A DNA stretch of 63,859 bases, counting the filler, from Atractiella rhizophila (taxonomy: Eukaryota): the NCBI GenBank assembly GCA_021432655.1. It is 9 parts of 9 records of this genome, joined end to end, with 100 filler letters (N's around TTAATTAATTAA, not from the genome) between each part and the next. Parts side by side here need not be neighbours in the genome. Positions count along the whole stretch, not along the records: positions 41,358 to 49,475 come from MU272169.1; 8 more parts are not named here. One strand, written 5' to 3'. Shown here piece after piece: positions 1 through 63,859 of the stretch (positions are counted from its first letter, which is position 1; every line of letters starts with the position of its first letter). The notes under the pieces are model-generated. The model saw only the letters and a program-made list of their open reading frames with translations. It was not told the origin of the DNA and made no database searches. The translations under genes were made by a program, and so were the position numbers.

Positions 1-1996
1 CCTGGTCTCGCTGAGAAGAGACCATCAGTCCTCATTGGCGATACCATTCGAGTCCGGCCGACTAAGGACAGTGGAAGATGGTTCGAAGGCTATGTCCACA
101 CAGTCGAGCTTTCGCAGGTTGGATTGCGCTTCGACTCCAGGTTCCAACCCATCAAGTGCGTTCTCCACAACCAAAGGCTAATCGGGCAGGGCTAAGGATA
201 GTATAGGAACACCAAATTCGACGTCCGCTTTACAGTCTCCAGACTCCCGATGAGAAGAATGCATCAAGCCATGGATGTCGCTATCGATGGTTCCATCTCC
301 TCCCATCTCTTCCCCGCCTCGCTTCCCTGGTCCATGCCTTTCTTGGAGGATGAAGACATCGAGGAATTCCAAACTTTCGACAGGAAGATGGCGAACAACA
401 AAGCCCAGAAAACGGCTGTTCTCTCGATTCTCGAGAATACCGATAATGCATTCCCAATCAAAATCATCTTTGGTTAGTCACTCTGAACTCGCCACACTGC
501 CCTTTCTCATCTCAACTGGCCCCAGGTCCATTTGGTACAGGAAAGACGTCAACCATGGTCGAAGCTGCGCGGCAACTCTTGAAAAGGAAGAGTGCAAAAC
601 TTCTCCTCTGCGCTCCCTCAAATGCGGCCAGTGACATCTTAGCCGAACGCCTAGCGCTTCATCTGAACAAGAGCGAAATCTTAAGGTTGAACGCTCCATC
701 CCGCGTCGACCTTGGAATCCCAGAAGTAGTCCGGAGCATTTCTCGCAAAGCAAACGGATTCTTCTGCGTTCCTCCGTTAGCTGAGTTGGAGAACTTCAGA
801 GTAGTCGTCTGCACTCTGTGCAGCGCTTCAGTTCTTTATGGAATCGGGCTTAAGGCTGGACATTTTTCGCATATCATGGTCGACGAAGCTGGGCAGGGAT
901 TGGAACCAGAGTGTCTCATCCCCATAACGGAATTCTACCAACCTGGAAGGGTTCAAATCGTTCTCGCTGGAGACCCGCAACAGTTGGGTCCAATTATACG
1001 AAGCAAGCACGCTGGTGATTATGGGCTTGGAAGAAGCCTGTTAGAACGACTGATGAGCCAAGAGACCTTTGATTACACCAGGTTCAATGGAAAAACTGTC
1101 GTCAAGCTCATCCAGAACTACAGGAACCATTCTTCTATCCTCAAATTCCCCAATGAGCGATTCTACGCTTCAGAACTCGTTGAATGCGCTGATCCAACAG
1201 TCACGCAAAGCCTACTTCGATTCAGCGACATTCCCAAACCCAACTCGCAGTTTCCGGTAATTTTCCATTCCGTCAAAGGGAAGGACGAGAGGGAGGCGTC
1301 ATCTCCATCCTTCTTTAATATACCGGAGGTCACCCTGGTGAAGAAATATGCGTCCGCTTTATTAGAGGACAAAAAGTTGAGGCTGCTCCCGGAGCAAATC
1401 GGAGTTATTTCGCCATATCATGGGCAAGTGCAAAAGATTAGGAAAAGCTTTGCAGGAAAAGGAGAATTAAAGAAAATTAAGGTGGGATCGACGGAGGAAT
1501 TTCAGGGCCAGGTAACTTTTTGTCGTCCCTTTGTCTTCTAGATCCTCGAGCTGAAAGGATTGGTTGTCACAGGAACGGCGAGCGATCATAATCTCAACTG
1601 TCAGGAGCAATGCGGAGTATCTGAAAGAAGATAAGATGTTCTCTCTGGGGTTCCTCTCCAATCCAAAGCGATTCAATGGTTGGTTTGTCTTCTTTCGCGT
1701 CACAATCGACTAATGAGAGCACAGTCGCGATCACTCGTGCCCAAGCCCTTCTGGTCATTATCGGAGATCCAAATGTCCTCTCACTTGATCCGCTCTGGAA
1801 AGGCTTCCTCAGCTACATCTACAACAATGGTGGATGGACCGGGAGACCGGATCCCGAATGGGATGTGAATGAGGATGGTGTTGAGGAAGTTGGGAGCTTT
1901 GAGTTTGGAGAAATGGAGAGAGCTATCAAGATGTTGGAGGATGAAGATGCGGATGAAGAAGCTTCAGCTCAACGACCTTGGAACAGGGAAGAGTAG
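1..1996 (+). CDS. MOV10/SDE3/Armitage-like SF1 (Upf1-like) RNA helicase, 3' part, multi-exon
   Basis: Spliced Walker A IIFG-PFGTGKT (intron ~472-526), CAPSNAASD, DEAGQ, LAGDPQQLGP, NYRNH, REASSPSFFN, EEFQGQE, RFN-VAITRA; stop at 1996; 5' end outside window. Confidence 0.88.
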
Positions 1997-2080
1997 GCGC
2001 TACTTTGCTTGAATAATCAGTGTGAATTCTACAAAATACTCTTGATTTTACAAACAGTAGTACTGCAACGCAATGCATGA

Positions 2081-2962
2081 TCATGTCGTTTTACTCACTC
2101 CGGACGGCGATGGCGGCCAATAGTTACCTTGCTTGTCCACAACTTTAGCGAAAAACCTGGGATCTAAACGCCCTTCCTTCCTGCCATCTTCGACGTCTAT
2201 GGGCTCGCCGTCCGTGAGGATGACATTGTTTTGCGACCGGAAAAATTTGATGCCTGCCTCGAGGGCCAGGGGAACATTGATGTAGATGAAGAGATCACAG
2301 TTGGCACGAACGCCTGAGCTCCAGTTTAGAAGAAATATACCAGAGATGGCGAAGGACAAACCACTGATGACGCCTTCTTCTCCAGGCAGACCAACAGCTA
2401 GATGCAGATGATTCCTAGTCATCGTTCTCAATCCTTCTTTCTCTAACTCAAGAAAAATGTGAGACGGCATAGCTTGACAGAGCCAAAACAACCTATAGAT
2501 TTCCAGAACCTCTTATAAGTGCCATGAAGGCAAGTTGGCAAATCTTCAGCGGAGAGAATAGGCGTGAGCTCCAAGGCAGCGACGTCGATGGAGTGTCCTT
2601 GATTAGCTCGAATCAGAAGCACCTCAGGTTTTTCAGGGTCTGATCCTGGCTCAGATATCATCGTGAACCGTTGTTTCGCGTTCGAGTCCACGATTGAACG
2701 TAACAGAGGAACGTCCACTTTGAGTGACTTGAATCGTTGCAGCCTGAGCTACAATTTGCACATTAGACCTCACCGCTTCGATCGCTCGTAAAACATATAT
2801 ACGCACCAAATCTTCAACTCGAACAAATCCGTCATTACGCATCTCTAGCCCAAGCTTAGTTGCTTCATGCCTGAGAACTCTTGATAGAGCTTTGGAAACA
2901 ACGACTTCTGGATTTTCGGAAGGACGGCCTTTCCCTTGCTTTTTCGGCGCTTGAGATGCCAT
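2081..2962 (-). CDS. TPT1: tRNA 2'-phosphotransferase (Tpt1/KptA)
   Basis: Exons give SKALSRVLRH, KQRF, IRANQGHS, CLHGT, RNHLHLA, FFRSQNNVILT; ATG at 2962 (MASQAPKK). Confidence 0.93.
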
Positions 2963-3246
2963 TTTTATGCTTGATTTGAGGCGAACCTGGGTGGCAAGAG
3001 TCGATCTGACGCTCAAATTGAGCACAAGTCGATTCATACAAAAATGATCACGTGCTCCTGAGCGGGCAAAATGTCCGGAAAGCCGGCGGACGGGGATGAG
3101 AGAGCAAGCAAAGCCTGGTCCGGAAACTCGTGCCAACTCGACTTACTCAAAGAGGCTGGCTCAGGAGACCAGCAGTGGTCAGGGCAGAGCAAGGGATTGC
3201 GGGAAGATACCACAGACAGACTTATGGAAGAGCTGATCCAGTGATC

Positions 3247-6200
3247 ATGCCGAGTTCCATACCCTCCAGCGCAATAGCTGGCTGCCTGCAGCTGGCAAGG
3301 GGCATTTACAGCGTCAGGAGTCGCTGGAAAGACAACAAACGGCTGTCAGGTGTGTAAACGTTATGGCCGTTGTCTGATATGCTGAAGCATGGCGTGTAGA
3401 TGCCCTCATCAAGTTCGCTCAAAACTTGGAGGCAGTACGTGCGACCATTTCGAGCGAAATGTCATACGAGCAATGAACATGCCACGTACAGGCACTCTTT
3501 CGATTGAAGGCTCGGGAAGGCAGACTTACCGGTGCTAAGTCCAATGTTGCGCTCGGTACGTGTACAACATAGGATGTGTGCTGCTACTTATCTGACGGTT
3601 CAACAGACTCCATTTCCCGCGAATTCGAAAATGTTCGCAATCTGCTCCAATCAAACGAAGAAAGTGGGTTCATCCAAAAACTCATCACCATATTCTTACA
3701 ATCATTTTGGTAGACTTGAAGAGCGCATGGAACGCGAACGAAGCTGCCAATTGGTTGCAAGCCTTGGATGACCGTGCCTTCAAAAGCTTTGCATCCAAGT
3801 TTAGTGTGGCCCTCTTTGAGTCCGTTCAAGGTCAGCTCTTCACAGCTTGCTTCACTTCATAGGTCCTCGTAACTTAAGTGGCCTACAGGCAATCGACGAC
3901 AGCACCACGATATCCAGAAATGGCTTGATAGTCTGGAAGCCAACGCGTCAAATGAGCCGCAACTCATTGAGAATATTGTGCAGCACACGTCATCACAACA
4001 ACTTCGCGAGATCATATTCCTTCTGCGGGAGGAGCGAGAGGCGTCGAGAAGTCAACCTAATGCATCAGTTCCCTCGCAAAACCTAAACTCCACGGTATCT
4101 CCAATGTGGTCTCCGGAGCTTTCATCCCAATCCTCCTATTTTCGTGATGATATGCTAGTTTCGATCAGCGGTGACGGACCAACCGGAAAGACCGCAACGA
4201 CCAACGTCTTATTTGCGACTCAAGAAGTCGAGAGGACCATTGCTCCCCTTCTAGATCAAATTACGGCCAGTCAGCAACAGAAAGAGGACTCGCTCCAACG
4301 TCAATTGTCCAACATGAGCATCCCGAATGGCGTCCCAGTCATCAGGCCTCCATCTCGCCAACCCTCTCCACAACCTCCACAGTCCACCTCACATCTTCCC
4401 CCTTCCAGTCCTTCTCGAAGCCCTGGTCCCACTTCACCACCGCAAATGGCTACTCGGCAATTACCACCTCACCCTCCAGCTCATTCTAACAGTTTTCCTA
4501 CTGGACCACGACCACCGAAAGGCAACGCTGGAATGTTTGTTAACACAACACATTTGCCTAGCCCGAAACAGAGCAACTCTACGAGGACTTCTCCAGCGTC
4601 ACCTTGCCAGTCCGTCCTGAAGTCCGGGTCCGTTCCGGGACACCCTCCGTCGGACAGAAACGAAACGACCAAGCCAAGGTCACCGAATCTCACAAAGTCT
4701 CCCAGCATGCAGAATGTGCCTACAACCTATGATAAAGGGAAAGGAAGAGCCAACGACACCCCACATCTTAACGTGAATATACCACCAGTCCACAGCTGGA
4801 GCGGAGGGGCGGTCCCTGGGGGGATGATTGGGTTCAATGCAGTGGGTGTGTCCTTCACCCTAATACTTTCCGGATAGATTGCTGACGGTTCAAATAACAG
4901 ATCCTGTTAGTGAGTGCAGACCGGCCAACCTCGTATGGTAAGACTCATGTGTACATGTCAGCGAAATTCGAGATTGTAGATCCAGTGCTAGGAAGGTACG
5001 GTATGGGTCACATACTTCCTTCTTTTGCTTAGACTTGTCTGAATCTACAGTGATGGTTTGATTCATGATCGCTGGACGCTCATCATCAATCCACACCAAC
5101 CGAACTCTCGCGACCCTACCGAGACACTGCGCATCGTGGGGGACGTTGTCCAGCTTAGGGAGGCAATCTTCAAAACCTTCCCCGAGCGACAGGTAGAGTG
5201 TGAGATCAGGAGGAGCGGTTATCGCGACGTATTTTTACTGTCCTTCAAGCACGCCTACCAAAGCTGACAGAGTTGAATTGCAGAGGGCCCTGGAACTGAT
5301 CGCGACCAAGGGACATCTCTACCTCCGAGAGATCCTCACCCATCTCGACAATGTCCTCCTTTGGGATCCTACGTCCGTCCGCCTGCTTCTTCATCGCGCT
5401 ATAGTCCGTATCCGCCTTCGAGAACTCGAAGGTGCTTTAGCGGATCTTAACAAAGTTGTGGCCATCACAAAGCCTTCGTCACCGTCGTCTCCCCCATTGC
5501 AGGGATATTTCGATGCTCTACGCTTCCGCGCTGTCGTTAAGGAGGAAATCAGAGACCTTGCCGGCGCGGAGAAAGACCTTTCTGAAATCTTTAGCAGCAA
5601 TCCTAACGATGACTTCCTGGCTATCAGCTTGAGTGCTGGTCTCAAAGCCAACCGAGGGGATTTTGACGGCGCGGAGGCCGCTCTTGAGAAATCCAAGGGA
5701 GCCGAAGCCAGGGAGATTGCACATGCGACTGAATTCCAAGCGCAGAATAGAGACCTCGCTTACCTGGCGAGAGGATGGGCGTATTCAAGTGTGAGCTCCT
5801 TTCTAGCGCGAAGTCCAGAGTATGAACCGACAGTGCGTTCTCGGATAAGGTAGGAAACTTTGCCGCTGCACTGGACGACTTTGGTCTCTCTCTCTCGCTT
5901 CGTCCGACTCCAGAGCCTTACACTCTGGCGTCTCGCGGTTTGGCTTTGATCAACACTGGACGTCCAGATGAAGGGATGGCAGATATTGAAGCAGCGATCA
6001 AGGACGTATTGCAGTATGAAGCGAAGCAATCCGAGAGTGCCGAGCGAAAACTAGCTCCTGGATATCAAGAAGATAAGATCCCTATACATGCTTATGGTCC
6101 TTTCTTTCTCAGAGGTTTGCATTTCATTATACTTCAACGGGTCACAGTGGTTGATCATACCTTGATTAGGACTGGCAAAGTACAGTTACCAAGATCACAG

Positions 6201-6453
6201 AAAGGCCCTTGACGACCTTGAAATGGCCGTCAAGCTTAGACCGGCAATTATCAAAGACACGGGGGAGTTTCGGTAAGGGCTGTTACTCCTGCTGGACATT
6301 CCAAGCTGAAATGTATTCAGGTTCGTGCTAGCCTGTCTGCGAGCAGAAACAGGTGACTATGCAGCGAGCACTAGAGACTTTGATATGGCTATGGCATTGA
6401 AGCCTGAAGAAAGGGAGAACTACATGCAAACACGAATGCAATACGGAGTTTGA
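3247..6453 (+). CDS. MLKL/HeLo-like N-terminal helical domain + Pro/Ser-rich linker + U-box-like domain + TPR repeats
   Basis: Hand-spliced: MPSSIPSSAIAGCLQLARGIYSVRSRWKDNKRLSDALIKFAQNLEAALFRL...LDSISREFENVRNLLQSNEENLKSAWNANEAANWLQALDDR; linker ~4050-4840; DPVTKFEIVDPVLGSDGLIHDRWTL...DPTETL...LREAI; TPR-like units (LLHRAIVRIRLRELEGALADLNKVV, ALRFRAVVKEEIRDLAGAEKDL, AYLARGWAY); stop TGA 6451-6453. Confidence 0.75.
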
Positions 6454-6489
6454 CTCATCCACTACTTGATGCACTGTTGCACTGATATC

Positions 6490-7233
6490 TCAAGCGACCC
6501 TTTGGATCCTTTCCACTTCATGCATCCAAGCACGGTACTCAGCTCCCCACCCTCCGATCCTCCTTCTTTTCCCTCCAACTTCAACTCCATCCACCATCAA
6601 TTTGTCGCCTTCCGTCTTCCTGAGGGCCCAATGACGTGCAAGCGACCAGTATAAAATGCTCCTGCGAGAGAAAAGGACCATGGGTATCGATTCGGTGCAG
6701 CCTTCTTTACAAGGAGGGGTGATTCGAAGGATTCTTCTTAGCGTCCTCATAAGTATTCGAGGAAAGTAGAGAAGCAGAGGGGGATCAAGCCCTGTTTGTA
6801 ACGACTGAGCGAAGCACTATTGTCAGCAAAAAGACTTACAAATCACGTCCGTCGATTCGTCTTCTAGCACAGTCCCAATCCTCGCTTGATAATTTCTCGA
6901 TTCGAGAAATCAGCTACAGGAACTAGGAAAGGGGGTGGTACCCATCCACAATCCAACCTCTCTCACTCTTTCTCGTCACCTCAAGGACCTTCTCCTTAAA
7001 CTCGTCGTTCGACCTATGATTCCATCCGGGCAACCAGAAGAATTCATCAAGATGCAAGATCGGAAGGTCGAGGATGCTGGCCAGACGATCGCCAAGTGTA
7101 CTGTCCTCATTCTTTTGATTCGCTCGACGAATTTGTTGGAAGGAGGTAATCACCTCTTCCCTACCCCACAGTTCCCCAAGATCACCACCCTATATCGACC
7201 TTGACCGTCGCCCTTCAGAGCAGGAACCACCAT
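6490..7233 (-). CDS. FlaR / adenylate-kinase-like P-loop protein, 4 exons
   Basis: MVVPALKGDGQGRYRVVILGNCGVGK-STL, ILHLDEFFWLPGW, WIVDG-NY, VIWLDPP, RTLRR; stop at 6490. Confidence 0.85.
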
Positions 7234-8002
7234 GTCTGGCTGAAGAACCGATCCTGAGAGGAAATACAGGAAAACGGAAAGCAGAAAGGCAAAGACGGAG
7301 AGAAGTTGTTGACATCAATTTTGTTGTGGTCGTTGTTGACAAGTTCTCTTGATTCAGCTTGATTGAAATACATATTCCCCGTTCAACCTGGTTCAATGAA
7401 TCTGACATTTTCATTCATGACGATCGAACTGAATCAGAATCAATCCAGTCAGCAATTTAATCTTCTTCCAAGAGAGCACTGCCTGCCGCGCACGTGATTT
7501 CCAACAAAGAAGGACGAGTGTTATTTCTTAGGGCTTGTAGATCCATGCAATACGTTCAATATCAATGTAAAGTGCTAAATCAAGGAAACAAGACGAGGTT
7601 GTTGATTCTGTCCAGCAGCAACTTGAATACAGAATGCAATAGTCATTCGGAAGGAAAACGAAGGACGCAACAACTTGAAACAAAATCTGGGTTCCGTAAA
7701 TGTTTCACGAAGACCTATCTCTCAGTACACCAATACCATCATAATCCAAGCTGATCCAAAGCAAAATATGTAAGGCCATCGTAATACACGCGCTCTTTCT
7801 CAAAGCAATGATCAAGACATCCTCGAACCGGAACAGTGGCAAAAGGAAGGCGGTGTAAGCCAGACGGAGGCTGGGCGCGTTAGGTGCCGATTGACTCGTT
7901 TCCTCTTCACTGTCAAAAGGCTCAACTCGTGTGCAAACACTCTTCCGTCCTCGTCTTGTCCACTTCCGAACAACCTCGAATCTTTTCCCGAGTGACTTAA
8001 CC

Positions 8003-8212
8003 ATGATCCCTCCATTGAAAGGTGACGGTCAAGGTCGATATCGGGTATTGATTCAGGGAAATTCAGGGGTAGGAAAGAGGTGACTTCCCAAAAAATTTTT
8101 GGAGGATAAACGAGATGCAGAAAGGGTGACTGTGATTTGCGGCCAGCACACTCGCTGATCGTCTCTCTGCCCTACTCAATCTACCAGTTTTACACCTTGA
8201 CGAGTACTTCTG
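8003..8212 (+). CDS. Second FlaR/adenylate-kinase-like paralog, 5' part, truncated by gap
   Basis: MIPPLKGDGQGRYRVLIQGNSGVGK-STLADRLSALLNLPVLHLDEYF; same first-intron position as the 6490-7233 copy. Confidence 0.85.
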
Positions 8213-8312
8213 NNNNNNNNNNNNNNNNNNNNNNNNNNNNNNNNNNNNNNNNNNNNTTAATTAATTAANNNNNNNNNNNNNNNNNNNNNNNNNNNNNNNN
8301 NNNNNNNNNNNN
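8213..8312. other. Artificial contig spacer (44N-TTAATTAATTAA-44N); identical copies at 16518-16617, 24772-24871, 33016-33115, 41258-41357, 49476-49575, 57683-57782, 61351-61450
   Basis: Identical 100-nt structure eight times; the 12-mer puts stops in all six frames; genes are cut off at these points. Confidence 0.98.
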
Positions 8313-9046
8313 GAGAACGAGCCATGAGAGGAAGAAAACGTGAGTTCCCAGGGGATTTGTGCTTATTCTTTTCATCATAGCACTACGAAGCGTCTTATCT
8401 TATCCGTCCACTCCGTCAACCAATGTGCACAATCTCACTATGTTTAGCCATCCTAGAATGGTGCAATTATTGTTGAGCAAACACTGGAAGATCTCTTGGA
8501 GTGGTCTCATTTTGGATGAGGAAGAACTCGATCATCATTACCTCGGTTAGGCGCTTCTGGAATAGTGAGGTATTCACTGGAGTACTCAGGCCCATTCCAA
8601 CTCTGCACGGGACGCTCAGAATTCTCTGTACCGAGCAGTTTTGGTCAGCCACCGAAAATTCAACTTTCTTTGGAAACTTCGTCCTGCCTTCATCCTATGC
8701 CTCCTATGCCCATGAGGCGGCTGTTTTGACGCCATGTAGCAAAGCTTTGAGCAGCTGCTCTTCACTTTATTCTTTATTTGCTCTTTTCCCCTGTCATTTA
8801 TATTCTGCACTATGTGCTTTGGGCCAAGCTCTTCGAGTGCTGGAGCTCCAGTTCACCAAAAGCAAGGTGCTGTCCCTGCACGTGTTTCATTACCGACACG
8901 GTAGGCACGTTAGGTGATGTTAGTTGACGTCACTTGCTCTTAGGCGACGTTATAAAAGTCTGCTCTGCCGCTCAGTCTCTCCCTTCTCTCCACCCAAAAC
9001 TTGAAACCCTCATACTACAGTCGTCAGTTCACAAAATAAAGCCAAA

Positions 9047-10402
9047 ATGTCACAAGCAGGTTCAGGCGGTGCCTTCAAAGCAGACCCGATCACTAAGCAG
9101 CAACAGAATTTGCCTGGGTACAACTTGAAGCCTCTACTCCTGCTTTTTCGCAACAGTGCTGACGCAGACCCGTTATAGGTCGGAGAAAGATATGAACCCC
9201 ACTTCAGAAAGCTCAAAGCTGGAAGGAGAGGGTGGATTTGTGGAATACCAAGGAGTGGGAAAGCTGAAGAACAAGAAAGTCATCATTACTGGTTAGTTGT
9301 TCCCTGCGTCTTTTCTGGATGGGACTGAACCGATTTCTGTTCGGGGTGGCAGGCGGAGATTCTGGAATAGGACGTGCGGTGGCGAAACTCTTCGCTCGTG
9401 AAGGAGCAGACATGACGATTGTGTATCTACCTCAAGAAGAGAAGGATGCCCAGCAAACGAAGAAAATGGTTGAGGATGAGGGCCGCTCTTGTCTCACCCT
9501 CGCCTACGATTTGGAAGTTCGTCATCCATTTGCACGCCAATTTCAGGCCTTGACTTCCATGGCGGCTAGAACTATGACAATTGCAAGAAGGCAGTTGATC
9601 AACACATTCAGAAGTTTGGTGCTCTGGATATTCTGATCAACAACGCGTCCAAACAGACAATGGAGGAGAATTTTGAAAATATCGACCTTAGTTAGTTGCC
9701 CCTGTCATTTTTGCCCGTGTAACTATCACTGATGGGAATGAATGCACAGGCATAGTAGAATCCACGTTTAGGAGCAATGTCATCCAGATGTTCGCAATGA
9801 CAAAATACGCGCTTCCACATCTCAAGAAAGGGTCCAGCATGTGAGCCCCGCTTCTCTTCTCTTCTTCAGCTTTTTAAAAGGACTCAAACAGTATCAATAC
9901 CACCTCCACTGTTGCTTTCCGTGGTTCTGGGAACATGGTCGACTACACGGCAACAAAGGTTTGTCCTCTCTTCTCAGCTCCAGCACAATTTGTCACCTCA
10001 ATGTGGTACTTATCGCTGTTTAGGGAGCGATCTATTCAATGACCAAAGCCCTCGCCGCTCAACTCATGCCCAAAGGCATTCGCGTGAACGCCGTAGCGCC
10101 AGGTCCAGTGCACACTCCTTTACAGCCAGCGAGTAGGCCGGCGGAGGAGATGGAACAGTTTGGTAAGGAAAGTGGTTTGGGAAGACGTGAGTCCGCCGCT
10201 CTGTTTCTATGTGCACATATTTAAAGGTCATTGGTCGAATGAACAGCGGGTCAGCCAAGCGAGATTGCGCCAAGCTTCGTCCTCTTAGCCAGTGCGGAAG
10301 GAGCACTCTATACTGGTCAGTCTTCACATTAATCGTTGAGAGTCAAATTCTGATGGGTATGCAATAGGACAAGTGTTGCATGCGTATCCTATGGGAGATT
10401 AA
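9047..10402 (+). CDS. Classical short-chain dehydrogenase/reductase (glucose/ribitol dehydrogenase, YdaD-like), multi-exon
   Basis: [60 protein letters not shown]; stop TAA 10400-10402. Confidence 0.92.
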
Positions 10403-10600
10403 AGAGGTTGATTGGCTCCCGAATCTCCAAGGGTCAAAACGTTAAAAACTCAAACTGTCCAACCAGTGATGTGAAAAGTCTTCATGTGAAATAGAAATCC
10501 GGCGTACAAGCGCCCCTAATGTCATTTTTGTCCTTCAACCTGACGCACACGGTCAATGACAAGAGCAGAGAAACTGTGCATTCCATTTTGATGTGAAGTC

Positions 10601-12217
10601 TTATTTGTTCGTTCCACAAGGGCAACCAGCACCACAATTGCAAGCCATGAGAAAGTCCGGATCATCCTCTCCTTCCGCATCTTCATCGCACAATCCATCA
10701 TCAGGCAGATTATCGTCGATATCGATATCCATCCCAACATCGAGGCTGCAACAGCCAACACCAGGTGGCCTGGTGTCCGCTCCCGTCTTAACTTCAGTGT
10801 CTCTAGAGCCACAACAACCCCCAGCACCGTCTAGCGGCTTGGATGGTTGTCCCAAGATCGGAGGGAGAGGTTGGAGTACTGTGTTCTCGGAATTGTTCGT
10901 AAGAGGAGGCAAGAGCCGAGGGAACCGGGACGCAATGCCGTGATCTACTTCGACGAGACGTCCCAAAGCCTTCCACTCTTCGGTTGGGATATTCTCAAAG
11001 TTGCCACTGGCAAGATCTCCTAGATTCAGTGTGCTAAGACTGGGAAGGCGAATGGACGAGCTCCTCCTCGCACGTGTGATCCTCTCATTCCCTCCTCCTG
11101 AATCTCTCGCGCCATTTTCGAGCTCGACTTCAACTGCAGACGCAACAGCACCAAGAGGCGCCAGCTCCTCTCCTTCGGTCCAGAAGAAACGCCGCAGCCC
11201 ATCAGCATCCGCTCCCACCAAGTCTGGGAGGACCATCCCCTCCGCCATCTCAGGAATGGGCTCAATACCCTGTCCTCCACAGCCAAGTCGTCCCTTCCCG
11301 TTTCTATCTTTCTTCATTCCCAGAGGGTCGTGAACCTTGCATCCTACACAAGCGCAGGCATCGCCACACCAGCACAGCGTTGATCCTGGCGCGGGGGTAG
11401 GAGGGAGAGAATCATTGGAGAGAGAGAAAGACACAGTCGACGTGGGCGAGTCGAGCTCCGGCAGTTTTAACGGTGCGGGAGCAGGAGAGATAGGAGCAGG
11501 AGTAGGGGATGAGTCGGCGGATTTCTTGCAACAGCAGCCTGCGGAAACCGCAGGTGCGTTCGTGGCAGGAGGAGCGGGAGTCACTGAAGCAGAGATGGAT
11601 GAGGATCTGATCTTGTCCTTCTCTGCGCGCTTCATCGCTCGCTTCGCGGCAATGAGCTTCCTCTTCTGAGCAGGAGTCATCTTCCCAAGTATGGCAGAGC
11701 GTGTTCCACAGTCGCATAATCCGCTGGTTGCGCAGGAGCATGGATTGAGCAATGAGGTGATGGACACCTTTGTCGTTGCCCTTTGGGGAATGGCAATGTT
11801 GGCGGTGCCAGATGTCGGTGATGATGATTGATTTGCCGCGGAGAGGCTCGTCGCAGTGGTGGTAGGAAAAAGTCCCAGTTTCTCAAACGGATTGTCCTCA
11901 CCTTCGACACTCGCGTCGCTAATTCCATTCTTGAGAACGATAAGATCCCTCTCCACCTCTCTCACCGCATTCTCGCACACGCATTTCGCGTGGATCCCCT
12001 TTCCCTTCCTTGCCTGCCTGCAATCAACGCATTGGGAAATGGGACGTCCCTTTTTCCGGATTTCGTAGAGAGTGCGCTCGAGGTGTTGACAGTTGGAGGA
12101 CCGGTGACCTGAAATACAGGATTGGCAGGAGAATTTGAGGTTGTTGACTGAACTCGCGTTTGCAGTCAATTCTTCGTTCGCCTCATGATTTATTAAGGGA
12201 CACGCACTAAGGACCAT
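10601..12217 (-). CDS. CUF1: Copper-fist transcription factor, Cuf1/Mac1 type
   Basis: N-terminal KFSCQSCISGHRSSNCQHLERTLYEIRKKGRPISQC copper fist; internal CWCGDACACVGCKVH matches the C-x-C-x3-C-x-C-x2-C-x2-H Cu-sensing motif. Confidence 0.88.
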   Translation of the reverse strand: MVLSACPLINHEANEELTANASSVNNLKFSCQSCISGHRSSNCQHLERTLYEIRKKGRPISQCVDCRQARKGKGIHAKCVCENAVREVERDLIVLKNGISDASVEGEDNPFEKLGLFPTTTATSLSAANQSSSPTSGTANIAIPQRATTKVSITSLLNPCSCATSGLCDCGTRSAILGKMTPAQKRKLIAAKRAMKRAEKDKIRSSSISASVTPAPPATNAPAVSAGCCCKKSADSSPTPAPISPAPAPLKLPELDSPTSTVSFSLSNDSLPPTPAPGSTLCWCGDACACVGCKVHDPLGMKKDRNGKGRLGCGGQGIEPIPEMAEGMVLPDLVGADADGLRRFFWTEGEELAPLGAVASAVEVELENGARDSGGGNERITRARRSSSIRLPSLSTLNLGDLASGNFENIPTEEWKALGRLVEVDHGIASRFPRLLPPLTNNSENTVLQPLPPILGQPSKPLDGAGGCCGSRDTEVKTGADTRPPGVGCCSLDVGMDIDIDDNLPDDGLCDEDAEGEDDPDFLMACNCGAGCPCGTNK

Positions 12218-12402
12218 ACCCTTCTCTACACAACCTCTACAAATATATCTTGCTCACTATAACTAACTCAATATTCAAGCTGTCGACGAAGAATGTTCCT
12301 TGTTGTGGTCCTTTTTGAACTGATCGAAACGCGGAACCAGATATTTTCCTTGTTCGACGGCCGGAAAAGGCTTGAAAGCATCCCATTTTTGAGCATCTCA
12401 CC

Positions 12403-13125
12403 ATGTCTGCAGCCTCGAGCTCAGAGCCTCCAACAAAGCTGACAACCAATCCGCGAGGCATCCCTCAAGCTCCTTTTATTGTGAGCTTCCCACTACTGCA
12501 AAGATGGTTGCTGAGAAGAAACAAGTCAACAGCAAGACATCCCTGCGTTCCTCGGATCGAAAGATGCATCAGTCGAAGGACCACTCAGGAACTTGCAGGA
12601 AATGTTGGCAAAGTATAGGTTTATGGAGGGTACCACGTTGAATCGGCTATCGGGTTATGAGGAGAAGATCCCTGAGTTGGAGCGGAGCATAGAGGTCGTC
12701 CAGCTACTGATGGAGCGCAAGGTGCGTCGTCTTCTCTCTACTTCTTTCTCCTTTATTTGGGACAGGGAATTCGACACTGATTCTGTTTTGGTTCTGTTTT
12801 CTGTGTGTTGTCGACGCGTTAGGAAAAGGAAGAAGACCTCGAGACGACCTTCGAGCTAGCAGACACTCTGTATTCTCGCGCACGCGTCGAGGCCAAAGAT
12901 CTCTCCGAGGTGTACGTCTGGCTAGGCGCAAACACGCTCCTCTCCTACCCCCTTCCACAAGCTCTCGAACTCCTCACTTCCAAACTCTCCACGGTCCGTA
13001 AAAGCTTATCAGATGCCAAGGAGGACGCGCAGTGGTTGAGGGAGCAGATCACGGTGACAGAGGTGAATGTGGCGAGGGTGTTCAATTGGGATGTGAAGAG
13101 AAGGAGGGATCAGAAGAAGGATTGA
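12403..13125 (+). CDS. PAC10: Prefoldin subunit 3 (VBP1/Pac10), 3 exons
   Basis: TNPRGIPQAPFI, QEMLAKYRFME, FELADTLYSRA, VWLGANTLLSYPL, TEVNVARVFNWDV. Confidence 0.93.
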
Positions 13126-13682
13126 GAGTGCGTTTGTTATTCTGTCCCTGCGGAGGAAGAAAATGTGAAAAATATCTTTGTAAATCTGACAGCGAGGAAC
13201 CGCGTCATTCACAACAGTCGAGCATACAGCTGCGAAGAAGTAATAGCTGGATATGGCTGAGATCGAGTTACAAATATTTCATGACATCAACATGGCGATG
13301 ACCTCCGTTACGACGTTTCAGTTATAAAAGAAAAACGATCAAATTTCCCACGTTCGTTCTTAGCGGATAAAGGCTACGATAAAATCAAGTGTTTAAAGGA
13401 ACGCATCTGTTTCAGGTCTATCCATGTCTGAATTCAGCGCCGATAAACACGTTGAATTGAGAGATCTCTAATTTCACAAAATAACATTGATTTCCTCAAG
13501 CTGAATGCTCTCTCACTTCAATTCAAGTGTTAACTGCCAGGATTGGCAACTGCCTTTCAAATTTACGAGCTGGAATCGTTACATTGAACCTCAATACGGT
13601 ATACGGATGTTGACAAGGAAGTTTCCTCCAATCTGAAATGTTGAGTGGACTTCCTTTCCAAGCTTGCGACGAGCCCATTAAG

Positions 13683-14786
13683 CTAGATCCCTCGATCTAC
13701 GAAAATGGAGAGTGGGCAAAACGCTCCAACCACGAAATTAGGCATGTCGACGATCTCCGTGATCCTCAAATCTGCGTACCCAAAAATCAGTACAGGATAA
13801 CCAGAGTTAAATTGAGATCATTCACCAACAACGACGCTGCAAAGCATATACGCATCTTTCCCCTCTAGGCCTTTCTCAGCACTCAACCATGCAATCATTG
13901 CTCTGATAGCCTCTTTCGACGCTTCGAGCAAGCTATCTCCAACTCCTGTCGTCGCATAAAAGCCCTTGGATTCTCGTTCGGCGCGGATGCTGATCGATTT
14001 ACTGTTGTTTTGAGGAAGGGAAAGGATGTGCGGCGTCTTCACCAGCTGGGGTTTTTTAAGACTAGTGGAGCTCGAAGTCGTGGAAGAATGCACTGTTAGT
14101 CGAACAACCACTTCCATCGGAGTCTCGATTGCTGTTCCGCACACTTCGCCGTCGCCTTGACAGGCGTGTCCATCGCCAATGGAGAAAAGAGCACCTTATG
14201 ACAGCACAGATTAGTTTACGCACATCTGTTAAGGTGAAAAGGGACCTTCGCATTCGATAGGGAGAAATAACCTTGATCCTTCCGTCACATATTTTGTGTC
14301 GATATTTCCACCTGTCTTATACGGTGGGATTGTGCTCCAAGCTCCTGGCTCTCCTCTGGCTCCTCCAATTTCTCCCATGAATGGATCCAGGGGTACTCGA
14401 ATCTGTTTATTGAACCATGCATATCCTTCCTCTTCATCCAATTTCCATATCTTTAGACTCTCTTCATACTCATTGGCCAATAATCCAAAATCCTTGATAA
14501 CAGCCGTCCATCCCCAAGTTGCATGTTTCACGCTCAAGAATTCAACTTCTAGTACATCCCCCGGTTTCGCGCTTTCAACGTAGATAGGGCCATTTACTTG
14601 GTCCAAACGCGAAAAGTCGAGCGCTTGAAGAGAGGAAGTGGTGGAAGAAGCGGTGATTTGTCCATTGCTTGCGTCCAGGCAGGAGAACGAGACAGTATCT
14701 CCTGAGGAGACTCGTGCGATCGGAGGGAGGGAGTTATCCCATTTGAGGTGGTTTTGATGGGAATGAATGCTCACTGTGCCAGGCAT
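13683..14786 (-). CDS. Acetamidase/formamidase (FmdA/AmdA family)
   Basis: HLKWDNSLPP, VNGPIYVESAKPGDVLEV, TIPPYKTGGNID, FSIGDGHACQGDGEVCGTAIE, AYMLCSVV-DLRITEIVDMPNFVVGAFCPLSIF; two introns. Confidence 0.9.
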
Positions 14787-15048
14787 CGTGGTGGATTTGG
14801 CCCATTGATCATTCCGAGCTTGGAGACAACTTGTATTTGAAATCAGCAAAAGCAATTGCGGTCTTCTCCTAGCAGGTATGGTTACAAATGGGTGTGATAT
14901 ATTATCGATATGAACCTAGAGCACAGCTAGGAGAAATAGATACAATGCGAAGCGAGAGGATATTGACGTATAAGATATCTGTTCCGTTTCTCCACTAGGT
15001 TCGAACTCCTACTAGAGGATAGCTGACAGTACATAGCAGGCGACAACC

Positions 15049-16517
15049 CTAGAAGGCGTCGACGATTGCTCTCCACTTTCTCCTTTTCCTCATCCACTTT
15101 GCAGCACTATCTTCTTGCTTATTGATCTCCTTGAAGCCTTCGGCAACATCAGGAGGCAGGTGTTCCTTGATCTCTTGTAACTCTTTCGCAATAATCTCCT
15201 CCACGAAGAGGTCCTGCATTCGTCCCTTTAGCAACTGCTTTAATCATAAGCAAGGCACAAACCAAATCCAGATCATTGTCGTCGTATCCGAACGGTTGCT
15301 CAATCTGCGTGACGATATGTCAGTATCCCTCCAGAGCAAAGCAGATGGGAATGGGATTAACGTACTTCTTCGCCAGCAGCGATGAAGCCGAGGAAAAAGA
15401 AGGCTGCCAGGGTTGTTCCAAGCACAGTTAACCACGGTCCATACGTTGGGAGTAACTGAAGGTTAACGCTCAAAAGGCGATTTCCAATAAGCTCAGTTTG
15501 CGTACCTGGAGTGGCATGAAGAGCAGATAGATCCAGACCTAAGGCGTTTGGTAAGCGAAGGATAATTCTACGGGAGTTGGGAGCTCACAGCGTGGCGAAG
15601 GTGGAGAGCATAGATTACGGGGAGTGGACAAGTCAAGATCTAGGCTGGAGTCAGCAATTTGCTCTGTAGAATAACAAGGAAGAATATGGACCCACTTTTT
15701 CCATAGTTGTCAAGTCATCCTCCAGAGCAAGGACATTGGCATAAAGCTGACCAAGCGGGTTTCCACCGACGTTATTTCTCTTTTCGAGGACATAGAGATA
15801 AGCAGAAAGAGCCCAAACAATCTCGAGAGGGATATTCAAGCACCGATCATTCTGATCTCCTTTTGACGCTTTCTTCTTGAGCAAGTCCTCCATCTGTGGT
15901 ACATGCTTCCCAGAAACATCAATCCGAGCCTTAAATTCCTTCAACTTTCTATGAATAAGTACGACAGTCTGACTGTCAGCAGCATCGTTCCCTGTGTCCT
16001 GCTTGTACTCCACCCGATGCGTCTTTCGCTTCTTCGGTTTTGAAACGCTCCCCATCGTACTGCTCGTCCAAGCCGCCCACGTATGAGAAGGCTGCAGGAC
16101 AGCGCTGGAAGCTGCCGCTGGAGCAGGTACGGGTACGGGTTCGGTAGCAGCATGAACAGATCGCAGGAGGGAATCGCGCGCTGAGTCTCCTGAGGAAGGA
16201 GAGAAGGTGCCATATTCGTTTCCTTGAGCGGTCAACGGTGCAGTCTCCGAGTGTTTTGGCCCAGTCCCGGTTGGGCTGTTAACAGTCGTGTTGGGAGGCG
16301 GCGCGGAGAGAGCGTTGAGTACCGATGGGAACGGAGAGGAGGCGGATGTGGGAGAGGTTACGATGTCGTCGTTGGCCTTCTTTTGATCGTGACAGATGTT
16401 TTGACGATTAAACTATACCTTCTGTCAATATAGGTACACGGAGAAGGAAGACGGCGCACTTGGGGCATGTCGCAGACAAGAGGATATAAGTCATCGTAGT
16501 AAATGCCATGTTCGGAT
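15049..16517 (-). CDS. Bestrophin-like (UPF0187/YneE-type) anion channel, 5' truncated
   Basis: NIPLEIVWALSAY, LEDDLTTMEK-ILTCPLP, WIYLLFMPLQ, FFFLGFIAAGEE-IEQPFGYDDNDLDL. Confidence 0.85.
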
Positions 16518-16617
16518 NNNNNNNNNNNNNNNNNNNNNNNNNNNNNNNNNNNNNNNNNNNNTTAATTAATTAANNNNNNNNNNNNNNNNNNNNNNNNNNN
16601 NNNNNNNNNNNNNNNNN

Positions 16618-17092
16618 TGTTCAATTTCCAATCTGTCTCAGTCATTTCTCCCTCGCACACAACCACCATCTGTCTTTACTCGTAGCGTCTTTTAATCGTT
16701 ACGCATTGTTGTAGTGTGCGAGGTGAGTAGCCCTTTACTTTCTTACATCTTACTTATGCCAATGGGCACTCTTCAGGTTCCTTAACATTCCCCCTTTTGA
16801 GAGCCCCTGTTATCGTATAAGAGCACCCGGACTAGAAGGTAGGCTTAGGCCTTCTTAGTCCACATTCTTGTCGCTTATTTCTGTCACAGAGATATTGCTA
16901 CTTGACTCTGTTCGCACCCGTTAGACGTGCGACTAGTTTGGGTGTTTTTAGGTATGCTTCCTTATGTCTTATGGTATTCCTATTATCTTATGCAACTATG
17001 TGTTTTTAGCCTTATCAATTCACGGTCCGCTTGCCCCCTTATCGGCTCACCCCCGTTTGGATCCGTGCCAGGTCCAAGCTCGGGTTATAATA
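16618..17092. mobile_element. LTR-like remnants: a minus-strand LTR start preceded by a purine tract (to 16787) and a possible solo LTR at 16808-17092
   Basis: Minus strand reads AAAAGGGGGAA-TGTTAAGG (PPT + TG); TGTTAT...ATAATA near-inverted termini bound a non-coding block abutting a protein-like ORF. Confidence 0.4.
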
Positions 17093-17935
17093 ATCGGCTC
17101 GCCGAACGTTACCACGGTGGAAATGGATGCATTTTGGGATGAAGACGGAGCGAAGATGGTGTTGAATGCAATTAAAGGGTTTAAAAAGCTGGAGGAGGTA
17201 ACCTTTGGGCGCCGGGGTTCAAGAAAGTGGCTGAACGAGGAAGTGGAGTACTTTGTGGATAGAATGGGTGGGAGGATCAGGGACCTAAATGCTTACGGCG
17301 TGGAAGACTCGTCTTCTTCCTCCTTCCCTTCGGGATCCGCAAGTCTTCACCTAGCTCCTGGCCTCCTATCCCTAAACCTCCAAGTTTACCCGCCCCTAAC
17401 ATCAATCTGCCTCCCCAACAGCCTCCGCAAGCTGACGCTCTGTTGCCTGTGTCCCATTCCTCCCTCCATCTCTAGCTCTCCCCTGCCTCCTCTTCTAGAG
17501 CATATTCACATCATGCTTGCCCCATTCTCGGCTCATGGGTATACCTCCATGCTCCCTACTCCGCTTGACTTCTCACATCTTAGACACCTCTCACTCCTCA
17601 TCCTTGATGGCGGCGAGGAAACTTCAAACCTTATTTCTCACCAGTTCTTCAGGAGTTTAAAAAAAAAGAATGCAATGGCAAACTCAACCATATTGCTTCG
17701 GTACTGTGTGGTGGACTGGCTCGGTTTCCCAGAGCTAATTCAATGGTTCTTTGGGATGGACGAGGAGGATGGATCTATGGCGAAGAAACTAAGAATGATA
17801 TCCAACCTAGAAGTTGTTTTATTCTTTGGAGAGTGGCCTGAGGAGCAGATCGAGATTGCTAGGAGGACGATAATTCAGTATGGGGGGACGACATCATCGG
17901 GGGTTTGGGAAGGAGGTTTGGAAAAGTCGCGCTAG
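17093..17935 (+). CDS. LRR/RNI-like protein, C-terminal part (probably F-box family); 5' end lost or interrupted
   Basis: Open frame with LxxLxL repeats (KLEEVTF, RIRDLNA, LLSLNL, SLRKLTL, LLEHIHI, HLSLLIL). Confidence 0.5.
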   Translation: MGSPNVTTVEMDAFWDEDGAKMVLNAIKGFKKLEEVTFGRRGSRKWLNEEVEYFVDRMGGRIRDLNAYGVEDSSSSSFPSGSASLHLAPGLLSLNLQVYPPLTSICLPNSLRKLTLCCLCPIPPSISSSPLPPLLEHIHIMLAPFSAHGYTSMLPTPLDFSHLRHLSLLILDGGEETSNLISHQFFRSLKKKNAMANSTILLRYCVVDWLGFPELIQWFFGMDEEDGSMAKKLRMISNLEVVLFFGEWPEEQIEIARRTIIQYGGTTSSGVWEGGLEKSR

Positions 17936-19390
17936 GATTTTCGCTAGATGCTTGCCGCTATAACAATAGTTCCATTGCTCCTGGGCAAGCTCCTATAACT
18001 TGTTCAGCAAATGTACAATAGGATGAATGAATGGTTATTGCATGGCATAATGATTAAAAGTCGCCTGAGCTTAATGATACGCTATGAAGTATCTATACAC
18101 CCTTGGCACATGTATCAATGTATAACGTCGTCGTAAGGGAGCGGGAATGCTGACTCAACCACATATCACTCTGGAGAAAAGTATTTGATCACAAAGGATC
18201 ATGGAGACAACTGACCAAATGAAAATCTCTTGAACGCAACAACAAACAATAAACACACTATATCCCTCCTCATTCCAAGACAACTCGAGATATCCACATC
18301 AGATTTGTTTTCGAAAGAAGGGTCCATGAGGCTGCCGGCTGAAGCTTGACAGTGAGACCTGAGCACGAATCCTTTCACCCCTGGAGGCATCTTGTCGGGG
18401 GGGCATCTCTGAGGCAAGCTCACGAAGTGATTCCACCACCAAGAACCAAGACAGCCAGTCGTGACTAGTGTGACTGGAGACAAGCTACAGTCACCAGCTG
18501 CTACAGCGACATGTCTCCCATCTCACCAAGAAGAGTCTATAGATGACATTCATTCGCCACAGTGCATGCAGGGAATATCATGGTTTTCCTGTCTCAGAAC
18601 GAAATGGGCTGCGAATAATTACAAATCTTCTTTGTCTGTGGAGAGCTCTCTGGTATCCTCATATAGAAGCTAAAGCTTCATTTGAGAATATGCGGATACT
18701 TGACGTGGTTATCGTCATTGTTTAAGTTTCAAGCCTGTTTATCATACTGCAACGATGCACGCTATGATGTTATGGCAACGAGGAATATCGACCACTGTGC
18801 AATATATATCTTCCTGGGCATATGATTGCTCGCTTCAACTTCGACACAGAAAAGGTTTAAAGGGGTGAGTAGAAACATCTCTCGATGACGTGAAGTGCAA
18901 TGGAGACGGATCAGCGCATTGACCTAGAAACTGAACGAGGAAGAAAGAAAGAAGGGATAAATGAGACGGTTAATTGGATTCGATTTCAGAAATGGGATGT
19001 CCTTTCTACAGATGTTGACACATCCTTCCATTGATTCATTTGATGAAAAACGTACTTCTCCTCAGCTCCCCCATAAAAGCACGCACCACCCACTGTCATA
19101 GCACAGACGACGGACACCTGAGCGTGTGAGGCAATATCTATTAAGGAACATCCACAAGACGACACCGGGCGACCAAAGCATTCAAATTGAGATATTGATC
19201 CAGGAGGCAACATCGACGTTTTCTATTTGTTTCCATCGGTTGTCCTCTTCGCTTCCGGGCTGATAATCGCGATAACATATCTCCCCCTACCCAATAAATA
19301 TCTCCTCAGCAACCAAATATCCCCCAAATATCATCACGATATCACTGTATTTTTCACAATATTCAGTATTCAGCAATACTCAGCTTCCAC

Positions 19391-21290
19391 ATGCATCCCA
19401 TCTTCGTCCATCCCCACCTTCTCCCACTCATCCTCTGCCAACTCCCCACAAGCGCACTCCTCCCCCTGCTCACCCTCAGCAAGTCCTTCGCAAGCGCAGT
19501 CCAGCCTCTGCTCTTGCGTGACCTCGTCCTACGCGAATCGGAGGACCAATGTCGCAGGAAGGGCAAACTGAAGGGGAGTGTGCGTGGTTTGACGCTGGAA
19601 AAGTGGGTCCATCTTGTCTTGTCTTGTGGGCACTCGTATATTTACTGTTCTGGATGGCAACTGGTGCAGAGGAGCCATATCCCTGCTCTCGAAATTATCC
19701 GACCTCTTCCCGACGCTCACCACGCTCTCCATCCGCGCGCGTTCCAATTCCGCCAACCAACAATATGACCTCCACCTCCCCCTCCTCTCCCACCTCGAAA
19801 TCCAAGACCCCGACCCATCCCCACGCACCCGCGTCCCCCGCACACCACCGCTTCCACCACTCCTCCCCACCTCGTCGCCCGGCAGACTCCAAAGTCTCAC
19901 CCTCATCTCCCTCCACGGATTGACCTCCGACCTCCTCGTCGAATACCTCCGTAAGAATTCAGGCTTGAGGTACCTCACCATCGCCGCGTGCGAAGCGCTC
20001 GATGCTAGGTCTCTCGTCGCCGTTGGTGAATGTCGGTTGTTGAAAGAGCTGCGGTTGAGGGAGTCGGATGCTTTGTTCCGGTGGCCCCTCGCCATAACCG
20101 CTGAAGAAGGAGGAGAGGGAGAGGCACAGGACGACTCGAAGGAGCGAAACCACCCTATGTCCAACGTCCCTCTCTGTTGTCCAAACCTCTCCCTCCTTGA
20201 GATCTCAGGTCTAACGCTAAAGATGGACGACTTGCGATGGGACTGTTTTGCGCATTCGAAGAAACTATATGACGTCTCCTTCGCTCGCTGTCCTTGGATC
20301 ACCGAGCTCGAGATTGGGAATTTTAGGAGCGTGAGGAAATTGAGGATCGCTTCTTGTCCAAAGGTGAAGAGGATTCCAGTGGAACTCATGAAAGGATTAG
20401 AGGTTCTTTCTGTGTTGGGTGAAAGGCGGGGAGGATGGTCGTTATTGAGCGTTGGGAACCTGTTGGAGCTTTGGAAGGTCCAGTTGCGTTGTAGTGAAGG
20501 TGGAGGGGGAGGAGGAGGGTTGAGGACCCTTTCGCTCGATACAGCCGAGTCCTCATTCGGACCCTGGAACTGTCAGTACCCCATCTACCCCTTCCCTCCC
20601 CCCTCCTCTTGTTCCTCCTGTCCAACCCAATCTCACGCGTTCCCATCCTCCTTCTCCTCCTCCTTCCTCTCCTTGTCAATACATCCAACCATCGCTCTCC
20701 TCCTCTCCCTCCTCCTCTCCACAGTCTTCACTTCTCCCCTCTTTCTCCGAAACACCAACACCCACCACCATCCAACTAATCATCTCAACGCGAATCCCTC
20801 CTCCCACCTACATTCGAAAAAGGGATACGAACAGAGCATGGAGTTCGACTTAAGTGAAGGAGACGAAATCCTCCGACCATACCTCCACCTCTCCATCCTC
20901 TCACCCCACCTCCCATCCTCCCACCTCCTCCACCTCCTCTCTCGTTTTCAATCCCTCGAAGACCTCTCCCTCTTCGGAACACACCTCGGAGGTCCTCCTC
21001 CCTTCTTCGGTCCCCCTTCCGTTCCTCCTTCTGAAGACCAAAATCAAAGTGGGGAAGAGGCGAATGTCGACTTGCCAGGGACGTGGAAGGAGGAATGGAT
21101 GGAAGGAGGGGACACCGATAGGAGGAGGAGGTATGTGGAAGTCCAGCGTAGGAGGAGCGGAGGAGGGAGGGAGTTGGAACTCCCCTTGTTCGAGGAGAGG
21201 ATGAGGGAGGGTCCGGGCAGCCGGTTGACTGTTTGTGACGTCGAAGAGCTGAAGAGGAGGATCAAAGGTCTGGGTAGCGTGTGGGTTTGA
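19391..21290 (+). CDS. F-box-like + leucine-rich-repeat (RNI-like) protein
   Basis: N-terminal HPHLLPLILCQLPTSALLPLLTLSKSFASAVQPLL; intron after LTLEK joins the 558-aa ORF with LRRs (LQSLTLISL, LRYLTIAAC, LKELRLRES, VRKLRIASCP). Confidence 0.65.
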
Positions 21291-22152
21291 TGTTTGTCTT
21301 ATTCTCCATGTCTGTGATCTAAGTCGTGTCATTTGAAGTCGGATGGACTTTCGTTGTCTCTGTATACCCTTTCGTTTTTTAAACTTCTTCCTATCCTATT
21401 AACATGCTAAACTATCTCTCGTCTCCTTTGAACGGTCTCCATCAACCGCTTTTGAATAACAAGAAGAACCCAAAAAGGGCCCCGCCTCCAACCCAAAACC
21501 AAAAACCAAAACGCTCCCAACCCAAGTCCGTTTCCCGGCAAGCCTAGTTGCAATCCTCAACAAGGTTTCCCCAAGAATGGAAATAAAAAGGCAATTAAAC
21601 CCCCCGTCCCCTAAAACAAAAACAACAATTCCCCTTGGAACAAACGAAGAAAAAAACTGCAAAAAATAAAACCCCCAACAGAAAGGAAGGGGCCGCAAAA
21701 TGAAAACAACCCCTTGAGACACTTGGGGACGATAGACAGATATACATTATATAGATGGAGAAGATGAAACACAGAGAGACAGTGACAAATCAACACAACA
21801 TCAGAGAAAGATAAAATTGAATCATAATAATCGTTAAGACTGATCTTGTGATCAATGAACACAGTTGGCAGTCCATAATTGATGAGGTAGTGCACAATGT
21901 ACACACACGACATGCGACGATTGTTGATACGTTATGAGAACGACGTGTAACTCTTGTTGTTTTGTTTTTGCGAACAGACCGGAACCCAGAGCAAAATAAG
22001 GAGAAACTGGGGGGGAAGAGAAAGCATTAAAGGTGGGTAGCTTGTTGATGATTACGATCGAACGACGAGGCAGAGACAGAGGTTTAGGTGAGGTCGGAGA
22101 GGCGGAAGACAGGTTCAGAGGCATCGTTGTCCGAGTCCAACGTAAACAAATT

Positions 22153-24771
22153 CTAGAGGCTAGTTCCATCGACGGGACCAGTTGCAGTTCCAGGAAGAAT
22201 TCCTGCGAGGTCGCATCCGCCGTCGAAAGGCAACGCAAAATCGCTCAAATCGAGGGGGAACGTAGGCGGCGCCGATCCTGACACCTTCCTCGTCATGTCG
22301 AGACCATGGATGTTCATCGCTTCGGGGTTTATCGCACTCGAGGGCCTTCCTAGCCCTAATTTCGCCATAAGCTTGGGAGCATAGAAGTTCACTTCTGGAA
22401 GACCGTTGGGAATGGGAGCAAGCAGCTCTCCATTGGCGACGCAGTAGGGATCGTTCGCAAATACACCCGGGAAGTCCAAAGCCGGATTGGCGGTGTACAC
22501 TGGCATGTTTGTTGAACTTCCCATTTCTGGTTGAGGTGGTGGAGTTGGATCTGAAGGGGCTGACTGGGACGCTCGAAGGGGAGGTGGAGTGCCAGGCTGG
22601 GGAGGCAGATCTTTAGAGAGGGTATGGGCGAGAATCTGTAGAGCACTGCGATTAGCTCGAAGGCTGTCAGGTGAAGGAGCCTCACATATTTTCTCATAAC
22701 CTTACCCAGGGCAAGTTCCAAATCATCCCACTGGAATACCTTGATATCCTTATCGATATTCCTTGGTCTCGGCTCAGGATACGCCATAATTCTCCTGTAC
22801 AGATCAGCCGTCTTCCCTTTGGTCTTGGAGACCGTCAGTGGCTTGAAACCTTCCAAGTTCCTTCTGATCCTATTCTTTTCCTCGATGTTGAACGTTCCAT
22901 TCGTCAAATATTCGAGGAGCAAAAGGATTTCCACTGAAGTGATGTAACACTTGTTTGTCGCGTCGTAATAGATGCAAGAAACGACAAATTGGTCCTTAGC
23001 CTCCTTGGTACCCCTAGTATCGTCGTATTCGTCGAAGCTCATCGGTTCGAATTCGACGGTAAGCTTGGATGAGGTGCGACCCCGAGTGCACTTAATCAAC
23101 CTCCTCTTGACGTCCCATTCCTCCTCCGTCCACCCCATCGTCAAATGATCCAAATTAGACAATACCTCAAAGGTGAGTGTCCCATACTGGTCCCCATCAT
23201 CGTCGTCGTGCCCACTAGCTGAAGACTTTCCCCTCCTCCTTTTCCTCCTGATGACCTCCTTCTCCCTCTGAGTCTGTTCCACAGTATTATCCGCTTCTAA
23301 GAAGGCATAGGAAGAATTGGGAGTTACGTCATCTGGGGCGACCTTGGTGTTGGGATCGAGGTGACGTTGTTGCTGGATCCAGGACTGAGTGTGCATACTA
23401 GCGACCGCGGAGGGGGCTATTTCAGCGGCAGCTTTGACGAGTAGCGGTTGAAGCAACTCGGTCGTTTCGGCGGTGAGTTCCACAGGTTCCGTCATCTGCC
23501 TCGTCTTTCGCTTTTTCGACGTGGGCTCTTCAAACATCACTATAGTCCAAAGCATCCAAGTTAGCGCGCATTCTCATCCTCGTACGAGTGGAAAGTGACA
23601 GACCAGATGACTCTTCCGAATCCCTCCTCAACCTCTTCGCGACCACCTGTCTCCTCGTCTCTTCCCCATCTTCCCCTCATGCGTTATCTTATCGAACGAA
23701 GCGGCAGGCAAAGAAAGCTCACCTTGCATGACCTCATAGACGAACTTGCCAACGACTCTCGTATCCACAGTTTCATCTCCATCTCTAATTCTCAACATGA
23801 TATCCATCCCGTTAAATCTGAATTGAGCTTCCTCCTTCCTGGGTACACGTCCAACAATCCTAAAAGCTCCTCGCATATCCTTTACTGAGTCAGCCTTGAC
23901 GATCGCTCGCCCGAATAAGAACTCGAACACGAATCCGTTCGCGATGAAGTCCTCCGTCACCGCATTCTTAGACATATCCACAAAAAGGGGGCAGCCTTCG
24001 GAACCCATTTGAGGCGAGAAGTTGTACAAGACAATAGGGTTAGACGTGGAGATGAACGACTTGTCGTCAGCGGGAGGTTGGACCACTTGAGAAACAGACT
24101 GCCAGAAATGCCCGGATCCCATCCCCATGGAAGGATGAACCTGTGGGTAATAGTTCTGATTGACGGGATTCATCATCGGTGCGAAGTTCGACGAGATGGG
24201 TTGTTGTGGCGAAGCCGCGAAATAATGCTGGGGAAATGGAGCGAAAGCTCCGCCATTGAAAGAGTTGGGAGAGACGATGGGGGTCATTCCCATGGGATTA
24301 TATCCAGGCACGGCCCCATGTTGAGCGGGACAGGAATAGTCGGGATGAAAGAAGACAGGCTGAGCACGGATGAACGGAGTCCCATCCGACGAACGAGGCG
24401 GATCTTGGACATAGAATCCATTTCCACTTCCCAGGGGTTGGGCGGGATTCGATATCGTGACAGGCACGCCGGTTTCATTGTGCTCCGTTGTCTGGAGGAC
24501 AGTGGGAGGAGACATCTCTTGATCGATTTTTTTCAGTAGTGACCAGTCGAGAGGATCGCCGGAAGATAGAGAAGTAACCGTGGTCTCCAGAGAGTAAGTT
24601 CTTTCCCTTTCGCCACTTTCTGAGCTCGAATCAGCCGAGAGGTAGACGCTAGGGCTCAGAGACAGGTCTTTCTCGATTCCCGGCGCTTCTTTCGTCACCG
24701 CGACAGTCGAGGTTGAGAGTTCTTCTATTCCGCCCAGCGACTGAGTGAGGGGTTTCAAGAGAGAGCTTGAG
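22153..24771 (-). CDS. medA: Medusa/MedA-like developmental regulator, 5' end at or beyond the gap
   Basis: WTEEEWDVKRRL, VVSCIYY, CYITSVEILLLLE, EEKNRIRRNLEGFKPLTVSK, PEPRPRNIDKDIKVFQW, ALGKVMRKY match the conserved MedA domain. Confidence 0.85.
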
Positions 24772-24871
24772 NNNNNNNNNNNNNNNNNNNNNNNNNNNNN
24801 NNNNNNNNNNNNNNNTTAATTAATTAANNNNNNNNNNNNNNNNNNNNNNNNNNNNNNNNNNNNNNNNNNNN

Positions 24872-24999
24872 CTCCAGTTTCTCGAAGGTATTTTTGGTCT
24901 CCAAGCGAGAACCGAAGGTGGAATCCCAAAGTACCGGAAAGCTGGGTTTACATTTGAAGTTGGGAGATTACGAGGTGAGGGCGGTAAATTCTTGTTCAT
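24872..24999 (-). CDS. TIM54: Mitochondrial import inner-membrane translocase subunit Tim54, 5' end only
   Basis: NPAFRYFGIP...RPKIPSRNW matches the Tim54 N-terminal signature; truncated by gap; start codon uncertain. Confidence 0.75.
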
Positions 25000-25448
25000 A
25001 TGGCTTCGATACACCTGGCAAAGTCCAAGTTAGCTGCCTGTTCACTCTTTCCATAACGGTAAATGGGTTATTGCTGTGATGGATCCTTTGCTCATTGCCT
25101 GGCATCTAAAATGTAACAGGGGACGGCTGTCAGAAACAGAAATTGTGCACGCCATAGGAAAGTTGTTGACAGCCAAGAAGGTGAAGGTTTTGATAACTTG
25201 AACACCCACCGCCTGCTCGCGGTTGACAAAACCACGGTAGAGGAAGAACGCACCAGGAATGTCAAAAAAATAATTACTGGAGACTAAATTACTGTGGTGG
25301 CTAGAAAACAAGGGAAGAAACAAAAGCGAGGGGCCAAGCCAGCCTGAGGGGCGGGTTTCCGGCAACTTTTTTTGATCGGAAGTTCAACGTTCAACTACTT
25401 TCTGTCGCTCTCCAGCCACCAAGCTACAACAGTTCACGCGGAGTGAAG

Positions 25449-27616
25449 ATGACTTCAGACGCTCAAGCTCAGCTGGGAGAATCCATATCCGCCTATCCTG
25501 TTACAAGTGACGTTTCTCGAAAAGCACGGAAGGATCGCACACGCAGGAAGAGAGGGGAGCTCACAGATAAGAATAGTCATGTCGTGGAACGGACGCACGA
25601 CGCAATCGCTATTGAAGACAGTGGGAAAACCAGGACAGAAGAAAGTGAGAAGCTCGTCGAAGACGGTGTGAAGGAGGAGGAGAACAAGAAGAAGAGAAAG
25701 CACTCGGAGCTTGAAACAGAGCCTCGGCTCGAAGCCGAGACTGTGAAGGCAGCAGGGCAGGATCCAGTAGCCTCGATGACTTCCGATTCTTCACAGAGTC
25801 GTTATGAGCCGGTTCCTTTTAATACTCTCCCTCTTACTTCACAAACTGCAATGGCGTTGGATGAGATGGGTTTTAAGACGATGATGGAGGTCCAAGCGCG
25901 AACCATCCCTCCTCTCCTCGCAGGAAAGGACGTCTTAGGTGCGGCTCATACAGGCAGCGGCAAGACATTAGCATTTCTGATTCCCGCGGTGGAAATGCTG
26001 TCCAAGTTGAAGTTCAAACCCCGCAATGGTACTGCATTGCCTAAGAATTGTGCGCTTGTATTGACTCACCTTTACTAGGGACCGGAGCGATCGTCGTTTC
26101 TCCAACGAGAGAATTAACAATGCAGATTTTTGGGGTTGCCAAAGACCTCATGAAACATCATAGCCAAACCTTCGCTCTCGTCATGGGTGGCGCGAATAGG
26201 AAAGCGGAGGCTGAAAAGTTAGCTAAAGGTGTCAACCTCGTGATAGCAACACCAGGAAGGCTGTTGGACCACTTGCAAGTTTGTATTTAGATGTTATCGC
26301 CCGATCATTCTTTGATTCTTATGACAGAATACCAAAGGATTTGTCACAAAGAATCTCAAGACGCTGATAATCGATGAAGCTGATCGCATCCTCGAGATTG
26401 GATTTCGAGGAGGAAATGAAGAAGATTATTGCGCTGCTTCCCAGTGGTTTGTCCTAACTTCTTTTCTGCCAGCGGGTAGAGCTCATTCTGGGTTGTGGAT
26501 AGAGAACCGACAGAGCATGCTATTCTCTGCTACTCAGACTACCAAAGTCTCCGATCTCGCACGCATCTCATTGCGTCCTGGTCCGCTTTTCATCAGCGTG
26601 GACTCCGAAAAAGAATCTAGTACGGCAGATAGACTTGAACAGGGATACGTTGTTTGCGACAGTGATCAGCGCTTCCGGCTCCTTTTTACGTTTTTAAAAC
26701 GAAATTTGAAGAAAAAAGTTGTTGTCTTCTTTTCTTCCTGCCATTCCGTTAAATACCATGCCGAATTGTTGAACTATGTTGACATTCCCACCCTGGATCT
26801 CCATGTAGGTTTGGCCCTTCCAACGCATTCAACTACTGAGGCAAAACGGGCAGGGCAAACAAAAGCAACAGAAGAGGACCAATACTTTTTTCGAGTTTTG
26901 CAACGCTCCGTCAGGCATACTTCTGTGTACCGATGTAGCTGCTCGTGGGCTCGACATCCCCAAAGTCGACTGGATTATCCAATTCGACCCGCCGGACGAT
27001 CCCCGCGATTATATTCACCGGGTTGGCCGCACAGCTCGAGCTGGCAAGGATGGAAAGAGCCTTATGTTCCTATTGCCGTCCGAACTTGGTTTCTTGCGTT
27101 TTCTCAAAGCTGCAAAGGTCCCTCTCAACGAATATAGCTTCCCAGAAGAAAAAATGGCTAACGTTCAAGGCCAGGTACGTTCAAATTGTTAACTCACTTT
27201 GTAGACCTGACAGCTTTTTGCAGCTCGAGAAACTTATATCCCAAAATTATTATTTGAATCAATCAGCACGCGATGGGTTCCGATCTTATATCCAGTCATA
27301 CGCCTCTTACTCGCTAAAAAGCATCTTCAACGTTCACGAACTAGACCTACGAAAAGTTGGCAAAGCCTTTGGGTTTACGGTCCCACCAGCGGTTAACATT
27401 AACGTGGGAGCAGCTCTGCGTGGGCGCAAGAGGAAGGCAGATGACCGGGATGAGGACAGTGAGGGGGATGAAGAGGATTCTATTGACAACGTTCCACTTA
27501 GAAGCAATGGCAATGGAAAAAACAGACGGACAGAGACTATGGGGAGAAGGATGGTGGAGAAGGAGGTATATCGCATGGGGAGAGCCACCAAGGACAACGT
27601 CCAGTGGACTCGATGA
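25449..27616 (+). CDS. HAS1: DEAD-box RNA helicase Has1/DDX18 (apparent +1 frameshift near 26403-26406)
   Basis: [85 protein letters not shown]. Confidence 0.95.
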
Positions 27617-27629
27617 CCTCTACATTGCA

Positions 27630-29258
27630 TTATGTGTGCCTTCCCAAATTTTGATCTATACAATAAAGCTCTTCTTCGCAGATTACTATAATGTTTTTGC
27701 ACAGCTCATCTTCTTCGCCATCATCAACCAGTTCTCTCAAGCGGGTTAGCTTCCTTTCTACGTCTCTCTTGAGAACTGTGCACACAGAAACTATTTTCTT
27801 GAACACAGCTTCTTCGTTCCTGCAGGAGATGATCTCCTTTTCTCCATGCAGCATGCTCCGCCATGCTTGCTCCTCGCTGTCGGCAACGAGCAGCCTAAGA
27901 GCCACAAGCAGTCGAAAAGACGTAAAGTCACAATGCAAGGTGTAGTCTCTGTCGACGAGGCTCAGATCTCCCACATGAGACGGTACTGACGCACCCCCAA
28001 TAGCCTTCCTCCTGCAGGGTTTGCGCCTTCCTCTTTGCATCTGTGGTCTGAAAAAAGGCTTCGATTAGGCTTGAAACATCGAGAGTGAGGCTGGATAGTG
28101 TCTCCGGCGACGTAGAAAGAACAAATCCGTATTCAGCCAAAAGGAGAGCATTGCTGTGTGCCCCATATGACAGCAATACCTCGCTGCCTTTACGAAGAAA
28201 CAGGCCGCTGCTATCGGAGGAAGTGCTCGCTGGTGCATGCATGATCAACGGTGATGGGAAAGTAGATGCTCTTTCTGGAGGGCCAACAAGTATAGAGCAC
28301 TTCCAAGTGAATCAGGCATGTTGCACCGATATGTAAGCGGCACACGGACTGAAGTTTTGGCGGAGTGATTTGCCTACATCAGATATTAGTGGTGGCTTTG
28401 TAGTTTTGGTCCATAACAGTCACCATGCTGGTTCAGAGCCGTCAAGCACATCCTACCGTGCCAAAATTGAGATGGCTTACTCAAGAATTGGTGCCAAAGT
28501 CAAATTGTTATCCACCGACGGTTTCCTCCTGAGATCGTAGTAGAGACAACGTGTATTTACTGCGCCAACATAATATGGTTCATCGACTAAGATATTCAAT
28601 GCACGTACCAGTCCACCATCCCCACTCAAAATACTCCCTGTCAACGCAGTCTTGGTTTTCTCGTCCTTCATTCTGATATCGAAGTCATTATCGTACTCAG
28701 AAGCGTTTTAAGCTACCTACCCAAAGTTTTCCCACTATTTTCCAGTCTATCGCCAGTCGGTGTGTTACATCCTCCACCTTCTTTGACAGGGTTTCGGGAG
28801 CAAACCCTTGTAGCCTCTTCCACGTCAGCTCTCGGTGCCAGGTTGGCCAGTTGTATTCCTGCGGAAAGGAGTTCAAGAAATGGTTCCATTCGACAAAGCC
28901 CGGCGCAGACAAGTCTCCTTCACACAAAATCCCTTTACGATAACGTGCCAAATGAAGCGACAATAGTTGTGTTGTGGTAAAGGCAGATTGTAAGTCAGAG
29001 CTGTAGTACGACTTGAGAGTGTGAGAATTTAACAATGCGCCAGCAGGAATTGTTGCTAATTCGCTTGAAAACGGTATGTCACGAGTGGCGACAAGTCCAC
29101 GAATGCCAGCTGCTGGATTAACTCAAAGGCATCAAGATGGGACGAGCTGTGTGCGTACCATGGTTGATCTGCAATTTGAACGGAAAGCTTTGATATTTCT
29201 GGTGCTCGAGGAGCCAGGAAAACAGTTCGCCAAACTGGGTGTCGTCTTTCGCAACCAT
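27630..29258 (-). CDS. SET-domain protein-lysine methyltransferase (Rkm2/SETD4-like), multi-exon
   Basis: GIRGLVATRDI, VNTRCLYY, LTLAPIL-D-M-ANHS (via a 4-nt exon), GSEVLLSYGAHSNALLLAEYGFV; convergent with HAS1. Confidence 0.85.
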
Positions 29259-29802
29259 CCCGGTTATGTTTTGAAGTGTTGTTAAGCCGATTATTCTAAT
29301 GAAATTTGAAACTGTCGCATTGCTATCCTGGTCAATATATTTACAGGCCAGCTCCAAGAAACACGAATCCGTATAATTTCGCAACAATCAAGTCTTGTAT
29401 GAACAAAAAAAAAACAAAAAGGGTGTCACACAAAAGCCGTTTCGAGGAACAATGTTCCTTAGACCTGGATCATAACTTGAAACGTAGAAAATAAAGCAAA
29501 GCATCTGTTAGCAGTAACTAAGGAAGAAACTACAACAGATTGACCTTGCCGGAAGGTGCACAACAATATGGAGGGGTAGAGTAAAAGGGAAGGCATAAAC
29601 TAAACATGTTGTATTATCCTTCGTTGTATGTGCAACGGGGTTCTGAACACAGGGAAAGACATCGGACTTGAACCGTACTACACAGCCGACTACGATGGCC
29701 TATCCATCTGAAACACCGCCAATCGAGTTTTGCCTGTGACCAGGTGAAAATGCAGAAGAAAAAATCGGCTGGCACAGACCTCTAAGAGTCATTTGAATCG
29801 CA

Positions 29803-29885
29803 CGTAAGAGCCTGTAGTCTCGAACCCGTCTTGTGAGGAGGAAACGGTGGTTGGTGGGTCACGTGCTCTACCGAGCTATCTTACC
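29803..29885 (-). ncRNA. Degenerate tRNA-like sequence (tRNA pseudogene or SINE head)
   Basis: Minus strand: GGTAAGA-TA-GCTCGGTAGAGC (A-box/D arm), GTGA..TCAC stem, GGTTCGAGAC (B box), TCTTAC closing the acceptor; T stem unpaired, anticodon not assignable. Confidence 0.4.
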
Positions 29886-30455
29886 TAATAATTTGACCAT
29901 GATTTCCACCTCACTTAGTCTGGTTGTACTTGTATTGGGAAAGGGAGAAACTCAAAACTTGAATTTTTTAAACTTCAATCATGTGTCCCTCCCTCAATAT
30001 CCGTCATCAAGCCTTCAGAATAAGTGGAATCTGAGTTTTTAGACGAGCTCTGTATTTCCTACTGATTGATTTCCCTTCTCGTTGGCTCTCATAGAACCGA
30101 ATTTTGTGCAGAGTGAATGAGAGCATGATGTGTTCTGTGTAATTTGAATTTCTCAGCAACTACACTGAGGAAGCTGCCCAGTTTGACGTATATGCTCAAT
30201 ACAGCCTATTAAAGGAATTCAAGAGCAGAAGAAGTCTCTTGTAACATCCCTTTTTGTTGGTTTATGAGTTCTAGCTTCCGCTTAAGTCAACTATGTTGAC
30301 TAGTTGCATTTCACATTGACTCTTCTTCTGATGGTTCTCCTGTCCTTTTAGATGCCAACGCACTTGTTGTAGCTTACCAATGATGGATGCAATCTAATTC
30401 CTCTACATCGTACCGTTACAATCTTGAGAGCAACTCCTATAGGCAGTGTCAACTC

Positions 30456-30928
30456 TAGAGATGCCAACGAGTAGGACTCGCGAGTACGGGTACCCTTACT
30501 CACGAGTATCGATCAGCTTAAAGCCTGATTTGTAACTTGTTGTGACCTTTGACACAGGTACCCTTGTACTCATGAGTACTACTCACGGGTACCCTTGTAT
30601 TAACTTAGACTCTACTCGTCATCATAATTTTACAGTTTAGGTACATTAGTTTACATAGATGACTTATTATGCATTACTTATGGCTTAAACACCACTATTA
30701 CTATCGCGAGTACGGGTACCCTTACTCACGAGTATCGATCAGCTTAAAGCCTGATTTGTAACTTGTTGTGACCTTTGACACAGGTACCCTTGTACTCATG
30801 AGTACTACTCACGGGTACCCTTGTATTAACTTAGACTCTACTCATCAACATAATTTTACAGTTTAGGCACATTAGTTTACATAGACGACTTATTATACAT
30901 TACTTATGGCTTAAACACCACTATTACT
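30456..30928. repeat. hAT-like transposon end with a 226-bp tandem duplication (30478-30703 / 30704-30928)
   Basis: Starts TAGAGATGCCAAC; repeated GGGTACCC and ACTCRYGRGT subterminal motifs; the two copies differ by a handful of changes. Confidence 0.75.
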
Positions 30929-30989
30929 TGTATCTCAGAGTCAGATAGAGCCATTTTGAATGTGAAAAAGATCAAAAATTGATATAAAA

Positions 30990-31129
30990 GCGAATCTCTC
31001 GTCATCCTGTGTGCCAGAAGCGACCAGCTGCTTCTAGACTTCACCAACATGCTCTCCAGGGACTATTCCTTTGATGATTTGAAGGAAGATCTCCATTCCT
31101 TTGCTCTCATCTGCTCCTTAGGCCCAGAA
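30990..31129 (+). mobile_element. Ty1/Copia gag fragment
   Basis: ESLVILCARSDQLLLDFTNMLSRDYSFDDLKEDLHSFALICSLGPE resembles the basidiomycete Copia gag helix; cut by an LTR at 31130. Confidence 0.5.
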
Positions 31130-31319
31130 TGTTAGTTGTAGTGTGTTTTGTTGGTCATCTGCCTCTTATGACTCTTACGAGTCATCACTGTGTAGTTTAG
31201 TTCTGCCTAGGAGTGTTGGTGCTCATTATTGACCACCACCCACTCCTAGGTATGTCTCTCTATACTTCTCTAATGTCTCATTATTGACCACCAACCACTC
31301 CTAGCCTTAGATCCTTACA
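31130..31319 (+). mobile_element. Copia LTR type B, copy 1
   Basis: TGTTAG...TTACA, near-identical to the copies at 31860-32059 and 32813-33012. Confidence 0.9.
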
Positions 31320-31859
31320 GATTGGTGGTCAAAGATGATGACCGCCTAAACTGTCCCCTAGAGGGCTAAAACTCTGAAGTGAAGCAAACAAAACAGAGGT
31401 GGCTGACCACAGAAACATAACACCATGAAATATAACACCTAATCCAACACTCCCACCTGGGCAGCCGCCTCTTGAAGCTCCCACCAAATCCAAGAACCAT
31501 CCAGAATAACCATCCAGAATAACCATCGAATGAAGCTCCCACCGAATGAAGGCAGCATGAAGCGACATCACACAAAGAAAACATATTAGTTAAATGTCTA
31601 AAACCAGTTGAGAGATCCTCGTACCGCTTAAAGCGGCGTCTTATAACCTCCAGAAGGAGGACAGAGTTTTATTGCGCCCCATAACTGTTGAACCTTGGGT
31701 ATAAAGGGTTGATCTGCACTGTTGGGAATGACTGGCATTTTAGTGCAATTGGCTAAATCGAGCAATAACTGCCTCATACACTTGGGTAGGGGCGCAGACC
31801 CATCATTTCTCGGAATTTTGTAACGCCAGCAACCGGTAAGGCCTTGGTGAGGAGGTCTG
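31320..31859 (-). mobile_element. 3' end of a related Copia element (RNase H tail, 3' UTR, PPT, truncated LTR type A)
   Basis: DLLTKALPVAGVTKFREMMGLRPYPSV*; GCTGCCCAGGTGGGAG followed by TGTTGGATTAGG. Confidence 0.8.
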
Positions 31860-32812
31860 TGTAAGGATCTAAGGCTAGGAGTGGTTGGTGGTCAATAATA
31901 AGCACATTAGAGAAGTATAGAGAGACATACCTAGGAGTGGTTGGTGGTCAATAATGAGCACCAACACTCCTAGGCAGAACTAAACTACATAGTGATGACT
32001 CATACGAGTCATAAGAGTCATAAGAGGCAGATGACCAAAACAACACACTACAACTAACACTCCCACCTGGGCAGCTGTCTCTTGATGCTCCCACCAAATC
32101 CAGAGACTCTCCCACCGAATTTCACACAATGTATACTCGATATAAAGCAGAAAGCATATTAGTTTTGCAATGAAAAGAAGAGGAAAAGTCCTCGCACCGC
32201 TTAAAGCGGCGTCTTATAACCCCACAGAGGGGAAAAGGAATTTTATTGCGCCCCATAACTGCCTCAGACACTTGGGTAGGGGCGCAAACCCATCATAACT
32301 CGAAACTTGTCCACGCTGGCTACTGGAAGTGCCTTGGTGAGGAGGTCTGCTGGCATATTGACACCTGGACAGAAGACTGGACTGATCTTGCCCATCTCAA
32401 CAACATCCCTGAGCCAATAAAAGCGAAGGACCAGATGTTTCATTCGACCATGGTGCTCAGGATTCTTGGATACCTGGAGAGCACTGCTGCTGTCTGTGAA
32501 GAGGGGAGTAGGACCTTGAGAAGCGAAGCCAATCTCTTCTAAAAGATTCCTTAGCCAGACAACTTCTTGACCTGCTGAGACTCCTGAGACATATTCTGCT
32601 TCGGTAGTAGAAAGGGCAACGAGGGATTGTAGTTTGCTGCTCCAACTGACCACTCCGTTCCCTATCTTGAGGAGATAGCCTCCCGTAGAACGTCCAGTAT
32701 CCTTGCACCCAGCAAAATCTGCATCGCAGAAGGCGTGAAAAGGTTGCTTGAGGTCAAAACCAGCTGCAGAATACTCAATTCCTAAGTTCTGAGTGCCTTT
32801 GAGGTATCGTAG
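31860..32812 (-). mobile_element. Copia element 3' portion: RT end/RNase H (32264-32812), PPT, 3' LTR type B (31860-32059)
   Basis: LRYLKGT, FCDADFAG, RSTGGY, VSWSSKLQSLVALSTTEAEY, FTDSSSA, HGRMKHL, PADLLTKAL; PPT GGTGGGAG abuts TGTTAG. Confidence 0.93.
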
Positions 32813-33012
32813 TGTTAGTTGTAGTGTGTTGTTTTGGTCATCTGCCTCTTATGACTCTTATGACTCGCATGAGTCATCACTATGTAGTTTAGTTCTGCCT
32901 AGGAGTGTTGGTGCTCATTATTGACCACCAACCACTCCTAGGTATGTCTCTCTATACTTCTCTAATGTGCTCATTATTGACCACCAACCACTCCTAGCCT
33001 TAGATCCTTACA
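32813..33012 (+). mobile_element. Copia LTR type B, copy 3, inserted into pol in opposite orientation
   Basis: TGTTAG...TTACA followed by TGG (possible PBS start) just before the gap. Confidence 0.88.
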
Positions 33013-35013
33013 TGGNNNNNNNNNNNNNNNNNNNNNNNNNNNNNNNNNNNNNNNNNNNNTTAATTAATTAANNNNNNNNNNNNNNNNNNNNNNNNNNNNN
33101 NNNNNNNNNNNNNNNTTTGCGGATTTTGCGCACCCTTGTCTCCTCCCTACAATCCACTCAAACAGGTTACCGTCCAACGAGTTGTTGACTGACCACAGCA
33201 ACATTTCGGGACATGATTGGATAGACCTTACACTTGAATTGGGGCAAGAGAGATTTGGGATATTGTGTATATTTTTGCAGAAAATCACTATTCTGTACAA
33301 CACCATATTTTTCTTAATAACTTACAGAGATGTGCAGTAATCATCTTAGCGTTTATAAGTGAAATGTGCGTATGGGTGAGGAGAATCTGAATCCAGAATT
33401 TCTAAGAGATTGGTACAGTTTTGGGAGACTTTAATATGTAGTGTTAAAAATCCTGATCTCGTTAAAGTTCCTGATCCCACACAGGTATCGCGCGGGGTCT
33501 CTGAAGCCGCAAGCGCTCTGCACCACGAGGCGGCACCAGAGAAGTGGAGTCAAGACTCGGTAGGCCTGGATTCCTTTTTGCCTCGTCGGGCTGATTGGAT
33601 GTGAGGTTGAGCCCCTTGTCCTTCTAATAGATGAAGAAGATTTCTGAGTTTTCGAAGCCATCTTGGATAGACGTAGACGCCTTCGCCTCTGAAGGAGTTG
33701 AAGGAAATCTACTTTGTACCGATATTTATCGCAAAGCTTTACGTAAAGCCTATTGAGTGAGATTGAGGTAGTTTTTGAAGTCAGTTGATGTTTTGAGGGA
33801 GAGAGTTCCTCATCTCCTCTTCTCCAATTGGTACTAATCTTTCGTTCGGACGGCCCACCAACACTTTCACCTGCCTGGACAACACACCCCACTGAGTCGG
33901 ATCCATGAAACGTTAAAGAGCATCAATTGGTCAACTGAAGATAGGACCCTTTCCTGTCGATCAAGACGCCCGAACTAGAGGATGCTTCAATTACATAAAG
34001 GTCCATGGCTGAGGAGAGGATGGATTGAGATCGACTTTGCCACAGCAACCACAGTCCATCAAAGTAACACAGACAGATCAGAGCTTAAGCATAAATGCAG
34101 CATATAAAAGAGCTACGTCGCTTCAGCTCTACCGACCCCTACTTATCTCGTAAATCAGTCTCCAATGGATCAAGGCTGTTTAGAAGTTATAGGAAATTCA
34201 GTGAGGAGCAACTGTTGATTCTATTGTTAGGGCTGAATAGAATGAAATTACAATGGGGTGAAGAACAGCTTTATATACTTCAAGACAGGTGGCAAAATGA
34301 GGAATCACAGTAAGTCTAGAATATTCACGAATAAGTGCGCCGCACCGTGGCAATGGACTTGCTCAAATCCTGACAGCAACCAAAGGTCAGTTACATACAA
34401 CCTTACAAAGCACGGATTCTAATGATGAGAATGCATTTCAGCACAACCATAGAGGAAGACAGAGAACCAAATGTTTTCCCAATTCAAAACAAGCACTCCA
34501 TATAGCGCTTACACGACTAATGGACTGCTTTTGGCATTATCATAGAGAGAACAGTGTTGCTGATGCCGAAGGTACGTGGATTGCAAAGTCCAAGCTCTGG
34601 GTATTAAAGGAAATACAGTATCATGGAAAAAGGACCCGAAAACGACAATACCTGCATTGAAGGCGTTAGTTTCCTTACTTACAAACCGTCCAACAAGCCT
34701 AATGCAAAGCAAATGGCAAGAGGAGTGAATGTATGGAGGACAAAATTTGAGGAGGTTTGGCCTCCCGGGTCTTTCTTGGCGGAACAATTCTATTTAAGAA
34801 GGAATCCAGAGATGTATATTGTATGTGAATCGAGAGAAAAATCAGCATCTAGAATATTCTTCTGTTACCACCTATTCCCGTTATCTTGTTTCTTATGAGT
34901 CTATTGTTTCTTGAACATTCTAGAATACTTTCTTAACATGTATATAAAGCGTGTAAAGAATGAAGTAATCGTTATTTCCCGTTCTACAATAACACAACAG
35001 AACTGAGAAGAGG

Positions 35014-36200
35014 TTACTGTTGCTTCTGGCTGTGGCAAGCTTGTGTCACAGGAGACGGTAGTGTGCCATTGATCAGGGCCCCTCCTCTTGCGAAGATGAC
35101 AATGAATGTCGTCACGAGCCAAGCCCCAATGATCATCGCTAAGAAGCACACAACCCATTTGTTTCCTTCAAGATGCTCAATCGTGTACACATAGGCGACG
35201 ATAATGTGGAATGACCAAAACAACATCCATGCTGCAACTTCTCCAGGATTGCGTATGTTGCCTAGGACTAACAAGGACCTCAGTCAAACCTTGAGCACAA
35301 GGAAAAGTGATAGCTCATACAAGCATGAGATCGTAAGCCAATATCGACCCAAACTACACCGATAAATGATAACGAGGAGCAAGAAGGCGATCCAGAGCCC
35401 GAGGAACCTTTGTGGGTCTTCTGCCATCCGGCAAGCGAGAAACAACCCCACCATCGTCACAAGGATGGGAAGGTAGGCTTCGCCTATTGGCTCCCGCCAT
35501 CGATAGCAGTCTGGCATGCCTTGCTTAATATGTCGATTAATTGTCGCTCGAGGAGTTTGGCCTGCGGACCCATAAGCTTGAACCATATTCGATAAAAAGA
35601 ACTTACTTGGACTTCTGAAAAACTGTCGTTGACAACTTCTGTTTCTTGTGCGGTTGGAGGATTGATCGACTTATCGACAGAACTGGGAATACTGTTATTC
35701 GCACTGACCCCGAGTTTGCTACCAAGACCGACGGTTAGTCCTTATTGAGCCCACGAACACAACTGATGAATAAGTAAGGCTCCTAGCAAACCAGCATATC
35801 CTGCAAAGCAACAAACCGAAACATTGAGAACAAACGAAGCTTTGGAGGCCGAAGGTTGAAAAGAGAGCCCTTGAGAACTCCAATCATCCCACATCTCATC
35901 AACATGTCCCCTTAGCCTTACCGCCAGAGGCAGCTTTCTCTTGATTGTTTTGATGGCAATCGAGGCAGAAGGAGAGCCTTGACAGATGTTCTCCCTGGGA
36001 TCATCTACATTGTGCTGGGACTTGCAGATGGTGTTGATCGACAGAGCTTCCCAACAGCAGCTTAGACCTTGATTGTCCTGGTGGCAATCGGCGGCTCAAA
36101 GAAGCCTGGACCCCCATCCACCATCTCGCGTTGACACACCAGATCAAGTCCGATTAAGATATCATTACTCAAATTGGATTTCGAGAGCAGACTCACCCAT
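35014..36200 (-). pseudogene. Lineage-specific multi-transmembrane gene with an in-frame stop
   Basis: ATG-G/GTGAGT at ~36200; hydrophobic ORFs 35284-35586 and 35014-35274 lie in the same frame, separated by one TGA. Confidence 0.35.
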
Positions 36201-36789
36201 GCCACTTGGCACCGTTTAGGGGCCCTTCAATTTATTCTTGGTAGGTTTTAGCGATCCTCCATTTTATTGAGGAGTCGGAGTTGGTCGGCATTAAAACTGC
36301 AAAAGCCGTTGAAAAGTTTTGGACCGGAATGTCGCAAAACCAAAGCGCAATACAGTATTGAGCAAGTGCACTTGGGAGGGCAAAATCGTTCGTGCAAAAT
36401 GGTTGAGCACTGTAGTATTGAGAACGTTTGCAGCCAAAAGCTGACGTCAAAACGGACCACTTTATCACCGTCCGCGATCACTCTGTGTCCGCTGATTTAC
36501 AAACCGCCGGACATTGTTTGAACTACCACTCCTCGCCGATCTCGTCAGTTATTTCGGCAAACTGGTCGCCCCAAGGGTTTTGCGAAAGCGGCCAGAGGCC
36601 ACCAGCGAAAAATGGTTTTGCGCTTAAATTTTAAGAAAATTTGCTACCAAAAAGAAGGTCAAAACTAGTCAACCAGTTATATATCGCCGACCAACTCCGA
36701 CCCCTTGGGCGACAAGTCTGCTCATTCCACCATCTTATTTAATGCAGCCAGCCTGAGCCTTCTGTCTGGGGGGTTTGATTTAGGACCAA

Positions 36790-37372
36790 TTTCCAAAGCG
36801 AAATTTCTTCCCATCGAATTGGTGCGACATGCATTATCCTTTCTCACTGCCTGCAAACGAGCTCGTACCAGCCTCTCTTGCTTGCAGAGCGTGGAATCGA
36901 TGCGCCGAATCTTTACCGTATTCCTCCCTTCTCCTCAGCACCTTCATAAAAACAACAAAGCTCGCTAATACCTTAGAACACAGGATTGATCTTTCACATT
37001 GGGTATCTTCCATTTCATTAGTTCTCAGACATTTAGATGAGTTGGGCCTAGCTCATCTGGAAAGATGGGAGAAGGTGTTGGCCATCTGCCCTAATGTCCG
37101 AACCATGCATTTTAAGCGAGGAGTCGAACATGACATATGTGTCAAACTCATGCAGCCTTTCTCACAAATTCTGCTCGTAGTCTCTCTGGACGAAACTGGG
37201 TCCCAGCGTCAAACAGAATTTATTGTTGGAACTAATCTTTTGGTCTACTGTCTTGGCCTCCCGAATCTCCAAAAGCTTTCAGCCACAAGGATTAAGCTTC
37301 CTGCTTCTCTCTCTCATGTGCCAATAGCTCCTCTGCAGCGCCTTACTTGGGTTGACTACTACTAACAGTACT
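36790..37372 (+). pseudogene. Frameshifted F-box/LRR-like gene
   Basis: LPIELVRHALSFL in one frame continues as ELVPASLACRAWNRCAESLPY...ICPNVRTMHF...LPNLQKLS in another; ends at the tandem repeat. Confidence 0.55.
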
Positions 37373-37374
37373 TT

Positions 37375-37560
37375 AGGGTTCAACCCTGCCTCTTTCAGGA
37401 ATGAGATCCAGGCTGAATCCTTGCCTCCTGGCTGCCCAGGGTACAACCCTACCTCAGTCAGGAACAAGATCCTGGCTACATCCTTGCCTCTTAGGCACCC
37501 AGGGTACGACCCTGATGGTGTCGGAAACAGGATCCTGCCTACATCCTTGCCTCTTAGGCA
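37375..37560 (+). repeat. 63-bp tandem repeat, about 3 copies
   Basis: Units start at 37375, 37438 and 37501 (AGGGTWC.ACCCT...ATCCTTGCCTC). Confidence 0.9.
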
Positions 37561-37679
37561 CATGTCAGGTTTGCATCTTACGCAAATCGGCGCCCGTTCG
37601 CCGGATTGCATCTCCTATCGCCCATTTGCGTTCCCTGCGAATCGGCGCCCGTTCACCACTCTGCGTCTCCCGTCACCTA

Positions 37680-38600
37680 TGATGGCTAGGGCCTTGGTGT
37701 CGGAGCAATCAATCATGAACCATGTAATCTTCTCCTTCCATGCAGGCAAAGCTTCCATAAGCTTTCGAAGCCATAACTCTACTGGGTAGTGTTCTTCTGA
37801 AGCTATAAACATCCAAGCCACAGATACTCCTCTTCCATCAATTATTGCCTTTGACATCTTCTTTGAGCCCGTACCCATCAGGCAGTTAGGAAGATTCAGT
37901 GACTAAAAGTGCGGCAAAAGCGGCCTCAAAAGTCCAGAAGAACTGGAATAAGGAGCTACGAAAGAAAGGCGTTCAGAAATTTATGATGGCTATGAAGATT
38001 GAAGGAGAACATGAATTTGAGATGAAATGGGCGGAGATGGTTGCAGAGTGGGGTCAAACGTCAAAGGAATGGGTGAAGTACCTTGTAATGGAGTGGTACA
38101 GCACCAAGGAACGATGCGCGAAGCCCTGGAGGAAGACTCAAACCTACCACATAGATTTCGATATAGTTGTTCGTGTCAATCATCGTCATCTCAAGGTCAA
38201 TTACCTCCGCTTTCGTCGCAAACAACGAATGGATCATAAGTCCTTGTTGATGAAGTGCACCCCAACTACTTCCAACAAGTCCTCAAGTTGCAATATGGCT
38301 TTGAGAAGCATCACCGTGTGATAAAGCCGAACAGCATGCCTATAATGCCGCCTTTGGGTTGAATGACATTGAGGCAGCGACACTGCTCGAAGGTGTCGAA
38401 GGGAGCGGCTATGAAGACCTGCGAATCCGCTTATTCAACAACCCCAAAACCTCGTATGCAATCACGTTCAATGCCCAGCAAGAGCTTAGAACACGGCAGC
38501 TGTCCCTACTTTTGAGAGGACGGCGCAGTGTGCAAGCATCTCTACCTTGCTGATCGGCTCACGAAGCGTTCTATCCGCTTTCCCAATACCCAAATCATGC
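37680..38600. mobile_element. Decayed MULE (Mutator-like) transposase with SWIM zinc finger
   Basis: Minus: GRGVSVAWMF...WFMIDCSDTKALAI; plus: EFEMKWAEM..YLVMEW...HRHLKVNYL...SCPYF...CKHLY, with frameshifts. Confidence 0.7.
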
Positions 38601-39489
38601 TCTCTCCTTCCCACAATAACAAGACAAAGTCATTAATTGACCAAGATGCGATGGATTCAGAAGCCCTGGACACAGAAAACGAGAAAGGGACAGATTGTTG
38701 AGGGAAATGGATGTTCTAATGCACAGGAAAGACACTTTGCTCAACTGACTGATGATCTCCTGTCTTTAGATGACGGAGTTCTAGCCAATGCTTGTGTGCA
38801 GCTCCATTCCATCAATGGTGGCCTGCTGAAACTAGATTGGAGCAAGAAGAAGAAGTAGGAAAGCATTTAGCGAAGTGAAGTTTGAAATACTATGCCATAA
38901 TGAGTGGTAATGGGAGGGATTGTCATTCCAGCAGTATATGAAAAGAGGACACAGAGCATACCAATAGAGCCTTCATGAACCCTTTATGAAAAGCAAGCAA
39001 ATACTTGCCGTCAACATGGCACTCCCTCTCTTATGATCTTTGTCACATAACATTAAACATATGAATACGAAGGGAGCGGGAGAATGAAGGCGGGTTGGGA
39101 AGGATGAGCGGACCGTTCGTGGGGAGGTCGTGTGCAGCTCCAGTTGAACGGGAACATTGGTGTAGGACCCTGATCACGATGAGATTGGGTGGAATGAGAT
39201 GGATATGGAGAACATTGCGACAAGGACAAGGACATTGACCATGTCCAACCACGTTTGGTCGTAACCGTTGAGATGAGTGGGACAAAATAATTTTTCATCC
39301 AGTACCTTGTGTATGCACCAACCAACATGGGGGTGGGGTGTGGGCTTTGGAGCTAAGCGCTAAGACAGAGGACTGGGTGGCATGTAATGACAACATAAAA
39401 GCGTATAGTAAAGGTCTGTTACTTGTCTCCAAGTCATCAACTTTTCTGCTGGGCTCTGTAACGGTACATATTTAATCATCATCCAACTG

Positions 39490-40043
39490 ATCTCTCACCA
39501 TCATCGAGCTCACAATTGTCACAGGTGCATTTGCAGGCAACTCAGTTCTCATTCTACACATTGTTTTGGATAGCATAGACTCCAATTCATTTCCCTTTGT
39601 TATATGTTGGTTTCAATTCCCGATCAAATTAGCATTCTGCCTCACTATCAACAAGTCACACGGTCAGTCAGTTGAGACTGTCGGCCTATACTTGAATACC
39701 CCTATGTTTGCTCATGCACAACTTTATGTCGGACTGTCAAGAGCTTCGAATGTGAAGAATCTTAGAGTTGTATTTACATCAAGTGGAAGGGACTGATAAT
39801 AAGAAATCTGAGAATGTAGTATTTCGAGAAGTTTTGAAGCTACAAGATTTATGCAAATAGACTGACAATACTCTTCACGCTTGACAATTGCAGGCAGGAC
39901 AAGTGTAACTCTGATCTCGCTGAAGGCAAGGCCCCACACAGTGGCTGTCAGAGGCAAGAGCTCCACACAGTGGCCGCCGGAGGCTTGGGTCCAAGGGGCA
40001 AAACCGCAGGGTGGATGCCTGAGGGCGGCACTAACAAACTTGT
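39490..40043 (+). mobile_element. Helitron 3' fragment (Pif1-like helicase C-terminus and possible terminus)
   Basis: QFPIKLAFCLTINKSHGQSVETVGLYLNTPMFAHAQLYVGLSRA, ENVVFREVL; GC-rich CCGC..GCGG hairpin before CTTGT at ~40039. Confidence 0.8.
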
Positions 40044-41859
40044 CTTCAACAAAACACAACGAAACCGAATATAACCAACTTGAATGAGCTCATCAAACCT
40101 GGCGAATCCTTCGTCGAGTGGCAGTGGCAGAAAGAGGGTTAGGGCGCTGGTCCGACGAACGCTGTCTGCAGCTATTCAGTGAACTCCACAAATGCTGTCA
40201 ATATAACTTGCCGGAGATTTCAATTTCAACCTGCGCCTTGGACCTTTGGTTTTTGCTTCCCAGATCCAGCCACTCCCTCACGTTCAAGCCTCCACCGTCT
40301 GGCTATCATCCCACCAATTTCACGTCCTCCCACCTTCTCAGTACCCTTCTTCCCACTATGATCCTTGGGACCATGTTTTCCTTTGTCAACCAACTCGGTC
40401 CCTCTCCTCCTCCCTGCTTGGCATCCCTATGTCTCAGCCCCTCCTTGACAACATTGAGCTTCCAAATCCTTGTCCTCAGATCATTCCTGACCCTGGTCTC
40501 CTCTGTCCCAGATTGGGAACCTAGACAAGCTTGATATGGTTCATTATGTGAGGACAGCATATGGGGACCTTTCTGCTACTGTTGAAGCAGTGCTAAATGA
40601 GATCTGGGGTCTGGTTTGGCAGCTGGCTGAGGAAGGTGACACCATGGGTTTTCAGTATCTTGTTGACTTCGCAAATGAAGTGATCTTCACCACCCTCAAT
40701 ATAGTTGGCAATAGGACTCTTGGCTCTTGCCACGCCTTGGACATCCAGTCCTCCCTGATCATTGCCTTCAGATGATCAGTCAGTTGCCCCCATCCCAATC
40801 CTCACATCACCTGCCTCTTCAAGAAATCTCGCCACTCAAATTCAAGAGCGATCAGGCAGAGGATGAAGCCACTGCTGGTTTCTTTACGCTTGGTGGGCAA
40901 CTTGCTTCTCTCTTTCGTCTTATTTGCGTCCCTTGCTGCTCTCCCCGGCATTGGGGAGATCAGCTTGTCCCCCTTGTCCCAAAACCTCACGCGAAAGTTC
41001 CTACTGCACAATCTAGCCATCATATCTCTCTCCTCGTTATCCTCCATCACTACTTTGAGATCGGTCTTCTACCAGAACTAGTGGAGCTTCTGCCACCCTC
41101 CCCAGGGTGGCTTCCGCTATGGCCGCTCCTGCCTTACACACATTCTTATAGCTGATGTGATCACAATTGATAGGCCAGGGACCATCGCCTGCTACCTCGA
41201 CTTCCCCACATGCCTTCCCTTCTATTTGTATTCCCCTTCTACTCCAGGTCAGGTCCTNNNNNNNNNNNNNNNNNNNNNNNNNNNNNNNNNNNNNNNNNNN
41301 NTTAATTAATTAANNNNNNNNNNNNNNNNNNNNNNNNNNNNNNNNNNNNNNNNNNNNTATACGCACCGCCGTCATGCAGGTTTCCTTCACCCTGAAATGA
41401 AGAAAGCACGCACTACTGAGTTGCTTTCGCCGTCGAATCTTTGGGTAAAATCCTCGAAGTCCTCCAATGTCTCGACTATCAAAGAGCAATATCTACCAGC
41501 TGGCTAGACAACGTAGCCACCTGAACAATTCCACCGAATGAATCCAGCCTCGGATGCTGATTAGCTGGGTGACGAGGGTCGGTCGAAAGGACGGCCGCTT
41601 TCTTTTCCTCTTGGTCGCTTGTGCCCTGGCTTGTCGAGGCTGGGGCAAGGGCAAGGGCGAGCGAGTTGGAGGTGATATCGAAGAATGGTCGTTTCGTCGC
41701 TTCGGTCGGCACCGAAGGTGGAAAGTGGCGCAGTCACATGCATCGATTCTTCGACCAAGACGCCTCACTCGACAGCAGCCAGCACTGAGCCACCACGCCA
41801 ACGACGCGGAATAGCTAGATTAAACGGTTAGACCGACGAAAGACTAAGAATCGATAGCA

Positions 41860-43324
41860 ATGGCAGACATCTTCGAACTGGACGGATGGGTGAATCAGCT
41901 CCTCCAGTGCAAGCAGCTCTCAGAGAACGACGTCAAGAAACTATGCGATAAGGTCCGTTCTCCTTCTCCTCATCTCCCTCATGCCGCCATCTCGAACGAA
42001 GTCTTATCATTCGGTGTGTGGTGTGCTCGCTTTGTCCGCGGCTGGATGGTTCACGTCGTGCCTGGGCGTATGGATCGGATGGGGATGAAAGGCGCGCGAG
42101 ATATTGATGGAGGAGTCGAATGTTCAACCGGTCAAGTGTCCTGTCACCGTCTGTGGTGATATCCACGGTCAATTCGTGGGTCTCCTTGCACTCCGCTTGT
42201 GCAAAAAGGTATTGAAGTGGGAATACGTCCAGCACGACCTCTCGGAACTCTTCCGGATCGGCGGCAACTCTCCAGACACCAATTACCTCTTCATGGGCGA
42301 CTATGTCGACCGTGGCTACTACTCCGTCGAGACAGTTACCCTGCTCGTGACGCTCAAAGTGAGGTACAGGGAGAGGGTCACCATCTTGAGAGGCAACCAT
42401 GAATCTCGACAGATCACTCAAGTCTATGGATTCTACGACGAATGTCTGAGGAAATACGGAAACGCAAACGTTTGGAAATTCTTCACCGATCTCTTCGATT
42501 ATCTGCCCCTCACTGCCCTGATCGATGATCAGGTAGGCGTCCTTTCTCTCCCTAACCTTAATACTTTGCCTCCTTTCAAACCTAACGTCATCATCAGAAT
42601 ATTCTGTCTTCACGGCGGCCTCTCCCCCTCCATAGACACCCTCGACCACATCCGCTCCATCGAACGCATTCAAGAGGTCCCTCACGAAGGTCCGATGTGC
42701 GACCTCCTCTGGTCCGACCCCGACGATCGTTGTGGATGGGGTATCTCGCCCCGTGGCGCCGGATACACTTTTGGGCAGGACATCAGTGAAGCCTTCAACC
42801 ACAACAATGGCTTGACATTGGTGGCGAGGGCACATCAGGTGCGTTTATCCTTTCTCTGGCGACGGAGCGGTGTGGGATGAAGCTCCTTTCGTCCAATACG
42901 GATTATTCTTCCAGTATCCCCAAGCAGAGGATGGGATGACTGACAGATTGTTGTTGTGACAGCTCGTGATGGAGGGCTTCAACTGGTCGCACGAAAAGAA
43001 CGTGGTCACGATCTTCTCCGCCCCCAACTATTGCTACCGATGCGGCAACCAGGCGGCGATCATGGAGCTGGACGAGAAGCTCCAATACACCTTGTCAGTC
43101 CTCCCTCGTTTATTCCCCTCATCCCTATCCCCCCCTCTCCCCTTTACCCGATCTCGGTCTTGGTGACTGATCCCATCTGCGATCGACAGCCTCCAGTTTG
43201 ACCCTGCACCGAGGACCGGGGAACCGTTGGTCTCGCGGAGAGTACCGGACGTGAGTTCATCCCTTCCTTCTTGTCTCCTTGATGGGATGGGAAATTGATT
43301 GATTGGGTACAGTATTTCCTCTAA
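41860..43324 (+). CDS. PPH21: Protein phosphatase 2A catalytic subunit, multi-exon
   Basis: [48 protein letters not shown]-terminal RRVPD-YFL*. Confidence 0.97.
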
Positions 43325-44051
43325 TAGTCGTCCCTAATTTCCCTTCGGCCATCCTCCTTGTCACGCTGTCACCTCATTGAACACATCACTACCTCCCGAT
43401 TTCCGATCACAATCCGTCCCCGAAAAGAAAATAAAACGACGAACAAAATCCGTACTGCCGATCGAGCACAAGAAGAAGAAAAAAGAAGGAATAAATTCAC
43501 TGTTTGAAGCAGAAGAAGAAGTATTGATTGGTTGGTTGGCATCGAATCTTTCAAGTCTAATCGAGTACAATCTCAAAGAAGAGGAACATTTCAAGTCTGA
43601 GTCTGATGATGTTGGATGTACATGTGCCTCGGTTTCTGTTCCAAGTTCGTCCCCTTACTACTACTATATTCTTTACTCTGTAGACTCTTTCCTTCTTCCC
43701 TTCCCTTCCCCCCTTTTTTATATTTCCCTCTCTCGACAATTTTGTTGGTGTGCGTACCCTTGGTCAATGAACTGGCTTTTGAACCAGGATGTGAGGCATT
43801 GGACTATAGATATTCACATTTGCGACATCAGCATGAATCTTAACGATCTCAACAGGTATGGTATTCACTCAAATTCAGATCGGATAGATGGATAGGATAA
43901 ATCCCTGGTCAAAAAATGGGGCACGTGCAAAGTACTGATGCCGGAAGCAAACTCTCGAGGAGGGAACTTTCCAGAGTTCGCGTCGTCTGTGTGCAGAAGA
44001 ACGACCAACACCTAACCCTCACTCTTCCCATCCGCTACATATCCTTTCTAA

Positions 44052-45093
44052 ATGTCAGCCACTCCCACCGCCCAGCCCGAAGTGCTCTGGGCACAGCGAT
44101 CGAGGCAGGTCATTTTCTGGTCCCTCGTCAAATGAACAACTTTTATTGATGTTCGATGTGGTGGCTCGCAGCGATGTGGACGCTAACAGGAACGTCATCT
44201 GGCTCACCATCTCCGTACCTGACCTGGATCCGAGTTCTGTCAAGGTGGAATGGACGAATCCTTCCCATCTCAGATTCGAAGGCACTTCGAACCCTCCGCA
44301 CATGCAGAAAGGCTCGACAGCTTCTCAGGTCGAGAAGAAACACTTTGTGTTCGATTACGACCTCTTTGGAGAGGTGGAGGAAGTGACAGAAAAGAGGAGG
44401 CTGACAAATAAGAGCTTGATTTTGACGGTTAAGAAGAAGGAGCTGACGGAGGAGTATTGGCCAAGGTTGATCAAGGAGAAGAAGAAGGTTCAAACCATCA
44501 AGTACGCTTCTTTCTCGTGTTGTTCTTAGACCGGGGTGGAGTGTTCATCATCCTTTTTCACGGACAGAACCGATTTTTCCAAGGTATACGGGTTATTATA
44601 CTCTTGACCATGTTGCTGAAAGTCCAAGTGTAGTGGAAGGATCAAGATGAGCAGAACGATGAAGAGGAGCCGGAAGAGGACGTGGGAGGCATGGGAGGTA
44701 TGGGAGGCATGCCTGGAATGGGAGGAGGCGGAGATATGGGAGGCATGAATCGTACGTCGTTTAGCTATCTTCCAACTCGCGAGCCTTACCAATTTTCTCA
44801 TCAGCGGAAGACATGGCAAGTACGTTTATACTTTGATCTCCCTCTGCTACGACCATAATAATGTCTGGGGCATGTAGAAATGATGGAACAGTTCAAGGCT
44901 GGAGGAGGTGTTGGAGGAGATGCTGATTTCGGAGACGATTCGGATGAGGAATTTGAGGACGATGAAGAAGATGAAGAAGGAGAGGGTAAGGAGAAGAAGA
45001 AGGATGACGATGCCGATCTTCCCCCTCTAGAAGTTCGTCCTTATTCCTCCTCTCCCTCCCCTTGTCCGCTTACTTCTATTTTCGCAACAGTGA
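44052..45093 (+). CDS. SBA1: Hsp90 co-chaperone p23 (Sba1/Wos2), multi-exon
   Basis: PEVLWAQRS, IWLTISVPD, EYWPRLIKEK, TDFSK-WKDQDEQ, GGM-rich and acidic tail. Confidence 0.92.
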
Positions 45094-45862
45094 CACCTTA
45101 CATGATCGAGGACTTGCTTGGATCGAACGCTCTTGAAACTCGCCTTACACCGTCTGTTGTGTAGCTATCGACAAGAAATAGCGAAAATAAAATGTCCCAT
45201 TTATTGTTACATCAGCTCACATCCTTCAAGTCGCATGCTCGGATTCATCTCTCCATCGGGAGCCTGATCAAAAGTAGCTGAATTACGCAACCGTCCATTC
45301 AAACAGTCTCAATATCCGACGTCTATGTGTTTGAAAGAGAGCGATAAATATACGTAGGATAAGGTGTTGTCACAGGCACTGAATAAATGAAGCGGTACAG
45401 GATGTCGATGATGAGCCTGAGACGGGAGCTACAAAGGAAGTAAAGCAAGAACAGCAAAAAACGGCCGTGTGTTTCAACTTCTCGAGATTGTCCAATTCCA
45501 CGAGAATGAGGCGGAAGATTAGGGAGCAAAGATGGGACACGAGTGTGTGCCGATATCATCTCTCTGAAAAACGATGATATGGACGATGTTGAAGGGTCGT
45601 TGATGGGGGCAGGGAAGAATATGAAGGAGCGTAGACGGTGAGAAAGAAATGTGTGATTTGAAGGTGGTGACGGCCGAACTTGGAGAAAGGAGAGTGTAAG
45701 TTAAAGAGAAGGTGAGCGCTGACGAGCTGTGGTCCATGGTGCGAGAAACATCTAAAACGGAAAGGGAACGAAGAACAGAGTCCCTTCGCACGTAGTCAGC
45801 ATTTCATTTCGACGGGCTGAGAGAATAAGAATGGCGCACAGGGATTCCTACAAGGAATGAGT

Positions 45863-46968
45863 TTAGGACATCGGGGGATAGTCTTCGTCTTCCTTCGGCA
45901 GCCTCCGCTGAACCACCACAAATAATATCAGCAGGACTGCAAACGCCTGATGGCAGAAAGGAAGGCGAACTTTGCCTAGCCCGACTCCGAGACTTGTTGT
46001 ATCCAGACCAACCGTGGCATTGACTGTGATACCAAGGAGGTTCACACTCTGTATAATCATTAGACGGAGGCGATGAGGGAACACAAGATACTTACCACGC
46101 TACTGTAGACCGTAATCACAGACATGGTGAGGAAAATATCGGTGCCAGTTCAAAGATGTCACTTACATGCTGCTGATAAAGACGTCAGCAAACGCACACG
46201 ATCGATGGAACAAGAGGACACTCACTCGCTGTCGGCGGAAAAATGGTCCAATTCAGCAATAACTCAGCACATGAGCGGGCAAACTCACCTGCTGTAAGAG
46301 CAACAGTGGTCAGCCCAGAAATCAACAAAAGAAAGTTTGTGGAAGAAGAACTTACTCTCTATTCAATAGAATCATGACAAGCGGGTCGCGGTGACCTTGA
46401 TAAGCAGGCTTTTGGCACTAGAAAGTATAAACTTACGCGCTGCGATGGAATGTCGCCGTCAGCACTATCCTACGTAACGGAGAGGGAGGGGAGGCTCACC
46501 AGCTGCGACGAAGAATAAGCATCGAGCACAGTCAATGTTCTGATTGCAATGATGAAACAATGCTTACCCGCTGATACAGACGTCAGCAAAGATGCAAAAA
46601 TAGAGAAACACACGTACCTTCTGCAATTCGCAATTCGAGGAATCACAAGCAGTGAGATTAGTTGATTATTTAGAGCGTTGCACTTACTCCCTATCGCGGA
46701 ATCAGACTTCAATTCTGTCAATCGAGGGACGGAGACCTACCAACTGGGGCCCACCAGAACAAGGACGCTCCGTCAGAGGTAAGAAATTATGGCATGAACA
46801 ACAGCGCACCATCGAGCCTTTATCCTCCTGTCGCCAATGTGTCAATGATTTACTCAGGTCGAAACACAAGTTAACTTACGCTGCTGGGCTAGATTCAGGG
46901 GAGGCAGCCAAGGCGAGCTGACTGGTCCACAGTCCCAAAGCGAGAGAGATGAGAGCAGCAGGGCGCAT
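45863..46968 (-). CDS. Micro-exon gene encoding a small secreted pro-peptide (~89 aa)
   Basis: Exons 46968-46880, 46827-46810, nine 3-nt exons between 46743 and 46226, 46172-46167, 46102-46096, then 46048 onward; all GT-AG; product MRPAALISLALGLWTSQLALAASPESSPAARIKARCWESGCADSDSISVSVNLLGITVNATVGLDTTSLGVGLGKRRLPKEDEDYPPMS*. Confidence 0.85.
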
Positions 46969-47956
46969 TGTGGATTTTTCGAAAGTGATGATGTACAAAA
47001 ACAAAGTGAAAGAGGCCGAAATGAAGGAGGGGAAGGGCCAGGAGCGAGCAGATCGAAAAGATAACGTCGAAGGCAGGCTGCGAGGGCGGGAAAAAGTGAG
47101 GGTGCCAGGCGGCGGGGATATTATACCACTTTTTGGACCGCTGTTCGCGAATTCGACCGCCTTGTAATTAGAAGTTTTGGCGCCGTCCGTTTACATGAAA
47201 TTGTTGCGTGCCGTTCCCCGTCCTTTCTTTGGAACGTTGAGAGCTTTCTTACTCGACAAAGGCAGAAGATGGAAGTATTCTCAGTGCTCGTTGCATTCAA
47301 GAAAGAGGATTATCCACCGTGAAGAACCACTTAGAAGATGTAACTTGAGCAGAGGCAGTGGTCAAAAAATCGTCAAGGTGATGGCAGGACAACAGTTGCT
47401 GAAGCGAGAATTTAGCGAACTCCGGACTTGGAATGGTGGAACGCCACAAGAAACTACGCCCGAAGTATTTCTGTCCTTACAACCGAGCAGGAAGGTCCTC
47501 CATTCAATCTCAGCCAATCACGCTGCCCGAGTTGATCGAAACCCGAAGAGGTTCGCAAACAGCAGCTTTGAGGTTCGTCTCTTGAGTGCTGAAAAGGAAT
47601 ACATGCTGTCTTCCCCGGCGTTCACTAAGCGAGCAGAAGTATTCGGAGGTGTGATGGACCATGTGCTAAAATCCGCAAATTTGGGACTATTCTGAACCAA
47701 TCGGGTTATTTGAAAATCATTCATTAACAAACCTTACTTTGCTTGTCCAAGGCACGTCATGTGATTCTAGGAAGCTCTGCACTTTTTGAGTGATCGCGGA
47801 GTTGGAGTTGATCGAGACTTTGGGATTGGGATCCAGTATCGAGAGAGCAGGAAAAGAGAGCTACGAACCGCAGTAAATGTTTCATTATCAGCATTTCTTC
47901 CATGCGTTAACCTGAGTTGACGAGCAGGATAAGGCACAAACATCTGTGAAATCATC

Positions 47957-48854
47957 ATGTCGCTTTTACGTCCATTTGTCGCTACGGACCTCTTCAAGTT
48001 CAACAACGTCAGCACCTCTTTTCTCACCCCCTTCTGCTCACATCACGCTCATCGAATTTCCGGTGCAGATCAACCTGGACTCATGGACAGAGACTGTGGG
48101 TCTTCCCATCCAGCCCTGCTGACAAAAATCGAAGTGTTCCCAATATCATCGTGCATACAGTTCAGCACGTTTTACTACATGAACTACCTTTGTAGCTGGC
48201 CAGACCTTTTCAGCGTCCAAGAATCGCCAGATGGAACCTTGATGGGCTACGGTCCGTCCCCTTCCTTGTTGTCCTCTCCCACGAATGCTTAGGATCGATC
48301 TAGTGATGGGGAAAACCGAAGGTGTACAAACAGACTGGCAGTACGTCCACCCCTTTCTTTCTGCCACATCTCCTTCCCTCACCAAAGAAGACTGAGCTCA
48401 CGCTGGCGAGTTAGTGCTCACGTGTCTGCGATCACGGTAGCGCCATCATATCGACGCCTGGGACTCGCCTCCAAAATGATGGGCCTCTTGGAGCGCGTTG
48501 GGAACAACCAACAAGTAGGTTCCTCTTCATTTGTACATCGATCGAAAGATGCACTTTGATTTTTTATAGGCCTGGTTCGTTGATCTATTCGTCCGACCAT
48601 CAAACGAGACCGCTGTGGACATGTATGAGAGCATCGGATATTCGGTTTATCGGAAGGTGAGAGGTTATTATGGAGGTGGAGTGAAGGAAGGAGAGGAGGA
48701 CGCTTATGGTGTGTACCCACTCTCTTTAAATTCAGTCATTTCATTCTGCCGGAACCCAGATATGCGAAAAGCCTTACTTAAAGATGTCCACCGAATATCA
48801 GTGAGAGAAAACGGGAGGTCATACAGCGTCGATCCGAATGAAATATATTGGTAG
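47957..48854 (+). CDS. NAT3: NatB N-terminal acetyltransferase catalytic subunit (Naa20)
   Basis: MSLLRPFVATDLFKFNN-INLDSWTET, GKTEG, HVSAITVAPSYRRLGLA, FVDLFVRPSN, EEDAY-DMRKAL. Confidence 0.95.
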
Positions 48855-48954
48855 TTTATGCAAAGAAGGCAAAAAAGTGTGTTATGTTTTACACTTGATC
48901 TCTATAGCAGAACTACATTGGTTGCATTTCGGTACAGGAGCAAGTTATATGATT

Positions 48955-49475
<521 letters not shown>

Positions 49476-51399
49476 NNNNNNNNNNNNNNNNNNNNNNNNN
49501 NNNNNNNNNNNNNNNNNNNTTAATTAATTAANNNNNNNNNNNNNNNNNNNNNNNNNNNNNNNNNNNNNNNNNNNNGAAGGAGAATGCCATAAGGAACTGG
49601 CAAAACCGTGACACCCTTTCTAACGCCAGCCCTTGATTCATGGTGCACGGAACCCATTGACGCCATGTACCGCTGTCTCTTCCATGTCGAGTAGCTTTTT
49701 ACAGCATAGGAGCGGCTGGGGATGTTCGCTTTGTTGCCTTCGTCTAGGGCAAGCAGTCTTCCCTTTAAGATTGAATCCGCTGATGGAACGGTGGATCAAG
49801 GTCCTGGCCTGATTGCGGCGCAACATTTGGGCCTGGCGCTGACTTGCGATCCTAAATATGGTTGGGAAAGTTGGAATAGTTGGCGGGTATGAAAAGCCGC
49901 CTAGCTGCCGAGATAATTGTGCTTTCTACAAACTGATATCCTTCCTGAGGTTTTTTAATGCATGTGCTTTGCAGACTTTCGACGATATTCTTTGATCATT
50001 CTCTTGATCGCCCGAGAAGAGGATCCGTTTGGCTTGTTCGTTCTTCTCAGTTAGAAGCGATGGACATCAGTATCATCAGTATAATTAAGCTCGATATATT
50101 GAAGCAATCAAGGCCAGGAACGGACTGTGGTCAGGCTTCCCACATTCACGGGTGTACCCGTGCTACCCACGGGCGAACCCGAAAAAGGTGTTCTAGGTTA
50201 TTTCTCAAATAAATCGACATTGACTGATACACTCTCGAGCGCGCATAGTTCATTCGTATTACTTGGCAACTTTTCTAGAGATGAAGGTTCTTGTAGATCA
50301 ACCGAAGGTTGTCGCTGCCTATGAATCCAATCCAATCTGGGAAAACAGCGTTGACAACGCATCGAGTTCTTCGTCCCATCCCCTTCGTCTGCTGCCCGTT
50401 TCCGTTACTCCATGAGTTTGACTTAGCCACCGATGCCGCAAATCACCAGTTATTTGTGGCGCATCTGTCACACATTGTACGCTTGCCACGTCGATGTTCT
50501 TAGGAAGAGAGATTCAAAACGAGTCACCCTGTGGACTTTTGTTCTTGTTGTTGTTGCCATTTTTTCTTTCTGCACCCAGTACTGGACACCCTTCTGTCAG
50601 TCACCTTTCGATCCAAACTATTTGAGCTAACTTTGAGAAGCTGTGGATAGAACCTCAATCAGGTTACCTGGTCTGTCTTCTCTCTATTTTGAGCGGCAAA
50701 CCAGACTTGAGGGTGAACACTGCGTCCCTTCTGCAACTCTCAGTGCATTTCCTGTTTTCGAAGGAGCAGGGAAATGACGTGAACGTAGGTACTTCCCTGG
50801 ATCTTGATGGGTCGACAGTGGCAGATTGTATTCTTGGTCATGCTGCACAAGCAGGTCAGACGATCTCACTCAATCTCTTCTGCACTGACACATCCATGAC
50901 AGGAAGCAGCGTCCGACGTGACTGCCTCCCGTCTCACTATGTATCGATGGGATAAACTAACGATGGTCGACCCGGCCGATTCACTTCGCCAGGCAGACTA
51001 ATGTTCCCATGTGCTTCCTTCAAATTGGTCTACTTCCTCTCCTCCCAAGATATGGCGTGTCGCATCGCTGGTACGTCTGCTCCCCTATTGACGTCACTTT
51101 TGACATTCGGATTGTAGCTGTCATTCTTCTCCCACAAGCATCTGTAAACAGGTAATGCAGGCTTTTTGCCACTGGCTCAGCATCAGTGACAACAACAGCG
51201 CGCTTTCCTTCACCCTTGCCCGCATTCAGAGAACTCAACGGTGCAACTCATCGCCCAACAAAATGACAGACAATATTCCAGATGGTGAAGCTGTTCCCGA
51301 CATCTCGGATGCTGAGTTTTCCTGTCAGGTTGTGTGGATATCATCAATCATCAACATTTCCATCCTGACTGAAATCACAGGAGGCTAAGCTATAGTTAT

Positions 51400-52927
51400 T
51401 CTTGGCCGCACTAAATGTAGCCCCTATCTTGACCGAATTACATCGGATGGTGATTAAGATGGACCGAAACGACCCCGCTTCCAGCAAGAGGATCCGTTTG
51501 CAGAACTGAGCCCGCAACAGCTGGTACATGCAAAGAGAGCTCTGAGTCAGATCAGAGGGGAACAAGTACAGTAGGTTAAACTTGGAAGTCACTCGAAAGG
51601 ATATGGCGTACCTCCTTTTTACTTTCCCACCACTGCAGGTATTGACCATCTGCGATGTAGGTTTTCTTTGGCAAGACCCGATTGAACCTCTCCCTCAGGA
51701 TCCCTTGGCATTCTGCGGAGGTATTTGGAGAAAGTATGATTTCATTGAGGCTCTTGGAATGTCCGCAGCTCTCTTTCTCGCTATGTCGTCTCATATTTAC
51801 TTATCGTGACAGGGATTCTTTTGGGAAGGTATGTCGCGTGATCGAGCGTGGGACGAGCAATGTGCGAGCCGTGAAGCACATCAAGAAGTCGAGACTGAAG
51901 TCTGAAACGACCACACCAATATGGGGCATGGAAAGGGTTAGAGGTTCTGAACCGCTACTATACAAAGGTTTGCAGGGAGTCTTCTGTGTATAAATTGGCA
52001 ATTGGTATGGTTTTGATCTTTCACTTTTGTTACTACATTGACTTTGGAAGAAAGTGCTTCATCCTTTCCATAAACTTGAGTATTTCCGTGCACGGGAATG
52101 GTTGGACATCTGGGTGGAGGATGTGGAGACGACACTTCGTGATGAGTTTGAGGCATTTGCTCCTAGAGTTATGGAGACACTCTCTGTTACCACTCTCATG
52201 CCACCCAAAGATGTAGAGGACTCGGACGAGGAAAACATTTGTGGCCTCTGGTTTATACCTTATTCTTCTCTGCTTAAATTCTCATAGGATTTGGGTTACC
52301 GGAAGAAACATAAACGGAAGGTGGCATCAATCAAGGATCAAGTCCAACTGTATCTGGATGAGAGCCTTGAAGACGAAGTTGAAGGACAAGTTTTTGATTT
52401 GTTAGGATGGTGGGAGAAGAAAGCAAGGGGGTCCTCATACCTGATCTTGCCCGCCTCACATTGGCGGTACATTCCTGTCCCAGTATGCACTGGTCACAGT
52501 TGATGGGCTTGACTGAAACAAGGAGTAGCCACAAGTACAGATTGCGAGCGCTCCTTTAGCGGCAGTCGACTCTCCATCCCTTATCTGCGCCACAACCTCT
52601 CTGAAGACAAATTCAGGGCTGGAATTGCACTTGGGTCGTGGTATAATGCTCGACTGCTAATGGAGCACACTTCAACACTACTCTCCATTCTTAAGAGCGG
52701 TACAAAAGAATCTAGGAAGGCTGGGTAATTCATATACAGTGTCATGAATCGTACTCTGATGTTATTACTCATGATTTATCATGAAATTCACAACTCATTC
52801 ATCTGTTTTCATGATTGAATCATGATTTGATCGTATGAACATGATATGAACACGAGTTCGGAAATGTAGCCAAATTATCATGTGAATTGTTCACGAGTTT
52901 GTCATGATACGCTCATATCAGTCCCTA
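51400..52927 (+). mobile_element. Decayed hAT transposon: transposase C-terminal region and 3' end
   Basis: LHPFHKLEYFRAREW, LLGWW, YPDLARL, ATSTDCERSFSGS, LRHNLSEDKFRAGIALGSW (dimerisation domain); TCAYGA-rich subterminal region ending CAGTCCCTA; 5' boundary approximate. Confidence 0.8.
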
Positions 52928-55900
52928 ATACAGTGATGATTGGTCTGAGGAGTGGCAAGATCTCCATGCCATGCAGCCGCTGGAGGCTGTCCAAGCAGCG
53001 CGGCCCCTGGAAATGGACCAGGGCCTTACCCCAGGCTCAAGGGGCGAGTGCAGGGACTTGATTGTTAAAACTTAGACACACTCAACAATACAAAGTAGAA
53101 GCTTATATAGTTACAATGTCGAGAGCCCATCCAGTGCGACAGAAGCTGCAAGAGCGGAAAGGGGAGAGAAGGGTTGAAGGCTTCCCTCAATTCTCGTAAG
53201 GCGTCAAGCGAGCGCGTTAATCGCAGGTAACTTAGGTGACGCCCTGAAACATTGGGAATCTTCCCATCGCTATCGGATTGGATTAGCTCAGGTCGTCGGA
53301 CGGTCGTAAAAGCGAGACTGCGATGTTGCCTGATAAACCTTTTCCTCTGCGGCATGTTGCCCGCACCAATGCAAAGCTCTCCTTCCCCCAGTTTGTTCCC
53401 CCACACTTGGTTCATTCGCTCCAATATATTGAGCTTAATTATATTATAATATTAATGTGCGTCGCGTCTGGACGAGAAGAGCGAACGACCCGAGCGGACA
53501 TCCTGTCGACAACGATTGGATTGTTGGCGGATTGTTGGCTTCATTCTTCTTATTTATACACTCAGGAAAACTTGGCGAACGGATTGAACGCGTGCGATTC
53601 GTTCAAGCGGTTCGTCTTGTTTTCACCTGGAAACATAAAAAGGCAATTGTCAAAGATTTCCACATCGTCTTCTCCATTCTCTTTTACAAGTATTTCGACA
53701 AATCGACGACACCCTACCTCTATACACAGGTTCAGAGGGATAACGTAACACTCGGAAATGTCACCTGCAAGGCGAAGAAGACCCAGACCGAGGTAGGTCT
53801 GTTGTCCTCAATACAACAACGAAGCTGAACCGTGTTATTGACAGCTGCGTGGTATGAATCTGATCTGATTGGCAAATTTGAAAGGGTGACCAATAAATTT
53901 CCAGCCATACACCAAAGAAAAGAGTCGGTGTGATAAGGTGAGTACTTGGCTTTAGCAGCCGGGATAAAGACTGATCGATTTGTAGAAAATACCGCGCCAT
54001 AATTACTCAAAGTGAGTGAGGCGACTGCAATGAATTTTGTGTCTAAGTCGACACTGCAGGTGGGGGGGCGATGAGGAGTCCCATCCAGGACCACGACATG
54101 CTGTATGTGTTCTTGACGGTGTTGTGGGCTTCGGCTCATTCCACATACGTTAGAAGTCCGCTCAACAGAGCCACGGTCTAGTCGGTGATGACTTAGCACG
54201 ACAACGTAGGTGAACCGCTCTTTCATATAGCTCAATCTGATTGTCTGCTTAGTGGTCGTTTTGGAGCAGAAGGTTCAACGTTTGCAAGAGGAACAAGCAA
54301 GACTCACTCGTCTGATCGCGGTCGCACACAAGACACCCAAAATGGCGAGCGCAATACCCGTCGTCCAAGGTGGAGGGATCCCAGTTCACCTGGTCACTAG
54401 CCCATACCGCCTAGTTCCCTCCGCCGGTGGCGTCAGGGCTCGTCATCCACAAGCTCAGGCAGGTAGTTCAGGCTTCCTTCCCTGTCAGACCGTCCCAAGG
54501 TGTTGGGTATCAGATACTGTACGTTTACTTCCGCCGCGCCGTTTGCTTAGCTTTATGACCTGCTACACAGTCACAGTATTCTCGCCAGTAGATCCACTGC
54601 ACTGGAGCTGGCCTGGATTCAAAATGTCGACAATGCTTGCGTGAAATCAGATGAAATGGATTTAAATTGGGCACAGTCGGAAGACTAATTTTAGGGATGT
54701 TCTAAGACCTTGATTTCTGAGAGACGAAATAACAAAAGACGAGGAGGATTTAGGGTTATGGCATACAAAAAGGCCCTATTTCGCAAGAGTTTGAATAGCA
54801 ATCACCCAGTCTGCAAACACCACACTATCAGGCTGAAGATCCAAAAGCAGCGCCCATTCTCGCTCTAGCGTTAAAAGAGCCCGTTCTCGGGGCACCGTAA
54901 ATCACGTGATTCTGCATGCAACGTAAGCCCGGATGCACAACAAAGATTGCCACTGGGTAGCTATCATGTCACTCGATGTCACAGAGCTTGCTGAACAAGT
55001 TTCATACCAGAAAAGCAAAGGAACTAGGAATAATTGCACACTCGCTTCGTTTATTTTCTTGAGGTTAGTATCCTTCCTTCATTTTTCTCCCGCTGACAGA
55101 ACTGCTCAACAAATTCACTATCAAAATATAAGGGAAGGGATGATGTCTGATATGACTGAGCCAATGTTTGATCGTCCTAATGTCCCGTTCCTCATGCTCA
55201 TCCGTTTGGACTCAAAGAGACTCAGGACTCAGCTATAATAGACGATCCACGATGTCACATGTATTGACCTGAGCTGGCCTCTCTCAGTAAGATACACACC
55301 CTATCGAACGTGTTGGGTACCTGTGATGTTCCATCTCAGGCATAAATATTTGTCATACACAGCTGAGTGTATATACCGACACAAATTATATCACAATCCC
55401 CTTCCTGTTGTTATCCCATGTCTCCCCGTGCAAATATATGCACTTCCTCAAGCGATGACGGTGATTGAGATGGCTTCGAAAGCAGAATGAGGTAGGCTTC
55501 GGAGCAGTTTAAGCAGGTCAGTTCTCTTTCTATCGAGAACCATTTTGTGCTATGTTTCTAAGCTGATTTCGTTTCGAATGAAAGCCCGCTAGTGACCCTT
55601 GCCTCCTCAATGCTGCACCGCCAAAAAAAATTGCCTTTTTACTCCAGCTCATTCACAAGAAGGACCGTTTGATCTCAAAGTGTGCAAATAACAGTTTGTT
55701 CCATCGGGAAAATAAAAAATGGCCGTTTGATCCACTGGTCCCTATGCATATCTACAAGCAATGACCGTTTGATCCACTACTATCCCATCAGGCTGAGGGG
55801 ATCACCGTTTGATCTATCCTATTAATCTTCCTTCTTTAACATTATCCTTACCCATAAAACAGTGGACAGATTGTGGAGGCAGAACCAGCTTGCACGTCGA

Positions 55901-57782
55901 TGAAGAGTCGACGATGGAAACTCCCGAAGCAAATTTGTATGGAAGGATTGTTTGGCCTGGGATTTCCTCATGCAAGGTTGGAATGCCGGGATTGCGTGCG
56001 ACCTTGCTGCAGTAACAACCTTCAACAGAAAACAGTCCAATGACCTGATCCCGCTCTTGCTTCCTTATTTCGGGATCACGCGGACGTTTGTCACATCTCT
56101 ATAAATCAGGTGAGTAAGAACGAGAGTAATGACAAGAATTTAGCCGGCTGCTGACACCGGCTCCTATCGGAAGGAGCATTCCGATTTGATCCGATTCGAC
56201 GAACCCCATGGCAACCCCGATGGCAAATTCCGACCAACTCGTGTTTTGAGGGTTAGGGTCACCAGGCTGTCACCAGGTCGATAAACTGTCAATCAACAGA
56301 AACGACGACTCTGTTTTGATCATCTGCGATTGTGAATTTCTGGTTCTCAGGACTCACCGTAGCGTGCGAAAGAGAGTCTATAAAGATCGAGCGCTTTATT
56401 ATGGACGACAAAGACACCAATCTGCTCCTGATCTAATGGGGTGACTAGCACATTCATGACACCGACATGGAGGTGGAGATGCAGTTGGAAATAGTTGGCA
56501 TTGTGAGGGACGTTACGCGGCAATCCAAAGGACAGACACAAGTGATTTCATTCCATCATGATCAAGCGTGCAAGATGGACTGATCTGCGCCGTGCTACCA
56601 GTTCGACACGCGACAGGGAGCTAAAATTAAGGAAATGATCCAAGCGAAATATAAGGAGAGCCACCCGGGGCACTGGCACCTCGTTTTCAACGTAACAGGC
56701 CAGGCGTTCTCTATCGGGGATAACAGTGGGTGTTCAATCGTAGCAAAGTCGTTTATGGTTCCTCATCAGCAGCTAGCGTATAGAACCAGGGACGCGATTT
56801 TCATTTCATTTCGGTTCAACGGACATTGTAAGGGATCCCTTGCGGCTGTCCTTGTTCTGATCTGATAATGCCTGGTTGCCGCCTTGTACAAGTTGGTGTA
56901 CCAGTCTCCTGGGGAATAACTTGTTCGCCCACGTCACCGTCGCTTGGGAAGCCTGTATCCAGCAACATTTGTAACCGTGTCCCAACAGCATACGAAATGT
57001 CAAATCAGAGGCTGTAATAAGATAAACCTAATAGCAGTGATGCGGATGATGAGGTCAAAGCCTTGCGCAACAGGTAAGACATAAATTCGTGATTGCCGAA
57101 CGAAACTTAAGCCTGAGCCTCGTCAACATCTTGTCTGTATGTGGTGACCTAAGATTCACTCCGTCGAGCTCTTCCTGACTAGGAACAGCGTTGATGCGTT
57201 CTACCCCCTCTCCATCGAACTCCTGTCTCCATCAGCAGCCTTGGTAAACAGGCGAGATAGCTTCATCAAAAAGAAAATGTAACATTTGTGAAAGTTCCTC
57301 CTCCGCGGCCTATGTCCCGTCATCGGGAAGGGCTGCTCCAGAACGTGTTAGTAAGGGATGATGGTGGAGACAAGCTCCGTTTGGCTGCCTGAGGTTTGTG
57401 TTCAGCCAAGTATTTTCTTGGAGTTTGCCACGACATGAGCAGTGATGGCCATAATACTTGGACTTTGAATTTGACAAGATACGGATCTTAAGCACTGCAA
57501 AGCCTCAAAAGTGATTAGAATACATTTCATTGGTACTTAAGAGAAATAACTGACAAATGTATTAGCGCTGTGAAGTGCGAGATAACAATGAGTATATCTT
57601 GCATCCTTACCTCTAAAAGCCATCCGTTCTTGGGGTGAGCTTAATTCCCAGGCCTCATTTGGTTGGAAGGCCCACTTTATCANNNNNNNNNNNNNNNNNN
57701 NNNNNNNNNNNNNNNNNNNNNNNNNNTTAATTAATTAANNNNNNNNNNNNNNNNNNNNNNNNNNNNNNNNNNNNNNNNNNNN

Positions 57783-58353
57783 CCATCTTAACAATGAGTT
57801 GTAGCATTGGTACGGTGCAAATTTGAATGACTTCAAGGCGCACGTCCAGAACGCGCACAAACAGTTCCCGGTACGATGCTCATCATTTCTCAGCAATCTA
57901 AAGCATACGCCTTACAAATCCCTTTGTAGAGCTACAAAATCGCTATCACCGAATTTGCCCTAAACAAACCCGCTGGTGGTCAACAGGCTCAGTGGGTGTC
58001 ATGTCTGTCAGAACATAACCACCTGAAGTCGCTGTGACAGGATCAATTTCTACACGAAGGCATTTGCATGGCTCGATAGTCAGGCTTATGTTGAAATGTA
58101 AGTCGTCTAGCAATTTCCCAAAGCGGAACAAAGGGTGACCAGGACGATCAGGTACTTTCCGTTCATTGCCACCACTCCGAACCTGTTGAAGGCCAACGAT
58201 GCCAACGCCGCCAACAGCGTCGTCGGCACAGGGTCATGCCTATACAACAACGATGGTACGGTTTTATCCGCTCTTTTCATTTTTCTAAGAGGTGAAATTG
58301 ATCGCGTTCCAGGTACCCTCTCCAAGGTTGGACAGCTCTTTACAAAAGCCTGA
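57783..58353 (+). CDS. Glycoside hydrolase family 128 (beta-1,3-glucanase-like), 3' part
   Basis: HWYGANLNDFKAHV, YKIAITEFA, AFAWLDSQAYVE-YFPF, LYNNDG-TLSKVGQLF. Confidence 0.8.
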
Positions 58354-58884
58354 AGTCCGTAATGTATCATTTCGAACTTGGATATTACATTACGATCTCA
58401 GAGTCGTGTAATAAAACTGCCTCTCATGTCCAAAGCAGTCATCAAAACATCTCTCGGGCACAGATTAATACGAACGAGCAAACCTATCAAAACGCCAGCT
58501 CGGTTCGAGGCCGTGCAGTTCTTGTCAGGCAATGTGCTCTCCTGTCTTTTCAGGCTTTCTAATCAATTCCGTCTCTCGTGAAGACTGTGTTCGCAAGTGA
58601 TGGCACAGCAATGAGCTCAAACTTGAGCGCAGCGCAAGGAGCATTCAAGCGTGCTGAATTACTTGCTGTTGGTTGGCGGGTTCTGTACACTCTTATCCCA
58701 AGAAAGTTTGTAGACCAGCAGCTCAACAACTATAGATCAATGTCGTGTCAGCCCCCTTCTTGAGAGATGAACGTCTCTGCAATGTAATGGAAGGAAAATA
58801 TATTTGTCTATAGTCTCTGATTCAAGATAAGTTGACTCAAGTCGACGCACTGATGTTCTGTTTGAGTTGTGTTGCGAGAAATCT

Positions 58885-61350
<2,466 letters not shown>

Positions 61351-61450
61351 NNNNNNNNNNNNNNNNNNNNNNNNNNNNNNNNNNNNNNNNNNNNTTAATT
61401 AATTAANNNNNNNNNNNNNNNNNNNNNNNNNNNNNNNNNNNNNNNNNNNN

Positions 61451-63859: not shown

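Follow-up and report, generated by a model that had tools for sequence, protein, structure and literature searches.

A stretch of DNA from Atractiella rhizophila carries on its minus strand a run of nine consecutive segments of three nucleotides, each preceded by CAG or TAG and directly followed by GT. It raises the question of whether a nuclear gene can be spliced three nucleotides at a time, with every triplet kept in the mature mRNA. A sequence-only reading had proposed exactly this, and had named as the outcome that would speak against it a region left unspliced or removed wholesale. That outcome is contradicted by the RNA contigs of four public runs, in which the small exons stand in order. 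The locus was re-read within the window (the whole stretch of 63,859 nucleotides analysed, made of parts of nine genome records joined end to end) and compared with RNA contigs, protein collections and published splicing systems. The reading that we favour, with a probability of about 0.85, is that of a real, expressed nuclear gene of A. rhizophila or of a near-identical strain, in which eleven consecutive tiny exons are kept in the mature mRNA by presumably intron-defined splicing, and whose small product is probably secreted.

Layout of the gene and chance expectation

The gene comprises 16 exons and 15 short spliceosomal introns on the minus strand, from 46968 to 45614 (about 1.3-1.35 kb; Table 1). 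Fourteen of the 15 introns interrupt a coding sequence of only 270 nt, and the encoded product has 89 amino acids. When the minus strand is read from 47300 to 45600, 13 canonical GT..YAG introns of 47-78 nt separate an exon of 18 nt, the nine exons of 3 nt, one of 6 nt and one of 7 nt. The nine triplets and the 6-nt and 7-nt exons fit in 650 nt of one gene, the array as a whole spanning about 760 nt, and exons 2 to 12 supply only 51 of the 270 coding nucleotides. On re-reading, the coordinates and letters proposed earlier for all eleven small exons proved correct. The same is true of the earlier description of their introns as 47-78 nt long, with consensus donors and mostly with branch motifs. 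All 13 chain introns are of the GT..YAG type, and their donors are GTAAGT in six cases, GTGAGT in two, and GTAGGT, GTACGT, GTAAGC, GTGAGC and GTGCGC in one each. A YTRAY branch-like motif is found in 10 of the 13, and is absent from introns 8, 10 and 12.

Introns 1 to 12 all lie in phase 2, so that residues 36 to 45 each straddle an exon junction. Exons 2 to 12 (18 nt, nine of 3 nt, and 6 nt) begin and end in phase 2, which makes any subset of the nine 3-nt exons skippable in frame. The 7-nt exon is asymmetric.

The 3' part of the gene differs from the earlier description, in which the last exon was continuous. An intron of 63 nt (45970-45908) is spliced out of it in all four of the runs described below, and an intron of 56 nt in the 3'UTR is spliced out in two. 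With these two introns, both missed earlier, the product is reduced to 89 amino acids. In the region of the 3'UTR intron, X1, X2 and X5 have variant joints with other letters between, which are probably due to strain divergence. Intron 14 is itself in frame and free of stop codons. If retained, it would add a hydrophobic stretch of 21 residues, and the product would be anchored in the membrane instead of secreted; the chance of a stop-free in-frame intron of this kind is about 1 in 8, so the feature may mean nothing. A C-terminal membrane anchor on the product was considered and rejected, the hydrophobic stretch being intron 14, which is out in all four runs.

The bare motif is not rare. YAG-NNN-GTRNG has 39 matches on both strands of the window, against 26 +/- 5 in 200 mononucleotide shuffles, and 10 of the 19 minus-strand matches fall in 46169-46743. 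In the search for chains, a donor GTRNGY had to open an intron of 42-95 nt with YAG at its end, and the next donor had to lie 1-9 nt further on. One chain of 12 introns was found, at this gene, against a longest chain of 2-4 in each of 30 shuffles, and this search returned no other chain of three or more on either strand of the window. The chain is therefore unique in the window and lies far beyond what shuffled sequence produces. The array is not a tandem repeat, Tandem Repeats Finder giving only a 15-nt trifle, and Rfam returned 0 matches at E <= 0.1 for the array region. Short introns and small exons as such are ordinary in the window; in the neighbouring gene, exons of 14 and 15 nt are found along with introns of 58-67 nt.

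Table 1. Exons and introns of the gene, in order of transcription (positions along the window)
Feature	Position	Strand	Description
5'UTR, upstream of exon 1 coding part	contigs extend to 47076 (X5), 47260 (X1)	-	
Exon 1, coding part	46880..46968	-	ATG at 46968; 89 nt; signal-peptide-like start
Intron 1	46828..46879	-	52 nt, GTAAGT..CAG; uncovered in X19, X1, X5
Exon 2	46810..46827	-	18 nt; spelled in X1 and X2 loose ends
Intron 2	46744..46809	-	66 nt, GTGCGC..CAG
Exon 3	46741..46743	-	TTG; X1 and X2 loose ends
Intron 3	46691..46740	-	50 nt, GTAGGT..TAG
Exon 4	46688..46690	-	GGA; X1 loose end
Intron 4	46621..46687	-	67 nt, GTAAGT..CAG; branch-like CTAAT 37 nt from 3' end; retained in X2 partly spliced contigs
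Exon 5	46618..46620	-	AAG; X1 loose end and X2 joint
Intron 5	46571..46617	-	47 nt, GTACGT..CAG
Exon 6	46568..46570	-	CGG; X19 and X1 loose ends
Intron 6	46503..46567	-	65 nt, GTAAGC..CAG
Exon 7	46500..46502	-	CTG; X19 and X1 loose ends
Intron 7	46440..46499	-	60 nt, GTGAGC..CAG
Exon 8	46437..46439	-	CGC; X19 and X1 loose ends
Intron 8	46359..46436	-	78 nt, longest, GTAAGT..TAG; no YTRAY; 5' part retained in one X2 partly spliced contig
Exon 9	46356..46358	-	AGA; X19 and X1 loose ends
Intron 9	46292..46355	-	64 nt, GTAAGT..CAG
Exon 10	46289..46291	-	CAG; TAG in run X1
Intron 10	46229..46288	-	60 nt, GTGAGT..CAG; no YTRAY
Exon 11	46226..46228	-	CGA; X19 and X1 loose ends
Intron 11	46173..46225	-	53 nt, GTGAGT..CAG
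Exon 12	46167..46172	-	6 nt, CAGCAT; X19 and X1 loose ends; present in public model P0003
Intron 12	46103..46166	-	64 nt, GTAAGT..CAG; no YTRAY; P0002 start ATG inside (46125)
Exon 13	46096..46102	-	7 nt, TAGCGTG; X19 and X1 loose ends
Intron 13	46049..46095	-	47 nt, GTAAGT..CAG
Exon 14	45971..46048	-	78 nt
Intron 14	45908..45970	-	63 nt, GTTCGC..CAG; out in all four runs (joint 45907/45971), also in P0002 and P0003
Exon 15	45840..45907	-	68 nt; stop codon TAA 45865-45863
Intron 15, 3'UTR	45784..45839	-	56 nt, GTGCGC..AAG-type end (GT..AG); spliced out in X19, X2
Exon 16, 3'UTR	45614..45783	-	lower end provisional; X5 contig 23 extends to 45614

Joined and partly spliced RNA

Assembled contigs from four public runs (X19, X1, X2 and X5) were compared with positions 43900-47300 of the window. 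X5 is on record as a metatranscriptome; for X19, X1 and X2 the RNA nature was inferred from the absence of intron cover. Cover is zero over 46066-46863 in X19, X1 and X5, with both flanks covered, and the neighbouring gene on the plus strand is spliced in all four runs (for example at the joint 45032/45091, with GT..AG). An uncovered intron region between covered flanks, together with introns skipped in the neighbour as well, indicates that the contigs derive from RNA. Assembled contigs are blind to strand, level, rare isoforms and the true order of intron removal.

The joined form appears both in contigs that bridge the array and in loose ends that run into it. One contig each of X2 and X5 joins 46046 to 46879 across 59 inserted letters. 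By the model, exons 1 and 14 should be 58 letters apart (18+27+6+7); adding the two unaligned letters at 46047-48 and subtracting the one absorbed at 46879 gives 59. Contig 23 of X5 (596 nt) runs from 45614 to 47076, that is from the 3'UTR to the 5'UTR, across all junctions. The letters of the loose ends were matched by eye to the hand-spliced exon order. In X19, the 30 letters behind 46049 correspond, as complements, to the 7-nt exon, of which the first letter was absorbed, and then to the 6-nt exon, CGA, CAG, AGA, CGC, CTG and CGG. In X1, the loose end before 46879 (56 letters, of which the last 30 are shown) gives the complement of CGG, AAG, GGA, TTG and exon 2. Between them, these two loose ends cover the eleven small exons completely and in the order of the genome. 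The first half is present in X1 too, where exon 10 reads TAG instead of CAG; this is the only difference seen within a 3-nt exon, and the change, from GAC to GAT, is synonymous (Asp43). A second loose end of X19, behind 46046, has the differences found in P0003 (..SISVDVN..), one of the public protein models discussed below, and contains at least five of the 3-nt exons. Contig word depth in X19 is in the hundreds. No shortened or exon-skipped form was found among the contigs of the four runs, contigs being prone to drop rare variants.

Each of the eleven small exons is thus flanked on both sides by GT..YAG introns and has its letters in order in RNA contigs, as expected of a constitutive spliceosomal microexon, a class with an upper length of 30 nt, taken here as 15 nt. 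The two central proposals of the sequence-only reading, that the 3-nt segments are true exons and that splicing by hand yields the frame ..RIKAR-CWESGCADSDSISV-SVNLL.., are borne out by the bridging contigs and loose ends, which retain the segments and carry the frame.

Partly spliced forms are present in X2, at a depth of only about 3. One contig has lost introns 5, 6 and 7 and keeps introns 4 and 8 (5 letters at the joint 46440/46618). In a contig with a loose end at 46691, splicing has removed introns 2 and 3 and left intron 4, and an unspliced piece covers 46411-46526. These forms indicate that removal proceeds intron by intron and not strictly from 5' to 3'.

Intron definition and steric exclusion are established for short-intron fungi, and a mechanism for this gene can be framed in those terms. 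Each intron of 47-78 nt would be recognised through its own donor, its own acceptor and, mostly, its own branch-like motif. With recognition across the intron, exon length would become irrelevant. The footprint of the spliceosome on the flanking exon is far above 3 nt. Since two spliceosomes cannot sit 3 nt apart, adjacent introns would not be processed at once, and neighbouring introns would be removed one after another, each 5' splice site being used at a time when its upstream neighbour is either not yet engaged or already gone. The order of removal would be variable, and the last to go may be introns 4 and 8, whose branch signals are the weakest.

Product, public models and rival readings

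Judged by eye, the N-terminus of the predicted product starts with basic residues, continues into a hydrophobic core and closes with an Ala-x-Ala-like end. The remainder includes a C-x4-C loop, one N-x-T site, a K-R-R site and an acidic tail, and both cysteines (residues 36 and 41) are built from small exons. The gene probably encodes a lineage-restricted small protein of 89 amino acids, predicted to be secreted, of a root endophyte. Eight coding differences were counted among the runs, of which three are synonymous and five are conservative replacements; they may be taken as a weak sign of constraint.

Relatives are few. The translation of the last open stretch (P0001) matches only two proteins among 5.8 billion, both from A. 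rhizophila, and a third A. rhizophila protein clusters with one of these two. An exhaustive phmmer search with P0003 against 1.84 billion representatives found only P0002, and the translation of the last exon had no match when compared with longer proteins. In Pfam, no family reached a meaningful score, the best being DUF3778 with an E value of 0.21, under the cut-off. The ESM Atlas gave no usable feature match, and its own model of P0003 has a pLDDT of 0.44, which makes the structure rows meaningless. Judged by these protein comparisons, the gene is an orphan whose only relatives are the three A. rhizophila proteins.

The expectation that gene predictors would miss 3-nt exons is confirmed by the public models P0002, P0003 and P0004, from all of which they are absent. 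P0002 (KAH8914127.1, 50 aa) is identical to the locus at 46125-46096, 46048-45971 and 45907-45866. Because its start is an ATG inside intron 12, the signal peptide and every small exon are missing from it. P0003 and P0004 (80 aa, from other contigs) have the first 36 residues as in the gene; exon 2 is then followed directly by the exons of 6 and 7 nt, the nine codons being absent. An alignment artefact is the likelier source of the P0003 model, given that at least five of the 3-nt exons are present in the P0003-type transcript of X19. Public annotation of this gene family is in error: one model is missing the signal peptide, and the other nine residues, among them half of the only Cys pair. 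Exons of 3 nt are beyond the reach of spliced aligners, so the models of small secreted proteins in intron-rich fungi may suffer from a systematic error.

In one alternative, the array would be a single large intron whose internal sites are cryptic or decaying, and would be spliced out as a whole. The public models treat it in this way, and spliced aligners would report likewise; with the small exons in order in the RNA contigs of four runs, the idea is refuted and retains practically no probability. Another alternative accepts the splicing as described and denies the protein: the RNA would be non-coding or the gene decaying, the frame fortuitous, and the locus an instance of splicing noise tolerated in an intron-rich genome. 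Exons of 3 nt preserve any frame automatically, five of the eight coding differences change a residue, and an orphan without a Pfam family, whose Atlas model reaches only the pLDDT given above, is what such a locus might yield. Yet the joined frame is open for 89 codons, from a signal-peptide-like start, and stays open through the exons of 6, 7, 78 and 68 nt; a second allele or paralogue, like diverged strains, preserves both the frame and the small exons. The word depth of the X19 contigs is likewise hard to square with noise, and thirteen intact splice-site pairs would not last without selection for correct joining. We therefore hold a non-coding or decaying locus to be very unlikely.

The remaining alternative grants a coding gene and ascribes to it a diversification of the kind associated with schistosome micro-exon genes (MEGs), in which in-frame skipping of any subset of the 3-nt exons would vary the Cys loop of the secreted peptide. 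The uniform phase 2 of introns 1 to 12 would allow it, the product resembles a small secreted protein of a plant-associated fungus, and the P0003 model joins exon 2 straight to the 6-nt exon. The transcripts point the other way: no shortened contig occurs in the four runs, the sole bridging count, 59 letters, corresponds to full inclusion, and the X19 transcript of the P0003 type includes 3-nt exons that its model omits. Diversification by skipping is thus unlikely, and the suggestion of a MEG-type system made in the sequence-only reading is unsupported so far, the gene showing the full-inclusion form only, short introns and no sequence relationship to MEGs. A constitutively spliced coding gene, with all eleven small exons included, remains the preferred reading.

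Known systems and origin of the array

The closest counterparts are the microexons of another basidiomycete, Coprinopsis cinerea, in which 27 exons of 3 nt in 26 genes are described in the part of the report available (PMC12230235). The likeness is extensive: exons of 1-3 nt lie between nuclear GT-AG introns that are short, they are constitutive, annotation misses them, and the host is an intron-rich basidiomycete (PMC12230235). However, the same part of that report gives at most two exons of 3 nt per gene in C. cinerea, whereas the Atractiella gene has nine in a row, followed by exons of 6 and 7 nt (PMC12230235). According to the accessible part of a study in Trichoderma, functional microexons were previously undescribed in filamentous fungi (PMC11121469). 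Plant microexons of at most 15 nt, as outlined in excerpts from two reports, extend down to 1 nt, are conserved and constitutive, and are pervasively misannotated (PMC8831610, PMC11096116). They resemble the exons described here in being constitutive, tiny and misannotated, and are sometimes adjacent (5 nt and 12 nt); within these excerpts, at most two are adjacent and they belong to conserved housekeeping genes, in contrast to the long run in an orphan gene of Atractiella (PMC8831610, PMC11096116).

Schistosome MEGs are genes for secreted proteins with 10-20 symmetric short exons, as stated in the portion of the source at hand (10.1101/2023.06.21.545858). The Atractiella gene shares with them very short symmetric exons in the middle, a small lineage-restricted protein and resistance to annotation, and the signal-peptide first exon of MEGs may have its counterpart in exon 1 here, with its signal-peptide-like start. 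The dimensions differ: in that portion of the source MEG exons are mostly of 6-81 bp (commonest 15 bp) with introns of 0.1-5 kb, against exons of 3 nt and introns of 47-78 nt here (10.1101/2023.06.21.545858). Moreover, the central exons of MEGs are described there as alternatively spliced into many isoforms, whereas the Atractiella contigs, in which rare forms are invisible, have full inclusion only (10.1101/2023.06.21.545858). Of the features that define MEGs, the gene has the symmetric exons with lengths in multiples of 3, and has neither the long introns (0.1-5 kb) nor, by the protein searches given above, a sequence relationship to MEG proteins. It works as an ordinary constitutive set of microexons and is built like a miniature MEG.

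Recursive splicing through ratchet points and RS-exons is also similar, in that adjacent segments are removed stepwise and a 3' splice site lies next to a 5' splice site. In the part of the review available, it leaves nothing behind, or an RS-exon that is discarded (PMC6224609); the Atractiella introns are complete, and 3 nt stay at each step. A ratchet point consists of abutting AG/GT in a long intron with nothing retained, and the sites of the array, each of which retains 3 nt, are of a different kind. Stwintrons are likewise removed stepwise, but there a splice signal of the outer intron is split by the inner one. A search of the full-text literature, mostly without subscription journals, found no published report of a run of consecutive 3-nt exons, and only isolated 3-nt exons. 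The gene is among the most densely interrupted nuclear genes seen, and is an extreme form of known microexon splicing.

How such an array arose is a question of duplication of a unit, serial gain of introns or subdivision of a long intron. Introns 5 and 11 are identical at 20 of their last 21 positions, with a score of 29 against a shuffle maximum of 19.1 +/- 2.2, a value reached in 1 of 200 shuffles; the remaining intron pairs are at shuffle level. Among the introns of the gene only this pair shares a 3' end, which is not the pattern of introner-like elements or of recent tandem intron duplication. The uniform phase would be compatible with duplication of a unit of 3 nt plus intron followed by long divergence, and so would the partition of a single long intron into pieces of a length that can be spliced. 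In metagenome contigs, a search for relatives with the protein P0003 gave 595 pattern matches, 0 of them confirmed, and the exact 32-nt exon pattern gave 0 matches. The boldest extension would make the array a cassette of single-codon exons of the same phase, grown by duplication of 3 nt with a short intron and offering a root endophyte up to 2^9 forms of the Cys loop, and maybe one of many such cassettes unannotated in Atractiellomycetes; we regard it as improbable.

With nine 3-nt exons in a row and 14 introns in 270 coding nucleotides, the gene is a natural stress test of splice-site spacing and of how strict the dependence of short-intron fungi on intron definition is. Only 3 nt of upstream exon, itself just joined, are available for making each junction. 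The gene thus offers a compact substrate for the study of intron-removal order, spliceosome crowding and exon-junction marking.

Several features of the surroundings were recorded alongside. At 45614-45783 the 3'UTR of the gene seems to overlap the 3' end of the convergent neighbour, X1 contig 1 covering 44207-45762 and X5 contig 23 running from 47076 down to 45614, although contigs cannot separate the transcripts. This plus-strand neighbour, presumably a p23/wos2-like co-chaperone by the resemblance of its open reading frame text, has small exons of its own at 44568-44581 (14 letters between 44501 and 44632, in all four runs) and at 44805-44819 (15 letters, from 44751 to 44878, in X1). Both strings sit, between AG and GT, in DNA that is otherwise skipped. 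At intervals of about 8.2 kb the window contains paired runs of 44 N (8213-8312, 16518-16617, 24772-24871, 33016-33115, 41258-41357, 49476-49575, 57683-57782 and 61351-61450; 704 N in total), whose regular spacing suggests marks of masking or scaffolding and no biological feature. Also on the plus strand, at 42089-42880, a long open stretch contains GDIHGQ.., GDYVDRG.. and GNHE, which we take to be motifs of a PP2A-type Ser/Thr phosphatase catalytic subunit, an ordinary housekeeping neighbour.
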